Origin: Rhina ancylostomus
Lineage: Eukaryota
NCBI GenBank assembly: GCA_030265395.1
Contig: JARFYF010000063.1
Span: 76,126,163-76,190,162 of the forward strand
Reading direction: 5' to 3'
DNA: 64,000 nucleotides
Part shown: in pieces, positions 1-64,000 of the stretch
How positions within the stretch are numbered: position 1 is the first letter of the stretch
Layout: each line of letters begins with the position of its first letter
Notes under the pieces: model-generated
Database searches by the model: none
Told to the model about the DNA's origin: nothing
What the model saw: only the letters and a program-made list of their open reading frames with translations
Position numbers and translations under genes: made by a program

Positions 1-139
1 TGATTTTTGGCAGTTGGACAGAAAGCTAAGCATACATTCAGAAGGGAGAAAAACAGAGCTGAAATGCAAAACATTATAAACTAATGAGAGATTTTGGAAA
101 ACAGAGCAAAGGTTAGAAAATTGACAAAAAGGAAGCCTG

Positions 140-2045
140 GCTATGTTTAATGGTACATATCAAATTGCAAGGGCTATAGTGAATAAAGCAGATGTGTTAA
201 GGGCAAAAGAGACACTCGGAAGAATGATATTTTAGCATCATCTGAAATGTTGTTTAACCAGAGCCAGTAAAGACGACAATTCATTTCAGATTAGATGGGT
301 TTAAAAAAAATGGATCGAACAACATTGGTTAAAGAAATAATCACCAGTGTGAAGGGGTCATCAAAAGATGTCGAAGTTGAAATAAACAACAAAAGAAGGG
401 CAGTGATACTGGAACTGAGTTATGGATGTCCAAACGGTCTAAGAGAGAAAGATAAACAGGTTTGCAGGCAAATCTTTGACACGTGTGAAAACATTAGGAC
501 AGTGATATAGGGGTATTTCGATTCCTCTAGTACTAGTTGGGATACAATCAGCATAAGAGACGTGGAAAAGACAGAATTCCTAAATTTGTATTCAGATCCT
601 GCAGGTAGTAAGACCAGCAAGAAGGGGTGTAATCTGGATGTAGTTTTAGGGAACTAAGCTGGACAGATGGAAGAAACAGCAGTGGGATAATTGGTAGTGA
701 TCTTAATTCATTTAGACTTCACAGAGTTAAGGAAAAGACAAAAGTAAAAAGTATAGATTCTAAACTGGAGGAAGACCAATTTTACTAAATTGAAAACTGA
801 TTTTGCAAAAGTAGTCTTGAAATAGATGTTTGATTAAATCAGTCTGAGCAATGGGAGCATTTAAGGATGAGATTCAAGGGGTTCATCGTAAACATTTTCC
901 CCAAAAAAGTGTTGAATTGCAAATTTTGGAGCCCCTTGGATGACATTGGTGCATAGAGGTAGGGGTGGGTAGGAGCAGGGATAAAAAGGAAGCTTTTTCA
1001 GCCACTTCAAGCTTAATGCTGCTGAGAGTTTGAAATAGTGCAGAAAGTGTAGGAATAAAATTATATAGGAAAGCAAAGAAAAATAAAAGCCATGAAAATT
1101 CAAAAATGTTGTGTAGAGGAAATCTGGAGATAGTATAGGGCCTACTGGGGACCAGAAAGTGATGTGAGAGGATATAGGATGTGGGTAATGTTCTTAATAC
1201 CCCATGGATTTCTTTACAAAAGATGGGGGAAATATCAATGTGACAAAAGAGTGTAAAATATTGGAGGGATAAACTTGGTAAAAGAGAAAGTATTGAAGTA
1301 TTCAGCATCTTAAAAATAGTAAGTCATCAGACCTGGGAAGAAATATATCCCTGGTTATTTTAAAATAAGCAAGAGAGGAATTTGCAAAGGTTCTAACGGT
1401 CATTTGGTCTTCCTTTGTGAAATGCCAGAGGATTGGAAGACTGCTAACATTGTAAGGTTGTTTAAAAATGAGGAAGGTATATCCAAGTAATTTCAGGCTA
1501 TTACAGCAAATTACAGACCAATTAGTTTAAATTTGGAATCCATTCAGAGGGGTGGGGGGCATGATAAACCTTCATTTACAAAGGTACAGATTAATTTAGT
1601 ACAGTAACACTTGAGGGAAGATCATGTGTGGCAAGTCGTATTGAATTTTTTTGAGTTGGTAATGAGTTAATGAGGACAGTGCATTTGGTGTTGTCTTTAC
1701 GAACTTGTAGCAAAGCTTCTGACAACATCCCATGTCACAAGCTGGTCAATAAAGTAAAAGCCCACAGGAGAGTGGCAAATTTGAATCCAAAGTTGTACCT
1801 ATGGTTTCTAGCCATCGAGAAAGGTTAATGGTGTTTTTGTGACTGGAAAGCTGTTTTCAGGGGGTTTAGGACTCTGTTCTTGCTTTTAGTAATGTATATT
1901 GAATGATTCAGACATAAATGTAGAGAGCATGATAAAGTTTACAGATAATACATTTGGCTGTGTGGTTAATGATGAGGAAAGTATAGATGATCTGGTCACT
2001 TGGGGTGAAAAGTGACAATTGAAATTCATTCCATCAAGTGCATGT
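140..2045 (+). mobile_element. Heavily decayed CR1-type LINE ORF2 (endonuclease through RT)
   Basis: Remnants of CR1 ORF2 motifs (gccagaggattggaagactgctaacattgta = PEDWKTANIV; aattacagaccaattagttta = NYRPISL; FSKAFD-like segment near 1710) with many stops and indels. Confidence 0.8.
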
Positions 2046-2601
2046 GTTTCCTTCTCCAGAATTAAAAGTACTCCATTAAAACAAGGGGCAGGCTACCAGG
2101 CTGAAGTAGTCATTCAGTTGGTTTGGGTTAACGGCGAGCCTCCACAGCAGATAACCAGCCTAGCAGTCAATTCATCATATGGACTGTGAGTACCTGTGTC
2201 TACTGTGAGTAAAAGTCTGGTTTCCTACAACATGTTGTCCCAAGTTCATGGTATTAAAATGTGACACATTACAATGACGATTAGATTTTCTGCTTGGCTA
2301 ATTCGTATGTTAACCTTTTGTTTCATACAACAATTTTTCAGTGATAGGTGGGTGATACAACAGTTGGTTCCAAATCAAGTTACTTCCATATTCATCATGC
2401 CTGGTCCTCTGCTGTTACTATGAAGTATCAGTTTCTCTATCAGTCGATAGAATACATTCCATTGTCCTTAAATGTATGGGATATAAATACATAGTCACAT
2501 AAAACGCTGCTCAATTTTCAGGGTGGGATGCAGATTTCAGTGTTTAGGATTTATTAGCAGATTAAAGATATTGTTTAATAATGCTTTTTTTTCCTTTTTA
2601 G

Positions 2602-2753
2602 TTTGGTGTTTGGGAACTGTAATGGTATTGCAATGGTTGATTACATTCAGAAGACTGTACTTTTAAACCTGGGCACAATTGAACTCTATGGTTCGAATGA
2701 TCCTTATCAGAGACAACCAAAGTCCCCCCGCAAAACTCGACAGGCCTCAGGAG
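2602..2753 (+). CDS. STXBP5: STXBP5 (tomosyn-1) internal exon, 152 nt, end of WD40 blade / start of hypervariable region
   Basis: ttttag| acceptor and |gtaagc donor. Translates LVFGNCNGIAMVDYIQKTVLLNLGTIELYGSNDPYQRQPKSPRKTRQASG, near-identical to recalled human STXBP5 VVFGNCNGIAMVDYLQKAVLLNLGTIELYGSNDPY. Confidence 0.96.
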
Positions 2754-3699
2754 GTAAGCACCGGTGTTTTCACTTCCTTAGTTCCTGCAGGAGGTGAAGT
2801 GGATTTGATATGCTCAGTGGAAATAAGCACAGTATGTAGAAGGTGCAGTCTGTAGCGTGAAAGCATCAGTTTGGTGGCAGTGCCGTTTATGGCCATCTAT
2901 TGCAAGACAGCATGAAGTGCTGTACAACAGTTGCTACTGCTGTGAGAGGAAGGTTTTCTTCTGAAATGAGCATCATCAGTCTGCATTCAGTGAACCACTC
3001 CTTTATTATCAATCTTTAGAAATAGGATCAAACAAGCTGGCCTGTACACAGCACATTAAAAATTTCTCATGGAAAGACCCATAAATTAAAATCAATGGAC
3101 AAGGAATTAACTGAAATAGAGCAAGAGCTGAGTGTTTTTTAATCACGCAAGGGTGGCAGGACTGAATAAAATGTCCAGCCTTTTGTGTGGCAGTTTCTAA
3201 GGTTATGATGTAGCATCTGCAATCAACAAACTTTATGGGCTTAATGGTCCCTTGAGCTTTATTAGTCCATATTAATAAATAAATGCAATCTTAAAAAAAT
3301 GTTAAACATAGGGAATTATGCATAAGTGGTGGAAATGGCCTAATAAAATAACATAGAGAAAATGTAATAGCCCAAATGAGTGGCAGGTGAAATTCAGTAT
3401 AGCTATATAAAATATTACAAGCTGAAAGACAAAAAGGTTAGATGTAATGAATAACCTGCCTGGCAGAAATTTACAAAAAACAATATTTACAGGTCTGTGA
3501 GATCATAGGACTGACATGATGGAGGGAATAATCTCTCAAGGGACAAGGTAGTACAGCCCAGAATTAGCATCAGCAGCTGAGCAACAGTGCTCACCATTGA
3601 CCTCACTGAGAGCTTCCCACAAAGATCTAGCAATCTCTGGTAAGATTTTCTCCTATTTTTGATGTTGGACACCAGTTTAAGGGGATTCCTGGTGTCCAG

Positions 3700-4085
3700 T
3701 AGCTGAACAGCCAACTACGTTAAGATGTTCCAGTATAGTTGTCACACAGGCACTTATCTGGCGATGGGGAAAGTTGGTTACATATCTCCTGTTCTCAAAA
3801 AGCAGGACAATCCAACCCAACTAATTACCAGTCAGTTTATCCTCCATCATTGGCAGTGCGATGAAAAGTGTCACCAGCAGTACCATCAAGCTGCACTTGC
3901 TTATCAATAACCAGCTCACCAATGCTCAGTTTAAGTTTCACTCAGATCACTCACCTGCACATCTTGATCTTGACATGGACCAAAGAGTGACCTCCTGAGA
4001 CAAGGACAACTGCATCTGGCATATACACAGCATTTGTTGGAGTGTAATGTTGATAAATACATGGACTAAAGCAATGTAGTTCATC
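3700..4085 (+). mobile_element. LINE RT fragment (CR1/L2 group)
   Basis: FQYSCHTGTYLAMGKVGYISPVLKKQDNPT resembles the LINE RT N-terminal WKxAxVxPVxKK...NYRP segment. Confidence 0.65.
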
Positions 4086-5399
4086 AATGGGACTGAACTT
4101 CCTGAGATTCCCCAGCATACCACTAGGAAGCAGACATTGGTCCTATGCCAGGTCAGATATGGCACATGATCTGAGACCTAATTGATTAAATGGGGTCTTG
4201 GGCACAGATTTAGAAAGCAACATAAAAGGTAAGTAATTTTTAAAAAAATTATTCTGCCATATTTTACTGTTTTCAACTTTTTCTAAACTTTTTGTTTTCT
4301 CTGAGCTTGGTCATTTTCATTTTTTTTTTAATCATTTCAATTCTATTAATTTCCTAATGATTCTCAGACTTAGAAGCATTTTGGGAAAAATAAGTCTATC
4401 AAAATCATCGACACCCTTGACAGATGATAAACTTCTGCCCCAATCTTTGCTGCTCAAGGGTATTTCTGGAGTCTGTGCTTCCTGTGACCCAGTTGTCATT
4501 TGGAGGTCGCCATTGTACTCCAGGATGTGGAGAGCCATAGAGTTGGGCCCTCCTCAACTGGTGATCCATGCAGGAATGTGGGTAGTACCAGTAGCCAGCA
4601 ATTCCAAGTGGGATCAGGTCAGCACAATCTGAACTAATAAGGAATTGCACTAATTGACAACCAGAGAACAAACAGTAACATATTTAACTTTCTAAACATT
4701 ATACAAGGGTCTTCACTATATGGTTAAGGTAGAATCTAAAATGTAAATAAGGAACTTTAAAATACAACACAATTACATATGTCCATGTGGTTTGCTAACT
4801 GGCATTTATGGCTTTACTATGTCTTTTTAAAAACTTGCGTGACACGTTGTAGGGTTTGGGGGAATTTTACACTGGCAGTAGGAAATAGCATAAATTAGCA
4901 TAAGAATTTAATTGCGTAGAGAAATCTGCAAGAAATGGATCTTATGGAGGATGCTAAATCATTGACAGCAACTTGAAGATTTGCACATTAAACTAAACAT
5001 GTGGGGAAATCCCTATGTTACTACTGTCTATTTCACAGAATAATGACACCAATTGTTTTTCCATCATTACTACCACAAGCCCCAGGCCAATAGATGTAAC
5101 TGAAGCTGCAATAGAAAGTGAAATGGAACTTACTATAGATAAATATTTCACTGTAGAGGAAGAATAAACATAATGAATAAAGCATTTCACTTGATTATTG
5201 AATATACAATTTGGCTCATGTGGAGCCAAAACTCTGCAGTATCCTGTATGTCATTAGAACTTTAATACCTACATTCAATTTGAGTCACCCAAATAGACAT
5301 TGCAGAGAAGCTCTACAAAGCTAATCTTAGCCTTCGAGTTTGAAAGATTGGGACAACCTAACACAGGAAACAAGATGGAAAATATGAAAGGTAAATTAA

Positions 5400-5780
5400 G
5401 AATCGAGCATACTTTATTGTAAGTGAGGATGTTGGAGCAAGGGTCCACAAGTTAAAACTAGTGTAGACTGTTTAGCACAGATGGGAGGAAGGAATTCTTT
5501 GCAGAAAGATTGTGTAAGACATGGAATGGATTTAAGTAAANNNNNNNNNNNNNNNNNNNNNNNNNNNNNNNNNNNNNNNNNNNNNNNNNNNNNNNNNNNN
5601 NNNNNNNNNNNNNNNNNNNNNNNNNNNNNNNNNNNNNNNNGAATGGATTTAAGTAAATGAGAAACTCATTCAAGAATGGGAGTTGGGAGGGTGGACCAGG
5701 TTCAGTTAGTGGAACGGTGTTTTGGCATTTGAATTATGAGGTAGGTATAATTGCACCAAATTATTTCCATTTTTCTGTTA
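5400..5780 (+). mobile_element. CR1 3' end fragment spanning an assembly gap
   Basis: Similar to other CR1 3' ends in the window (gggtccacaagttaaaa...aggaattcttt...atggaat). Confidence 0.5.
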
Positions 5781-7396
5781 GAATGGTAGGACACTGTTTA
5801 AAGAATATTGAGAAGGAAATCTATGTTTGAGCATGCATTTCTTGATGCCAAATGTAATACTAAGCTCATTTGTTCTGTTCATAATCCACTAACTGCTCAG
5901 TATGGAAGAGTTAATGTAATTCTTGAAGTATTTTGAAAGTCAGAATTAGACAAGCCAGTAAGTGGAAATGTAGAAATATCATGTTCAAAAATGACTGTTT
6001 CAGAAATGTTTCATTTCTTTATCACTGCCTTGTTAGATGACAGAAGCAGAATAAACATCATTGAAGTCCATTGATGAGTGTTAAATTTCTGGGGATAACA
6101 TTGCATGAAATGTCAAAATAGCTTGAAATTTTATAAGATTTCAACTACAATTCCCTTTACCTTGGACTTTAGGAGACAAAAATAAACCACCTGGGCACAT
6201 TTACAAATTTCCTTCACCTTGTGGAAACATGCAACTTTATCAGACAAGCTTTTATTGTGATCTGTGCTACTCATGTAATTTTGTTCTATCCTTTGAATCT
6301 TACATTATTAATATAGTCACCCATACATTGTTATATGTTTGTGTAGCTACTTGATTAATGTTATGTATTTGTCCCATGCCATTTAATAAAGATATTTGTT
6401 GGCCACCTGTTCAAAGATGAACAGCTAATTGCTGATGCCCTTCTGTGAAAGTATTTTTGACTCTCTGGTCATTGCATGCAATTAGTCCATTAACAGCCTT
6501 GTGTGGTAGGTAAGTGCTTAGTACATATACCAGCTATCATCCCCATTAAGAGCTGCATGTTGTACTGAGGTATCACTGCCTGTCATGATAACACCAGTTA
6601 TAAATTTTAGATGAGCAGTAATGTGAGGATTGTAACCAGGTGCACGAAGCTCCATGATCCCTTCCCTCTCAGCCCTCAAGAAGGAAGCTCTTAAAATCCT
6701 GGCTCGGGAGGTCAGGGGTGGTAAAAGGGAGTCATGGTGTGTTCTGGGCATTTGCTTCTCTGATAACACCAAGTACCACAGCAAGAATATATGTAGCACC
6801 TTAACTGAGATAAGNNNNNNNNNNGTTTACTCAACATGACGCCCTTTAAGATGTATTGGTTTCTAACTTCCAAGCCTAATTTCCCTCTTCCATTAAAGGA
6901 CTCTTGGTCACTGCTAACATGGAGGGCTCTTGGAGGCAGCCATTTTTAAATGACTAAACCATAACATAATGAAATCTGCAGAACATTGTTGTTAATTTCA
7001 TTTTACTGTGACTTGCACCTTCTGTAAGTCCATAATTTAAATTATGCAGTAACTTTCTGAATCCCTGTCAGTTGGATGGATAGAAAACTAATCTGATAAT
7101 ACACCTTGTAGGCTTTTTTAATCTTAATTGTTTTAGTCCTCCAAATGTCAGCATGTTTGTGTATTCCTGTCATTTGCTCTTTTTCAGTAACATATAATTT
7201 GCTTACACATCACAAATATAGCATTGAGGTCAGAAAAGGGTCATGAGAAATAGCTCCTAGTGATGTCTGATTTTACTTTCCCATCTTTGTAAAGATTGCA
7301 TTATCTTTTGATATGTTCTAAGTTTTGTTCTGCAGGTTATTACAGCCAAAAGACTATTTTGGTGTTGTGCTCTTTCTTTTCCCATTGCATCCTAAG

Positions 7397-7480
7397 GCAT
7401 GCTGACGGTGACTTCTTGCATGTGTGGTCTTTCTAGTTTGTATTCTGAGTCTGTGAAAAGACTTCGTTCTTCATATCTAA
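7397..7480 (+). CDS. STXBP5: Candidate cassette exon (84 nt, phase 1-1), similar to a tomosyn-2 HVR exon
   Basis: Pyrimidine tract tctttcttttcccattgcatcctaag| and consensus donor |gtaagt. Open in the frame of the flanking exons: (G)MLTVTSCMCGLSSLYSESVKRLRSSYL(S), similar to recalled STXBP5L DNFCMRGLSNFYPDLTKRIRTSYQS. Confidence 0.75.
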
Positions 7481-9569
7481 GTAAGTTATGATGATACAAA
7501 TTTCTGTCTTGCTCTTTGCTTCTGATGTTACTATAGATAGCATAAGCCATTGAAATCAGTGCAACCTGCATATCCCCTTTTTTATAACAACTCATAGGGT
7601 GAGTTGTAAAGAATATATTCTCTGCTTTGGTTACATGATGCCTGGAGGCACTCAAAAGTTTTTTTCAATCTCAGTTACATAAGAAGGAACTTGTAGTAAG
7701 CAGTTTTTGAGATGGGAGCTGAAGTTTTGCGAGAGAAAATTTCACTGACGAGCCAAACGCAGTTAACAGGCCACATTGCACCTGGTCTCTGCCTCCCCAC
7801 CCCCATACCAGCTCTGTGTACACTACAGTTATCCAGTAGCTCTGTATGGGGCTGCCAGCTAGCAATCAGCATGTTCTCTCCTAATGTTTTGTTTGGGCTT
7901 GTTGGTCATTATCATCAACCAAATGGGGATATCAGTTCATTAATCTGTAACAACTCAGAACAATAATCAAATCTGTCATTATCAGTGAAGCCCCAATACA
8001 GTGCCCACCCTCAACAGAGTATCAAAAGTCATTAAATAGCTGCTGAAATTCGCATACTAAAGTACTAACAGGGTGCATTGTGGCAGGTTTTTCTGCAATG
8101 AAGGGGAATGCTTCATAGCTCATGACATTCCTTTGATTCTATGGAAATTGAACCAGAGCAGGTCTGATGCTAGAGTCCAAATTGGAAATGGTGATAACTA
8201 AAGTCTCTTAACATTTTGTCATGCCTTTTCCCATGATCAGAAGGATGGTCATTTGGTCAGTTTTTGAGTCATCCATTCGGAAAGACACAGCAGTTCCCCT
8301 TAAATGATTTCAGAATTTTCACCTTCATGATCTGTCTGATGATCATGTACTGACTGCTTTTGTGAAGAGCTGTATATGAATCCTAGATTTTCCTTTTGAT
8401 TTAAATCCATCCTCTGTTCATAATATTAAAGAAAGGATAGTATTCCAGATGAAGTCCATCCCAGAAACTAGCCAAAAAGTGAAGAATAGCAGTGAGAAAT
8501 TGGAATCATTACTGTCCATTTTTGATATGCTATGGGTATCCCCAGAGCTCCAGAAAAAGGCATGCATGGCATATTTGTGGGGAGTATCACTCTGAGATCA
8601 GTGGTTTAAGTGCAGAGGATGCCTGCCAGAAGTATGCAGATCAGACATCACGAAATCAGTCAGCATGCAATGCTGTTTAGATACTAGCACACCTTTATAT
8701 TTTGGAGCTCACCACTGCAGCCAGCAGGTTCCCTCACATGGCTTAATGTGCATTCATCAACTGGAAGGACCCACCCCAGTGATGTACAATTTAGTTGCTG
8801 GTTGATTTCTTCTGTCTCTTGCTTTGATTCTACATGTAGCCGGTAATTTCTAGAGTTTATTTCAAGTTGAGAAATTATGGGTGGTAGCTGTTGAAGGAGT
8901 TTTGTTGATTTCAAAGCTTCTGAATAAACTAGTTGGTACGTCACACAGGTACACCAGAAGGCACCGCATTTGAGTGCAACATAAACAGTGTGTCCACAGA
9001 AACATAAGAAGGAGAAGAGTTCTCAAAAGGAGACTGTATTTGCCCAGTGTGTTAAATAAGCATTTCTCCCACAACCTCATGTAGAATGTGTAGCATCTGT
9101 GCTTCACTAATCTCCTCACTGAGACCTATGATAGCTAGCCAATCAAAGATCTTGTGGTGAGAGGCTGACAGGGTAATGAGGGAATTAAGGTTTGGTCTGT
9201 CTCCTTCCAGTATGGAAAGATTTGTGTCAGTTCAGAGTTTACCACTCTCACCACAGTTATATAGGACAAATCTCTAAGGCTTGTTACTCCAAGAGCTGGC
9301 TACATTTCATTCTTCCTTCCACCTGTCATTGATCTTGTCCCCATCCACATCGCCACAATGCAGAATGAAAGGCTACCACAAAACAAACATTCTAGTCTAA
9401 ATTTACAAATGAGATCATGCCATTTTATATTTAAGAATTAACTAATCACCTTGGCCCACGTGCCTTTCCTTCCTGTGTTCTTTGCTTGTCCCTACTGATT
9501 TAACACGGTACTATCACAATGGCCGCACTGCCTGGTGGAAGGCTGTTGACGACTTTTGGAGGAGATTTA

Positions 9570-9725
9570 AAACCATAGAACAATATGGCACAATGCAGGC
9601 CCTTCGGCCCGCCATGTTGTACCGCCCATCAGTCCACACCTCACACTATCTAACCCTTTCCTCGCACATATCCCTCTACCCCACATTCCTCCATATGCCT
9701 ATCCAACAATCTCTTGAACAGGTTT
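9570..9725 (-). mobile_element. CR1/HER1-type 3' tail, antisense
   Basis: accatagaacaatatggcacaatgcaggcccttcggccc is the reverse complement of the tail at 16980-17020. Confidence 0.75.
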
Positions 9726-10599
9726 AAGACAGGTTTTGAAGCTAACCTCAAAGCTCTGGACACACATGGCTTGCCTATCTACTGCACTGCCTTGGCAGGG
9801 GTGACACCAGTCTGGACTAGGTGGCTGACAGATGACAGGGAGGGCATCCCTGCGTGATATGTGTGGGAGGGCATGTATGTTCCGAAGAGAGGACAATGTG
9901 TTCATGTTCTATGGAACCACTACCAAAGCAGTCTTCCACATAAATATTGTTGGAATTCCTGGACTGCTGTCACTTTCAATTCCCTTTGCGTATTAAAAAT
10001 CCACAGCATTGATGGCAGGAGGTTGAACTTCCATCACAGCAAGCTGACATTGCTTGACAGTTACCTGAGTTTCCACGATGGTACTCGGACATTGAGTGGA
10101 TGTTGCAATTAGTTGGGTTTGCCATTGAGCATCACTTGCACACTGCAAAGGATAGGTTCTAACCTCTTATTAAAGCCCATGTTGGTGCTATATCCCACCA
10201 TGTTCCTTGACATTAAATTCAGAACATCTGGCAGGTTTTACAATGCACCAAGTATTTCATTGTGCATACCCACTGGCTTTCTTCTGTAGTATACCCCATG
10301 GAAGTCCTCATTCGAGCCCTATGCAGCAGAACTTCCACCTGACTTCACCCCCTAAAGCGATACTGCTGACCCTATCCTTGTCCCTGAACTAGGCTGCAGA
10401 CAAAGTTTGATGACTTATCAGGGACACATCCAGCCTGGATCTTTTACTCCAAATTCCCTGCAGTTTCTGTATAAAAACGAATGACAGCATTTGTAAAAAT
10501 CAGTGTGCTCCTTCTTTGTGAATGTCTTTTTGTTCACCCACTGCCAAACCAGTAAACTTCAACTAAAAATTATCTCTGCCTGTGTTACAATCATAATAT

Positions 10600-11310
10600 T
10601 ATTAGGATGTACAAAACAGGAGCAGTAGTCCAGTTAGCTCCTCAAATGCACTTCACCATTTAATAAGGTCATGGCTGATCCAAACTTGTGCGTAACACAA
10701 CTTTCTTATTTTCTCCCCATACCCTTTGATTCCCTTCCAATTTAAACGTCTGTCACTCCTTGAAGATATTCAGTGACTCTGCCTCTATAGCTCTTTGGAA
10801 TAGAGAATTTCAAAGATTAATGACCCTCTGAGAGGGGAAAAAAATTCCCTCATCATCTCTGTCTGAAATGGGTGACTCCCTTATCCAAAAGTTGTGCCCC
10901 CATACTTGTAGACAGCCCTTCTAGAGAAACATCCACTCTGCATGCATCCCATAGAGCTTTATTTCCATAAGATCACCACTCAATGGAGTAAAGAAGAATG
11001 AGAGTAGGCTCAACATTTCATTTGTCAAATCCTTGTCCCAGGAATCAACCTAGTGACCCTCCTGATGAAAACAGATTCCTCCTTAAATATAGAAACCAAA
11101 ACTATAGGTTGTACTCCAGTTGTGGTCTTATCAATGCCCTTTAAAATTGCATCAAAATTTCCCTGATTTGATGTTGCTTAACCCTTGCAGTTAAACCAAT
11201 ATTCCATTAGCCTTAATTACTTGCTGTAGCTGCATGCTTTTTAAATCTTTCTGTACAAGGACCCCTAAATCCCTTTGTACTAACACATTTTGTGGTCTCA
11301 TTCTGTTTAA
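10600..11310 (-). mobile_element. CR1 3' region, antisense
   Basis: Reverse complement of the typical CR1 RT end/3' UTR (aacaggagcag..., atacccttgattccc, gtactccagttgtggtct). Confidence 0.75.
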
Positions 11311-12177
11311 TAAAATGCAATTAAGTTGAAGAGTAGGATGAATATTTGACTTCAAGAAATAAAATTACCATTCAATGGTAATTAATTGGGTTTTGGAGTT
11401 TCAAGGATCATATAGCCCAGACTGTCACCTCAGTTATCCTATAATGTATCCTCATATAGTTTCCTGACCATAGAGTGGTGTACATGCACAATATACAATT
11501 TTGCACATCACCCATGTAAGTTTCAGAAGATTTAACGTTCTGGAGAAATTGTTTCCAATGGAAAACTTAACCACACAAAGAGACTTTGAAGGAAATATAA
11601 CAAAGAGATGGACTTGTTCATGTCAGTGCTTTGGAAGATTGGGATTGAAAGGGGGAGTTGATGTCTAGAAGACTGCCATTTGGGCCATCTCACAAAATAC
11701 ATTTAACACTCTCAACAATAGTTGTGCTTTAGATAGATTAACAGGTAATGCTCTCTGTTAGTCAGACTTCAGAGAAGGGAAACTAAGATATTTTACTTCA
11801 GTATTTGTAGGATATTTGCCCCAAGGGACTTGAGTGACATGTTCAAGAGATGTAATGGGCATACTTCAAACTTCTCTGGACTCCTTCCACCTTGGATCAA
11901 TGCGTTTCATAAATGTTGTGTGAAGATCCATAGATACCCCATTCTCATTATACTGGAATAAAGTTTTTCTTTGTTCCCCAAATACTTTCCATAGTAATTT
12001 CAGCTTCATTTTTCTTAAATAGTTGCTTCTGTCCATTTTTGCGTGGATATATCTCTTTGAAACATTTTGGGATGGTTTTTCTGCATTAAAGACACTAAAT
12101 ATTAATTACCTACTTATAACTAGAAGCTGTCCGTTATCAGCATCACTAAGTAATAACAAGTTGATTTTCTTTGCTAG

Positions 12178-12240
12178 GTCTCTGTGATATCAATGAAAGT
12201 TCCACAGCTCTGGATGACCGTTGCAAGTCTCCCACATCAG
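12178..12240 (+). CDS. STXBP5: STXBP5 HVR exon, 63 nt
   Basis: ttgctag| and |gtaagt. Translates GLCDINESSTALDDRCKSPTS (recalled human GLCDISEGTVVPEDRCKSPTS). Confidence 0.93.
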
Positions 12241-12960
12241 GTAAGTCTGTCAATATGCAAGGACTCTCAGCTTCATGATTTTGTTATTTGGGGGTTGGGA
12301 GGAATTGTTGATTAATTTAAAATGTGATACTTGTATGTTAAGTGGATGTGAGGAGGAGCATGGTATAACAATCAGACATGAACATGGTTTGTCTATTATA
12401 AAATCCAGTGGAAGAATGAACTATTGATCTCACATCTTGACATTTTCAAGTGTGACAATATGCATAGTTAATATGTGAAGGCAAATAGCAGCTTTCCATT
12501 TCACATCAATTTATTGAATTTATGGTGGTTTACCATTAAAGGGAAGAAAAATGGAAGCTGTCTGACCATTTTACAGCAGTGCAATTCTGAATTACTTCCT
12601 AGTTTCTGTGATTCAGATGTATGCCCTTTGTAATCAAGACACCAGTGGTGGTTTAGACATCCTTACAACATCTGACCAAGCACTGGTGAGGTGCTGCAAC
12701 AGCCTGTTGGCTGAGGTGTATTGTCATATCACCATTGTTAATTCTATAGGCATGTGTAACCAAATAGTGTCATTTTTGGCGCTGAAAATTGTTAACAGCT
12801 TTGAATAACTAATTTACTTGAAATGTGAACATTTGTGTGTGGTATTAAAATGAACAGATTNNNNNNNNNNNNNNNNNNNNNNNNNNNNNNNNNNNNNNNN
12901 NNNNNNNNNNNNNNNNNNNNNNNNNNNNNNNNNNNNNNNNNNNNNNNNNNNNNNNNNNNN

Positions 12961-13092
12961 TTGGGGAATTAAAAGTTATGGGGAAAAGGCAGGTAGGTGG
13001 ATCTGAGTCCATGGCCAGATCAGCCATGATCTTATTGAATGGCTCAATGGGCCAGATAGCCAACTCCTGCTCCCGTTTCTTATGTTCTTAAT
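12961..13092 (+). mobile_element. CR1 3' tail, relatively intact, next to a gap
   Basis: ggttatggg-like start, agatcagccatgatcttattgaatgg...actcctgctcccgtttcttatgttctta. Confidence 0.75.
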
Positions 13093-13599
13093 TTATTCTT
13101 TTGGACCCCACCACTGTAAAATTCTATTGCATGTAAGCTGAAGATGTGCTATATATGGTATTTCTAAATCGTCACCATTTTAAGGTGAATGCCTGGGGGT
13201 TGAGACAGATTTAAAATAAACATGTAAGCTGTCTCAATAATTGTTTTTAAATAGGCATGTTTCTGGGCCATGTCACCTAAAACCTTAAAAAATGTTAAGA
13301 GCCATTTGTCTTCACAGCAATTTTTAAAGCAATTTAATTCAAACTAATCTCAGTGATACATCTCAGTGAGGAGAGAACCGATCTAAAACTTATCCAATAT
13401 CGAAAATTTTAACATAGGATTCCATAATTTAGCCCAGGGCAATGTAGAATATTTGTCTCTTGTGCTGTTATTACCTTTTACCTAACAGATGTGATTTACT
13501 TATTTAATACCAACTAGGTATGATATGGAATTAGCTCCTAAATTATTGTTCCTGCTAGGGATATGTAGCATCTTTACTTTGGCAAAACAGGTATGCTGA

Positions 13600-13975
13600 T
13601 TACTTTAAATGCCTTAATATAATATTATGAGATGCATAATGAGTAGGTGGTCATAACCTTTTCCCATGGTGGGGGTATCAAAAACTAGAGGGTATTGGTT
13701 TAAGGTGAGAGGAAGGAGTTTTAAAGGGGATTTGAGGGCAGCGCTGTTCTTACATAGAGAGCAGTTGATATCTGGAACACACTTCTAGAGGAGATGGTGG
13801 AGTAACATTCAAGCTTTATGTTTAAGAGGCATTTAGGCAGCCACTTAAATCGGAAAGAAAGATATGGTCCTTAGTGCAGGCAAATAGGATTAGTGTAGAT
13901 GGGCAAAAAGTTTGGCATGAACATGGTGGGCTGCAGGACCCATTTCTGTACTGTATAATCCTATAAATCTATGAC
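13600..13975 (+). mobile_element. CR1 3' end
   Basis: aaaactagagggtattggtttaaggtgagagg...tttaagaggcatttag...ctgtataatc...tctatgactc. Confidence 0.8.
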
Positions 13976-14054
13976 TCTTATATCTGGACCATCCTGCAAA
14001 ACTTATAAAAGTGAACACAAATCAGATACCTGATTAATTTTTTGCTGTCATAAG

Positions 14055-14296
14055 ACTCTTGACCGGACCTCTTGTACAATAAAGATGAACTCATGATCTC
14101 ATAATTTACCTTGTCATCATCCTTGCACCTTATCTGCCTGCCTGCACTGCATTTTCTCTGTAACTGTAACACTATATTCTGCATTCTGTTTTCATCTGGA
14201 CTGCCTTGTGTGAAATGGTGTGTCTGAATGGCATCCAAACAAAGCTTTTCACAGTGTCTTGGTATATGTGACAATAATAAATCAATTACCAATTAT
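14055..14296 (+). mobile_element. Rex/Babar-type LINE 3' UTR
   Basis: 3' UTR-like sequence ending ttttcacagtgtcttggtatatgtgacaataataaatcaattaccaatt, same type of ending as other Rex tails in the window. Confidence 0.55.
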
Positions 14297-14309
14297 TGTC
14301 AATAATAAT

Positions 14310-15155
14310 ACAAAAATGTTAGTGTGGTTGGCAGGAAGGAGGAATGATTTTAACCTCAGGAGAATGTAGATGATCTGTTCATTTGGGCAAATGGAATTTG
14401 ATTAGAGAACTGTAAGGTAATGTATTTGGGCAGCTGCAACAAGGCAGCAGTCCTAAAATAAATGGGAGGATTTAGAAAATGATGAAGAAACAGAGAAATC
14501 ATGGAGTATTATGTCTGCAAATCCTTAAAAGGTAGCAGGATAGGTTGATAAGATGATGGAAAAGGCATCTGGAGTGCCTTTCTTTATTAGCCAAAGCACT
14601 GAATATAAGAGTAGGGAGGTTATGCACGCATTTGCCAGTTCGACCACAGTTTGAGTCCTGCATACAGTTCTGGTCACATTGCAGGAGAGTTGTAACTGTA
14701 CAGTAGGTTTACAAGGATGTTAGCAGGAGAAGTTCAGATGCAAGGATATATTAGAATAGTTTTCTTCAGACAGAGGAGACAGAAGGGAAGACTTGATTAG
14801 GATGTAGAAAATTCTGAAGGAACTAGAGTAAGTAGGAAGCACTTACTTCCCTGAACTGAGGGATCAAAAACCAAGGGGCATAGGTTCAAATTCAGCAGTA
14901 GAAGATTTACTAGGTAGATGAGGCAATTATTTTCACCCAGAGGGTGATAGAGGTCTGGAGCTCACTGCCTGAATGGGTGGTAGAGGCAGAAACCTTCATC
15001 ACCTTTAAAAAGTGCTGAATATGCAATTAAAGAGCTGTGATTTGTAGACCCCTGATTGTGTACTGGACTGCGACATTTGACCAGATAGCTCTTCTTTGTC
15101 TGGCGCAGACATGATAAATTGAATGGCTTCCTTCAGTATCAAGTATTTTCCATGT
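14310..15155 (+). mobile_element. CR1 RT C-terminal part and 3' UTR, decayed
   Basis: aaatggaattt...tgtaaggtaatgtatttgg, cagttctggtcac, aaaaccaaggggcatagg, ttcacccagagggtg. Confidence 0.8.
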
Positions 15156-16079
15156 CTTCAGCACAATCTGATATGGTTGTCAAGAATTTCTCCCAAGTGG
15201 TGCTCTCTCATTTTTTAAGTGTATTTTCCTCCAAATCAGCCAAGCCAGTACAAATGATTGGTGAATTTTGATTCCAAAGTTACAGGTACCTTTACATTTC
15301 TACCTTGTTTTCGTGCCAGTTTAAAACCACTGCACTGCAAACACTGCAGTAGCAACACTGCACTGGAAACCTGGCACTAAAACAATCCAGCAGGAACTCT
15401 GCAACAGAAACTCTTGTAGAAGCATGGCACTGGAAACACAGCACGAGAAGCACTGCACTAGACACCACTCACATTTCCAGATGGAATAAATCACCCATTT
15501 CCAGTCCTTTGAGGAGGCCCTGCAAATCAAAACAGTTTTCTCAAGCGCAGGCAAGTTTTCAAAGCTTTCGAATATAAGTTTGTTTCTAATTTATCAAGGA
15601 ACTGACGACTAAATTCCATATTGACTGGTAAATATTTCTACACAGTCTTAAAGCCATTTTCAGTTATTTAAAAATTGGATTTGTCACAGGTGGTGTAGAC
15701 TAAGCACTGAGTAGAAATGCTGTTTTTATGACAAACCTCTCTTGCTTAATTGTATAAACTAAACTGCACACAAAGGTACCAATCTTAAATATACCAAGAT
15801 ATGTTTTAACCCAATTTATTTTCACCTTAAAATGCTGCTCAAGTGTTAGTCAGATGTCATATTCAGTCTTATGCGAAACCAAAGTAATTTTTGACACACA
15901 TTTGTACCTGGATTGTCAATTATGTCCAAGTTCAGCTGTGTTGTCTTTAGTTTGGAAATACAATGTCTTGACAAGACTTTATTTAACAATTTTTTAATGC
16001 ACCATTTGTGAGTGATTGAACTCTGAAGAGTAGGACTTAAATGTTTGTATCAATGCTGCAAAATAGTCCTGATAGCACA

Positions 16080-17300
16080 TCAAATTCAATTTATATAGCT
16101 CCCTTGAGGTCGGAAAATATCTTAAGGAGTGCAATCAGATAAAAGCTGAAGGAAGTTGAAGAGATGATAGAACAAAAGACTGAAATCTTGGGTGAAAAAA
16201 ATAGCTTTAAAGCAGCTTCTGAAGGAGGAGAGGTGGAAAAAGGGGAGTGTCTGTGGAGGAATTTCCAAAGCTTGGAGCCTTAGGTAAATGAAAGCACCTC
16301 AGGAAATGGTCAGCAGACCTGAGTACACAAGAGTTGGAGAATACATAGGTTTTGAAGGCTTGAGGAGGGTACAAAGATAGGGAAGGATAAGATCAAAATG
16401 TAACAATGCGAATTTTAATATCGAGGGCTGGGAATTGATGTAAGGGAGCAAATGCAGAGATAGTTCTTGAACAAGACTGGGTACTGCTTAGTATTTGGCC
16501 AGAAGTGTTTTGGTTAAGCATCAATTTATGGAGATAGCTTTAGAATAGTTAAATTTTGAGGTAGCAAACTTGTGGGATCAGAGAGCATGTGCTATAAGGA
16601 GAGGCTGGACAAACTTGGGTTGTTTTCTGTGGAGTGGCAGAGGCTGAGGGGAGACCTGATGGAAGCTTATGAGATTATGAGAAGTATAGATAGAGTAGGC
16701 AGCTGGTGTTTTTTTTCCCAGTGTACCAGGGCATGCAGTTAAGGTGAGTGGGGGTAAGTTCAAAGGAGATACGTGGGTATGCTTTTTTACACAGAGTGGT
16801 GAGTGCCTGATATGCACTGAGAGGGATGGTAGTGGAGGCAAATATGATATAGGCGTTTAAAAGGCTCTTGGATGGGAACATGACTGTTTAGAGAATGGAG
16901 GGATAGTGACATTGCATAGGCAGAAGGGAATAGTTAAGTTAGGTGTTTAATTACAAGTTTACTTGGTTTGGCACAACATCGTGGGCTGAAGGGCCTGTTC
17001 CTGTGCTGTACTGTTCTATGTAGAAATTATGATGTTACCAATGGATAAGTAGGGGAGAGATGAGCATTGTTATGGAGGTGCAAGTCTTTGTGCCGGTGAA
17101 AAAATGGGGCCAGGACTTGAGCTTTGCTAAACTGAGTCACCAAAAGTTTGAAATGTCTGATTTAAGATGAGGCCATGCTCAGGGAAGGGGATAACATCAA
17201 TTCAAGGTAATGCAGTTTGCAGCAGGACCAACTCAATGGTGTTACACTTGCCAATGAGAAAAAAAAACATTTCTCATGTGGGACTAAATGTCTGGCAACA
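16080..17300 (-). mobile_element. Decayed L2-type LINE (antisense) interrupted by a CR1 copy
   Basis: caatttatatagc tail and gaaggaggagag / gaatttccaaagcttggagcctagg segments shared with the L2-like copies at 46030 and 63100. Confidence 0.55.
16578..17021 (+). mobile_element. Younger CR1 3' end nested in the L2
   Basis: YKERLDKLGLFSVEWQRLRGDLMEAYEIMR frame (CR1 ORF2 C-terminus); ends gggctgaagggcctgttcctgtgctgtactgttctatgt. Confidence 0.88.
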
Positions 17301-19639
17301 AAAAGGGTAATGAGNNNNNNNNNNCACAGCCAGATCCTTGAAGCTTTCAGAGATAACTGTGCAGGTGGGAAGAAAAGCCATTGCTGGCTGTATGTGGCGT
17401 CTGTGGATTCAGTTCCCTTTCTGCTTTGAGGAAATCAAGGATTGGAAATTACATAATACCTTCCAGTGAAGCATCTTGTGAACCACTCTGAACCTTGATT
17501 TGAGAAAGATCAGCACTAGTGCTGCAGAAACATGGGCTCTCAAAGACTTTATCAGATGTTCCTTGGTTCATTTGTATCCAATATCTTTGTAACTGGTGTT
17601 GCTGCAGCTGAGTGAGAAACAGCACATATGTTGATACCAAAGAAAGGGAATTGAAAGTAGATCCCAGTTTTTCCACACTAATATCCTTGTTATATTTATG
17701 CAAAACCTCATGAATGAGTAACTGACAGGATGTTTAATTCACAGCATCCTGCATGCAATTGCTAGTTCAGCTACAAAACAAACTGGTGAGCTGAATATTT
17801 TGATTTCTGGTTTAAACTATAGTATTTTTGCAATGCTCAGCATGAAATGAAATTAATTTTTAGAACCCCAGTGAACAAGGATGTCCTGTGCTTATTTGAA
17901 TGTTTGTTACATTTATCTCAGATGTTAACTTGAATACAAAATTAGCTTAGAGGAGAGAAACACAAGCACCTAAACACAGATTTTTCTCCTTTAAAACACA
18001 CACAAGGATCCCCAAAGACTAGCCTGTATCTTCATCAACAACCTCAGAACATGAAAGTGACATTGTACTATTTGCTGATGACAACTCCCCTACAGAATAA
18101 TTTGGTTCCCATCTGAAAGACAGACATTGAGTGAATAACCTCAGACAGATGCAGACCAAATTTGACAGTGGGCAGACAAGTGGTGTGTTTTCTAGAGGAC
18201 TGAGAAGAGGAAGTCAATATTTCTGCCAAGTAGGATTAATTGTAATGTTGTCTACCTTTCTCTGCCATAAGAACATCAATCTCTCTTCAGTTACAAGCAT
18301 TTGCTTTTAAGCTGGGCAATTAGAGCATATTTTTCCATAAGTAAGGTCAGTTGCTGCACTTTCAACACTATAGGGTAAATTCCATCACCCTGCACTCTCA
18401 ACTGGGAAATCGCAGCAGCAGAATGATTTTTGATAACTGATTTTACCGTGTTGTCATCCAGTCTGTAGTTAATGCTCTCCTTGAAAATGCATGTAGTTTG
18501 GATTGCAGGATTATTAAATAAATCTTTATGCAGTGTGGAATATTGTTTATATTTTGCACATGTCTCTTTCTAATTAGATAAATCTAAGAATGGAGCAAAC
18601 TGTATCTCCAGTGGTGGTATCTTGAGCGGGATCTATATTAATAGAAATGTGATTGAAGGGATTGGTAATTCAGAAGCTATTTTGCAAAGATAGATAAAAC
18701 AAGTTATTCAGATAAACACCAAAACTTGCATTAAATATATTGGGTTAATAAATCTAGGCTGATCTCATAGCCCACATTTCTGGATCACTCTGAAGGGACA
18801 ATTCATTAATATACCATTATCCTGCAAAATTCTCTGCAACAAATTTGTTTAAATACTGCTTCAGATTCTAGTTACTTTATCGTTTTTGTCCAATCTACTT
18901 TAGATAAAGCTTTTGGTTAAATTGGATAGTGCTAGAAAATGGTCACAGATCAAAACAGGTGCAGTATGTGTGTTGCAGCCTAATCAATCTAATATCAGAG
19001 ATGTGCCATTTACAACTGTGTTACTGGCCTTGCACGTATCCAGGGAACATTATTTTGTGGGTGGCTTGCACCAATTTAAGACAGCTAGCCCTGATTAAAG
19101 TCAGGCTTTCTTGGCTGAAGCCACTAACAAAACAGTAACATAGGTCATAGGAGCTTCTTAAAGATTAGCTGTTCACAGGGTGAGCAGATGCCCCAATTTT
19201 CCATTGTGATTCTGAAGGCCTTGTCCAGTGTGCCAATCAAACAGCTCTGTTTGCCTTGGATGATATCAAGCTGCTCGAGGATTGTTGGAGTTGAACTTTC
19301 CAGGCAAATGGAAGGTAGAACATCACACTCCTAATGTCTATTGTAGGAAGTGGAAAGATTATGGGAGTACCAATTGACTCATTTGTCACAGACCATTCCA
19401 CATCTAAGTTGGTCTTGCAATCCCAATAATTTTGTGATTGATTCAGTTGAGTTGATGTTTCTTTATGAATACCAAAATCTTGAAAGGAATTCAGTTATTG
19501 TCATCTGGATTTTTAAGAGGCTTCCAATACACCTTGAAATGTTGATGTCTCCTTATAACATTGCAAACTGTATAGTCCTCAGATTTCCATACTTTGTTCT
19601 GCCTGTTGATCTTGAGCACCTTGTTGTGGGCCTCAACTA

Positions 19640-20335
19640 CTTCCCTCAGGCTTCAGCATGTTACAGGTTGTAAAATGTTAATGTCTTAAGACCAGCTTGG
19701 AAAGAATGAGAGTCACGAATATAGCAACAAATGCCATCTTTACAATTGGCACAGTGGTTTCGGGCTTGTTTTGTGCACATCGCTGTGAAGACCTTGAAGA
19801 AGGGGAGTCCCCTCAATCAGTGTTCTTCCTTACATTGATGGAGGATAATAGCTTTGAGAAAGTCCATTTTGGTTAGAGCCTTGATTGACAAGTCCTTCCA
19901 TCCTTTTTTCTTCCATTTCTGGCTGCAGCCAGCATGTCTGGCAGCAGCTGATCGAGTGAAAATTTAAAGTGCACCTTCAGCCACACCAGTCTTATCAACT
20001 GCAATGTCATCCAACAATCAGAAACAATTAAATCTATACCAAGTCTTGTTCCACTCAATTACCAATAAACCTGCAAGTATTTGAGGATCCCTATCTTTAG
20101 TGCAGGTGGTATAAGAGATTGGGCACAATTCTTCTCTGCTGCTAAAAGCCAGGTCTTTGTGCACACTTAACAAATGAAGCTAGCTGGATTGTTCCTGCCA
20201 TCACATTAGCATCATGCAAAGAATTGACATCGCAATCTGCCTTCTGCGAATTCTTGTACTGTCTTCACCAATCTGGCTGATAGCAAAGGTCATGCTGAAA
20301 ATATGCAAGAAATTCCTTATAGGTACACATTAATA
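19640..20335 (-). mobile_element. Decayed RTE/BovB-like LINE fragment
   Basis: Reverse strand resembles the RTE ORF linker (stop-riddled); recognised by pattern only. Confidence 0.4.
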
Positions 20336-23300
20336 GCATTCCAAACAACTAGTGCCACAGACCAATTTTGTGGTCTTGCCCGTTTGGAAGCCAGGAAAAT
20401 GTAGATAATAATGTGATAAATTTATTGATACTACTTTTGATATAAAGTGGACGAGCCTTTCTGCAAGACTTGCACAAAGGAGTAAAGCAAACAAAATTTA
20501 TTTTGTCAGTAAACAACAAAATTAGAATCAGCTTTAAAAGAATGTGCGAACTGCATGAGAAAACAGAATTCATGACTGCAGCAATATCTCCCAGTAAAAG
20601 TACAGTGATTTTCATTCCCCGGAAAATCCAGTGAGTGGAAGATAGTTGCAATTTGTGCTTAAAAATCAATCCCAGATTTTTGCTGCAGTGCTGATGGGAT
20701 TACATAAACTTTTCTGGCTGGGATAGTGGTGTTGCTCTATTCAGCAGTTATGACATTGTTCCTATGAATGACTCAGCAGTTTTGTCTTCTGTTTTCTTGT
20801 GGTGTTCCATCATTGCTTTCAATAAGTCTTAATGAGGCAATGTAAAACTGAAACTTCACTGTGACCATTTTCCTTTTATCATCTTTTTCTACTTTTTAAT
20901 CAGCATCTGTTTGGACTTGTGAGAGAGTTTTAGGGTGCTTGATTGAATCTCCAAGACTAATATATTTTTGCTTTCTCAGTAAAACACCATCTTTATCACT
21001 GTTGTAATGGGCTCATGTATGCTTAATCAATGGCACTTAAAAGTTATGCTCAATTGTACATGCACGCCCTTTGCTCTGCTGATGCCCAATTTTTAACCCA
21101 CCATCAGCTGTGAGAAATTTATTAAACTTGGAAGAATTGTGGCCAGTGTAGATGTGAGTGGCACCTGAGTGCACTGCGGCTGCAGCCTGTTAGGATAAGT
21201 TTGGATTGATGAGTCAGGACAGACCAGATTAACAGCAGCAAAGTGCCAGCTTTGTTTCTGGCAAGAATAGTGAGTTGTGTGACTAAGGTTTAACTTTTAA
21301 AGTATTTAAATGTTTATATCATTGCAAAAGAAAATTGAATGTTTTTGAAATAAAATATTAATATTTTAAACATTGTGTGATTTCATTTTTGACACTTTGT
21401 AATTTGGTAAGTCTGGGAGCACGGCTTAACTAGCTATCAAAAACATGTGGTAGATCTTTTGCTGTTTACAGCCAGAGGAGGCTTGTCAGTCTGGTCAGAA
21501 TGTCAGAGCTATCTTTGGGGATCAAGTTGTCACTAGAAGATCGATAGCAGTTGTATGGGATGGGAAACAAAATCAGGTGATTTTTTTTTGCCCCTCCAAG
21601 GAAAACCAACTTATTGAAGAATGAGCATACTTGCAGTTGATGATTAATTTTGCTGGGGGTGGGGGAGGGTGCAGTGTGCACGTAACTTAGACAAGAGTTT
21701 ACCAGTCTGTTCCTTCTGCAAATGCACTAGTTCGTGCTGCATTGAATCGAGATGGGTCTGTTGTTGTTGAATAAGGATGGAGGAAATGTTAGAAATGGAT
21801 AACTGCTCTCACAGTTTCTGGAAATGGACAGCACTGGTGGTTAACTTGTTTTCTTGATATATTTCAAGTACTGCAGATTAGGAGGGGTGAACTCTTCCAA
21901 ATTAGTGGATAATTCATTGGAGTGTGACTTTTATTTCTCAGGATATGACAATGTCAGCATTTGATGCACATCTCTAGTGGGTGTAGGCCACCTTTGACTG
22001 CTATAGATCTGAATGGCATCCATGCCACTGCAGACACTTAACTAACCCAGACCTATTAGGTTGGCTTTTTTCCTTTCCTAAGGAACATTAGAGAATCAAT
22101 TGGTGTTTCAGATGATAATTTGAGAAATTAATGGTTGCGTTTATTAGTCCCATCCATTTATTTTCATGTTCTTTAAACTTATTTTAAATTCTTTATTTGC
22201 CATGGCATTAGAATATGAATTTGAATTTCCCAGTTACATGGACCTTAACCTGGGTACACCTGCAGGTTGAGAATATTAGATGACCTTAGAGACCTACAAC
22301 TAAAATAGTCAGCACTGGATTTTAGTAGCTTCAATGGCCTTCATTCTTTGGGTCTGATACAGTTTTGGTAGAGAAAAGAAAGCATATTTGTTGGCAGATT
22401 TATATTCAGAAAAAATATTTGGTAATATTTGGCAAATGAATAAGAGTTGCATTCCATTCACAGAAAACCAGATTTACATAGTGGGTCTCTTCTGCCTCAA
22501 TTGGTTACAACAGTTCCAAACAGAATACAGAAGTCCCTGGTTTGATTCCTAGCCTGTGTTATGTTACTGGATCTCAACCTGCGTGTTGTCTTTGAATCAA
22601 CAATCAATTTTAAGGAAAGTGCCTGTGTGCAGAAATTGGCTGATGGCATTAGAGCATCTACAGCACCCCTTTGTCTGTTTCCTGCTCAACTAAGAATCCT
22701 GGAGAAAATTCATTAAGTATGCGTGACAATCTCTCTATAAATTTCTGTCTGCTCTTTTGGATTTTGGAGAACTCCGATAGAGACTCTACATGAGAGTTTG
22801 AGGAGAATTCTCCCGCAGTATACTGCTAATAAACGCGTTTAAATTAACCTGTGGCACTGTGTTACTTTGCATCGGACAGCAGTAAGAATTGAATTATGGG
22901 ACAACTGCATGATGGATCTGGCAGTTGACCCCTCTTTTAATATTCACTGTACCCTCACTGATGGGGATGTTCACTGCTGAGGCCTTGCATAAGTAGTGGG
23001 TATTTGGCCAAGCATATAGATGGTGTCTGCAGAACTCTAAATCAGCATGAAGGCAATGCCTTCAATGTAATTAAAGTTTCCCTGTCCCCCGATGTAATCG
23101 TAGTGCTTTGAGCACAGTCTTTATTTCAGGTTTTCATGAGTTTCTCCTTTACAGTGTCCTGTATAGGCCTGCACTTTACTGCAATGATGGAAGATATTTC
23201 TAATGGAAAAACTTTCTTGGATTTTCATTTCACCAGAAATTAGTTTGTAGAATAATTGGCAATATTTTGATGTCAGATGACTGTTTTGGATGTGGCAAGG

Positions 23301-23575
23301 ACTATTAATTGAAATGTTCTAAAAATGTACTTCGGTCAGCATTTATTGTGCACAATGCAGGGAGAGAAAGGGAATGGGGAGGGTCCCGTTTCTGAATTGC
23401 TCAAGTATGTTTCTGTGTGGTGACAAATTGGCATTTCCCTGGAATGCCCTGATTCAGAGCTGTATGAAATAAGTTATTTGTTCCATATACATATTTAAAC
23501 CTAGACTATGTTTGAGGAAGACAAAATGTTCGTGTCATTTTATTTTTAATTTTTTGTCAATGTATTCCTGTGTAG

Positions 23576-23635
23576 GTTCTGCCTCTTCGTGCAATTCTGA
23601 AGATGAACAGAAATTGCCTAACTTTATAGAAAAGG
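23576..23635 (+). CDS. STXBP5: STXBP5 HVR cassette exon, 60 nt (first half of the b-tomosyn insert)
   Basis: tgtgtag| and |gtatag. Translates GSASSCNSEDEQKLPNFIEK (recalled human GSSSPHNSDDEQKMNNFIEK). Confidence 0.92.
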
Positions 23636-23729
23636 GTATAGTATTATAGTGCAATATAATTCAGTTCTCTTTTTTCTAAAATTAAATCAACATTGTTTTA
23701 TTTACATATAAATTATTATGCCTTTCTAG

Positions 23730-23777
23730 TGAAAAACAAAAGCAGAAAATTTTCCAAGACCGTAGTATCTGACATAG
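23730..23777 (+). CDS. STXBP5: STXBP5 HVR cassette exon, 48 nt (second half of the b-tomosyn insert)
   Basis: tttctag| and |gtatga. Translates VKNKSRKFSKTVVSDI (recalled human VKTKSRKFSKMVANDI). Confidence 0.92.
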
Positions 23778-24589
23778 GTATGATGTAATAATTCCATATT
23801 TAACTAATGCCTTTCTCTCTGAAATACTAACCAAAAACAGATGAATAATCAAAGCACCTTGCTTGGTGGCTTACAAATTTACACTTTGTGCTTTTGGGCT
23901 GTTTCTGATCTGTTAGTGCAATGCATGATTGTGAATTGATCACTGTTGTATTTTATCAGAATTGTTGTATTGAGCGGAAGTGAAACACTTGACCAAAAGA
24001 GAAACCGTTTGTAATTGCTTTTCCTCTTGCTGAATTTGCTTTCGTGATTCATTGTATCAAAATCATTCTGTTAATAACAATGTTGATATTTTCTTCAAGG
24101 ATGCATATGAAATGAGTTTACAGATTCATTGAAATACTTGTTGGAAACAACAACTGCAAACCCAAAAGGCGATTAAATTTAGTATATATTCAGCTTTTTT
24201 ATTTAATCATGACTTGATTTTTTTAAAATTTTGGTTTAGTTTTAAATTGGTTTCAACAGTACAATTGTTCAACACATTGACGGGTTCCAATTGACAGCTC
24301 AACCTAACATACTTGTATTATGAAAAAAAATCTCTGGCAGAAATCAGGAAATGTATTGCTTCAAGCTTTTATGGCTTATGACGTTGATTGCTACAAAAAT
24401 AAAATTTATTACATTCTGGTAAGAAAAAGGCTTCCCACTCTAAATGTTGAGTCAAAGGCTGCATCAGGGTATGTGGGATGAGTGTTCAGACTGTAATTGT
24501 TATATGTCCTAATTGACTTCTTTTGGCTTTGCATGCAGGAAGATGAAGCCAGGTGTAACCTTTATCTAGTAATATTAGAGCGCAAAGGA

Positions 24590-25205
24590 TAATCACAAGA
24601 AATAGAAACAGGAATAGCCCATTTGGCACCTCAAGCCTGCTCTGCCATTCAGTAACATCATGACTGACCTTGTACCTCAGAACCACGTTCCTGCACTAAC
24701 TCCATTTTTAATTAGCCTATGTAACAAAATTCCAAAAGTTCTCTACTTTCAATTAAGAAATTTTTTTTCTTACTATTGTCTTAATGACTGGCCTCTTATT
24801 TTGAAACTGTGACCCCTGGCTCTAGACACCCCAGCAAGGGAAAATATCAGCTCTGCATCTGGCCTGTCAAGGATTTTGTACATTTCACTCCACCTAGGCT
24901 CAGTCTGCTTAATTTCCCCTCATCATGACAAACCATGTGAGCAAGGAATCAACTTGGTGAATCTTTGCAGCATTCCTTCTGTTAAAAATATATCTTTCCT
25001 TGGGTATGTAAATCAGACCTGTACAAAGTTTTCCAGAAGCTCTAAGTAACTACAGTAAGGTGCCTCTACTCATGAACTCATTTCTCCTATCAGTAAAGGT
25101 CAATATCATTGATTGTATGCTATATCTGCTTGTTAACATTCAGTAATTTGTATGCAATGACACCAAAAACCATCTGAACTCCCTTCATTCTCTCACCTTT
25201 CAAGC
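24590..25205 (-). mobile_element. CR1 3' region, antisense
   Basis: aaatagaaacaggaatagcccatttggc...tctgccattcagtaacatcatgactga, cttattttgaaactgtgacccctgg. Confidence 0.75.
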
Positions 25206-25264
25206 TCTGCATTCTGAGCTTTTAACATTCCTTTGTGTTCTCTCTAACTTCCTTCATTAACCTA

Positions 25265-26995
25265 TCAACCAGATGACTTCATGTATGACTTATCCCCACA
25301 GCAACCCTGGCCTCGCCCAATCAGAGATGTTCCCTTTGTCTGATCTGAAACATGAATTCCCTTTCTCTTTGCACAGGTGCAGTTGAGTTTTCCAGCGTTT
25401 TGTGCTTTGTTCAAACAGTGGTAAGAGACCAAAGACGAGAGTTGGAGTGGTATGAGAATTAAAGTGACAGACAACTGAAATCCCAGGGTCACTCTTGCAA
25501 AATAAGCAGGGGTATTCCGCATAGTAGTCATCCAATATGCATTTGTGTTTTTCCAGTATAGAAGATGCTACATAATGAACACCAAATGGAGTACATTACG
25601 TTGGAAGAAATGCAAGTAAATCACTGCTTCCCCACAGGAGTCTTTGGTCCTTGGATGATGAGAAATCCTAGTTCAATCTCCTGCGATTGCTTGCGAAAGT
25701 GCTGTGAAGGTGGGGGAGGGGGGGTTGGGGTGGCTGTTCGTGACGATGGAAGAGTGAACTCTAGAATTGTGAAGGAAACAGTGCCCTCAGAAACAGGAGG
25801 GAAAAATGTGCCTGATGGGGGTATTCTGTTGAAGGTGATGGAAGCTATGGAGGATGGTCCATTCAATGAAGAGGTTGGTGGGTGGAAGGTTATGACAAGG
25901 GGAACCCTACCCTTGCTCTCTGGCTGGCAGAAGAGGGTTAAGAAAAGTAGTATGGAAACTAGAAAAAACATTGAGAGCGATGTCTTCTGAAGTGGGGGAG
26001 GATGCCATGGTTGAGAAAAGGGGAAGACATTTCAGAGACAAGGTGTGGAAAATGTTATTGTGAGGAAAGAATGAGATGGACCCAGAGAAACTGGAAGAAT
26101 GGAATGCCTACAGAAAACGGGTGTTGCCAAGGTAACTGCAGGAGACTGTTGGCTTGCAATGGGAATTGGTCACTAACCTATCCTCTCAGAGGGAGAAAGA
26201 AAGGTCAANNNNNNNNNNNNNNNNNNNNNNNNNNNNNNNNNNNNNNNNNNNNNNNNNNNNNNNNNNNNNNNNNNNNNNNNNNNNNNNNNNNNNNNNNNNN
26301 NNNNNNNNAAAGAGAAAACTGAAATTGGCAGGAAAGGCAATGAAAGTTTTGACTTCTGGATAGGAGCATCGATATAGTCATCAATGTATTGGAACAAGTG
26401 GTGAAAATGTGGGCCTGAGTAGGACTGAAGCAAGGACTTCTGTATGTATCCCATAAAGGAACAGGCACAACTTGAACTTGAGCACATTCGTGTAGCTACA
26501 CCTTTAATTGAGAAATGAGTTTGACTGGGTGAAGGAGGAGGACTGTTTAGGCCTTTGAGGAAGAAATGGAGGACCCCAGGACCATGGAAGTATAGAGGGA
26601 TTGGACATGGTGAAAATTTACTGGTTGGGACCATGAAAGTGGAAACTCTCTCAAAATATTGGATTGTATCAGAGATGTCATGGATGTAAGTAGCAAGAAA
26701 CTGCATAAGAGAAAGAATAGAGTCAAGGTAAGAAGCAATGGGTTCTTTGGGCCAGGAACAGGCCAAAACAATGGGACCACCAAGGCAGTCTTGTTTGTGG
26801 ATCTTGGGGAGGAGAGAGAAGCAAGCTTAGTGTGTTTGAGAAGCTGTGGAAGGAAGCTCTCTGGAGAAATGAGATTAGTGAAAATCAATGGCCTTATGTT
26901 CAGTGGTGGGCTCATGGTCCAATGTGAAATTATGCTGGGGGTATCAGAGAGCTGGCCATCAGCCTCTGCAAGATGGAGTTATTCTCTTTCATAAA
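25265..26995 (-). mobile_element. Penelope-like element (RT + GIY-YIG endonuclease), pseudogenised
   Basis: Minus-strand frames give PLE RT motifs (IKGVAT...CACSFMGYIQKSLLQSYSGP...LFQYIDD), the thumb region RVPLVITFHP, and GIY-YIG region remnants (HFNS); multiple frameshifts. Confidence 0.88.
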
Positions 26996-27620
26996 TTCAT
27001 GTTGACTGCCCAATCCTATTGCTATTTTCTAAGGAACCTTTCATTACCTCCTTCATACTAGATTCTGTGACTGATTATCTGGTCTATAGTTTCCCCTGTT
27101 TTTTCTCTTTCCTTTCTTAGGTTTACATTTGCAATCTTCCAGTCTGTGGGTGATGTAATTTATGGAATTTTTAAAGATGACAGTCAGAGTATCCACTATC
27201 TCTGTACCCACTTATTTCAAAACCTTTTTCTTTGAGTTCCTCATTTATTCTAGATCTGCAGTTCTTCACTATTTCTGTGAAGGATTTCTGTCTTTCCTTG
27301 AGGACAAGCACAAAATGTTTATGTAATTTTCCCTCCACTTCCTTATTGACCACTTTCAATTCTCCTTTCACAATCTGTAGAAGACCCACATTGCTTGTAG
27401 CTAATCTTTTCCTTTTTACTCATCTTCAGAAATTCTTAGTCTATTGTTATTTCTCTCCTTAGCTTACTCTTGTACTCTACTTTTCCTTTCCTGTTCAATG
27501 CCCTGGTCTTGCTTTGCAGAATTTTGAATTTCTCCCAATCCTTGTGCTTAATGCTTCTGTGTTTAGCAATATTGTAAGCCTTTTCCTTTTGTCTAATGCT
27601 AACTTTACCTTCTCACAGTA
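26995..27620 (-). mobile_element. CR1 ORF2 fragment, antisense
   Basis: Reverse strand gives DWKIANV-like and KHFVLVL (YFxSVF-like) segments of CR1 ORF2. Confidence 0.65.
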
Positions 27621-28654
27621 ACTAGTAATGGCCAACATCTGACCTACTAAAATTAGTGTTTGTTGGGGGGTTTTTTGCCTTAAAGGGAGATATATAAATA
27701 CTAGCTTTAGTATGTCAAATGTTGGCCATTACTTGTTTGTTGACATAACAGAACCAACCCACACCTCATAATTTGACTCAGATAGCCTATCACAAAGTGT
27801 GCCTTTGTTTTTATATTTTGATTATAAATACTGTCTTGATTTGTATTCAAAAATGCCCAAATACACTTGGTATATTGTAACTATTATCTGCCATGGAGGA
27901 TGTAATTACATTGTGACAAGTTTATACTGGCATTTTGCATAATAAGAATGGATGTTATAACTTATAATAGAAAATGTCATCTTCAGGGGTTTCATGTATT
28001 AATGAAATCTTATGTATAATGTGCACAGTTTAAGGGTTGCATATTGGTTAAGTTTGTAGAATAGGAATAGCTTGGACTAATGATCCAGAGATGTGACTTC
28101 AAATTCCATCACAGCAGCTGGGGAATTTGAATTCAGCTAATTAAATTGTAAAATCTGGACTGAAAAGCTACACTTTGACGACTGTGAAACTACTGGATTG
28201 CCTTAAAATCCTATCTATTTCACTAATGTTTTATCAGGGGAGTCATTTGCTGTCCTTGCCCAATCTTGCCTATATGTATATCCCAGATCAAATTGTATTA
28301 TTGACTCATAACTGCCCCGTGAAGTGACCCTTCAAACTGTTGCAACAAAACAAAGTAGGGATAGAACAGAACAAACCACCTGACGTTATCACAGGTAGTG
28401 CANNNNNNNNNNNNNNNNNNNNNNNNNNNNNNATTGCAGATGCCTTTTGCCTCAGTTTGGAGAGTTGTCCTGGAAACTACTCAAACCAGCAGTCATACTT
28501 ATAAAATTGTCCCTATCAGCTAATGTTCCAGACTCTTGCACATGTTACCCGGCTTTGTCCCATAAGAGAGAGCAATGCAGATTTTACTTTAGGTGGGAAA
28601 CTTCAATGACCATCATCAAGAATGGGAACTCAGTGGGTCAAGCAGTTTTTTTTT

Positions 28655-28976
28655 ATTGCTTCAACATTTTGAGTCAAAACCCTGCATCAGGACATAGAGT
28701 GGAGAGGCAAATAGCCAGCATAAAGAAGAGGAGGGAAGTGATGAGACAGGAGTCCGAGATGACTTGTGGACTGGGGAGTGGCACAAGATGACAGGCAGAT
28801 TGCGCCAGGTAGGGAAGGGGAGAGGGGTGGAGTTGGGAGACGGTGGCAGGTGAATGATAAACTGAGGCAGATAAAGAGGGGGGGAAAAAATGAGAGGCAG
28901 GTGAACCGAGGTTTTTTTCCCTCCAGCGGATTGTTTGTTGCTCCAAATTCTAGTATCTGCAGTCTCGTGTCTCCAT
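28655..28976 (-). mobile_element. Penelope-derived non-autonomous repeat with hammerhead-like core
   Basis: Minus strand reads cCTGATGCAGGGTTTTGACTCAAAATGTT; ends with the family terminus tctgcagtctcgtgtctc. Confidence 0.65.
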
Positions 28977-30053
28977 CACCAAGAATAGCTTGGTTGTGTC
29001 ATCATTGACTGAATCGGTCATTATCACTGAGCCTTGAAGGATCTAGCTGCCTAATTTAGCAGGTGATGGAAGAATCAACACAAAGGATAATATGATGTAG
29101 CTGTTACCAATCTACATGTTACAGATGCATTAGTCCCTAATTGTGTTGGTAGGATTGGCTTCCACACATTCCTCTTGGTGACAGAATTCCATCTTTGCAC
29201 TCGACGTTATCCTGATGCTACCTCGTGGATAAATGGGGTAGGTTCAAATCAGATTCAACATTTGTGAGACACTGATGTATTCCAGCACGATGTAACCTTG
29301 TGAACAGCATATCCCTTACTCTCCCACTACCATCTAGCCATGTGGCTGGCTTGCGGCTCAATAAATAACATGTTGGGAGTAGTAAAAGATGATAACCTGG
29401 TAAACTGACTATGCAGGTCAATGTGTATGTTAAACAGTGAAAGGAATGGACAGTTGCACAGCCAGGTCAGATCAGTGATTGGCACCCCCTCCCCCACCCT
29501 CATCATCCAGTTTCTTTTCCCCTCATCATGCTCCATCTACCCATCACCCACACACTCCTCCCACTGTACCCTTGTACCCACCCCACCGCCCTTATTTTGG
29601 TTCCATGCTCCCCCGTGCTTTTGTATCCGATTCCACCCTCTGCANNNNNNNNNNNNNNNNNNNNNNNNNNNNNNNNNNNNNNNNNNNNNNNNNNNNNNNN
29701 NNNNNNNNNNNNNNNNNNNNNNNNNNNNNNNNNNNNNNNNNNNNNNNNNNNNNNNNNNNNNNNNNNNNNNNNNNNNNNNNNNNNNNNNNNNNNNNNNNNN
29801 NNNNNNNNNNNNNNNNNNNNNNNNNNNNNNNNNNNNNCCCCCCCCCCCCCCCCCCCCCGTCGATGCTGCCTGACCCGCTGAGTTCCTCCAGCAGTTTATT
29901 TTTTTTGACACTGATAATCAGTTTTGCGAGAGCTGCTTCTCCAGGCCTCTTTACACACTTAATCTAAATATGGAGAAAAGAGCTGAATTCCAGAGGTGAG
30001 GAGGTGTGACTCAAGGGAGCATTTGACAGTGTACTGTTGAGAAGCCTTTGCAA

Positions 30054-30144
30054 ATTTGAAGTCAGTGTAATTCTAGGAGGATCCTATCTGACACTGGGAA
30101 AGGTAGTTGGATAGGATTCTCCTAGAGTTACGCTGACTTCAAAT
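30054..30144 (+). other. 39-bp RNA hairpin (34 Watson-Crick + 5 G-U pairs), 13-nt loop
   Basis: 30054-30092 pairs base by base with 30106-30144 with no mismatch or bulge on the + strand. Confidence 0.9.
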
Positions 30145-31587
30145 GTTCTGAAATCAATCATCTTAACTTCAGAACATTCCTTTAAAGTTATCCAGGGTAG
30201 CAGCCCAAGGTTTAACTATATTCAATTGCTTTATCAAAGACTTATCCTCCAATATAAAACCAGGAACTGGGTAATCAGCAAATATCCTTGAGTTCCATTC
30301 CATTTGCACCTGCAGATAATAGAGCAGTTCCTTACTACAGAGAGCAAGTTATGTATAGCATTAAATCAGTGGCAAGTGTGATTCGAACCATACAAGTGAC
30401 AGGTACTGACAATCTGCAACAATAGAAAATCTAATCACTTCCATTTGACATTCAACAATATCACTGTTACTAAATCTCCCACAATTCACATCCTAACAAA
30501 TCAGCCACATAAATACTTGGGTATATAAGAATGATAAGAAACTGAATATTCTGCAGTAAGTATATTGATCTTGGAAAACTCTTTGCGTGATTAATATTGC
30601 ACAAGTCAGTAAGGTGATGGCAACTTCCTGGATGGGTACAGTTCTGACAACATCAAGAAACCATATAATCTTGATCAAAGAAGCCCATTTATTGATGTAG
30701 AACCTTCAATCCAAAACATTCACTCCCTTCGCCTTTGCTTATCCTTAGTGTATGTCATCTATAGAATGCAGCATAGCAACTCACCAAGGCTTCAGCAGGA
30801 TGTCTCTAACTTGCAATGTCTGCAGCCTGCAAGGGCATGGACATCAGGTACATGGAAATGCCAGCAGCTGCAAGTACCTTCCGGGTCACAAACCATCCTG
30901 ACTTAGAAATATCTCCAAATTTCTTAACATCTCTCCATGTCTTGGATAAGGAGTTTCATTCTAAATACTGAAACCCTGTATCTACCATATGGGGAGCAAT
31001 GTTTAGTGCCTAGACAGGGAGGAACTCTCCCTCTGTTCATTTATTTGGCCACATCTTACAGAAGAAGCATTTGAATGCAAGGATGGGAGTTTTAAAGTTA
31101 TGATGTTACTCATCTGGGAACCAGTGTAGTACAGGTGTAATGTGTAAGTGGGACTTGCTGTAAGCTAGGTTATAAGCAATGGAGTTTTAGATCAGAAGGT
31201 AAAAGATGGGATACCAACTAGGTGAGCATTATCACAGTCAAGCTGAGAGTTAACAAAAGAATGGATGAATATTTCAACAGTAAATGCACTGAGGCAAGGG
31301 AGAGGTGAAAGTAAACATTCTTGTTGGAAGAGATGGTGGGTGCACTGGGGTCATCTTGGGCTGAAACAGATGCTAAGGTTGCTTGCATTTCCCTTCAGCC
31401 TGCGGCATTCAGTCTTCCTGCTGCATGCCTTATCGGTGCACACAAACATGCACAAATTGATTGCAGCAATTCCTTCATGAGAGTGTGTATGCTACAGAAG
31501 TGCTTTGGGTGATACTGGAAAGAATGTGAAAGGTGCCAAATAAATGCATTTATCCAGAGCCCACGCGCACATCATAGCAACGTTTTA

Positions 31588-31895
31588 GGGGCGGCATAGT
31601 GATACAACTGCTGCCACACAGCTCCAGGTTCAATCCGGGCCTTGAATGCTGTCTGGGTGAATACGTTGGTTTCCTCTGGGTACTCCAGTTTTCTCCCATA
31701 TTTTGAAGGCATGCTGCTGGTTAATTGGATGCTATAAATCACCTGTTTGTGTAGGATAATAACAGAAAAACCAAAGGGGAGCTGCCAGTGGGCATAAAGT
31801 ACAAGAAAATAAGGAGAGGGGCAATGGTACTCATGGGTTCACCACAGGGAGTTGACATGGACCCAATGGGCCAAATGGCCCCTTTTATGCATTGT
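31588..31895 (+). mobile_element. tRNA-derived SINE (HE1/V-SINE-like)
   Basis: gggcggcatagtg head, B-box ggttcaatcc, ggtttcctctgggtactccagttttctccca core, CR1-like tail atgggccaaatggcc. Confidence 0.8.
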
Positions 31896-32599
31896 TATTA
31901 GTAAAGCCATGAAGAATGTCAGAGGAGCAGTATTTAAAATCAGTTGTCTATCAATTCTAGTTTCATTCCAACTATCCAATAGCCTGATGTTCAGCATTAA
32001 ATGATAGTAGCTCCCCTGTACGTCTCCCCTTCCCTCTCCACGCTTCCGACTGCTTTCACAGTTTCAGGTTGAAATCTGATGCTTCTGTAGACTTCAATAC
32101 CATTTGAAAGCATGGCCTGGTGTTAAACCTATCCCACCTATTCCTGACTGCCAACTATGCTTCAGCTCTGTGGATGTTAGTGGACAATTGTCGGATGTGT
32201 GACTATCTCCCAAGCAGACTTGGAATTCTAAATAACAACATCCTGCAGGAAAGTGTTCTCACCACTGACCCTCTTCAAAGTTTAAGGGCAAGCAGGCGTG
32301 TCATTTATATAGAGGAAAGTTTCATCTGCCCAAGAATTAGCACTAACTGTACAGGCAAAGACACTTTAACCTTGACCCTAACAATAATGGCACAAGTGGA
32401 AGCCACAGCAAAACTTAACAATGTAGGTCATCTTGGTATTTTGTCTTAATATTCATAAAACACATCCACCTTAATGTCACCTTTCTTAGTGAAAATGCAC
32501 AACATGATCCAACTCAAACCTACACATGTGTGATACCTGACTACATTTTTTCCTTTTGTAGCCATGTCAAAAACCAGTTGTGACAGGCAATAGTGTGAA

Positions 32600-32780
32600 A
32601 ATCGTAAATTGTAGATGCTGGAAATCTTAAAATGAAAATATTGGAAAGACAGAAGGTTGGGCTGTATCTGTGGCAAGAGAGGTTCTGATGAAGGGTCTTC
32701 AACCTGAAATGTTAGCTCTATCTCTCTTCCCACAAATGCAGCCTGACCTGCTGAGTATTTCCAACATTATCTTTTTTTTA
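32600..32780 (+). mobile_element. Penelope-derived inverted-repeat element enclosing a type I hammerhead core
   Basis: Arms aggttgggctgtatctgtgg / ccacaaatgcagcctgacct flank CTGATGA-agggtcttcaacct-GAAA-tgtt. Confidence 0.75.
32682..32716 (+). ncRNA. Minimal type I hammerhead ribozyme motif (probably degenerate)
   Basis: CUGAUGA (32685-91), helix II GGGU/ACCU, GAAA (32706-09), short helix III remnant, and helix I GUU/AGC extended by the long flanking inverted repeat. Confidence 0.6.
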
Positions 32781-33299
32781 GTGTTAAGTCTACACTGATT
32801 CATCTTGCACTAAAGCTGGCCAATAATCACTCTTCCCCTTTCTCCCAGATATTTGCTAATATCTTGCAACGTACTGAGAAATGATCTCAACCTCTCCACC
32901 CATGGAGGCTTAATAAATCTTACAACTCACTGCTTGGTTTCCAGGAAACACTTCTGGACATGCAGCCAAGTCTCATGAGATATGACAGTACAATGCTTTG
33001 AAGGAAACATGGGATGAAACCACTGTCTGTAATGAGCATCTCATTTCAGGTTCAACAGTAAAACTACCTGGTTGTTACCTACTGCAAAAGCATTGGAAAG
33101 TTCCTAATTTGACAAAAATGCACACACCATGACTACTTAATATCACACCATGACAGTGACACTAGTGACCCGGATCAAACTGTGAGTCACGTAGCAGTGC
33201 TCTGCCTCATTGATTGAAGTGCAGACCATGAAGGCATTAGGTATTTAATAGTATAGCCTCAGGGAGTGAAGTTCCTGCATTTTAGGATTTTTTTTTAAA

Positions 33300-33620
33300 T
33301 TAATTAATGGCATAAGGGATGTCTAAAGCACTCTCTAGCCAGTCCTTCTGAACTATTTTTATTCTCATAAGAAAGCCAAGCAGTCAGTTTGTACTTCCAC
33401 AAAGTACTGAGTTAGTGATCAGATTCATTGAACATTCCTCGCCATTGTTTGAATATTGCCATGGGGGATGGCAGATGAGGCCTCGCTTAAATATTTCATC
33501 TCATAGTGAGCACATTTGTCGGTGCAGCTCTCCCTCAGGAGACCATTGGAAGTGTCAGCCTTGATCATGTGCTCAGGTCTTGAGAATGAGTCATGCATTT
33601 GGGTTGTAGAAGTGGAAGCA
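33300..33620 (-). mobile_element. Deu-domain SINE (SacSINE1/AmnSINE-like), antisense
   Basis: gtgcagctctccctcag...gaagtgtcagccttgatcatgtgctcaggtct pattern; related pieces near 37360-37590 and 41990-42220. Confidence 0.6.
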
Positions 33621-33933
33621 AGCAGCATGTAGGGTTAAAATAAATTATTTTCAGATTGTTACTAATCACTACAGCTATTTGCTTTGGATTTAGAACCTTC
33701 CTTGCAAACTGATGGCCCCTTTACCAGCTTTTTTTTCCTCTCAAAAGTTCTTGAATGTATTGAGCATCTCACGCTGTGTGTATCTTACCTTGAACTGTGC
33801 ATTTGAATCCTTCCTGTTGTAGNNNNNNNNNNNNNNNNNNNNNNNNNNNNNNNNNNNNNNNNNNNNNNNNNNNNNNNNNNNNNNNNNNNNNNNNNNNNNN
33901 NNNNNNNNNNNNNNNNNNNNNNCGTCGAAGCCA

Positions 33934-34626
33934 CTAACGACAGCCGGCCTCGGTGTTTCCCTGGTAGGAACATGGCAGGCGGCAACGGCGTGCGTTCGAT
34001 ACCTATCTTTGGTAAAAGCACAATTGGTCCAAGCCTTCCTCCTTGTCCCTTGCGGGCCCCGGTGGCTTCAGTTGTGGGGCCTTGGGCTTGAGCTGCACAG
34101 TCGTTGCCAGGAAGATGGAAACCACGCCTTGCTGTTTACTCTGCCACAATACGTCAGCACGGACTACAAGTCTATGGGGGTCGCTGAAATCCTCACCCGC
34201 GAGGAGGGGGCACAGGTCCTCCAGCAGTTGCTCAAGGAACAGTTGTTCAAATAGGAAGCACGGCTTATGGCCGTCCATTAGCGCCAGCATATCATTCATT
34301 AGCTCAGATGGCTTACAGTCACCCAGGCTGTCCATATGCAGAAGATGCGTAGCCTGTTCTCGGCTGGAAAGCCCAAAGGTGCGGATGAGGAGCGCTTTAA
34401 TTTTAGCGTACCTGTTCTCTGCTGGCGGTCGGTGGAGGAAGTCAATGATCCGGCCTGCCGTGTCCTGGTCGAGCACGCTGACCACGTAGTAGTACCGCGT
34501 GGCATCGGCCATAATGTCTCGGATGCTGAACTGAGCCTCAGCCTGCTCAAACCACAGGTGGGAATGCGCAGCCCAGAACATCAGGAGCTTGAGGGAGACT
34601 GTGTTGTGCGAGTCGTTGGAGCTCAT
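33934..34626 (-). pseudogene. Gypsy gag (DUF7041-like N-terminus) with premature stop in the Cys/His knuckle
   Basis: VSLKLLMFW...LWFEQAEAQF...TRYYYVV...LGDCKPSELMNDML is typical of this gag class. Reading through TAG at 34005-34003 gives CFYQR*VSNARRCRLPCSYQGNTEAGCR*. Confidence 0.85.
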
Positions 34627-34652
34627 GTCGTGGATTCCAGATGCCGTCTGGA

Positions 34653-34668
34653 GGCGTTGGGCTCACCA
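34653..34668 (-). promoter_or_regulatory. Primer-binding site, tRNA-Trp-like
   Basis: TGGTGAGCCCAACGCC versus the tRNA-Trp-complementary TGGTGACCCCGACGTG. Confidence 0.6.
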
Positions 34669-34669
34669 A

Positions 34670-34896
34670 TGTAGCCATTCGCGGTGAGTGGAAGTGAAGA
34701 AAGACTTGGAGGCGTGTATGTTCAGTCGAAGCACACTTTACTAGAGAAGTTAGAACTCGCGCTTGCGCATAAAAATACCCGAGGGGCCTTGGCCCGTGGC
34801 ATCAGAGCCCTGCAGGAAGGCCCGCCCCACGGGCCAATCGCACAACACCCCCACATGACCATCCGCGGCCGTCGATGGCAAGCCCGGGTCACGACA
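34670..34896 (-). repeat. 5' LTR, 227 bp
   Basis: Minus-strand ends TGTCG...CTACA (imperfect inverted termini). Contains GC box/CCAAT (cccgcccc, ccaat) and an AGTAAA poly(A)-like signal on the minus strand near 34740. Confidence 0.75.
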
Positions 34897-36439
34897 CCAT
34901 CAGATTTCTGACCCTACTAAAGTACCTAAACCACTCTAATCAAAATCAGTAATATTCTATATTATTGCAACCCTCGTAATCTATCACTGCTTGTTCTCCT
35001 TAATCAGTCTGCAGCCGTTGGCATAATTGACTAAGCCACCCACTTCAGTGCCCCTTGATGGCCAACTGGATGGTTTAGCATTTGCTAGCTTTGTGTTTTC
35101 CATCCAGTCATTAGCACTGGCATTGTTCTTCCTATGCCCTCGTGGTCACCTTTGAATGCCTCAAATCTATCCTTGTCTGGGCCTGCATTGTACCTAAATG
35201 CTGTTTCTCAGCTACTTTATCTGAAAATCAGGCATTAGTTTCCATATGTACAATGATTTTATCTAGCTTTATTTCACTCCCATTTCTTTTGATTCCTTCA
35301 TTATCTCCACATTGTTGGACCTCACTGAACAAATATTTCTTCCATCTGAACACTGGGAAGCCCAAAGCCATTGGGCAAGATTGTTGAAGTTCCAGTGCAC
35401 TGCTGCTACATATGGTGCCCACCTTCCCATACTGACATGTTGCTGCAAAGGAGAGCCTGCTGTCAAAGGCTTTTGAACCATTTTAATTGTCTCTTTTAAT
35501 CTTTTTAGTCATCTTAATTATAAATCAGGAAGTTCTTGGCAGACTGAAGAATAACTGGCTATTTTTGATTAGTACCCTTGCTATGATCAGCTCATCCTGA
35601 CTGCTCACCACAGATTTCTTAATTTTTCAAATGCATCAATTTGTGGTTTTCAGTCTATATATGACTGTTGCTTTATATAGTGCCTACTTGTGAGTTGTCG
35701 CCATTCTTCGGAAAAAGGATTCAGTCATTGAATTGCAGTTGTGACACAAATTTGAATGAATTGTACATCACAGTTGCTGTACAATTTTTCATTTGTAGTA
35801 CTTTTAATAGCTTTGTAGGTTATCACCTTCTCTCCACTTTATTTGCTGATCTATAATGAGCCACAAGTGCCAGGGTTGCATTAACTGTTCTTCTTTGAAT
35901 CATCTTGAATATAAGTTGATGGTAGCATGCTCAGAATTGTACATAGTAGTTGATTAACATGAGATGTGAATAACATTCTTGAATACAAGAAGTCTAATTG
36001 GACAGTTTCATGGTGATTATCAACTTTTAGAGAATAATGGTGGAGTCCAAATCGTTTATTGCATATTCATATGAACTCTTTTTAGTATTTAAATTAATTT
36101 GTGTTGAAAATCTCCTTGCTCTGAACTCCAGTGATCCAAATTTTTGAATATACAGCCACTCTTCAATTTATGAAAGTAAAGCATTCCTGGAAAACATTAA
36201 GTGAAATTTCACAAATTGAAAAGGCTGTACAAAATGCATTATCTTGATGCAGTATATATTTATGTGCACACTATTTATTAGAGTGAAAAATAGATTCATA
36301 AATCAAAGACTTGTACCCCAAAAAGTAAATGGTGATAGAAACATAGAAAAAACTACAGCACAATTCAGGCCCTTCGGCCCACAAAGCCATATGGGGAAAA
36401 TTTGAAAATGAAACATTCGTAATTGAGGAATAGCTGTAT

Positions 36440-36830
36440 ATTATCTGGAGATTAGAAGATCTGGACCTCAGAAGAGGTTTGAAACATTAAAAATTTTTAA
36501 TGCCTGACAGGGAAGCTCCTGAGAGACTCCTGTGGCTGAAGAGCTTAGAACCTAGTCATAGTCTCAGGATAAGGAGTCTGCCTTATTTAGGACTGGGAGG
36601 AAATTTTGTCACTAGTTCTTGTGCATCTTTGTAATTTTCTACATTAGAGAACTTTGCTCAGTCAATATTCAAAATATATTAAAGAGAGAGTAATAGATGT
36701 TTGGTTGCTTGAGAAAATCAAGGGATGTACGAAGGTGGAAAAATACAGTGCAAGTATATGGTCAACCATAATAACTGTAGTGCAGACTTGAAGGATCGTG
36801 TGACCTACATACTGTTTGTCATGTTTTTTG
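36440..36830 (+). mobile_element. CR1 3' end, decayed
   Basis: agaacctagtcatagtctcaggataagg...tttaggactg, aaatcaagggatg. Confidence 0.65.
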
Positions 36831-37959
36831 TATGTGACTTTGAAATATAGCCTGTTGTCAACAGAAAATCTTGTACAGCAATATGTCTTGTAGTACTTTT
36901 TAATTAAGTGACAGGAAAATTTGTTGTCATTTTATTTTGGTGGTCTCAATTTTTTTCTATTTGCCACTTTTTTTTTAACTTATTCTATTCAATTCATTAA
37001 TTTGCCAATGACTCTGAAGATTTAGAAATACAGTTTAAGCATTGTCGGTGTCTCAGCATTGTCAGGCTAGTGATTTTTGTTAACCTTAACTCCCAGGTAA
37101 TGAATTTCAGCTCCTGTGCAGGGCATGTATTCTAACATATACTATATAATGTATTATCACTCAAGTAGGAACTTCTTTCATAAGGTGTTATTTCATTAGA
37201 AACAAATTGGTGTTTGGTTAAGAAAGAAAATCTTTCATGACTTCAACGACACAGAAGCACTTAATAGCCAATTAAATGTTTTCAATTAAAATTACTGTAG
37301 CAATACAGGTAAACGCAACCAACGGTTTGCACGCAGGAAAACTTGATAACAATGGAAGAAATGACATCTGTTTGTTTCCTTGGTGTTCTTTGGAGAGAAA
37401 TATTTGATAAAGATATTGGGAAAATTTCAGTCCCTCTTTGAAACTCACGTGAGAGACACTTAAGATTTTCACTCGAAAGTCAGTTAAGCATTTCTTCACT
37501 GAAATGCTAACCTTGATTTTGTCCTCTAAACCCTGAAGTAGGATTTGAAACTGAACTTTCAACTCGTGCAGGAGTGCTATTGCCAAATCGCAGCTGGCAC
37601 ACTAACCTTTTCTATTGGGTAGACCCACTCCTTTTGCCCACCCCCACCTCTAGGGCTAAGAAGCATCAATGTAAATTTCAAATTTTTCATCTTTTCTCAC
37701 ATCAGCCCATCAAGTCTATGTTTTCTTATAGAGTAATCCCATTCTCCCACTTTTTTTCTCTGTAACCTATTCTGTCATGCCCATCAACTCAACTTTGATC
37801 CTTCTACCACCCACCTACCCTAGGTAATATGTAGTAGCCAATTAATCTACCAACCAGAATGTCTTTGGAATTGAAAATTTACAGGAGCACCCAGGGGAAA
37901 CCCATGCAATGGAAGAGCTGCCTTGGATTCCATTAGTAGGAATAAATCAGCAAGTGGAA

Positions 37960-38830
37960 AATGTTTGGTTCATTCCCCCAGTCAAAATAAATCAAATTTG
38001 AATCTTCATGGCACACAAATCATTATCTCCTCCAAGTTATGCAAGGAGCTCACTAAGATTGATGCCATCTGTTCAGCTACATCTGCCACTTTCCTTGCTC
38101 CACTTGGTTGTTGGTCTGCCTCCCCCTAAAAAATATTAACCTGAGTCTTCAGTATTTTTCCTCCTGTGTTCTCTCCCATCTTGCCTTATTCAGGAGACCT
38201 ACCTCCTGTTCTCTCAACCATGTTCTAAGCAAGCTGTTGGCCACCCAGTTTCATTTCCAGGTGCCCAGGTTAGCTGATACAATAAATGCTTCTCACTTAT
38301 CTGGCACTGTCCCATTCACTTTAAAATTTGCCATCCTCCCCAACTTCAAAAAAAAAAGCACCTTTGACCCCTATGTCTTTGCAAATTACTGATCTATCTC
38401 CAACATACTATTGCGTCCCAAATTTGTGCCTGGCTTTGCAAAAATTCTGACTTCTCACACTTCCGAATCATTTCTGCCCTGAAGTAGTGTTTATTATAGT
38501 CATAGTTGGCATTTTACATGACCTTCAGTCTGCTAAACAATTCCCCGTTGTCATCCAGTGAGAGGTTTTGCAGCAATTCAGCATACCACCAATGTCACTT
38601 CTCCATCATAGGATTGCCACCACTGATTACTTTGTCTTTCTGTGGATGGCCAAGTAACCCACAAGCTCCCTTTCATTTCCCCAGGGGATCTATTCAGAGG
38701 CTCCCGTTCCTCATCTACATGTTGACCCTTGGCAGAATTAACCAAAACCACGTCAATTCTACTGTTGAGTAACAGCATCCAGTTTCATTTCAGCACCACT
38801 TCTCCCAACCATTCCACTACCATCATTTGT
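37960..38830 (+). mobile_element. L2-type LINE RT fragment
   Basis: LADTINASHLSGTVPFTLKFAIL...KKSTFDPYVFANY*SISN matches the L2 RT motif LDPxxLxNYRPISNL; ccccaggggatctattc resembles VPQGS. Confidence 0.75.
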
Positions 38831-39134
38831 CTGATATTCAGTACTCAATAATGAAATATATCCTCCCGTTAAATATAGTCAGTACTCGGTGACCACGAGT
38901 ATCCATTAGTTGAATACAGGAAAGATGGAGCCTTTGTATTTGGCCCCTACCAAAGTCAAAATGGAGTTTATTATCATATGCACAAGTACATGTATGCACA
39001 GGTGCAATGAAAAACCAACTTTCAGCAGCAGCACAGGCACATAGCATGCAAGTTTTTCCTCAGTTCTATTCCCCTGTCATTGATTTTAGCCCTTTCTCCA
39101 GCCACTGAGATTAACCCAGACTATCAGCCATTTT

Positions 39135-39420
39135 ATATTTAAGTCAGAGGCAAGAGATTTAAAAGGGACATCAGGAGCAACTTCTTCACTCCGAGGGTGG
39201 TGCATATTTGGAATGGGCTGCCAGAAATAGTGGTTGAGGTGGGCACATTAGCAACAGATAAAAGCCATCTAGGTAAAAACATGGATAGGACAGGTTTAGA
39301 GAGCTATGGACTAAACACAGGCAGATGTAACTAGCTCACTGGGCAACACATTTGNNNNNNNNNNNNNNNNNNNNNNNNNNNNNNNNNNNNGAAGGGCCTG
39401 TTTCCATGCTGTATGACTTT
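39135..39420 (+). mobile_element. CR1 3' end
   Basis: agatttaaaagggac...aacttcttcactccgagggtggtg...gaagggcctgtttccatgctgtatgact. Confidence 0.8.
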
Positions 39421-39887
39421 AACCTTGTTAACTTTTTCGTGCTGATTTTCCAACTCCACATACTGTGTGCCGCCAAGAATGCCTATTGCCATTTAAAAAC
39501 TGGCCAAACCAAGCATAATTTAGCTCCTTTGCTGATGCTCTTATCCATGCTTTTGTTACACCTAGACCCAACTTCCAGATGCTGCTCTAGTCAGCTTCCC
39601 ACTCTTGTCAAGTCCCCTTCATGTGTAGTCCTTGTGTTGACTGACCTGCATTTGTTCCAGATCTGGGGAGGTCTAAATTCCAATATTCTCTTCTTATCCA
39701 CCTGCTGACCCTTGGCAACAGTACTTGTATTCCGAGACAAATTTTTCATAAAGGGTTGATGTCTGTTGTTATTTCTTGAGTTAACAATAGCAGACTTGAA
39801 GCAGGGAATCAACAGTATTGGTTCACACTGTAGTGCTAGTTTGCATCGAGAGGTCTAAATCTAACTTTTCTGTGGGTTTTCTTTCAG

Positions 39888-39938
39888 CGAAGATGTCAAG
39901 AAAACTAAGCTTGCCAACTGAACTGAAGCCTGATTTGG
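39888..39938 (+). CDS. STXBP5: STXBP5 HVR cassette exon, 51 nt (segment absent from s-tomosyn; PKA RKLS and SUMO LKPD motifs)
   Basis: CTAAC branch-like motif at 39861, ctttcag| and |gtgagt. Translates AKMSRKLSLPTELKPDL (recalled human AKMSRKLSLPTDLKPDL). Confidence 0.95.
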
Positions 39939-42900
39939 GTGAGTGTGAAGACTTGCACCACCGAGTGTGGAAATGTTCTTTCTATGATTATTTTCTTTTG
40001 TTTTCATAAAACCAGAAACAACGAGTAGGCAAAGTACCTGCCAACGAGCTCCTCTTTTCCATTGTCACAGTTACACCAGGGTGTTCAAGTTCTGTTCCGT
40101 AGGCACCAAACTTTGTGCTTGAGATTGACCTTAAAGAAGCAGAAAACAGCCCAAAATATGATTTTATTATTTTTCAGTGACTAGATAATGTGGGTTCTGA
40201 GTATACAGGCAGCAAGGTTTAGGGTTCAGGTTTGCCACAATCAAGATGCATTGCAAAAAGTAGTCAAGATTTCACAGTACCTCACATCCACAAAGTTTCC
40301 ATCACTGAGAAGAACAAGGGCATGAAAACTCCGTCATTCCTGACTTGGCACCATTGTGGAAGCATCTTCATCACATTGACCGTAATTGTTCAGGAAGAAG
40401 CCCACTACCACAAGGTCAACTAGGCTGAGAAATAAATGTCAGTCTCCTCAGTGACATCCTCAGCTTTGATTGTTATTCAGTCGATGAGTTACTCAGTGCA
40501 TGAAGAACCAAGATCCTTGCATTAATGGCCACAAGCAAGATATTAGAGGAGCTTTGAATCATTCACGACACCAGCTTAACAGTTTACACTCGTGACACCT
40601 GCTATGCTTAAGGTGCCACTTTGGTATCACTTTCCACTAAATTGCAGATGGTTTTGTGCCGCAGGCTGGAATTCCAGTTGGGCTACTGCAGTTCATTTCA
40701 TTTTAGAGCCTGACCACAGACATATCCTTTGGGCTTTCATTCTACTAACCATAATTGGATTGAAACCTGAACGTCATTGGTGATATTTTCACTCTGCACC
40801 CATTCAATGATCTTCTGATCAGAGCCCCTGCAGCTCAAGGTGATAAATGGAATAGATGGAAGTCAGAACATTCGATTTAATCCATGACATCAGACCAGGA
40901 TATTTTCCTTGCATGTTATAAACTTGGGCTGTGCTGTTTTGAATCTNNNNNNNNNNNNNNNNNNNNNNNNNNNNNNNNNNNNNNNNNNNNNNNNNNNNNN
41001 NNNNNNNNNNNNNNNNNNNNNNNNNNNNNNNNNNNNNNNNNNNNNNNNNNNNNNNNNNNNNNNNNNNNNNNNNNNNNNNNNNNNNNNNNNNNNNNNNNNN
41101 NNNNNNNNNNNNNNNNNNNNNNNNNNNNNNNNNNNNNNNNNNNNNNNNNNNNNNNNNNNNNNNNNNNNNNNNNNNNNNNNNNNNNNNNNNNNNNNNNNNN
41201 NNNNNNNNNNNNNNNNNNNNNNNNNNNNNNNNNNNNNNNNNNNNNNNNNNNNNNNNNNNNNNNNNNNNNNNNNNNNNNNNNNNNNNNNNNNNNNNNNNNN
41301 NNNNNNNNNNNNNNNNNNNNNNNNNNNNNNNNNNNNNNNNNNNNNNNNNNNNNNNNNNNNNNNNNNNNNNNNNNNNNNNNNNNNNNNNNNNNNNNNNNNN
41401 NNNNNNNNNNNNNNNNNNNNNNNNNNNNNNNNNNNNNNNNNNNNNNNNNNNNNNNNNNNNNNNNNNNNNNNNNNNNNNNNNNNNNNNNNNNNNNNNNNNN
41501 NNNNNNNNNNNNNNNNNNNNNNNNNNNNNNNNNNNNNNNNNNNNNNNNNNNNNNNNNNNNNNNNNNNNNNNNNNNNNNNNNNNNNNNNNNNNNNNNNNNN
41601 NNNACACTTTATTTGCTGAATGATGAAGTGGTATCAGTGTGTGAGTTTCTGATTTCTGATGAGAGGAGTGAAATTACAAAGAGGAACACAGCAGAGAGGA
41701 GGTAGAATGTAGTTCATTAAATCGTGGTTGACTTTTTTGCTCAGATGTAAATAATGGAGCATTTGGAATGGAATTTTGCATGTCCTCGAGGAAACTGCAC
41801 TCTGCATTTCTTTGATTGAAGCAATCACATTAGAAAGTGTAGCAGGATGTTTAACAGTATTGTCCACCAAGAGAGAAAGCAGGCCTTTTGTTGGCTATTT
41901 GTGCCCATCTTGCTGCTTTGTTAGTCAGGTTCTTAATTAGCTCCCACATCTTTTAAAATACATTCTTAGTACAACAAAAATTATTTTAAAATATTTTTGA
42001 AGCACTTTTACAGCTATATGGAAAAGAGGCATCTATTTTGGACACAGGAAAATACCTGAATAAGCAGTGCCACAAACACAGGTTGAAGGATAAATCATGG
42101 AAAAAAACCGCTGTTCTTCAATGCCAATAATCTTTTGCCTATATGAATAGGGCAGATAAGGCTTCATTTCAATTTTTCATCCAAGGGGTAGCACCTCACT
42201 GCTGCAGCGGAGTCAGATTAATGCTGAGTCATGAAGATGATGGGTTCGTCTTCTGCAATGCTGTGCAACCTCTGGAATGGCTTCCATCACCATTTGCAGC
42301 CAGAAACTATCTCACTTTTAAGAGGTGCAGGTCTGGATTTAGTTATCATTGCTAGGCCCAACTGGTGTTGGCCAACCATGAGGATGACTGGTTACTCCAA
42401 CATGATGAAGTCACTGCATGAATTTTGCACGCTCAACCATTCTCGTGGGCTGCTTAAATGTTATGAGTTCTGTGCCCATTTTCTACTGCTGCCCAATTTC
42501 ACCATACCATGTTTTTGAAAATGCTCCAGTTCTTTAGGGCTTCTCTTGGCCCATGCTACTCATCTCAGTGTTGTATCTGAAATTATATATCAGGGCTTGG
42601 ATTCACTGTTTAACAATTTCATCTGAACGCTACCAATGTTGAAGGTTCAGATTTTTTGCTGTTGTTGATTAATTTGTAGGTTATTCACAAGAGCTGTCTT
42701 AAAATTTGTTTCTGAAGGGCTCCTTGATGCACACAATTGAGAAGCAGTCATTTCATCCTTAAATTTTAGGATATAGTTGAGGCCAGCATTCCTCATCCCT
42801 GATTGCCTTTGAAGGTGCCAGTGAGCTCCTGCCTGGAAATCACCTATAATAATTGAAGGATATTACTAATTTAAGTAATGATTACCATCTTCCCTCAGTT

Positions 42901-43565
42901 ATATTCAGTATTCGTAGTAACAAGCCATCTATCTAGTGGGTGTTTATCTAACTGTTGTTCACTTAGTCCATTGTACAATAAACAGAATGAATTGGGAGAG
43001 TTTTAAATTTTTATTTAATTTTACTGCAATGTTCATTTTAGTTTCAACTATGACACACCCTTCAACTCTTTTTTGACTCTTTTCTGAATCATTTTAGATG
43101 ACTTTTTGTTTACACTTTGAATTAGCCCATTTTACCCCATGATAGTTATTGGTTTAGACTTGTTTTAATGTGAAAGAGTAGAACAATTTTATTAAATGTA
43201 GTAGATATGAAGAGCTTAGAAGTTTGTATTTTCTTAAAAGATCTATGCCTTTGTTTCCCTGCCGTCCCAGGGCCCTCATCAGTTGGAGAGATGTCAGTGG
43301 TGTGTAATGGAACAGCTTTCCATTTTGGGCATAAGTAATCAACAGATAGTAATTCAAAGGTCAAATATAGAGCAAGCAGACAGAAACCTAAGGAAGCAAG
43401 AAACTGAGACAACAGAGGAAGGCCTGGTTCAAAATCATAAAGCCAATCTGCTGCAAAATATTGTCCATCTCCAAATTTCGAAGCATGTTTAATTGGCAAA
43501 GTCCCTAAGGCTTGGATTGAAAGCTTGGATAACTTCAATGAAAAATGAACTCATCTAATGTTATA

Positions 43566-43777
43566 GCAACAACAATCTGCTGGAAGAACTCAGCGGGTCG
43601 AGCAGCATCTGTGGGAGGAAAGAGATTGTCGAAGTTTCTGATCGAAACACTGTATCAGGTTACCAACCGAAACATCGACAATTCCTTTCTTCCCAAAGAT
43701 GCTGCTCAACCCGTTGAGTTCCTCCAGCAGATTGCTTGTTGCTGCAGATTCCAGCATCTGCAGTCTCTTGTGTCTCC
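43566..43777. mobile_element. Penelope-derived palindromic (fold-back) element
   Basis: Arm caatctgctggaagaactcagcgggtcgagcagcatct...ttgtcga is the near reverse complement of tcgacaa...agatgctgctcaacccgttgagttcctccagcagattg. Confidence 0.8.
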
Positions 43778-43914
43778 ATATTCAATTATATTATTGCACA
43801 GTTCTAAATGTTAGAAAAGGAGATATGGATGATCCACTAATAGGCACTTGATCAAAGCATGCTTTTGATTAGAAGATTCACAGGACTAAGTATTTTGCAT
43901 TCAACCCTCTCCTG

Positions 43915-44710
43915 TAAACCATTTGCATTTCCAGAAGGCATTTGATAAGGTGTCACATAAGAGGCTGATGCACAAGCTTGGAGCTCAGAAGATTGATGAA
44001 GTGTGTGAGGATGCATTGAGGACTGGTTTTCACATAGAAGAAAGAGAATAAATTAACATTCTGATGAGGCAAGTAGGAAGGCAAATGGCATATTGACTTT
44101 TGTTTCAAGGAGGTGGAGTCCAGAAACAGAATATTTTCACGAATGTACAGGGTATTGATATTGCTGCACCTGGAGTACTGTGTACAGTTTCACTCTTTTA
44201 AGAAAGGATACACTGGCATTGCAGGCAGCTCAGAAGAGATTCACTTGGGTAATTTCTCAGATTATTGAGGCTGAACAAGTTAGATCTGCATTCTTTGGAG
44301 TTTAGAAGACTGACAGATGATCTTATTGAAAGATATAAGATCCTAACGGGGAATGACAGGTTAGACATTGAGATGTCCCCACTAGTGAGAGAGTCTCAAA
44401 TGACGGGGACATAGTTACAAGGTTGGGGGCAGATATTTAAGACTGAGGTGAGTATGACTTCTTCATGTGTAGGGTGGTGAATCGCTGGTGCTTGCTGACT
44501 CATAGGGTTATGTGGGCTATTATCATTGGAGGCATTTAAAGACAGTATAGATACAGTTTTAAAAGTTTGAGGAATGGAGGGCCATGCAGAACTGTTGCAG
44601 AAGAGGAGCTGAGAACTGAGGCAGATCAACCATAGTGTGTTGAATGGTGGGGCAGGCCTGATGGGTGAGATGTCCTACTCCTGTTCCTATTTTCTTGTGT
44701 ACTTGTGTTG
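43915..44710 (+). mobile_element. CR1 RT / 3' UTR with internal deletion
   Basis: FQKAFDKVSHKRL motif (ttccagaaggcatttgataaggtgtcacataagagg), cacctggagtactgtgtacagtt (HLEYCVQF), tail ctactcctgttcctattttcttgtg. Confidence 0.85.
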
Positions 44711-45044
44711 AGTGGTACTTTCCAGTTACATCTCATTGATGTGTGAAGAAATTATGACTTGTGGCTGCTCTCAGCATACTCACAACAGCAACATTAAACG
44801 ATTAAAATAGTGTCAAGAAAACACTGACTTTGTTTGCTGCTGTTTCCCCATGCATAATCCTTTATAACCATTCCCCTTTCTTCCCTGGAAACTAGTTATT
44901 ATTGCTGAGGTAAAATTCAATAGGTTTCAATCAACGCCTTGCTGATTGGCTATTATTCAAGAATGAGCCTTGACCAGGACAATTAACAAGATTTTCAACT
45001 CATTGAGGCAAACCATAGCAAAGATCCATTCTTAACTCACTTAA

Positions 45045-45540
45045 GAGACAAGAAATTCTGCAGATGCTGGATGTATCTGGAGCAATACACAAGGTGCTGG
45101 AGGAACTCAGCAGGTCAGGCAGTATCCATGGAAAGAAATAAAACAGTCGACGTTCATAGGTGAGTCTTGGTGAGAGGGGAAAGGCACCATAGAACAATAC
45201 AGCACAATACAGGCCCTTTGGCCCACCGCGTTGTGCTGCCCATCAAACCACAAAGGTAGGCAGGTGGTGGAGGGGGGAGAAGATGTAATAAGCTGAGAGG
45301 CGATAGGTAGAGGAGGCCAAGGGCTGAAGAAGGAATCCAGTAGGACAGGGCAGTGGACCATGAAATAAAGGATGGGTGAGGGGAGGGGTGGAGATGGGCA
45401 GGTCATCAATGCGGNNNNNNNNNNNNNNNNNNNNNNNNNNNNNNNNNNNNNNNNNNNNNNNNNNNNNNNNNNNNNNNNNNNNNNNNNNNNNNNNNNNNNN
45501 NNNNNNNNNNNNNNGCATCTGCAGTCTCTTGTGCCTCTCA
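45045..45540. mobile_element. Penelope-derived inverted-repeat element with a nested CR1 tail (about 45187-45250)
   Basis: Termini agagacaagaaattctgcagatgctgg and gcatctgcagtctcttgtgcctct. Confidence 0.7.
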
Positions 45541-46029
45541 TCAAATGTTAGTTATGTTCTCAGCTATTCTTTATGCATATTTGGGTAGATTATATGATGA
45601 AGGTAGAATTCACCCAGTCATATTAATTTATTATGCATTTGGAATGTCAAGTGACATAGTCATGACATAATTAAGTTTACTACTTTGAAACATAATATTT
45701 ATACTTGAAACAAAGCATCTATTTCAATAAATCAAACTGCAAAAAACTGGAATTCCAGTACTTGGGTCAAGTGACATCATACTGCACTCTTTCAAGAGGT
45801 CCATTTTTTGAGTGTTTCTGCCATTTTTTTTGTTTCATCTCAGTAGTTTGCTCCAAGTGGTTGTTTATCTTTTGATCAGTATTTAAAAAGAGAGATGGGC
45901 TGAAGTATTGGATTTACAAAAATTTTTCAAGATAAAAATGCAAGTTTAATGCAAGTCCTCATTGTCACATTGGTGGTATAACTGCAGGATGTTAAGGGAT
46001 AACAATTCCAAAGCTTTCGTAAGCTTTAA

Positions 46030-47215
46030 TGTAATAAGACATTGCATTGCACCTCGGGAGTGTTAACATACAAAATTTGATACTGAACCTTGTAAGGTGG
46101 TGCTGTGGAAGATGACCAAAGTTTGATCATCAAAGAAGATTTTAAGCAACATCTAAAGGAAGAAAGAGTAGTCAGAAAATGGATAGAATTCGGGAGGGGA
46201 TTGGAGTCGTAGAGTTGTACATCACAGAAACAAGCCCCTCAGCCCACCACATCCATGCTGATCATTGTATTTAGCTATATTAATCTCACTTACCCACACT
46301 TGGTCCATGGAATTCCAGAGCTCTGAGGCCTCAGCAGCTGATGGCACAGCTCGCAAAAGTGGAGCTATTAAAATCAACAATATTCAAAGCACCAGCATTA
46401 GAGGAGCAACACTATTGTGGAGACTGTATGGAAGTAATTACAAATAAGGAGGTGAAGCTATACAGGGATTTGAAATTGAGGATGAGAATTTTAAAGCTGA
46501 GACAGTGCTCAATCAGGAACCAAAGGTGATTAGTGAATGGGCACTTGTACAAATTAGGTCACGGAGTTTTGGATGAACTGGAATTTTTAGAGTGTAGAAC
46601 ATAAGAGGATTAGTTGGAATGGATAGTCTAGAGTTAATAAAGTCAATAGAGCAGTTGATGCAGGAATGGAGTCAGCAATGTTACGGAAGTAAAAATAGAC
46701 TGTCTAAGCAAAGGTATGGCTGTATGTTCAATTGAGTTTATTTTGACACTAAATTCCATAGTCTAGTTCAGCCTCAGATAGGGAAAATGTTGGGTCATTT
46801 GCCATGGAACAGTTTGTTTTGGGGAATAATGAAAATGTTTTTGATTTTCCCAATACTAGAGAAGTTCTTTACACAAACGGCACCAGATGTTAGTCAGGGA
46901 GACAGTGAAGAGCTTGAGAGACTGGTGGTGATCCAGAGTTGGTGTATTGTCAATATGCATGTGAAAACTGATGCTTTGTTTTCAGATTATGTTCCAGAGA
47001 GACAATGTGTAGATGTGAAATCGGAGAAAATTTAAGGGTGGATTCTTGAGGGAAGATAAAGATAAGGATGTGGGAACAGAAGCAGTTGCAAGCGATTCCT
47101 TGAGATGAGAATGATATGAACCAAGTGCATTTCTATCCAGTTTATGGGAATGGTGTGGACAACCATTTTAGAAGTTGCAGACAGATTGAGAAAGGTGAGG
47201 AGGGATTGTTTATAT
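46030..47215 (-). mobile_element. L2-type LINE, antisense, decayed (with a small CR1 tail near 46205-46300)
   Basis: gggatttgaaattgaggatgagaattttaaa, agagctggtg-like and ggattcttgaggga (reverse of PQxS) segments. Confidence 0.65.
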
Positions 47216-49422
47216 AAACAATTAGTTATATAAAATCATTTTAGCAATAGCCATTTGACATGGTGTGGCAGTCGCAGTAAAACAGGGATTGGCGATGCAG
47301 TTCAGTGGTGGTTATAACTGCAGGATACAAATGTCATTTGATGGCGGTGTAACGGCAGGGTAACAATGTGGTATGACAGTGATGATATAACTGCAGGGTG
47401 ACAATATAGTGTGGCGGAGGAGGTGCACCTGCAAGTTGGTGGTATTTGACGGTTGTATAAATGTAGTTGACAATAGTGACCTAACTAGGGAAAGAACTAG
47501 TTTGACAGTTGCTTATTTTTCTCTTGTCTGTGGGACTTTATCAGTGAAAACTACCATATATGTCCTTAAATATGATATTTCTTTTCATTGTTTTGGAGGG
47601 AAAAGGGCTTTTTTGTTTGAAAAGATATAGGACTAATTCCTATTCTCACTCTCTGCCAATGATAGAGCTTGGATTTGGGTCAAAGAACAGAAACCAATGC
47701 CTTAATCATCACCTGGAAAAAACAAAGCTGTTTAAAAACAATGTTTGGAGTATGACTTCTCTGTATATGCATTTCACTAGTAAGACTTCTCTGAAAAACT
47801 TGGTAATAGGTCTAAGGCATTGAATCAATCCTTGATTAACATGCATGTACATCTTGGATGTTAATTTTCTATCACTAATGGATCTTTTCTGCAAAATTAA
47901 TTTCCAATTATCTGTCATTGAGTTAAGATTCATTTAAACTTCTGCCATTAGGTTTCTGGTGTGCTGAAAAAATCAATGAAATTAAGCATAATTTCTCATC
48001 TAGAATGTGTACTGGAATTATGCACATTGTACATCCAAATGTCTTTTTGGAAGGAGGTGCTTCATACACAGTCAGATCTCTCTAATCCATATTCGACAGC
48101 AGGGACCTCTTGCAATTTCCATTACCAAATTACACCTCATTTTTTTCTTTCTTAACCCGTGCAAATTATACTTCTCAGTCTAGATTTGTGTTCAGTGGCT
48201 GTAATTTCAGGGCTTTCTGAATCCATGCACAGATAGGTTGGAGAGGGATTCAGCAGTTTGCAATGACCAAAACTCAGGGGCTTGGTACCATGCAGAAGCA
48301 AACCTTTACACACACTTGGGGACAGAGGTCCAATTAGATTTCTTCTTGTAGAAGAGGCTATGCACAGTAAAATCTGTGACCGTCAGGGCTTGGTAATGGT
48401 TCAGGATCCATGCTCTCCAAGTATATGCTGTTGCTTTAGTGAGAGGCCTTTCTTAAATGTTTAATTAAAGCAACATTTTTTTTTAACTTCAATTAAAATT
48501 GAAGTAATGTAATAAAATCTGATGAACTGGTTTCAGAAACTGTAACCATGCAACTTCTGGATTGTCAGAATAACCCAATAAGTTTGCTGATGTCAGGTTT
48601 CCTTCTCTGAAGGACATCTGTACCTGGTCTGACATATGTAAGAATTTAGAGCAACCAATGTCATGGATTCTTATCTGTCTCCTCTGTTTGGAAGCATCAG
48701 GATGGATAATAAATACCACCCTTGACAGTGATGTCTACATCTTTTGAATAGATAATAAAGAATGGAAAGTCACTGTTGACTGACATTGAGTGCTTGTGAG
48801 ATGTATCCCAATCAAGTTATTTAGAACATCTACTTCAAGATTAGAGAAATGCCCCACCGCTTGCAAATGATTCAAAGAAGCTACTTTGGTGCAATCTTTA
48901 ACCCCGATCTATTGAATCCCAGGGATCCAAATACAGGCAAATACACTCCAGACACCAGCATGACTTGGTTTAACCCTTAAAACTAACATTGCCAAGGAAG
49001 ATCATGAATTAATTTATTGATCCTCCAGTAGGTAAAGTGCATATTTATAAAATAAATATGCAGCGGCTCAAAATTCACAGAGAAAGACAAAAGCACATCA
49101 AATGCAGGAATGCTGGGGACTTTGAAGATGAGGAGCAGAATTTCTAATAAATTATTTTACTTGACATTAAGACCAAATTTGTATTCCACTTGTCTATATT
49201 TACTGCCATCACATTTTCCCAACACATCTGGATTAACAGATCTGACTGTTAAACTTTTATGTCAACAAATCAACCAAATGAAAGTGGTTTATAATATAAA
49301 ATTGCATTATGAAAGTTCAGATATGGACAGATAATGCCTCGATAATTTTAACTGATTATATCCTGAATTTTCTTCTGTTCTGTATCAATCATGGCTTTTC
49401 ATTTCTCCTATTTCAAAATTAG

Positions 49423-49662
49423 ATGTGAGAGACAACTCTTTCAGCCGTTCCCGCAGTTCCAGTGTTACCAGCATTGACAAGGAATCCCGAGAGGCCATCA
49501 CTGCTCTTCATTTCTCTGAGACTTATACCCGAAAGGCAGATACATGCACCTCACCATGTTTGTGGGTTGGGACAACACTTGGCACAGTATTGGTCATAGT
49601 ACTGAATCTGCCACCCGGAGGAGATCAAAGACTTACCCAGCCAGTCATTGTGTCTCCAAGTG
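49423..49662 (+). CDS. STXBP5: STXBP5 exon, 240 nt
   Basis: aattag| and |gtaaga. Translates DVRDNSFSRSRSSSVTSIDKESREAITALHFSETYTRK...PCLWVGTTLGTVLVIVLNLPPGGDQRLTQPVIVSPS; residues fit STXBP5 rather than STXBP5L. Confidence 0.97.
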
Positions 49663-51236
49663 GTAAGAGAATTGGGCCGGTCATATTCCAAGTATACCTA
49701 CATTATAGAGGCGAGAATAATAAAATGCTATAATGCTCCTATGAAATACCTTGAGACATTCTGCAGGATTAAAGATGTTGTACAAATGCACTTTGTGGAT
49801 TGGATGAGATAAAGGAAGGTTGGAAGAATAGCGTAAGAATTGAAAGATAGCCTTTACTGTGCTATAACCTCTGTGTAAATAGAGCTCAAGTTTGGGGAGT
49901 GACCCCAAACCTAACGGTTTATGGGAGGTGTTACCACATTTGAATATCAAAAGTAGTGGTACAGTTGGGAACTGGCTGCCTTTACAGAGCGTGGCCTTTA
50001 TGCTGATAAACTCTTTAAAGTTTGCTGACTCAGATATGTGGCACTTTCATCCATAGTGGGGCGTGCTCTAAACCTGAGCAGTTGGTTCTTCTGTCTTTAT
50101 GCTAGTTATGACAAATCTTGATCCAGTTTCCCTTACCTCATCTGCAGTTAGTTACAATAGTGTTCTGCATTCCCTTCCCAATCATTCTGAGATTCTAATT
50201 ATCTTTCTAAGCATCCCAAAATCTGTGCAATTCTCAGATGTGCTGTACTTTTTATGAGCTTTACTATACAGCATATCCTTCAAGATCCTTTAATCTGCCA
50301 TTCACTGGACATAACTAAGCCACCTGAGTCTATTTGTTCTAATGACCATTCCCATAAATGACAAAACAGCAAAATTTTAACACTTACATATTTGTCTTCT
50401 CTTTTCACATTCATTGAAGAGTTTTACAGAAATATCTATTATAAAAGCATTTACCTTCTGGTATGTGAATATAGTAAATGAATTAGCAAATCAATCACTA
50501 AAACTTCTTTCATCATTCAGTTAAATTATGGTAATTCATTGTTTTCACTGAACTTAATTCAACTATCCATTTTACCCTTTCCTATCAAAATTTATAATTT
50601 TCAGCTTATACACTTTTTTGATAATCGTATAATCACTTCAAACCAACACACTAATAATCGTGGAATGTTTAAGTATTTATCAATGATTTAATTAACTGCC
50701 ACCCCAATCTACACCCCTGCAATACATGCAAAAAGCAAAGAACTGCAGACAAATGTTGGCAGAATTTGAGTGTTCTGATGAATTATGGATTCCATTCATT
50801 CTGAGAAGTTGCACTGAGAAATCATGTCCTCTCAAATCATAATCAGTTTACCAAGATTTGCCTCCAGCAAGTACATAATACCACCTTTTCTAATTGATTT
50901 TTTTTAAAGGAGGAGCTTTGACTTTTGCTTTCTTTGCTGGAGGTGTGGAGGGAAGTGGAGGATGCTGTTTATGCTCAATGACCTTTTACCAGACGAGTTA
51001 TCATCTTGAAATGTTAACCCTACCTTCCTCCAAGTTCTTCCTGATGCTATCTCTGGTATTTTAAGATTTCCAACAACTGCAATATTTTACTTTATCTGAT
51101 GTGATGTCATGTAGCTTGTTGTGTACATTTAATGGAAGAGATGTAGCTTGTCTCTAACTACAGATAACAGTTGTATTGTGTGCTTTGCAGACTTTATGAC
51201 AATACAATTTGATAGTGCATTTTATATCTCATACAG

Positions 51237-51606
51237 GGACTATCTTGAGACTAAAAGGAGCAATTTTGCGAATGGCATTCTTGGACACCACAGGAAGCCT
51301 CATCCATCCAGCACATGAACCTTGGAAAGAACCAAATGTACAGGAGGAGAAAGATGAGAAAGATAAATGTAGGAAACTGAGACCTGTATCTGTCTCCCCC
51401 TCATCCTCTCAGGAGATAAGTGAAACCCAATATGCAGTGATATGTTCAGAAAAGCAGGCAAAGGTTATCTCACTGCCATCCCAAAACTGTGTTTATAAAC
51501 ACAACATAACTGAAACATCATTTGTTCTTCGTGCTGATATTGTGGGACTGAATGGGAGCATCTGCCTTGCATGCTTCTGTGCCAATGGACATATCATGAC
51601 GTTCAG
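51237..51606 (+). CDS. STXBP5: STXBP5 exon, 370 nt (WD40 / Lgl C-terminal-like region)
   Basis: atacag| and |gtaatt. Translates GTILRLKGAILRMAFLDTTG...YAVICSEKQAKVISLPSQNC...LACFCANGHIMTF. Confidence 0.97.
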
Positions 51607-51834
51607 GTAATTGAAATTGTGCTCATGGGCTAATAAACTGATTATAACTGGATGCTTCATGGTATCCACAATGTAGAAATTAAGATGTTTTAATGACATG
51701 GTAATATTTTGAAAGGCTATTGAAAGCTTTGTTCAATGGTTTTTTTGTTGAGAAGAATGGGTAGGTGTTACTAATTTGATTTGAGAGGTTTTAAAGAAAA
51801 TATAAATCTGAACATGATTCAGCTCTGTTCATTT

Positions 51835-52130
51835 GCAATACTCTTGTTCCTCAGTTAGCAGTTTGTGGCTTCAAGCTCTACTCCAATTCCTCAAGTGCAC
51901 AATCATGTGTTGGGGTTCTGCATTGCTAGAGGTGACATTCTTTGAATGATACTGTGTGTTCTTGTTAATCTGCAACGATTGCTTAAATAACAGCCTCAAA
52001 TAGGATTATGTTTGTGGGAGTTTGCTATAAATCGGTCAGTCACCTCAATTAGTGAAAAGCACCTGCAAACAGATTTTAAAATTACTTAACTGACATGTGA
52101 TGATTGAGGTTCTATATAAATTCAGCTATT
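51835..52130 (+). mobile_element. Deu-domain SINE remnant
   Basis: gtttgtggcttcaagctctactcc head, ctgcattgctagaggtg, gtttgtgggagtttgct, ctatataaat tail. Confidence 0.5.
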
Positions 52131-53174
52131 TTTCCTCAGTGCGCAAATGAATGATCCCAGTGTCTCAGAGACTTGAATTATTCTCAAACTCCTGCTGTTC
52201 CCAGTTTTTACAAGAAATCGCAACATGGAAGGGTGTCTTCCATTGTGCTGTGACAGTATACGGTTTCAGCTGCAGCTGTTAGCTAAAAACTATAAATTCT
52301 CAAACCAGTGTCTTGTTCCATAGTTTTCCTTTTCACTTCTAAACTAACTTTCCAGGATCTTTTCAGTGTTTGCCTTCTAAGTGTTGAAGCTAGGGTAAAA
52401 GAAAAGAAAATAAAAGGGAGAATTTTTTTTTTAAACTGCAGACTCTGTGCTTCCTATACAGTTGAAACTCGACTGTGTTTAGTCAAAAACTTCCACTCTG
52501 CCTTCACAACACATTCTCCCTTATGTGTATAATGGTAACAGACTTGAGTAAAGTACTTAATATGATTTCCTATCAGCATCCTACTCTTCCAAGCACCTGT
52601 CTTCCCATTTCTAGCAGGGTATAGATCAATGCCAATGGGGGTCCTCCTCCTTCTCATTCTTCCTGCTCGAAGTTCTATCTCCTAACACTTCGGTAACTTC
52701 ACTGCCATCTGCCAGTCTGGTGCTGCCCTGCACCACATGCAGTAAACTGCCTGATTGCCAATGTGGCCGTGCTGCTTGTGTTGATAGAGAAGCTTAAATC
52801 TTATTTTGAAGTACCCAGAAGTTTAACGTAGTTAACGTAGATCTTTGTTCATTTGTCTTTATTTTACATTTGTGAATTATTTTGGTTTCAGATTTTGAGA
52901 AGCATAATCACAGCAAGTTGTACTGAAATGATGATCTAATGATAGCTTATCACTAAAAATCGTGTAAAAGCTGGTAAATAATTGGTATGATTTTTAAAAA
53001 AAAACAAAGCCCTGTTTGTCCTAGTACATATTGTTCAATTTATAAGGCAATGCTGCCAGAATTCTTTTAATAGTTTAAGTGCAATGATCCAAATCCCTTT
53101 ATGGTGAGATTGCCTCTCACCATTTTTAATCTGTTCTTTCCCGTGGATGTGCACCAAAGTACTAGGTTGGATGT

Positions 53175-53697
53175 ATCAGAATTAGTTTTATTATCACTGA
53201 CTTAGATAATGTAAAATGTGTTGTTTTGCAGCAGCAGCACAGAGCAAAGACATAAAATTACTATAAATTACAAAACCAAATAGTGCGAAAAAAGGGAATA
53301 ACGAGGTTGTGTTCATGGGCTAATGGATCATTCAGAAGTCTGATGGTGCAAAGGAAGAAGCTGTTCCTGAACTGTTGAGTGTATGTCTTCATGCTCCTGT
53401 ACCTCTTTCCCAATGATAGTAATGAGAAGAGGGCATGAGTGATGTCATCTGGATGGTGAGGGTCCTTAGTGATGGATGCCACCTTGAGGCACCGCCTCTT
53501 AAAGATGTGGGGAGGGTTGTGCCCATGATGGAGTTGGTTGAGTCTACAACCCTCTGCAGCCTCTTGCAATCCTGTGCATTGGATCCTCCATACCAGGCGG
53601 TGATGCAACCAGTCAGAATGCTCTCCACCGTACATCTATAGAAATTTGGTGACATACCGAATCTCCTCACACTCCTAACGCAGTAAAGCCACTGGTA
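53175..53697 (-). mobile_element. Rex1/Babar LINE 3' end (RT C-terminus, DUF1891-like) and 3' UTR
   Basis: RRFGMSPNFYRCTVESILTGCITAWYG...KRLQRVV and KDPHHP...HALFSLLSLGKRYRS...FRNSFF..TIRLLN are characteristic of Rex1/Babar. Confidence 0.9.
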
Positions 53698-54369
53698 AGT
53701 AGTCTTCATTTAGAGATAAGACAAGATTTCTTGTACATCAAAACACACAGTGAAATGCATCTTTGCGTAGATAGGTGTGTGAGTTTTGTAGCAGTGGGGT
53801 GAGGTGGGGGGGGAGAATTGTCTGCAATGTGTCGTTTTGAGAAAAGACAATCTAGAGTTTGATGTTACCTATAAATGGAACATTGGATTTAATTTGCTGT
53901 GTTATTCTTGAATATGGGTTTAACCACTGTGCTGGTAGGGCCTGAGAGTGTTAGAGGAGTGATCTGAGACTGATGGTTCAGAAGTTGCAAGCAATGGTAG
54001 GGTACGGAGAACCACAAGAGCCGTGGGGTATGTCAGAACTAAGGAACCTTGGAATGTGTTGAGGATAGGAAAGATGCTGAATAAGTCTGTATTTGTAACC
54101 ACCTTTCATTTTGCCTATACGGTATGGTGAATTACAAAGTTGATCTGCAAGGTTTTCTTTCCCTGTTGTCAATTTATTTTCATGCAGTGCAAAAATATTT
54201 TTTATTAAGTAACTTTTTACAAAACAAAAAGACAATGCTAAAAACACTATGGAACTTTTAGAATATAGAATGATAGAATGAATAGATGAGTGAAACAGTC
54301 ACTGCGGTTTAAAACAAAATAATCCTGTTATAGATTGTTCTCATATGGTGATACAGCATTAGCTGAGTC

Positions 54370-54570
54370 ACAAAAAACAAAATACTGGAGGACCTCGGGG
54401 GTCAGGCAGCACCTGAAGAAAATAGACAGTAGATGTTTCAGGTCGAGATCCTTCCCCAAAACGTCAGCTGTCCATTTCCCTCCACGCATTATGCTCGACC
54501 TGCTGAGTTCCTCCAGCATTTTGTCTTTTGCTCCAGATTCCAGCATCTGCTGACTCTCCTGTCTGTGTCT
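54370..54570. mobile_element. Penelope-derived fold-back element
   Basis: aaaatactggaggacctc...ggtcaggcagca versus tgctcgacctgctgagttcctccagcattttg inverted arms. Confidence 0.7.
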
Positions 54571-54859
54571 CAATTGAGTATCAGCTGTTACAAGGGAGCT
54601 CAACACAGAGCCCACAGTTTTCTTTCCTAATCAAAGCTGTTTTACTGCTTTTTTTCTTCAAGACTTTGAGCATCGCAATTAAAATCATGTCTTTTGAATG
54701 GTTGTGCCTCATCAGCCAGTGATTGAGGTCACATTGATAAAGTCTACCTCGACAAAGAAGAAAGCTCCCTTTAAACACTGTAAACCATATATGGCCAACT
54801 GATTTATTTTGGCCAAGGTCTTCCATCAAGACTGTTGATGCATGCGAAAGATGCATGTT

Positions 54860-55345
54860 ATGGACATGCCATCTGTTACAGGTAATGTGATGTTTATAAT
54901 GTGGTGCATCTGGTGCAGGTGGAATAGCTGATATGGCTAATGTGTACAGTAATGTACAGTAGTGTGCTGTGGTACAGTGAATCTGATGGATGAGTGTATC
55001 TTGCAGTGTATCTGGTAAAGATTTGCATATTGGAAAATATTGTACAGTGAATCTGGTCCAGGCAATTTTTGTGAAGTACAATGAATCTAATGCATGTATT
55101 TATAGTTCAGCAAATCTAATTCAAGAAATATGTAAACATTACAGTGGATCTAGTGCAGGTCCAATGGGTCTGGTACGAGTAATGCTTAAATTGCACAATA
55201 AAATCTAGTACAGGCAATGTGCATATATAGCACAAATAATCTGGTACAGGTAATGTATATAGTATTGTAGATCTGATGCGGGCAGTGTACCTGCTGTACA
55301 TAATGTGTCTAAAGTGTAGTGAGTCTGGTCCAGTGAAATTATATA
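54860..55345. repeat. Degenerate tandem repeat, unit about 30-45 nt, core tgtacagtgaatctggtncaggnaatgt
   Basis: More than 8 recognisable copies, e.g. 54972, 55041, 55077, 55140, 55192, 55235, 55317. Confidence 0.7.
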
Positions 55346-55399
55346 GGTAGCAAATGTGTTAATAGTGTACCCCATATGGCATATTTATTGTGGAGGAGT

Positions 55400-57015
55400 T
55401 GTGGGCACTTAATTTGTGATCTTCCAAAATTCCCTAGACGCTGATAAGATACCAGTAGAAGAGAAAACTGCAAATCTAGCAACCCTATTCACGAAAGAAT
55501 GGAGACCAAAAGTAGAAAACTGTAGGCCAGTTAGCCCGAAGTCTGTCATTGGGGAAATGCTGGAATCCATTATTACAGAAATAGTAGTAGGAAACTTAGA
55601 AAATTGTGATACAAAGAGAGTCAATGTAATTTTATGACAGAGACAAACGTATTAGAGTTCTTTAAGGACATTCGCATGGTGGTGCAGCGGTTAATGCCCC
55701 AGCCTGACAATTCCAGGGATCTGGGTTCAATCCTGACCTGGGGTGCTGTCTATGTTCTCCCCATGGCCATCTTGTGACCATCAGATGGTCCAGTTTCCTC
55801 CCACATCCAAAAGGCATGCTGGTAGCTTAATTGGCCACTGTAAATTACCCCTCAGTGAAGGTAAGCATCAAAAAGAACCAAAAGGGAGTTGTTGGGCATG
55901 TCAGATAGAATAAGTTGCAAGGCTGCAGGGGAAAAGGGAAGGGAATGAGACTGACGGTAATTGATATGGACCAAATGGGCTAATTGGCTTCCTTCTGTAC
56001 CTTAATAAGTAACTAATCAATAATTGTTGGTAATATATCAGCATGGTCAGAGTGGCTAACTAACAAAAACTGGATCAGGGTAAGTGGAATATTTTCAGGT
56101 AGGTAATCTGTAACTAGTGCTGGAAGGATGAATGCTGGAGCCTCAGCCATTTGCAATCAATATTAATGATTTGGATGAAGGAGCCAAGTTTTATAGGGAT
56201 ACAAAACAGGTGAGAAAGAAAGTGCTGAAATGGGGGCAGGGTCAGCAAAGTGACAAAGATAAGTTAAGGAAGGGGGTGAAAATTTAGTAGATGGTGTAAT
56301 AAAGTAATGAAATGTAAAGTTAACCACTTTCTAAAGAATAGAAAATCAGCACATTGTTTGAAAGGAGTGAGAGTACGTAGTATTGCAGTAAAGAGAGTTC
56401 TGGGTGTCCTCGTACATGAAGCACAAAGTTAGGCCAATACAGTAAGTAATTAGGAAGGAAAATGAAATGTTTGCTCTTATCGCAGAGCAAGGCTTGCTAC
56501 AACTGTGCAGGGCAATGGTGAGACATCTAGTTTACTCCTTATTTAAGAAAAAGTGTATGTGCATTGGAAACAGTTCAGAGAATGGCGAATCCAGGTATGA
56601 AGGGGTTGTTTTATGAGGAACAATTAAACTGTTCGGGCTGATGGTAATTGGTGTTTAGAAGAATGAGCAGTGGTTTAATTGAAACCCATGAGATTCTTAC
56701 GGAGTTTGAAAAGGTAGAAGCTGAGATGATGTTTCACCTTGTAGGGGTATCTATGACATGGGGGCATAATTTCAGTGGTAACCTACTTAAGATGAAGAGG
56801 AAATTTTTATCTCGTATCTTTAGAATTCTCTGTCCCAGAGAGCTGTGGAGTCTGAGTCATTGAATATATTCAAAGCTTAGATGGATGATTTATGACCTAC
56901 AGGGGAGTGTTTAAGGTTATGGGCAGTAGACAGCAATGTGGACCTGAGGCCAAGATGAACAGAATGGTTCAACAGGCTCCATGGGCCATATGACTTAACA
57001 ATACTTCTGATTTCT
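55400..57015 (+). mobile_element. CR1 ORF2 RT to 3' UTR, interrupted by a SINE
   Basis: IFQNSLD...KTANLATLF.K...ENCRPVSPKSVIGEMLESII; later FRRMSSGLIETHEIL and a CR1 tail. Confidence 0.85.
55672..56005 (+). mobile_element. tRNA-derived SINE (same family as 31588) nested in CR1
   Basis: A-box ggtggtgcagcggtt, B-box gggttcaatcc, ccagtttcctcccacatcc core, gaaccaaaagggagtt shared with the 31588 copy. Confidence 0.82.
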
Positions 57016-57064
57016 GAACGGTTCATGAACCCATGAACATTACCTCATTATTCCTGTTTTGTAC

Positions 57065-57088
57065 TATATATATATATATATATATATA
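57065..57088. repeat. (TA)12 microsatellite inside a Rex-type 3' UTR (about 57015-57175)
   Basis: Direct read of the tatata run; flanks match the reverse complement of 53180-53330. Confidence 0.85.
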
Positions 57089-57619
57089 TTTGTAATTTTT
57101 GTGTCTTACACTGTACTGCTGCCACAAAACCACAAATTTCACGACATATGTCAGTGATAATAAACCTGATTCCAATACATCTGCTGCAGCTGCTGTGAAT
57201 ATTCTTCAGCATATGTGGTCAGGTAAAGTGAATATAGCACAGGGCATGCTATGTCTATATGGTACATTGTGTACACAGGTAATCAGTGTGTATGTATATA
57301 TTACCTCCTATGGGTAATTTGTACTAAGGACAATGGGTTTGGTATATCTAATATAGATATAGGTCAGTGTAAATATAAAACAAGTTGGATCTGCTACAAT
57401 GTGCAAACTATTTGGTGTAGGTCATGTGTATGTGTGTAATGTACAATGTGAGCACCACAGGTGAAATGTATTTATATTTGTACAGAATATTGGGCACAAT
57501 GATGTGCATATTCATAGAAATGCATGTTACAGAGGAGGAAGTAATTTGGCAAATCATGCCATGCAGGCCAATAAGTGAACTACTTGGGTTATTCACCCTC
57601 TCCACTTGCTATTCATTAC

Positions 57620-59580
57620 CTCATAGGTTAAAACTGTCTAAGTGATCATCAGGATCCTTTTTTAAATGCAATGAACTTTAGTCTTTTTTCTCAGTGAGCC
57701 AATTTTTAAAACAATATCACTTTCTCTTGTATCCCACAAGCATTTACTTTCCAGGTCTAGTCAAACATCTTGCTAAAATCCATTAAACTACTTCATGGGT
57801 TTGTCCTCCTTATTAAATCCCCACAAAAATGTGTTTGTTAATCAGAGATGACCTTCCCTTAACAAATTTGTGCTAATTAACCTGTGCTCTTCTAAATACT
57901 GATTTCTGTTGTACTTATTTTCTTTCCATTAATTTTCCCAACAGCATTGCTGGGATAGCTTACTTTTGGTTTTTCACTTTTTAACCAACGGCATCGCGAT
58001 AGTGATCTTCCAGTCCTCTGACATGATTCCTGTAGTCCAAGAGTATTGGCCACACCTTATTGTAGCCAAGAGTAATGGCAACACCTTATCTGTTTGTAAT
58101 GTACTATACTGTTGCTGCAAAAAGTTAAGTTTTGTGGCATTTATATCCTGGGTATGTATGCCTGTGACAATAAAACTTGAACTTGAGCTCAAATTTGAAC
58201 TTGTACACACTGTTTCCATCCTTGCTTTCTTTAAGAACCTGGGTACATTTTTATCTGGGCCCAGTGACTTTTCCTCTTTTATGATCCTTGTTCTATTAAT
58301 TTGTTCTTTCCATGTGTTTATCATGTGTTATAACTGACATTCTTCCTCAATACCTGTATCATACATTTTTTCCACAAAGATGTATAAAATAGTAATTTGG
58401 AACTTAATGCACTGAGTCTTCCTTCGCATACTATTTTGCTTTGTTACCTTATTTTCTTTCTTGTATTTATAGGACTTTTTTAATGCAACATCTTTGCCTT
58501 CCTCGTTCCCTTTTTATTTTTACTTATGTATCTCCAGTAGGCTTTCTACAGTACTGAGCGCTTGGTATTTGTCATAATTTTTTTTACCTTATCGTATCCT
58601 GTGTATCCCCTGATATCCGTTATGGGTGTCTACATTGAGATTTCCAACTTGATCTTATTGGAGACACTCGCCATCTCCTCCCACTGCTCTGAAACGTATT
58701 TACATTCACGTAGCTCCTTCTATTCCACTTTTGATAAGTCATATCTCAGCCTGTATAACAGAACAATCCCATTAGTCCCATTCCTTTCTTCCCTGACAAC
58801 ATCAGCAACTTGCGTGCTTATCCACTCCCCTTGATTTGTTTTTGTAACTCATCTACACTTAGGGTGATTTACAATAGACAATGAACCTAACTACATATTT
58901 TTAGTATGTGGGATGAAACTGGAGACCCTGGGGGAAACCCACATGGTCACAGGGAGAATGTGCAGACTCCATAAGGCAGCACCCAAGGTCAGGACTAAAT
59001 CTAGTTCCTGGGAGCTGTGAGGCAGCAGTGCCAATTGCCAGGCCGCTTTTGCTCTTTATCTTTTAGCAATGCTAGATCAAACTGAATTATGATATCTGCC
59101 TCTAAAATGCTTTCCCATTGCCAACCTCTTCATTTGCAGGTGTGTTCCCTAAAATTAAGTCCAGTACCACCCCTCTGTCTTGTTGGGCTTGTTATGTACA
59201 GATATTAAAAAGTACTCTTAAATATGTTTTGAGAATTCTGCATATTTTATAGCTTTTAACACTGTTATTGTCCCAGCTACTGTTAAGATAGTTGAAATGC
59301 CCTGTTATTTCACGCCTTAGTGTGAACTGCAAAAATAACTGGCCAAAATATTAGCTCTCCTTTCTCCCTGGGTATATTTGTGGACTTGTAACACTCCTAG
59401 CAAATTATTATCTCTTTCTTTGTCCCTCATTTCAACCCATATTATTTTTGTTGATCTTTTCAGCAAATCATTCCCCTTCGGATGTAGTCGTTTCCTTAAT
59501 CCATGATGCTGCAACCCTTCCCATTTTCCCCCTCTATCTTCTCTGGAAAATCTTCCAATGAGGAACACTGAGCTGCCAAT
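57620..59580 (-). mobile_element. Decayed antisense CR1 ORF2 with nested Rex tail (about 58085-58203) and antisense SINE (about 58840-59045)
   Basis: Reverse frames give SEDWKITIAMPLVKK, KSLGPD and TKIIWVEMRDK; aataaaacttgaacttga tail; gggagctgtgaggcagcagtg SINE head. Confidence 0.7.
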
Positions 59581-59592
59581 CCGGTTCGGAAT

Positions 59593-59832
59593 TAAGCAAC
59601 AATCAATTTGGTGGAGGAACTCAGTGGATCGGGTTGAAACGCTGCATCAGGATTGAGAGTATAAAGGGAAGATGGCCGGTATAAAAAGAAGAGGGGGGAG
59701 CATTGAGATGAGGGCCAGTAGGTGATTGGTGGACTGTAGAGAGGTCGATAATTCCTTTTGCCCCACAGATGCTGCTTGACCAACTGAGTTCTTCCAGCAG
59801 ATTGTTTATTGTTCCAGATTCCAGTATCTCCT
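59593..59832. mobile_element. Penelope-derived fold-back element
   Basis: aacaatcaatttggtggaggaactcag and ctgagttcttccagcagattgtt inverted ends; minus strand has CTGATGCAGCGTTTCAACCCGA. Confidence 0.7.
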
Positions 59833-59929
59833 GTTCAGCTTTTAAGTCATCTTTCAAAAAGGCCTCAACATATTGCAGTAGGGTCATCTATATCATTGGT
59901 TCACCAGCTTTATTTCCTAGACTCATGCT

Positions 59930-61740
59930 GATATGTGATCAAGTACTGCCAACTTCTGACCTGCTGGGATTTTCCAGTACTGTTTTATTTCAGATTTCCA
60001 GTAACTGCTGCGTTCTGTATCTCAGTTCCAGCACCCTTTTTTAATGTCTTCCTTTTTTGTTTTCCCCCTCTGTTTTCACCTCTTCCAGACAGATGCTGTG
60101 AAAGCAAGCCTCTCTCAGCCAACACCAGTCTCTCATCTATTTTCTCGTGATCGCCGTGCTATCACAGACATTCCCTGTATTTATTTTTTGCACCATTCCC
60201 CATTTTACTGCAACTTAAAAAAAAATGTCTGTTTTTTAACTTTTCCTAGTTATAAGAAAAGTCATTGAAATGACATATTAATTTTTCTTTCCCCACAGAT
60301 GAACCTGATCTGTTAAATATTTTCAGCATTGTGTTTTTATTTCAAACTTTGTTTCCTTTACCCAGTCTTTGTTTCCTTTGCCTTCCAAACTTATTGATTG
60401 AATCCCTATTTTCTGCATCCACGTTTGCCTCTTTCCTTTCAGAAACTGCTGTCAGGTTCTCGCCTCCTCTCCCCAGCAGCACTACCAAACCTCTCAGCCG
60501 GGATATCAGTCCAACTCCAACTGCAACCCAATCACTTTGTATAGATCCAGCACTCTCACAGCCAGACTCTGTGCTCAGGACTCAAAAGCCCTCCCTCTTG
60601 CTCCATACAACCATTTTTAGACTAATGCTTCATGGCATCAGTCGTCATGATCAGTGAGGTCCTGCTTTTTAATCTCATTCCTGTACTCTACCTGCAGGGC
60701 TTTATTCTCTGTCATAGCCCATGACCTCTGACTGTTCACCCATCCTTCTCTGTCTTGTGCACTTCCTCAGTTACCTCCTTAATCCTGACACTATGGAGGC
60801 AACATCTAAAGTCGCATCTTTGGCTCTTGAATCTCCTAACCATGTAGATCCTCAGTTCTTTCCACCACCATCCTGTAAACCAAATTTCACATGGTGCCAC
60901 AGATGTAACTCCAGCTGGAATCCCTTGCTGAACCAAACCTTTGCCCCCAGAGTCAGAGGTGAATAGTGTTCATGATCCTGATGTAGATTGGCTGACCACT
61001 TTGCAGAGCATCTCTCACTCTGCAAGGGTAATCCTCAGTTCTTGGTTGCCTGGCACTTCAATTCTCCATCAACTCTGACCTTTGTATTTGTTCTCTTACA
61101 CTGTTCCAGCACAGCTCACTGTAAGATCATAGAGCATCTCATCTTCCTACTGGACATGTTACAGCCATCAGGACTCAACATTGAATCGAACAGTTTTAGA
61201 TGACCAATCTTTCCATTTTGTATCAGAATTGCCTTTTTTGATGAAAGATCAACCTGTAGCATTAGCTCAGTTTTTCTCCCTTTACAGATGCTGCCTGACC
61301 TGGGTATTTTCAGCATTCTCTTTTAATTCAGATTTCCCAACAACTGCAACAGTCTACACTTCACAATTCCAGCATTGTTTTTTTTGCTTCCCTCACTCTC
61401 CTCTAACTTTGTTCATCTCCTGTTCACAATTTCTACAGATTATTTACAATTGATCGTAAATTGATTGTACCGTTTTCTTTTCAGTCAGCAGCATCACTAA
61501 CGTCGTGGTCTCTTGGTTTCCACCCTGTTGCAGACGTTCCCTTTATTCTCTCCACCCCTCCCCCTTCTCAACAACTTAAAACATGTTCAATTTCCAACTT
61601 TCCCTGGTCCTGATGAAAGGTTGATGACCTGAAGCATTAACTTTGCCTCTCTGTCTCTCCACAGACATAGCCTGGCATATTGACTCTTTCAGTAATGTGT
61701 TTTTATTTTAGATTTGCAGCATCATCAATTTCTCTTGCTT
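59930..61740 (+). mobile_element. Penelope-like element remnant with repeated terminal units and GIY-YIG C-terminus
   Basis: LADHFAEHLSLCKGNPQFLVAWHFNSPS...EHLIFLLDMLQPSGLNIESNSFR* is the PLE GIY-YIG end. Repeated ccacagat-gctgcctgacctg units near 60290, 61280 and 61660. Confidence 0.8.
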
Positions 61741-62230
61741 TTCAGTCACTTTTCACATGGTAATTAGTCTCACTGTTGCACTGTAGTGAACTGGGGTCCA
61801 AAATTAAATCTTGTACTGATTAACAACATTTCCTGCACATGCATTTGTCCTCAACAAGGGAGGTTGCTTTCTATCACAGCACATTGAATTTGCATTGAGT
61901 AGACAGAGGAGTCATGCTGTCCTCCTCTTATATAAGAAATAAAATTCCTAACATTTCAGTACTCCAGCAAAACTGAACTTATCTGGTTTTTTTTAAGATA
62001 ACACTTCAGCAGTTTTCCTCTCCCAGTTTTCTTAATTTAACATACTGCCCTAACTTAGAAAGTCAGATCTGTGAATCAGGTATGTGTATATTGTATAATG
62101 TAACTGCATTATAATGTAATTACTTGTTGTGCTATATCTGGTCCAGGCAAATGTCTATTACATTATGTTTCTTATGCAGGTAATAGCATTCTTATATTCT
62201 AAACCAAAATATTCTGATTTTCTTTTGAAG

Positions 62231-62396
62231 CTTGCCAAGTCTTAGGCCACTACTGGATGTCAATTATTTGCCGCTGACCGATATGCGAATAGCTCGTACC
62301 TTCTGTTTCACCAATAACGGGCAAGCTCTATATCTGGTTTCCCCCACTGAGATCCAACGCATCACCTACAGTCAGGGAACATGTGAGAATTTACAG
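62231..62396 (+). CDS. STXBP5: STXBP5 exon, 166 nt (not in the ORF track)
   Basis: ttttgaag| (AAG acceptor) and |gtaaga. Translates SLPSLRPLLDVNYLPLTDMRIARTFCFTNNGQALYLVSPTEIQRITYSQGTCENLQ, in phase with the previous exon. Confidence 0.96.
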
Positions 62397-63109
62397 GTAA
62401 GAATCACTTAAGTTCATTATAATGTTAAAACACTGAAAACTATCTTTACATTAGAATGCTCATATCACTCTTGTGTCTTAATTTGTGTGCCATTGTATCA
62501 CATGGATCAGAGACATACTAAACAGTCTCTTTTGCTGTGATATTAATCAACTGCACACACAGACAGAGAGAAACACGCACACAGTGTCATTCACAAATCA
62601 CTTAATTTGCTTGTGGATTTGCACCATTTGTCCCTGCAGCACCATGTTTTCTGAAGAATACAAAGCAAAAGGATGCCCGTGCATTATAGTGTGAGAGTAG
62701 GTATTTCAGAAATAAGAGCCTTCTCATAAAACATGCAAATGAGCAGCTCACAAATCTCCCATATCCCAATCCTTGGTAAAGCGGACCTGCATAAGCAAGC
62801 ATTTGAGGTCCCTATTGTTGATTTTTCTATGATGCAACGTTCCCAGAGCTTTGCATTCCTCTTGCTCTGGCCTCGACGTTGGTAGCTGTGCAGGCCCCAG
62901 TCTCTGAGGTTTTTTGAATAAACCTATCGAACCATCAAGCTTTTGTATACTCCTCGAAACCCATCCCCTGACCAAATTTCGGTGTTTTCAGTTATCAGTG
63001 TTTTCGGCTGATGATGTTCCATCTTGGTATGTTTTGCTGAGCTATCAACAACAATATGCATTTTTCATTAGTAAACATCTCAAGGGACTTATTTCAGAAT
63101 ATTGCTTAA

Positions 63110-63790
63110 AAATGAATGTATATACCCACCAAAGCAGGTGACCAAAAGCTTGTTCAGAGAGCTGGCTTTTAAAGAGTGTGTTAAATGAGCATTGAGGAGC
63201 AATCCCAGAGTGTAAGACCTCAACAGCTGAAGATATGGAGTGATTAAAATCTGGAATGCAAAATAAAACAAAATTAGAGAAGCACCAACATCTCACTAGT
63301 TTTTGGAACTGAAGGATGATAGGGAGACAAGAGCCAGTGATGGAATTCAACAAAAAGACCAGGAAACTAATGATGGTCAGTTGAGAGGGGGATGATGGGC
63401 ATATGGGATGGTGCAATATCGATTCAAGCAGCAAAGGTTTAGATAAATTTAAGGATGGATGTCAGTGATGAGTGTGTTGGAATAGATGTAGTCTTGAGGT
63501 AATAAAGACACAGTTGACTGTTTCCGTGGCAAATGAACTGAGGCAGGGATAGGGTCGGGTGTTTTTTGGGAGGTGAATATTGGCAATCTTAGTGATGGTG
63601 CACTTAAATGCTCAGGAGTTTATTCTGGGGTGAAATGTGAGCTAAGTGAAGGAATATGCCATTGGTCTTCCCAATATTTTATTGGAGGAGACTCCAATTT
63701 ATCCATTAATGGAGCTCAGTCAAGCAATCTCAGACACCTCAAAAATGTAGGTTGCTTTTATTACATGCACTGTCTCTGCCACTAGAGTCT
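63110..63790 (-). mobile_element. L2-type LINE, antisense, decayed
   Basis: gaccaaaagcttg...ggcttttaaagagtgtgttaaatgag shared with the copies at 16180 and 46110. Confidence 0.55.
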
Positions 63791-64000
63791 AGCAGGTGAA
63801 GTGGGTTGTAGAGCTCTCATTCTGTAAAGACTTGTACTAATTTCATGCTCCTGGAATTACTATGGAAGTCTGGCATCAATTCTTGTTTGTAATGGTCTGC
63901 TAGAATCCAGATTTTTCTTATACTACAGAGAGCTATACTGAAGAGAAAGTCCTCGTGACTGCAGTGGGCTTTGCAACTTTATGCCATGTTAAAGTTAGGA

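Follow-up and report, generated by a model that had tools for sequence, protein, structure and literature searches.

An 84-nt frame-preserving cassette exon of STXBP5 in the ray Rhina ancylostomus, found from chimaera to mammals, homologous to a tomosyn-2 cassette and likely included in retina

The STXBP5 locus and its 84-nt exon

The stretch of DNA analyzed here (64,000 nt of the genome of the batoid ray Rhina ancylostomus; herein the window) carries exons of STXBP5, the gene for tomosyn-1. Searching it by tblastn with shark and ray proteins located eleven STXBP5 exons, the 84-nt exon studied here among them:

2060-2185 (+): 126-nt exon, the earliest STXBP5 exon located here
2602-2753 (+): upstream exon, 152 nt, ending ...RQASG
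7397-7480 (+): 84-nt frame-preserving cassette exon, adding 28 residues in the hypervariable loop
12178-12240 (+): downstream exon, 63 nt, LCDINE...SPTS
23576-23635 (+): 60-nt cassette of the hypervariable region, coding the first half of the b-type insert
23730-23777 (+): 48-nt cassette of the hypervariable region, coding the second half of the b-type insert
39888-39938 (+): 51-nt cassette with an RKLS motif (m/b-type exon)
47666-47779 (+): 114-nt additional cassette, known from shark and skate predicted isoforms
49423-49662 (+): 240-nt exon, closing the hypervariable loop
51237-51606 (+): 370-nt STXBP5 exon
62231-62396 (+): 166-nt STXBP5 exon

The 240-nt exon matches STXBP5 from Mobula, Narcine and Rhinoraja best (99%). 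In a tomosyn tree of 32 rows and 239 columns, the ray locus clusters with five batoid STXBP5 sequences (97/90) and away from STXBP5L (branch 100/99); the gene is thus tomosyn-1 of a ray or a relative of rays.

The 84-nt exon lies within a 9.4-kb intron (2754-12177) and is preceded by a pyrimidine tract and an AAG that closes at 7396; its donor is GTAAGT. The upstream exon ends at 2753 with a GTAAGC donor. Every junction between the exon and its neighbors is in phase 1 and the frame contains no stop, so that canonical sites, a length that is a multiple of three and matching phases together define a frame-preserving cassette. These letters bear out in full the description in the initial annotation (84 nt, phase 1-1, stop-free, AAG and GTAAGT), and the peptide is the one given there. 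Conceptual joining of the exons yields ...ASG-GMLTV...SYL-S-LCDINE, an exact match to RefSeq-predicted ray isoforms. The stop-to-stop frame around the exon is 31 codons long. As a control for chance, the host intron was filtered for segments of the form AG...GTRAG, 60 to 120 nt long, a multiple of three, open in phase 1 and preceded by at least 12 pyrimidines in 17; a single segment passes, and it is 7397-7480. Scanning the window with the exon's own peptide gives one match at E 3e-20 and the next at 0.14, a circular test that shows only that the exon is present in single copy.

Several features of the surrounding gene were recorded alongside. The b-type insert of the ray is split over two exons of 60 and 48 nt, lengths equal to those of human HsaEX0062776 and HsaEX0062777. 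The 47666-47779 cassette is in frame, lies in the hypervariable region and is used with several donor choices in shark and skate predicted isoforms; an insert at its place in gar looks different, and a human 63-nt cassette (HsaEX0062778) lies farther down the gene. The ray acceptor at 12170-12178 has no tandem NAGNAG, and the shark and ray isoforms examined all read GLCD or SLCD; at the same junction, bony vertebrate STXBP5 has forms with and without one added residue (Ala or Thr). The downstream intron holds high-copy interspersed repeats at 9570-9720 and about 10460-11550, where the contig depths of one run sum to as much as about 290,000.

Distribution of the exon and its paralog in STXBP5L

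Predicted STXBP5 isoforms carry the exon in 36 species, counted by source names: 7 chondrichthyans, 4 ray-finned fishes, 2 frogs, 1 lizard, 17 birds and 5 mammals (mouse, XP_036012002.1; Arvicanthis; marmoset; sperm whale; black bear). The initial annotation had taken the exon to be retained in this lineage; with amphibian, lizard, bird and mammal STXBP5 isoforms all carrying it, that view is wrong. Among the matches listed for the search with the 240-nt exon, 11 of 120 proteins contain the 84-nt exon, as do all 23 matches to a search aimed at it. A set of 271 "STXBP5" proteins includes STXBP5L proteins caught by the same pattern and was left out as a denominator. The exon is absent from the 12 turtle and 3 coelacanth isoforms listed, which are samples of predicted models and are not evidence of loss.

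The 53 exon-bearing proteins reduce to 17 distinct peptides; in a few UniRef/GenBank models the exon is misjoined on one side. The peptide is identical in Mobula, Hypanus, Hemitrygon and Scyliorhinus and has one change in Narcine and Callorhinchus, and the RefSeq-predicted STXBP5 models of rays, catshark and chimaera (XP_072121747.1, XP_059842342.1, XP_038661079.1, XP_042189521.1) differ from it in nothing of substance. At greater distance, 21/27 residues are identical between ray and mouse and 22/27 between ray and crow, and 10 of 27 positions are invariant over the 17 distinct peptides. For the same ray and mouse pair, the long flanking exons are identical at 39/48 and 62/76 positions and the next exon at 13/20. 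By these alignments, conservation of the exon from ray to mouse is comparable with that of the long flanking exons and above that of the next exon.

A metagenome scan returned 284 pattern matches, two of which were confirmed as fish-like genomic contigs (L001 and L002); their exon sequences are identical, so they count as one data point. This orthologous exon is also 84 nt long, with an AAG acceptor and a GTAAGT donor, and shares 60/84 nt with the ray exon; the differences fall 4, 6 and 13 at first, second and third codon positions, respectively. A full-library HMMER search with the 31-residue frame gave five matches, all set aside: two are unrelated repeat proteins, and three (P0123-P0125) are read-through ORFs across a bird-type exon and its introns, artefacts of prokaryote-style gene calling on public contigs. 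Contigs of a sequencing run from another organism (X2) cover the intronic flanks within 7167-7665 with 15 differences in 273 bases and 24 in 213; set against much uncovered intron, this is a weak hint that the flanks are conserved.

STXBP5L has a matching optional segment at the same position from shark to mammal, present in 61 of 83 proteins and skipped in 22. A hidden Markov model (HMM) built from the STXBP5 exon peptides places its best domain on the matching segment in 63/63 proteins that have one, at 10.6 to 27.8 bits and with two lamprey proteins included, and scores the 22 STXBP5L proteins that lack the segment at or below -2.2 bits. For each of five test peptides, none of 2000 shuffles reached the real score. 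In lamprey, one Petromyzon tomosyn gene has a related segment in 3/3 isoforms and the other gene in 0/16. The proposed homology to the STXBP5L cassette therefore stands on identical position and significant similarity, which extends, at the protein level, beyond jawed vertebrates to lamprey. Since the segment is shared with STXBP5L and with one lamprey tomosyn, the exon predates the split of the two genes, in agreement with the initial annotation; that it is both real and ancestral is almost certain. The ray copy takes it back to the base of the jawed vertebrates; with the matches in tomosyn-2 and lamprey, its origin becomes older still.

In a primate STXBP5L protein of 1186 residues (P0334), the arginine of CMRG (residues 707-709 being the CMR) falls at position 709, where STXBP5 has cysteine. 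Human STXBP5L carries a UniProt methylarginine annotation at R709. An "exon 22/23" of Stxbp5l is described as a SLM2/Sam68 target in the literature.

Inclusion, the encoded loop and splicing control

Four of eight listed sequencing runs were compared with the window, among them two of other organisms (X1 and X2), taken as RNA by guess. In X2, a 3589-nt contig of depth 113 contains the joints 2185-2602 and 2753-12178, i.e., the skipping form; neither inclusion joint (2753-7397 or 7480-12178) is among the joints listed for these relatives' runs. Shorter, low-depth contigs of both runs continue unspliced through exon-intron borders, as DNA or pre-mRNA would, and so say nothing about inclusion.

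Tissue use was taken from published tables, whose rows were matched to the ray exon by gene, length and order and not by sequence. In Dataset S1 of PMC9303857, an 84-nt STXBP5 exon is among 116 human retina-enriched long exons and is on the mouse list too, with percent spliced in (PSI) values of 17.2 in retina, 1.5 in other tissues and 0.18 in neural samples for human, and 41.3, 1.2 and 1.9, respectively, for mouse. By these tables the human and mouse exons belong to the RetLONG class, with retina PSI well above neural and other values; the general neural inclusion suggested initially does not agree with neural values of 0.18 and 1.9. The human and mouse 84-nt events lie at hg38 chr6:147328699-147328782 and mm10 chr10:9796938-9797021, respectively. 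A third "stxbp5" row in the same dataset may be chicken, zebrafish or Stxbp5l, and the main text of PMC9303857 does not name STXBP5. Transcripts of the gene are reported to be more abundant in rods, in cones and in cone bipolar cells than they are in brain (PMC11536687), and Dataset S9 of PMC5989265 (Zhang-lab) lists an 84-nt Stxbp5 cassette preceding a 66-nt exon and assigns it no developmental module. Orthologs thus have both skipped and included forms, to judge from the X2 skip joint, the annotated forms and the human and mouse PSI. By analogy with these mammals, retina rather than brain is the tissue where use of the exon is expected; the ray exon is probably retina-enriched in turn, with skipping likely in most tissues of the ray and inclusion likely in its retina.

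The exon might instead be retained chiefly for RNA-level reasons or as a near-neutral leak, the included protein having no distinct job. Inclusion of about 1-2% outside retina (PMC9303857) fits this, as do the dominance of the skipping form in the one informative contig and the fact that no functional paper was found. Its frame and length, however, have been kept over about 450 million years, with change concentrated at third codon positions (13 vs. 4 and 6), and its motif is common to the paralog. Together with inclusion of 17-41% in whole retina, according to the PMC9303857 tables, these points leave a leak improbable.

At the protein level, the 17 distinct peptides have K20, R23 and S25 invariant, and two exon serines are invariant. 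The insert would join 28 residues with Cys-Met-Cys and K-x-x-R-x-S motifs to a surface loop bearing sites for protein kinase A (PKA) and SUMO. In this loop of tomosyn-1, the PKA site S724 reduces syntaxin binding (PMC2171531) and K730 is a SUMO site in loop 2 (PMC5529015); a review further suggests that STXBP5 in rods, cones and cone bipolar cells may be a decoy SNARE acting on syntaxin-3B (PMC11536687). The insert could offer a handle for phosphorylation or lipidation, and so tune the decoy-SNARE brake of ribbon synapses. We regard this function as doubtful. The second Cys is Ser in the fish-like ortholog and Arg in STXBP5L, and deletion of loop 2 left vesicle targeting unblocked (PMC5529015). 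A search of the literature with the exon's peptide motifs found no papers, and it found neither phosphorylation evidence for the basic serine motif nor protein-level evidence for the isoform. Two further candidates were rejected: an amphipathic membrane helix, for which 15-27% of shuffles score as high in 4/4 STXBP5 peptides of net charge +2, and a match to the membrane peptide of Semliki Forest virus nsP1 (E 0.081), a chance similarity.

A related proposal makes the exon the vertebrate tomosyn counterpart of the P-site in loop (10-11) of Lgl, a basic membrane binder freed by aPKC/PKC, here made optional through splicing. By flanking alignments to LLGL1/2, the loop that holds the exon follows the same strand of the propeller; phmmer with an exon-bearing ray protein pairs the exon with the P-site of LLGL1, flanked by the same strands in both. 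PMC11996676 places S655/S659/S663 in this membrane-binding loop, and two serines of the exon are invariant. Against this, the exon is neither polybasic nor detectably similar to Lgl. A profile built from the exon alone retrieves no Lgl chain at E ≤ 10 from 177,635 PDB sequences, a 43-sequence profile leaves the loop unaligned, the STXBP5 peptides have a net charge of +2 and no significant amphipathic moment, and the spacing of the motif halves is altered in shark STXBP5L and lamprey. An Lgl-type phospho-switch is accordingly a poor candidate, with little chance of being correct.

The elements in and around the exon that bear on its splicing are as follows:

7360-7396 (+): polypyrimidine tract and AAG acceptor, with TGC at about -11 (not above background)
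7417-7422 (+): exonic TGCATG, which codes the invariant Cys-Met and reads as the RBFOX core motif; same position in L001 (1513-1518)
7481-7486 (+): GTAAGT donor, identical in L001/L002
7534-7540 (+): pair of neighboring TAG trimers at +54 and +58 of the downstream intron, which may be Musashi sites

The Cys-Met pair is invariant in both paralogs and in lamprey and is coded as TGCATG in both DNA sequences compared. Given the RBFOX core motif GCATG (PMC9303857 methods), the same letters may possibly double as an RBFOX-type site, an overlap for which the Cys-Met codons alone could account. The TAG trimers were considered as a candidate Musashi UAG cluster: three occur per 150 nt in the ray against 2.0 expected, a count not clearly above background, none lies within 140 nt in L001/L002, and MSI1 expression gives changes in PSI (dPSI) of -0.8 and 0 for the human ortholog (PMC9303857 Dataset S6). 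High MSI1 together with PTBP1 loss is often required for Musashi exons, according to PMC6952364. The same tables of PMC9303857 that give the retinal enrichment thus give no response to SRRM3/4 or to MSI1 alone.

Retinal use could be explained by relief from repression. A weak AAG acceptor, together with repressors (RBFOX on the exonic UGCAUG, NOVA, PTBP), would exclude the exon outside retina, and photoreceptors, poor in RBFOX and NOVA, would permit its inclusion. PMC9303857 proposes Nova, Rbfox and Elavl, scarce in photoreceptors, as repressors of retina microexons in other neurons, and a cortical network in PMC12358039 has a correlative edge between Nova1 and the 84-nt Stxbp5 event. Dataset S9 of PMC5989265, however, classes the 84-nt event as a non-target for each of Rbfox, Nova, Ptbp and Mbnl, the edge to Nova1 is a correlation, and TGCATG comes from two DNA sequences and perhaps from Cys-Met codons alone. 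We hold this model tentatively, as somewhat less probable than its opposite.

The initial annotation had likened a UGC just before the acceptor to the SRRM4 neural-exon enhancer. The TGC is indeed present in the ray at about -11, but it is missing in L001/L002, and across the window 22% of AG sites have a TGC at -20 to -4, as do 2/6 other acceptors checked. In Dataset S6 of PMC9303857, the human ortholog responds to SRRM3 with a dPSI of 0.69 and to SRRM4 with 0.74-2.49 in seven experiments. These small responses, and a TGC at background rate and absent in L001/L002, argue against control by SRRM4. Nor does the exon belong with the SRRM3/4 neural microexons: it is 84 nt long where these measure 3-27 nt, and its mammalian ortholog lacks their induction (dPSI 0.69-2.49 in 8/8 experiments) and their neuronal inclusion. 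The dPSI values come from cell lines with overexpression; in zebrafish, inclusion of the retina-enriched long exons as a group drops in srrm3 mutants (PMC9303857). A version in which the exon is confined to this fish lineage and SRRM4, acting through the UGC, turns it on in neurons keeps in its favor the ancestral origin, the TGC itself and bird read-through ORFs compatible with a TGC there (no DNA was at hand for these), but it is already contradicted for mammals by the isoforms and the dPSI, and the exon in five mammals and 17 birds, the neural PSI of 0.18 and 1.9, and a length far beyond microexon size make it scarcely credible.

Overall reading and relation to known forms

The reading we prefer, and consider quite probable, is of an 84-nt frame-preserving optional exon of STXBP5, found from chimaera to mammals, homologous to the tomosyn-2 cassette and likely included in ray retina. 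The exon, its conservation, its paralogy and the annotated forms with and without it were read directly from sequences and models. A more far-reaching version would have one ancestral cassette whose use was split after the duplication, tomosyn-2 using it in brain neurons and tomosyn-1 in retina only; Cys-Met-Cys and the basic serine motif, in the loop of the Lgl phospho-switch, would make a switchable membrane tether for an anchorless decoy SNARE at the ribbon synapse, and the Cys-Met codons would double as a silencing RBFOX site. We consider this combination improbable as a whole.

The claim of novelty fails. Annotation elsewhere had been preset as its test, and VastDB, the Zhang-lab cassette database and predicted RefSeq isoforms already contain the exon. 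A search of mainly open-access literature found no study of what the isoform does, and the available supplements of PMC5630039 and PMC4387716 gave no match. The seven-isoform scheme, with three forms of tomosyn-1, does not mention this exon in the accessible parts of PMC3188574 and PMC5529015. The exon is thus known and its isoform unstudied; what is new is a small point, namely that a tomosyn-1 exon enriched in retina and a tomosyn-2 exon used brain-wide share a common origin. Its value for annotation is small, as RefSeq models and splicing atlases already include the exon. Its wider importance is modest: the three-form count of tomosyn-1 omits an exon as conserved as its constitutive neighbors and included, by the PMC9303857 tables, at 17-41% in whole retina, a tissue with high STXBP5 expression at its ribbon synapses. 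The two genes also offer a clean paralog pair for asking how a shared exon came into use throughout the brain in one of them and in the retina alone in the other.

Among known forms, the nearest are the STXBP5 entries HsaEX0062768 and MmuEX0045646 of VastDB, which like the ray exon are 84 nt long and lie upstream of a 60-nt cassette, and mouse XP_036012002.1, with a 28-residue insert at the ray exon's junction (21/27 identical). They differ in the kind of evidence, retina use coming from the human and mouse tables and the ray exon from genomic sequence. The classical s, m and b forms of tomosyn-1 and s, m, b and xb forms of tomosyn-2 arise in the same hypervariable region, and the ray window has the 60-, 48- and 51-nt cassettes too. 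The 72-nt cassette of STXBP5L (in mouse, event CA-207227-199390-201236-201308-213596) is likewise optional, lies between homologous flanking exons and has the CMxGL and K-x-x-R-x-SY motifs; it differs in encoding 24 residues rather than 28, in having Arg at the site of the second Cys of STXBP5, and in its use, with a cortical PSI of 0.45 in glutamatergic and 0.25 in GABAergic neurons (matched by length and order), whereas brain almost entirely skips the STXBP5 exon. The P-site of LLGL1/2 occupies the same loop of a double β-propeller and has a loose Ser-hydrophobic-basic-basic-hydrophobic-Arg-x-Ser likeness to the exon, which, in contrast, is far less basic, optional and undetected by profile search.
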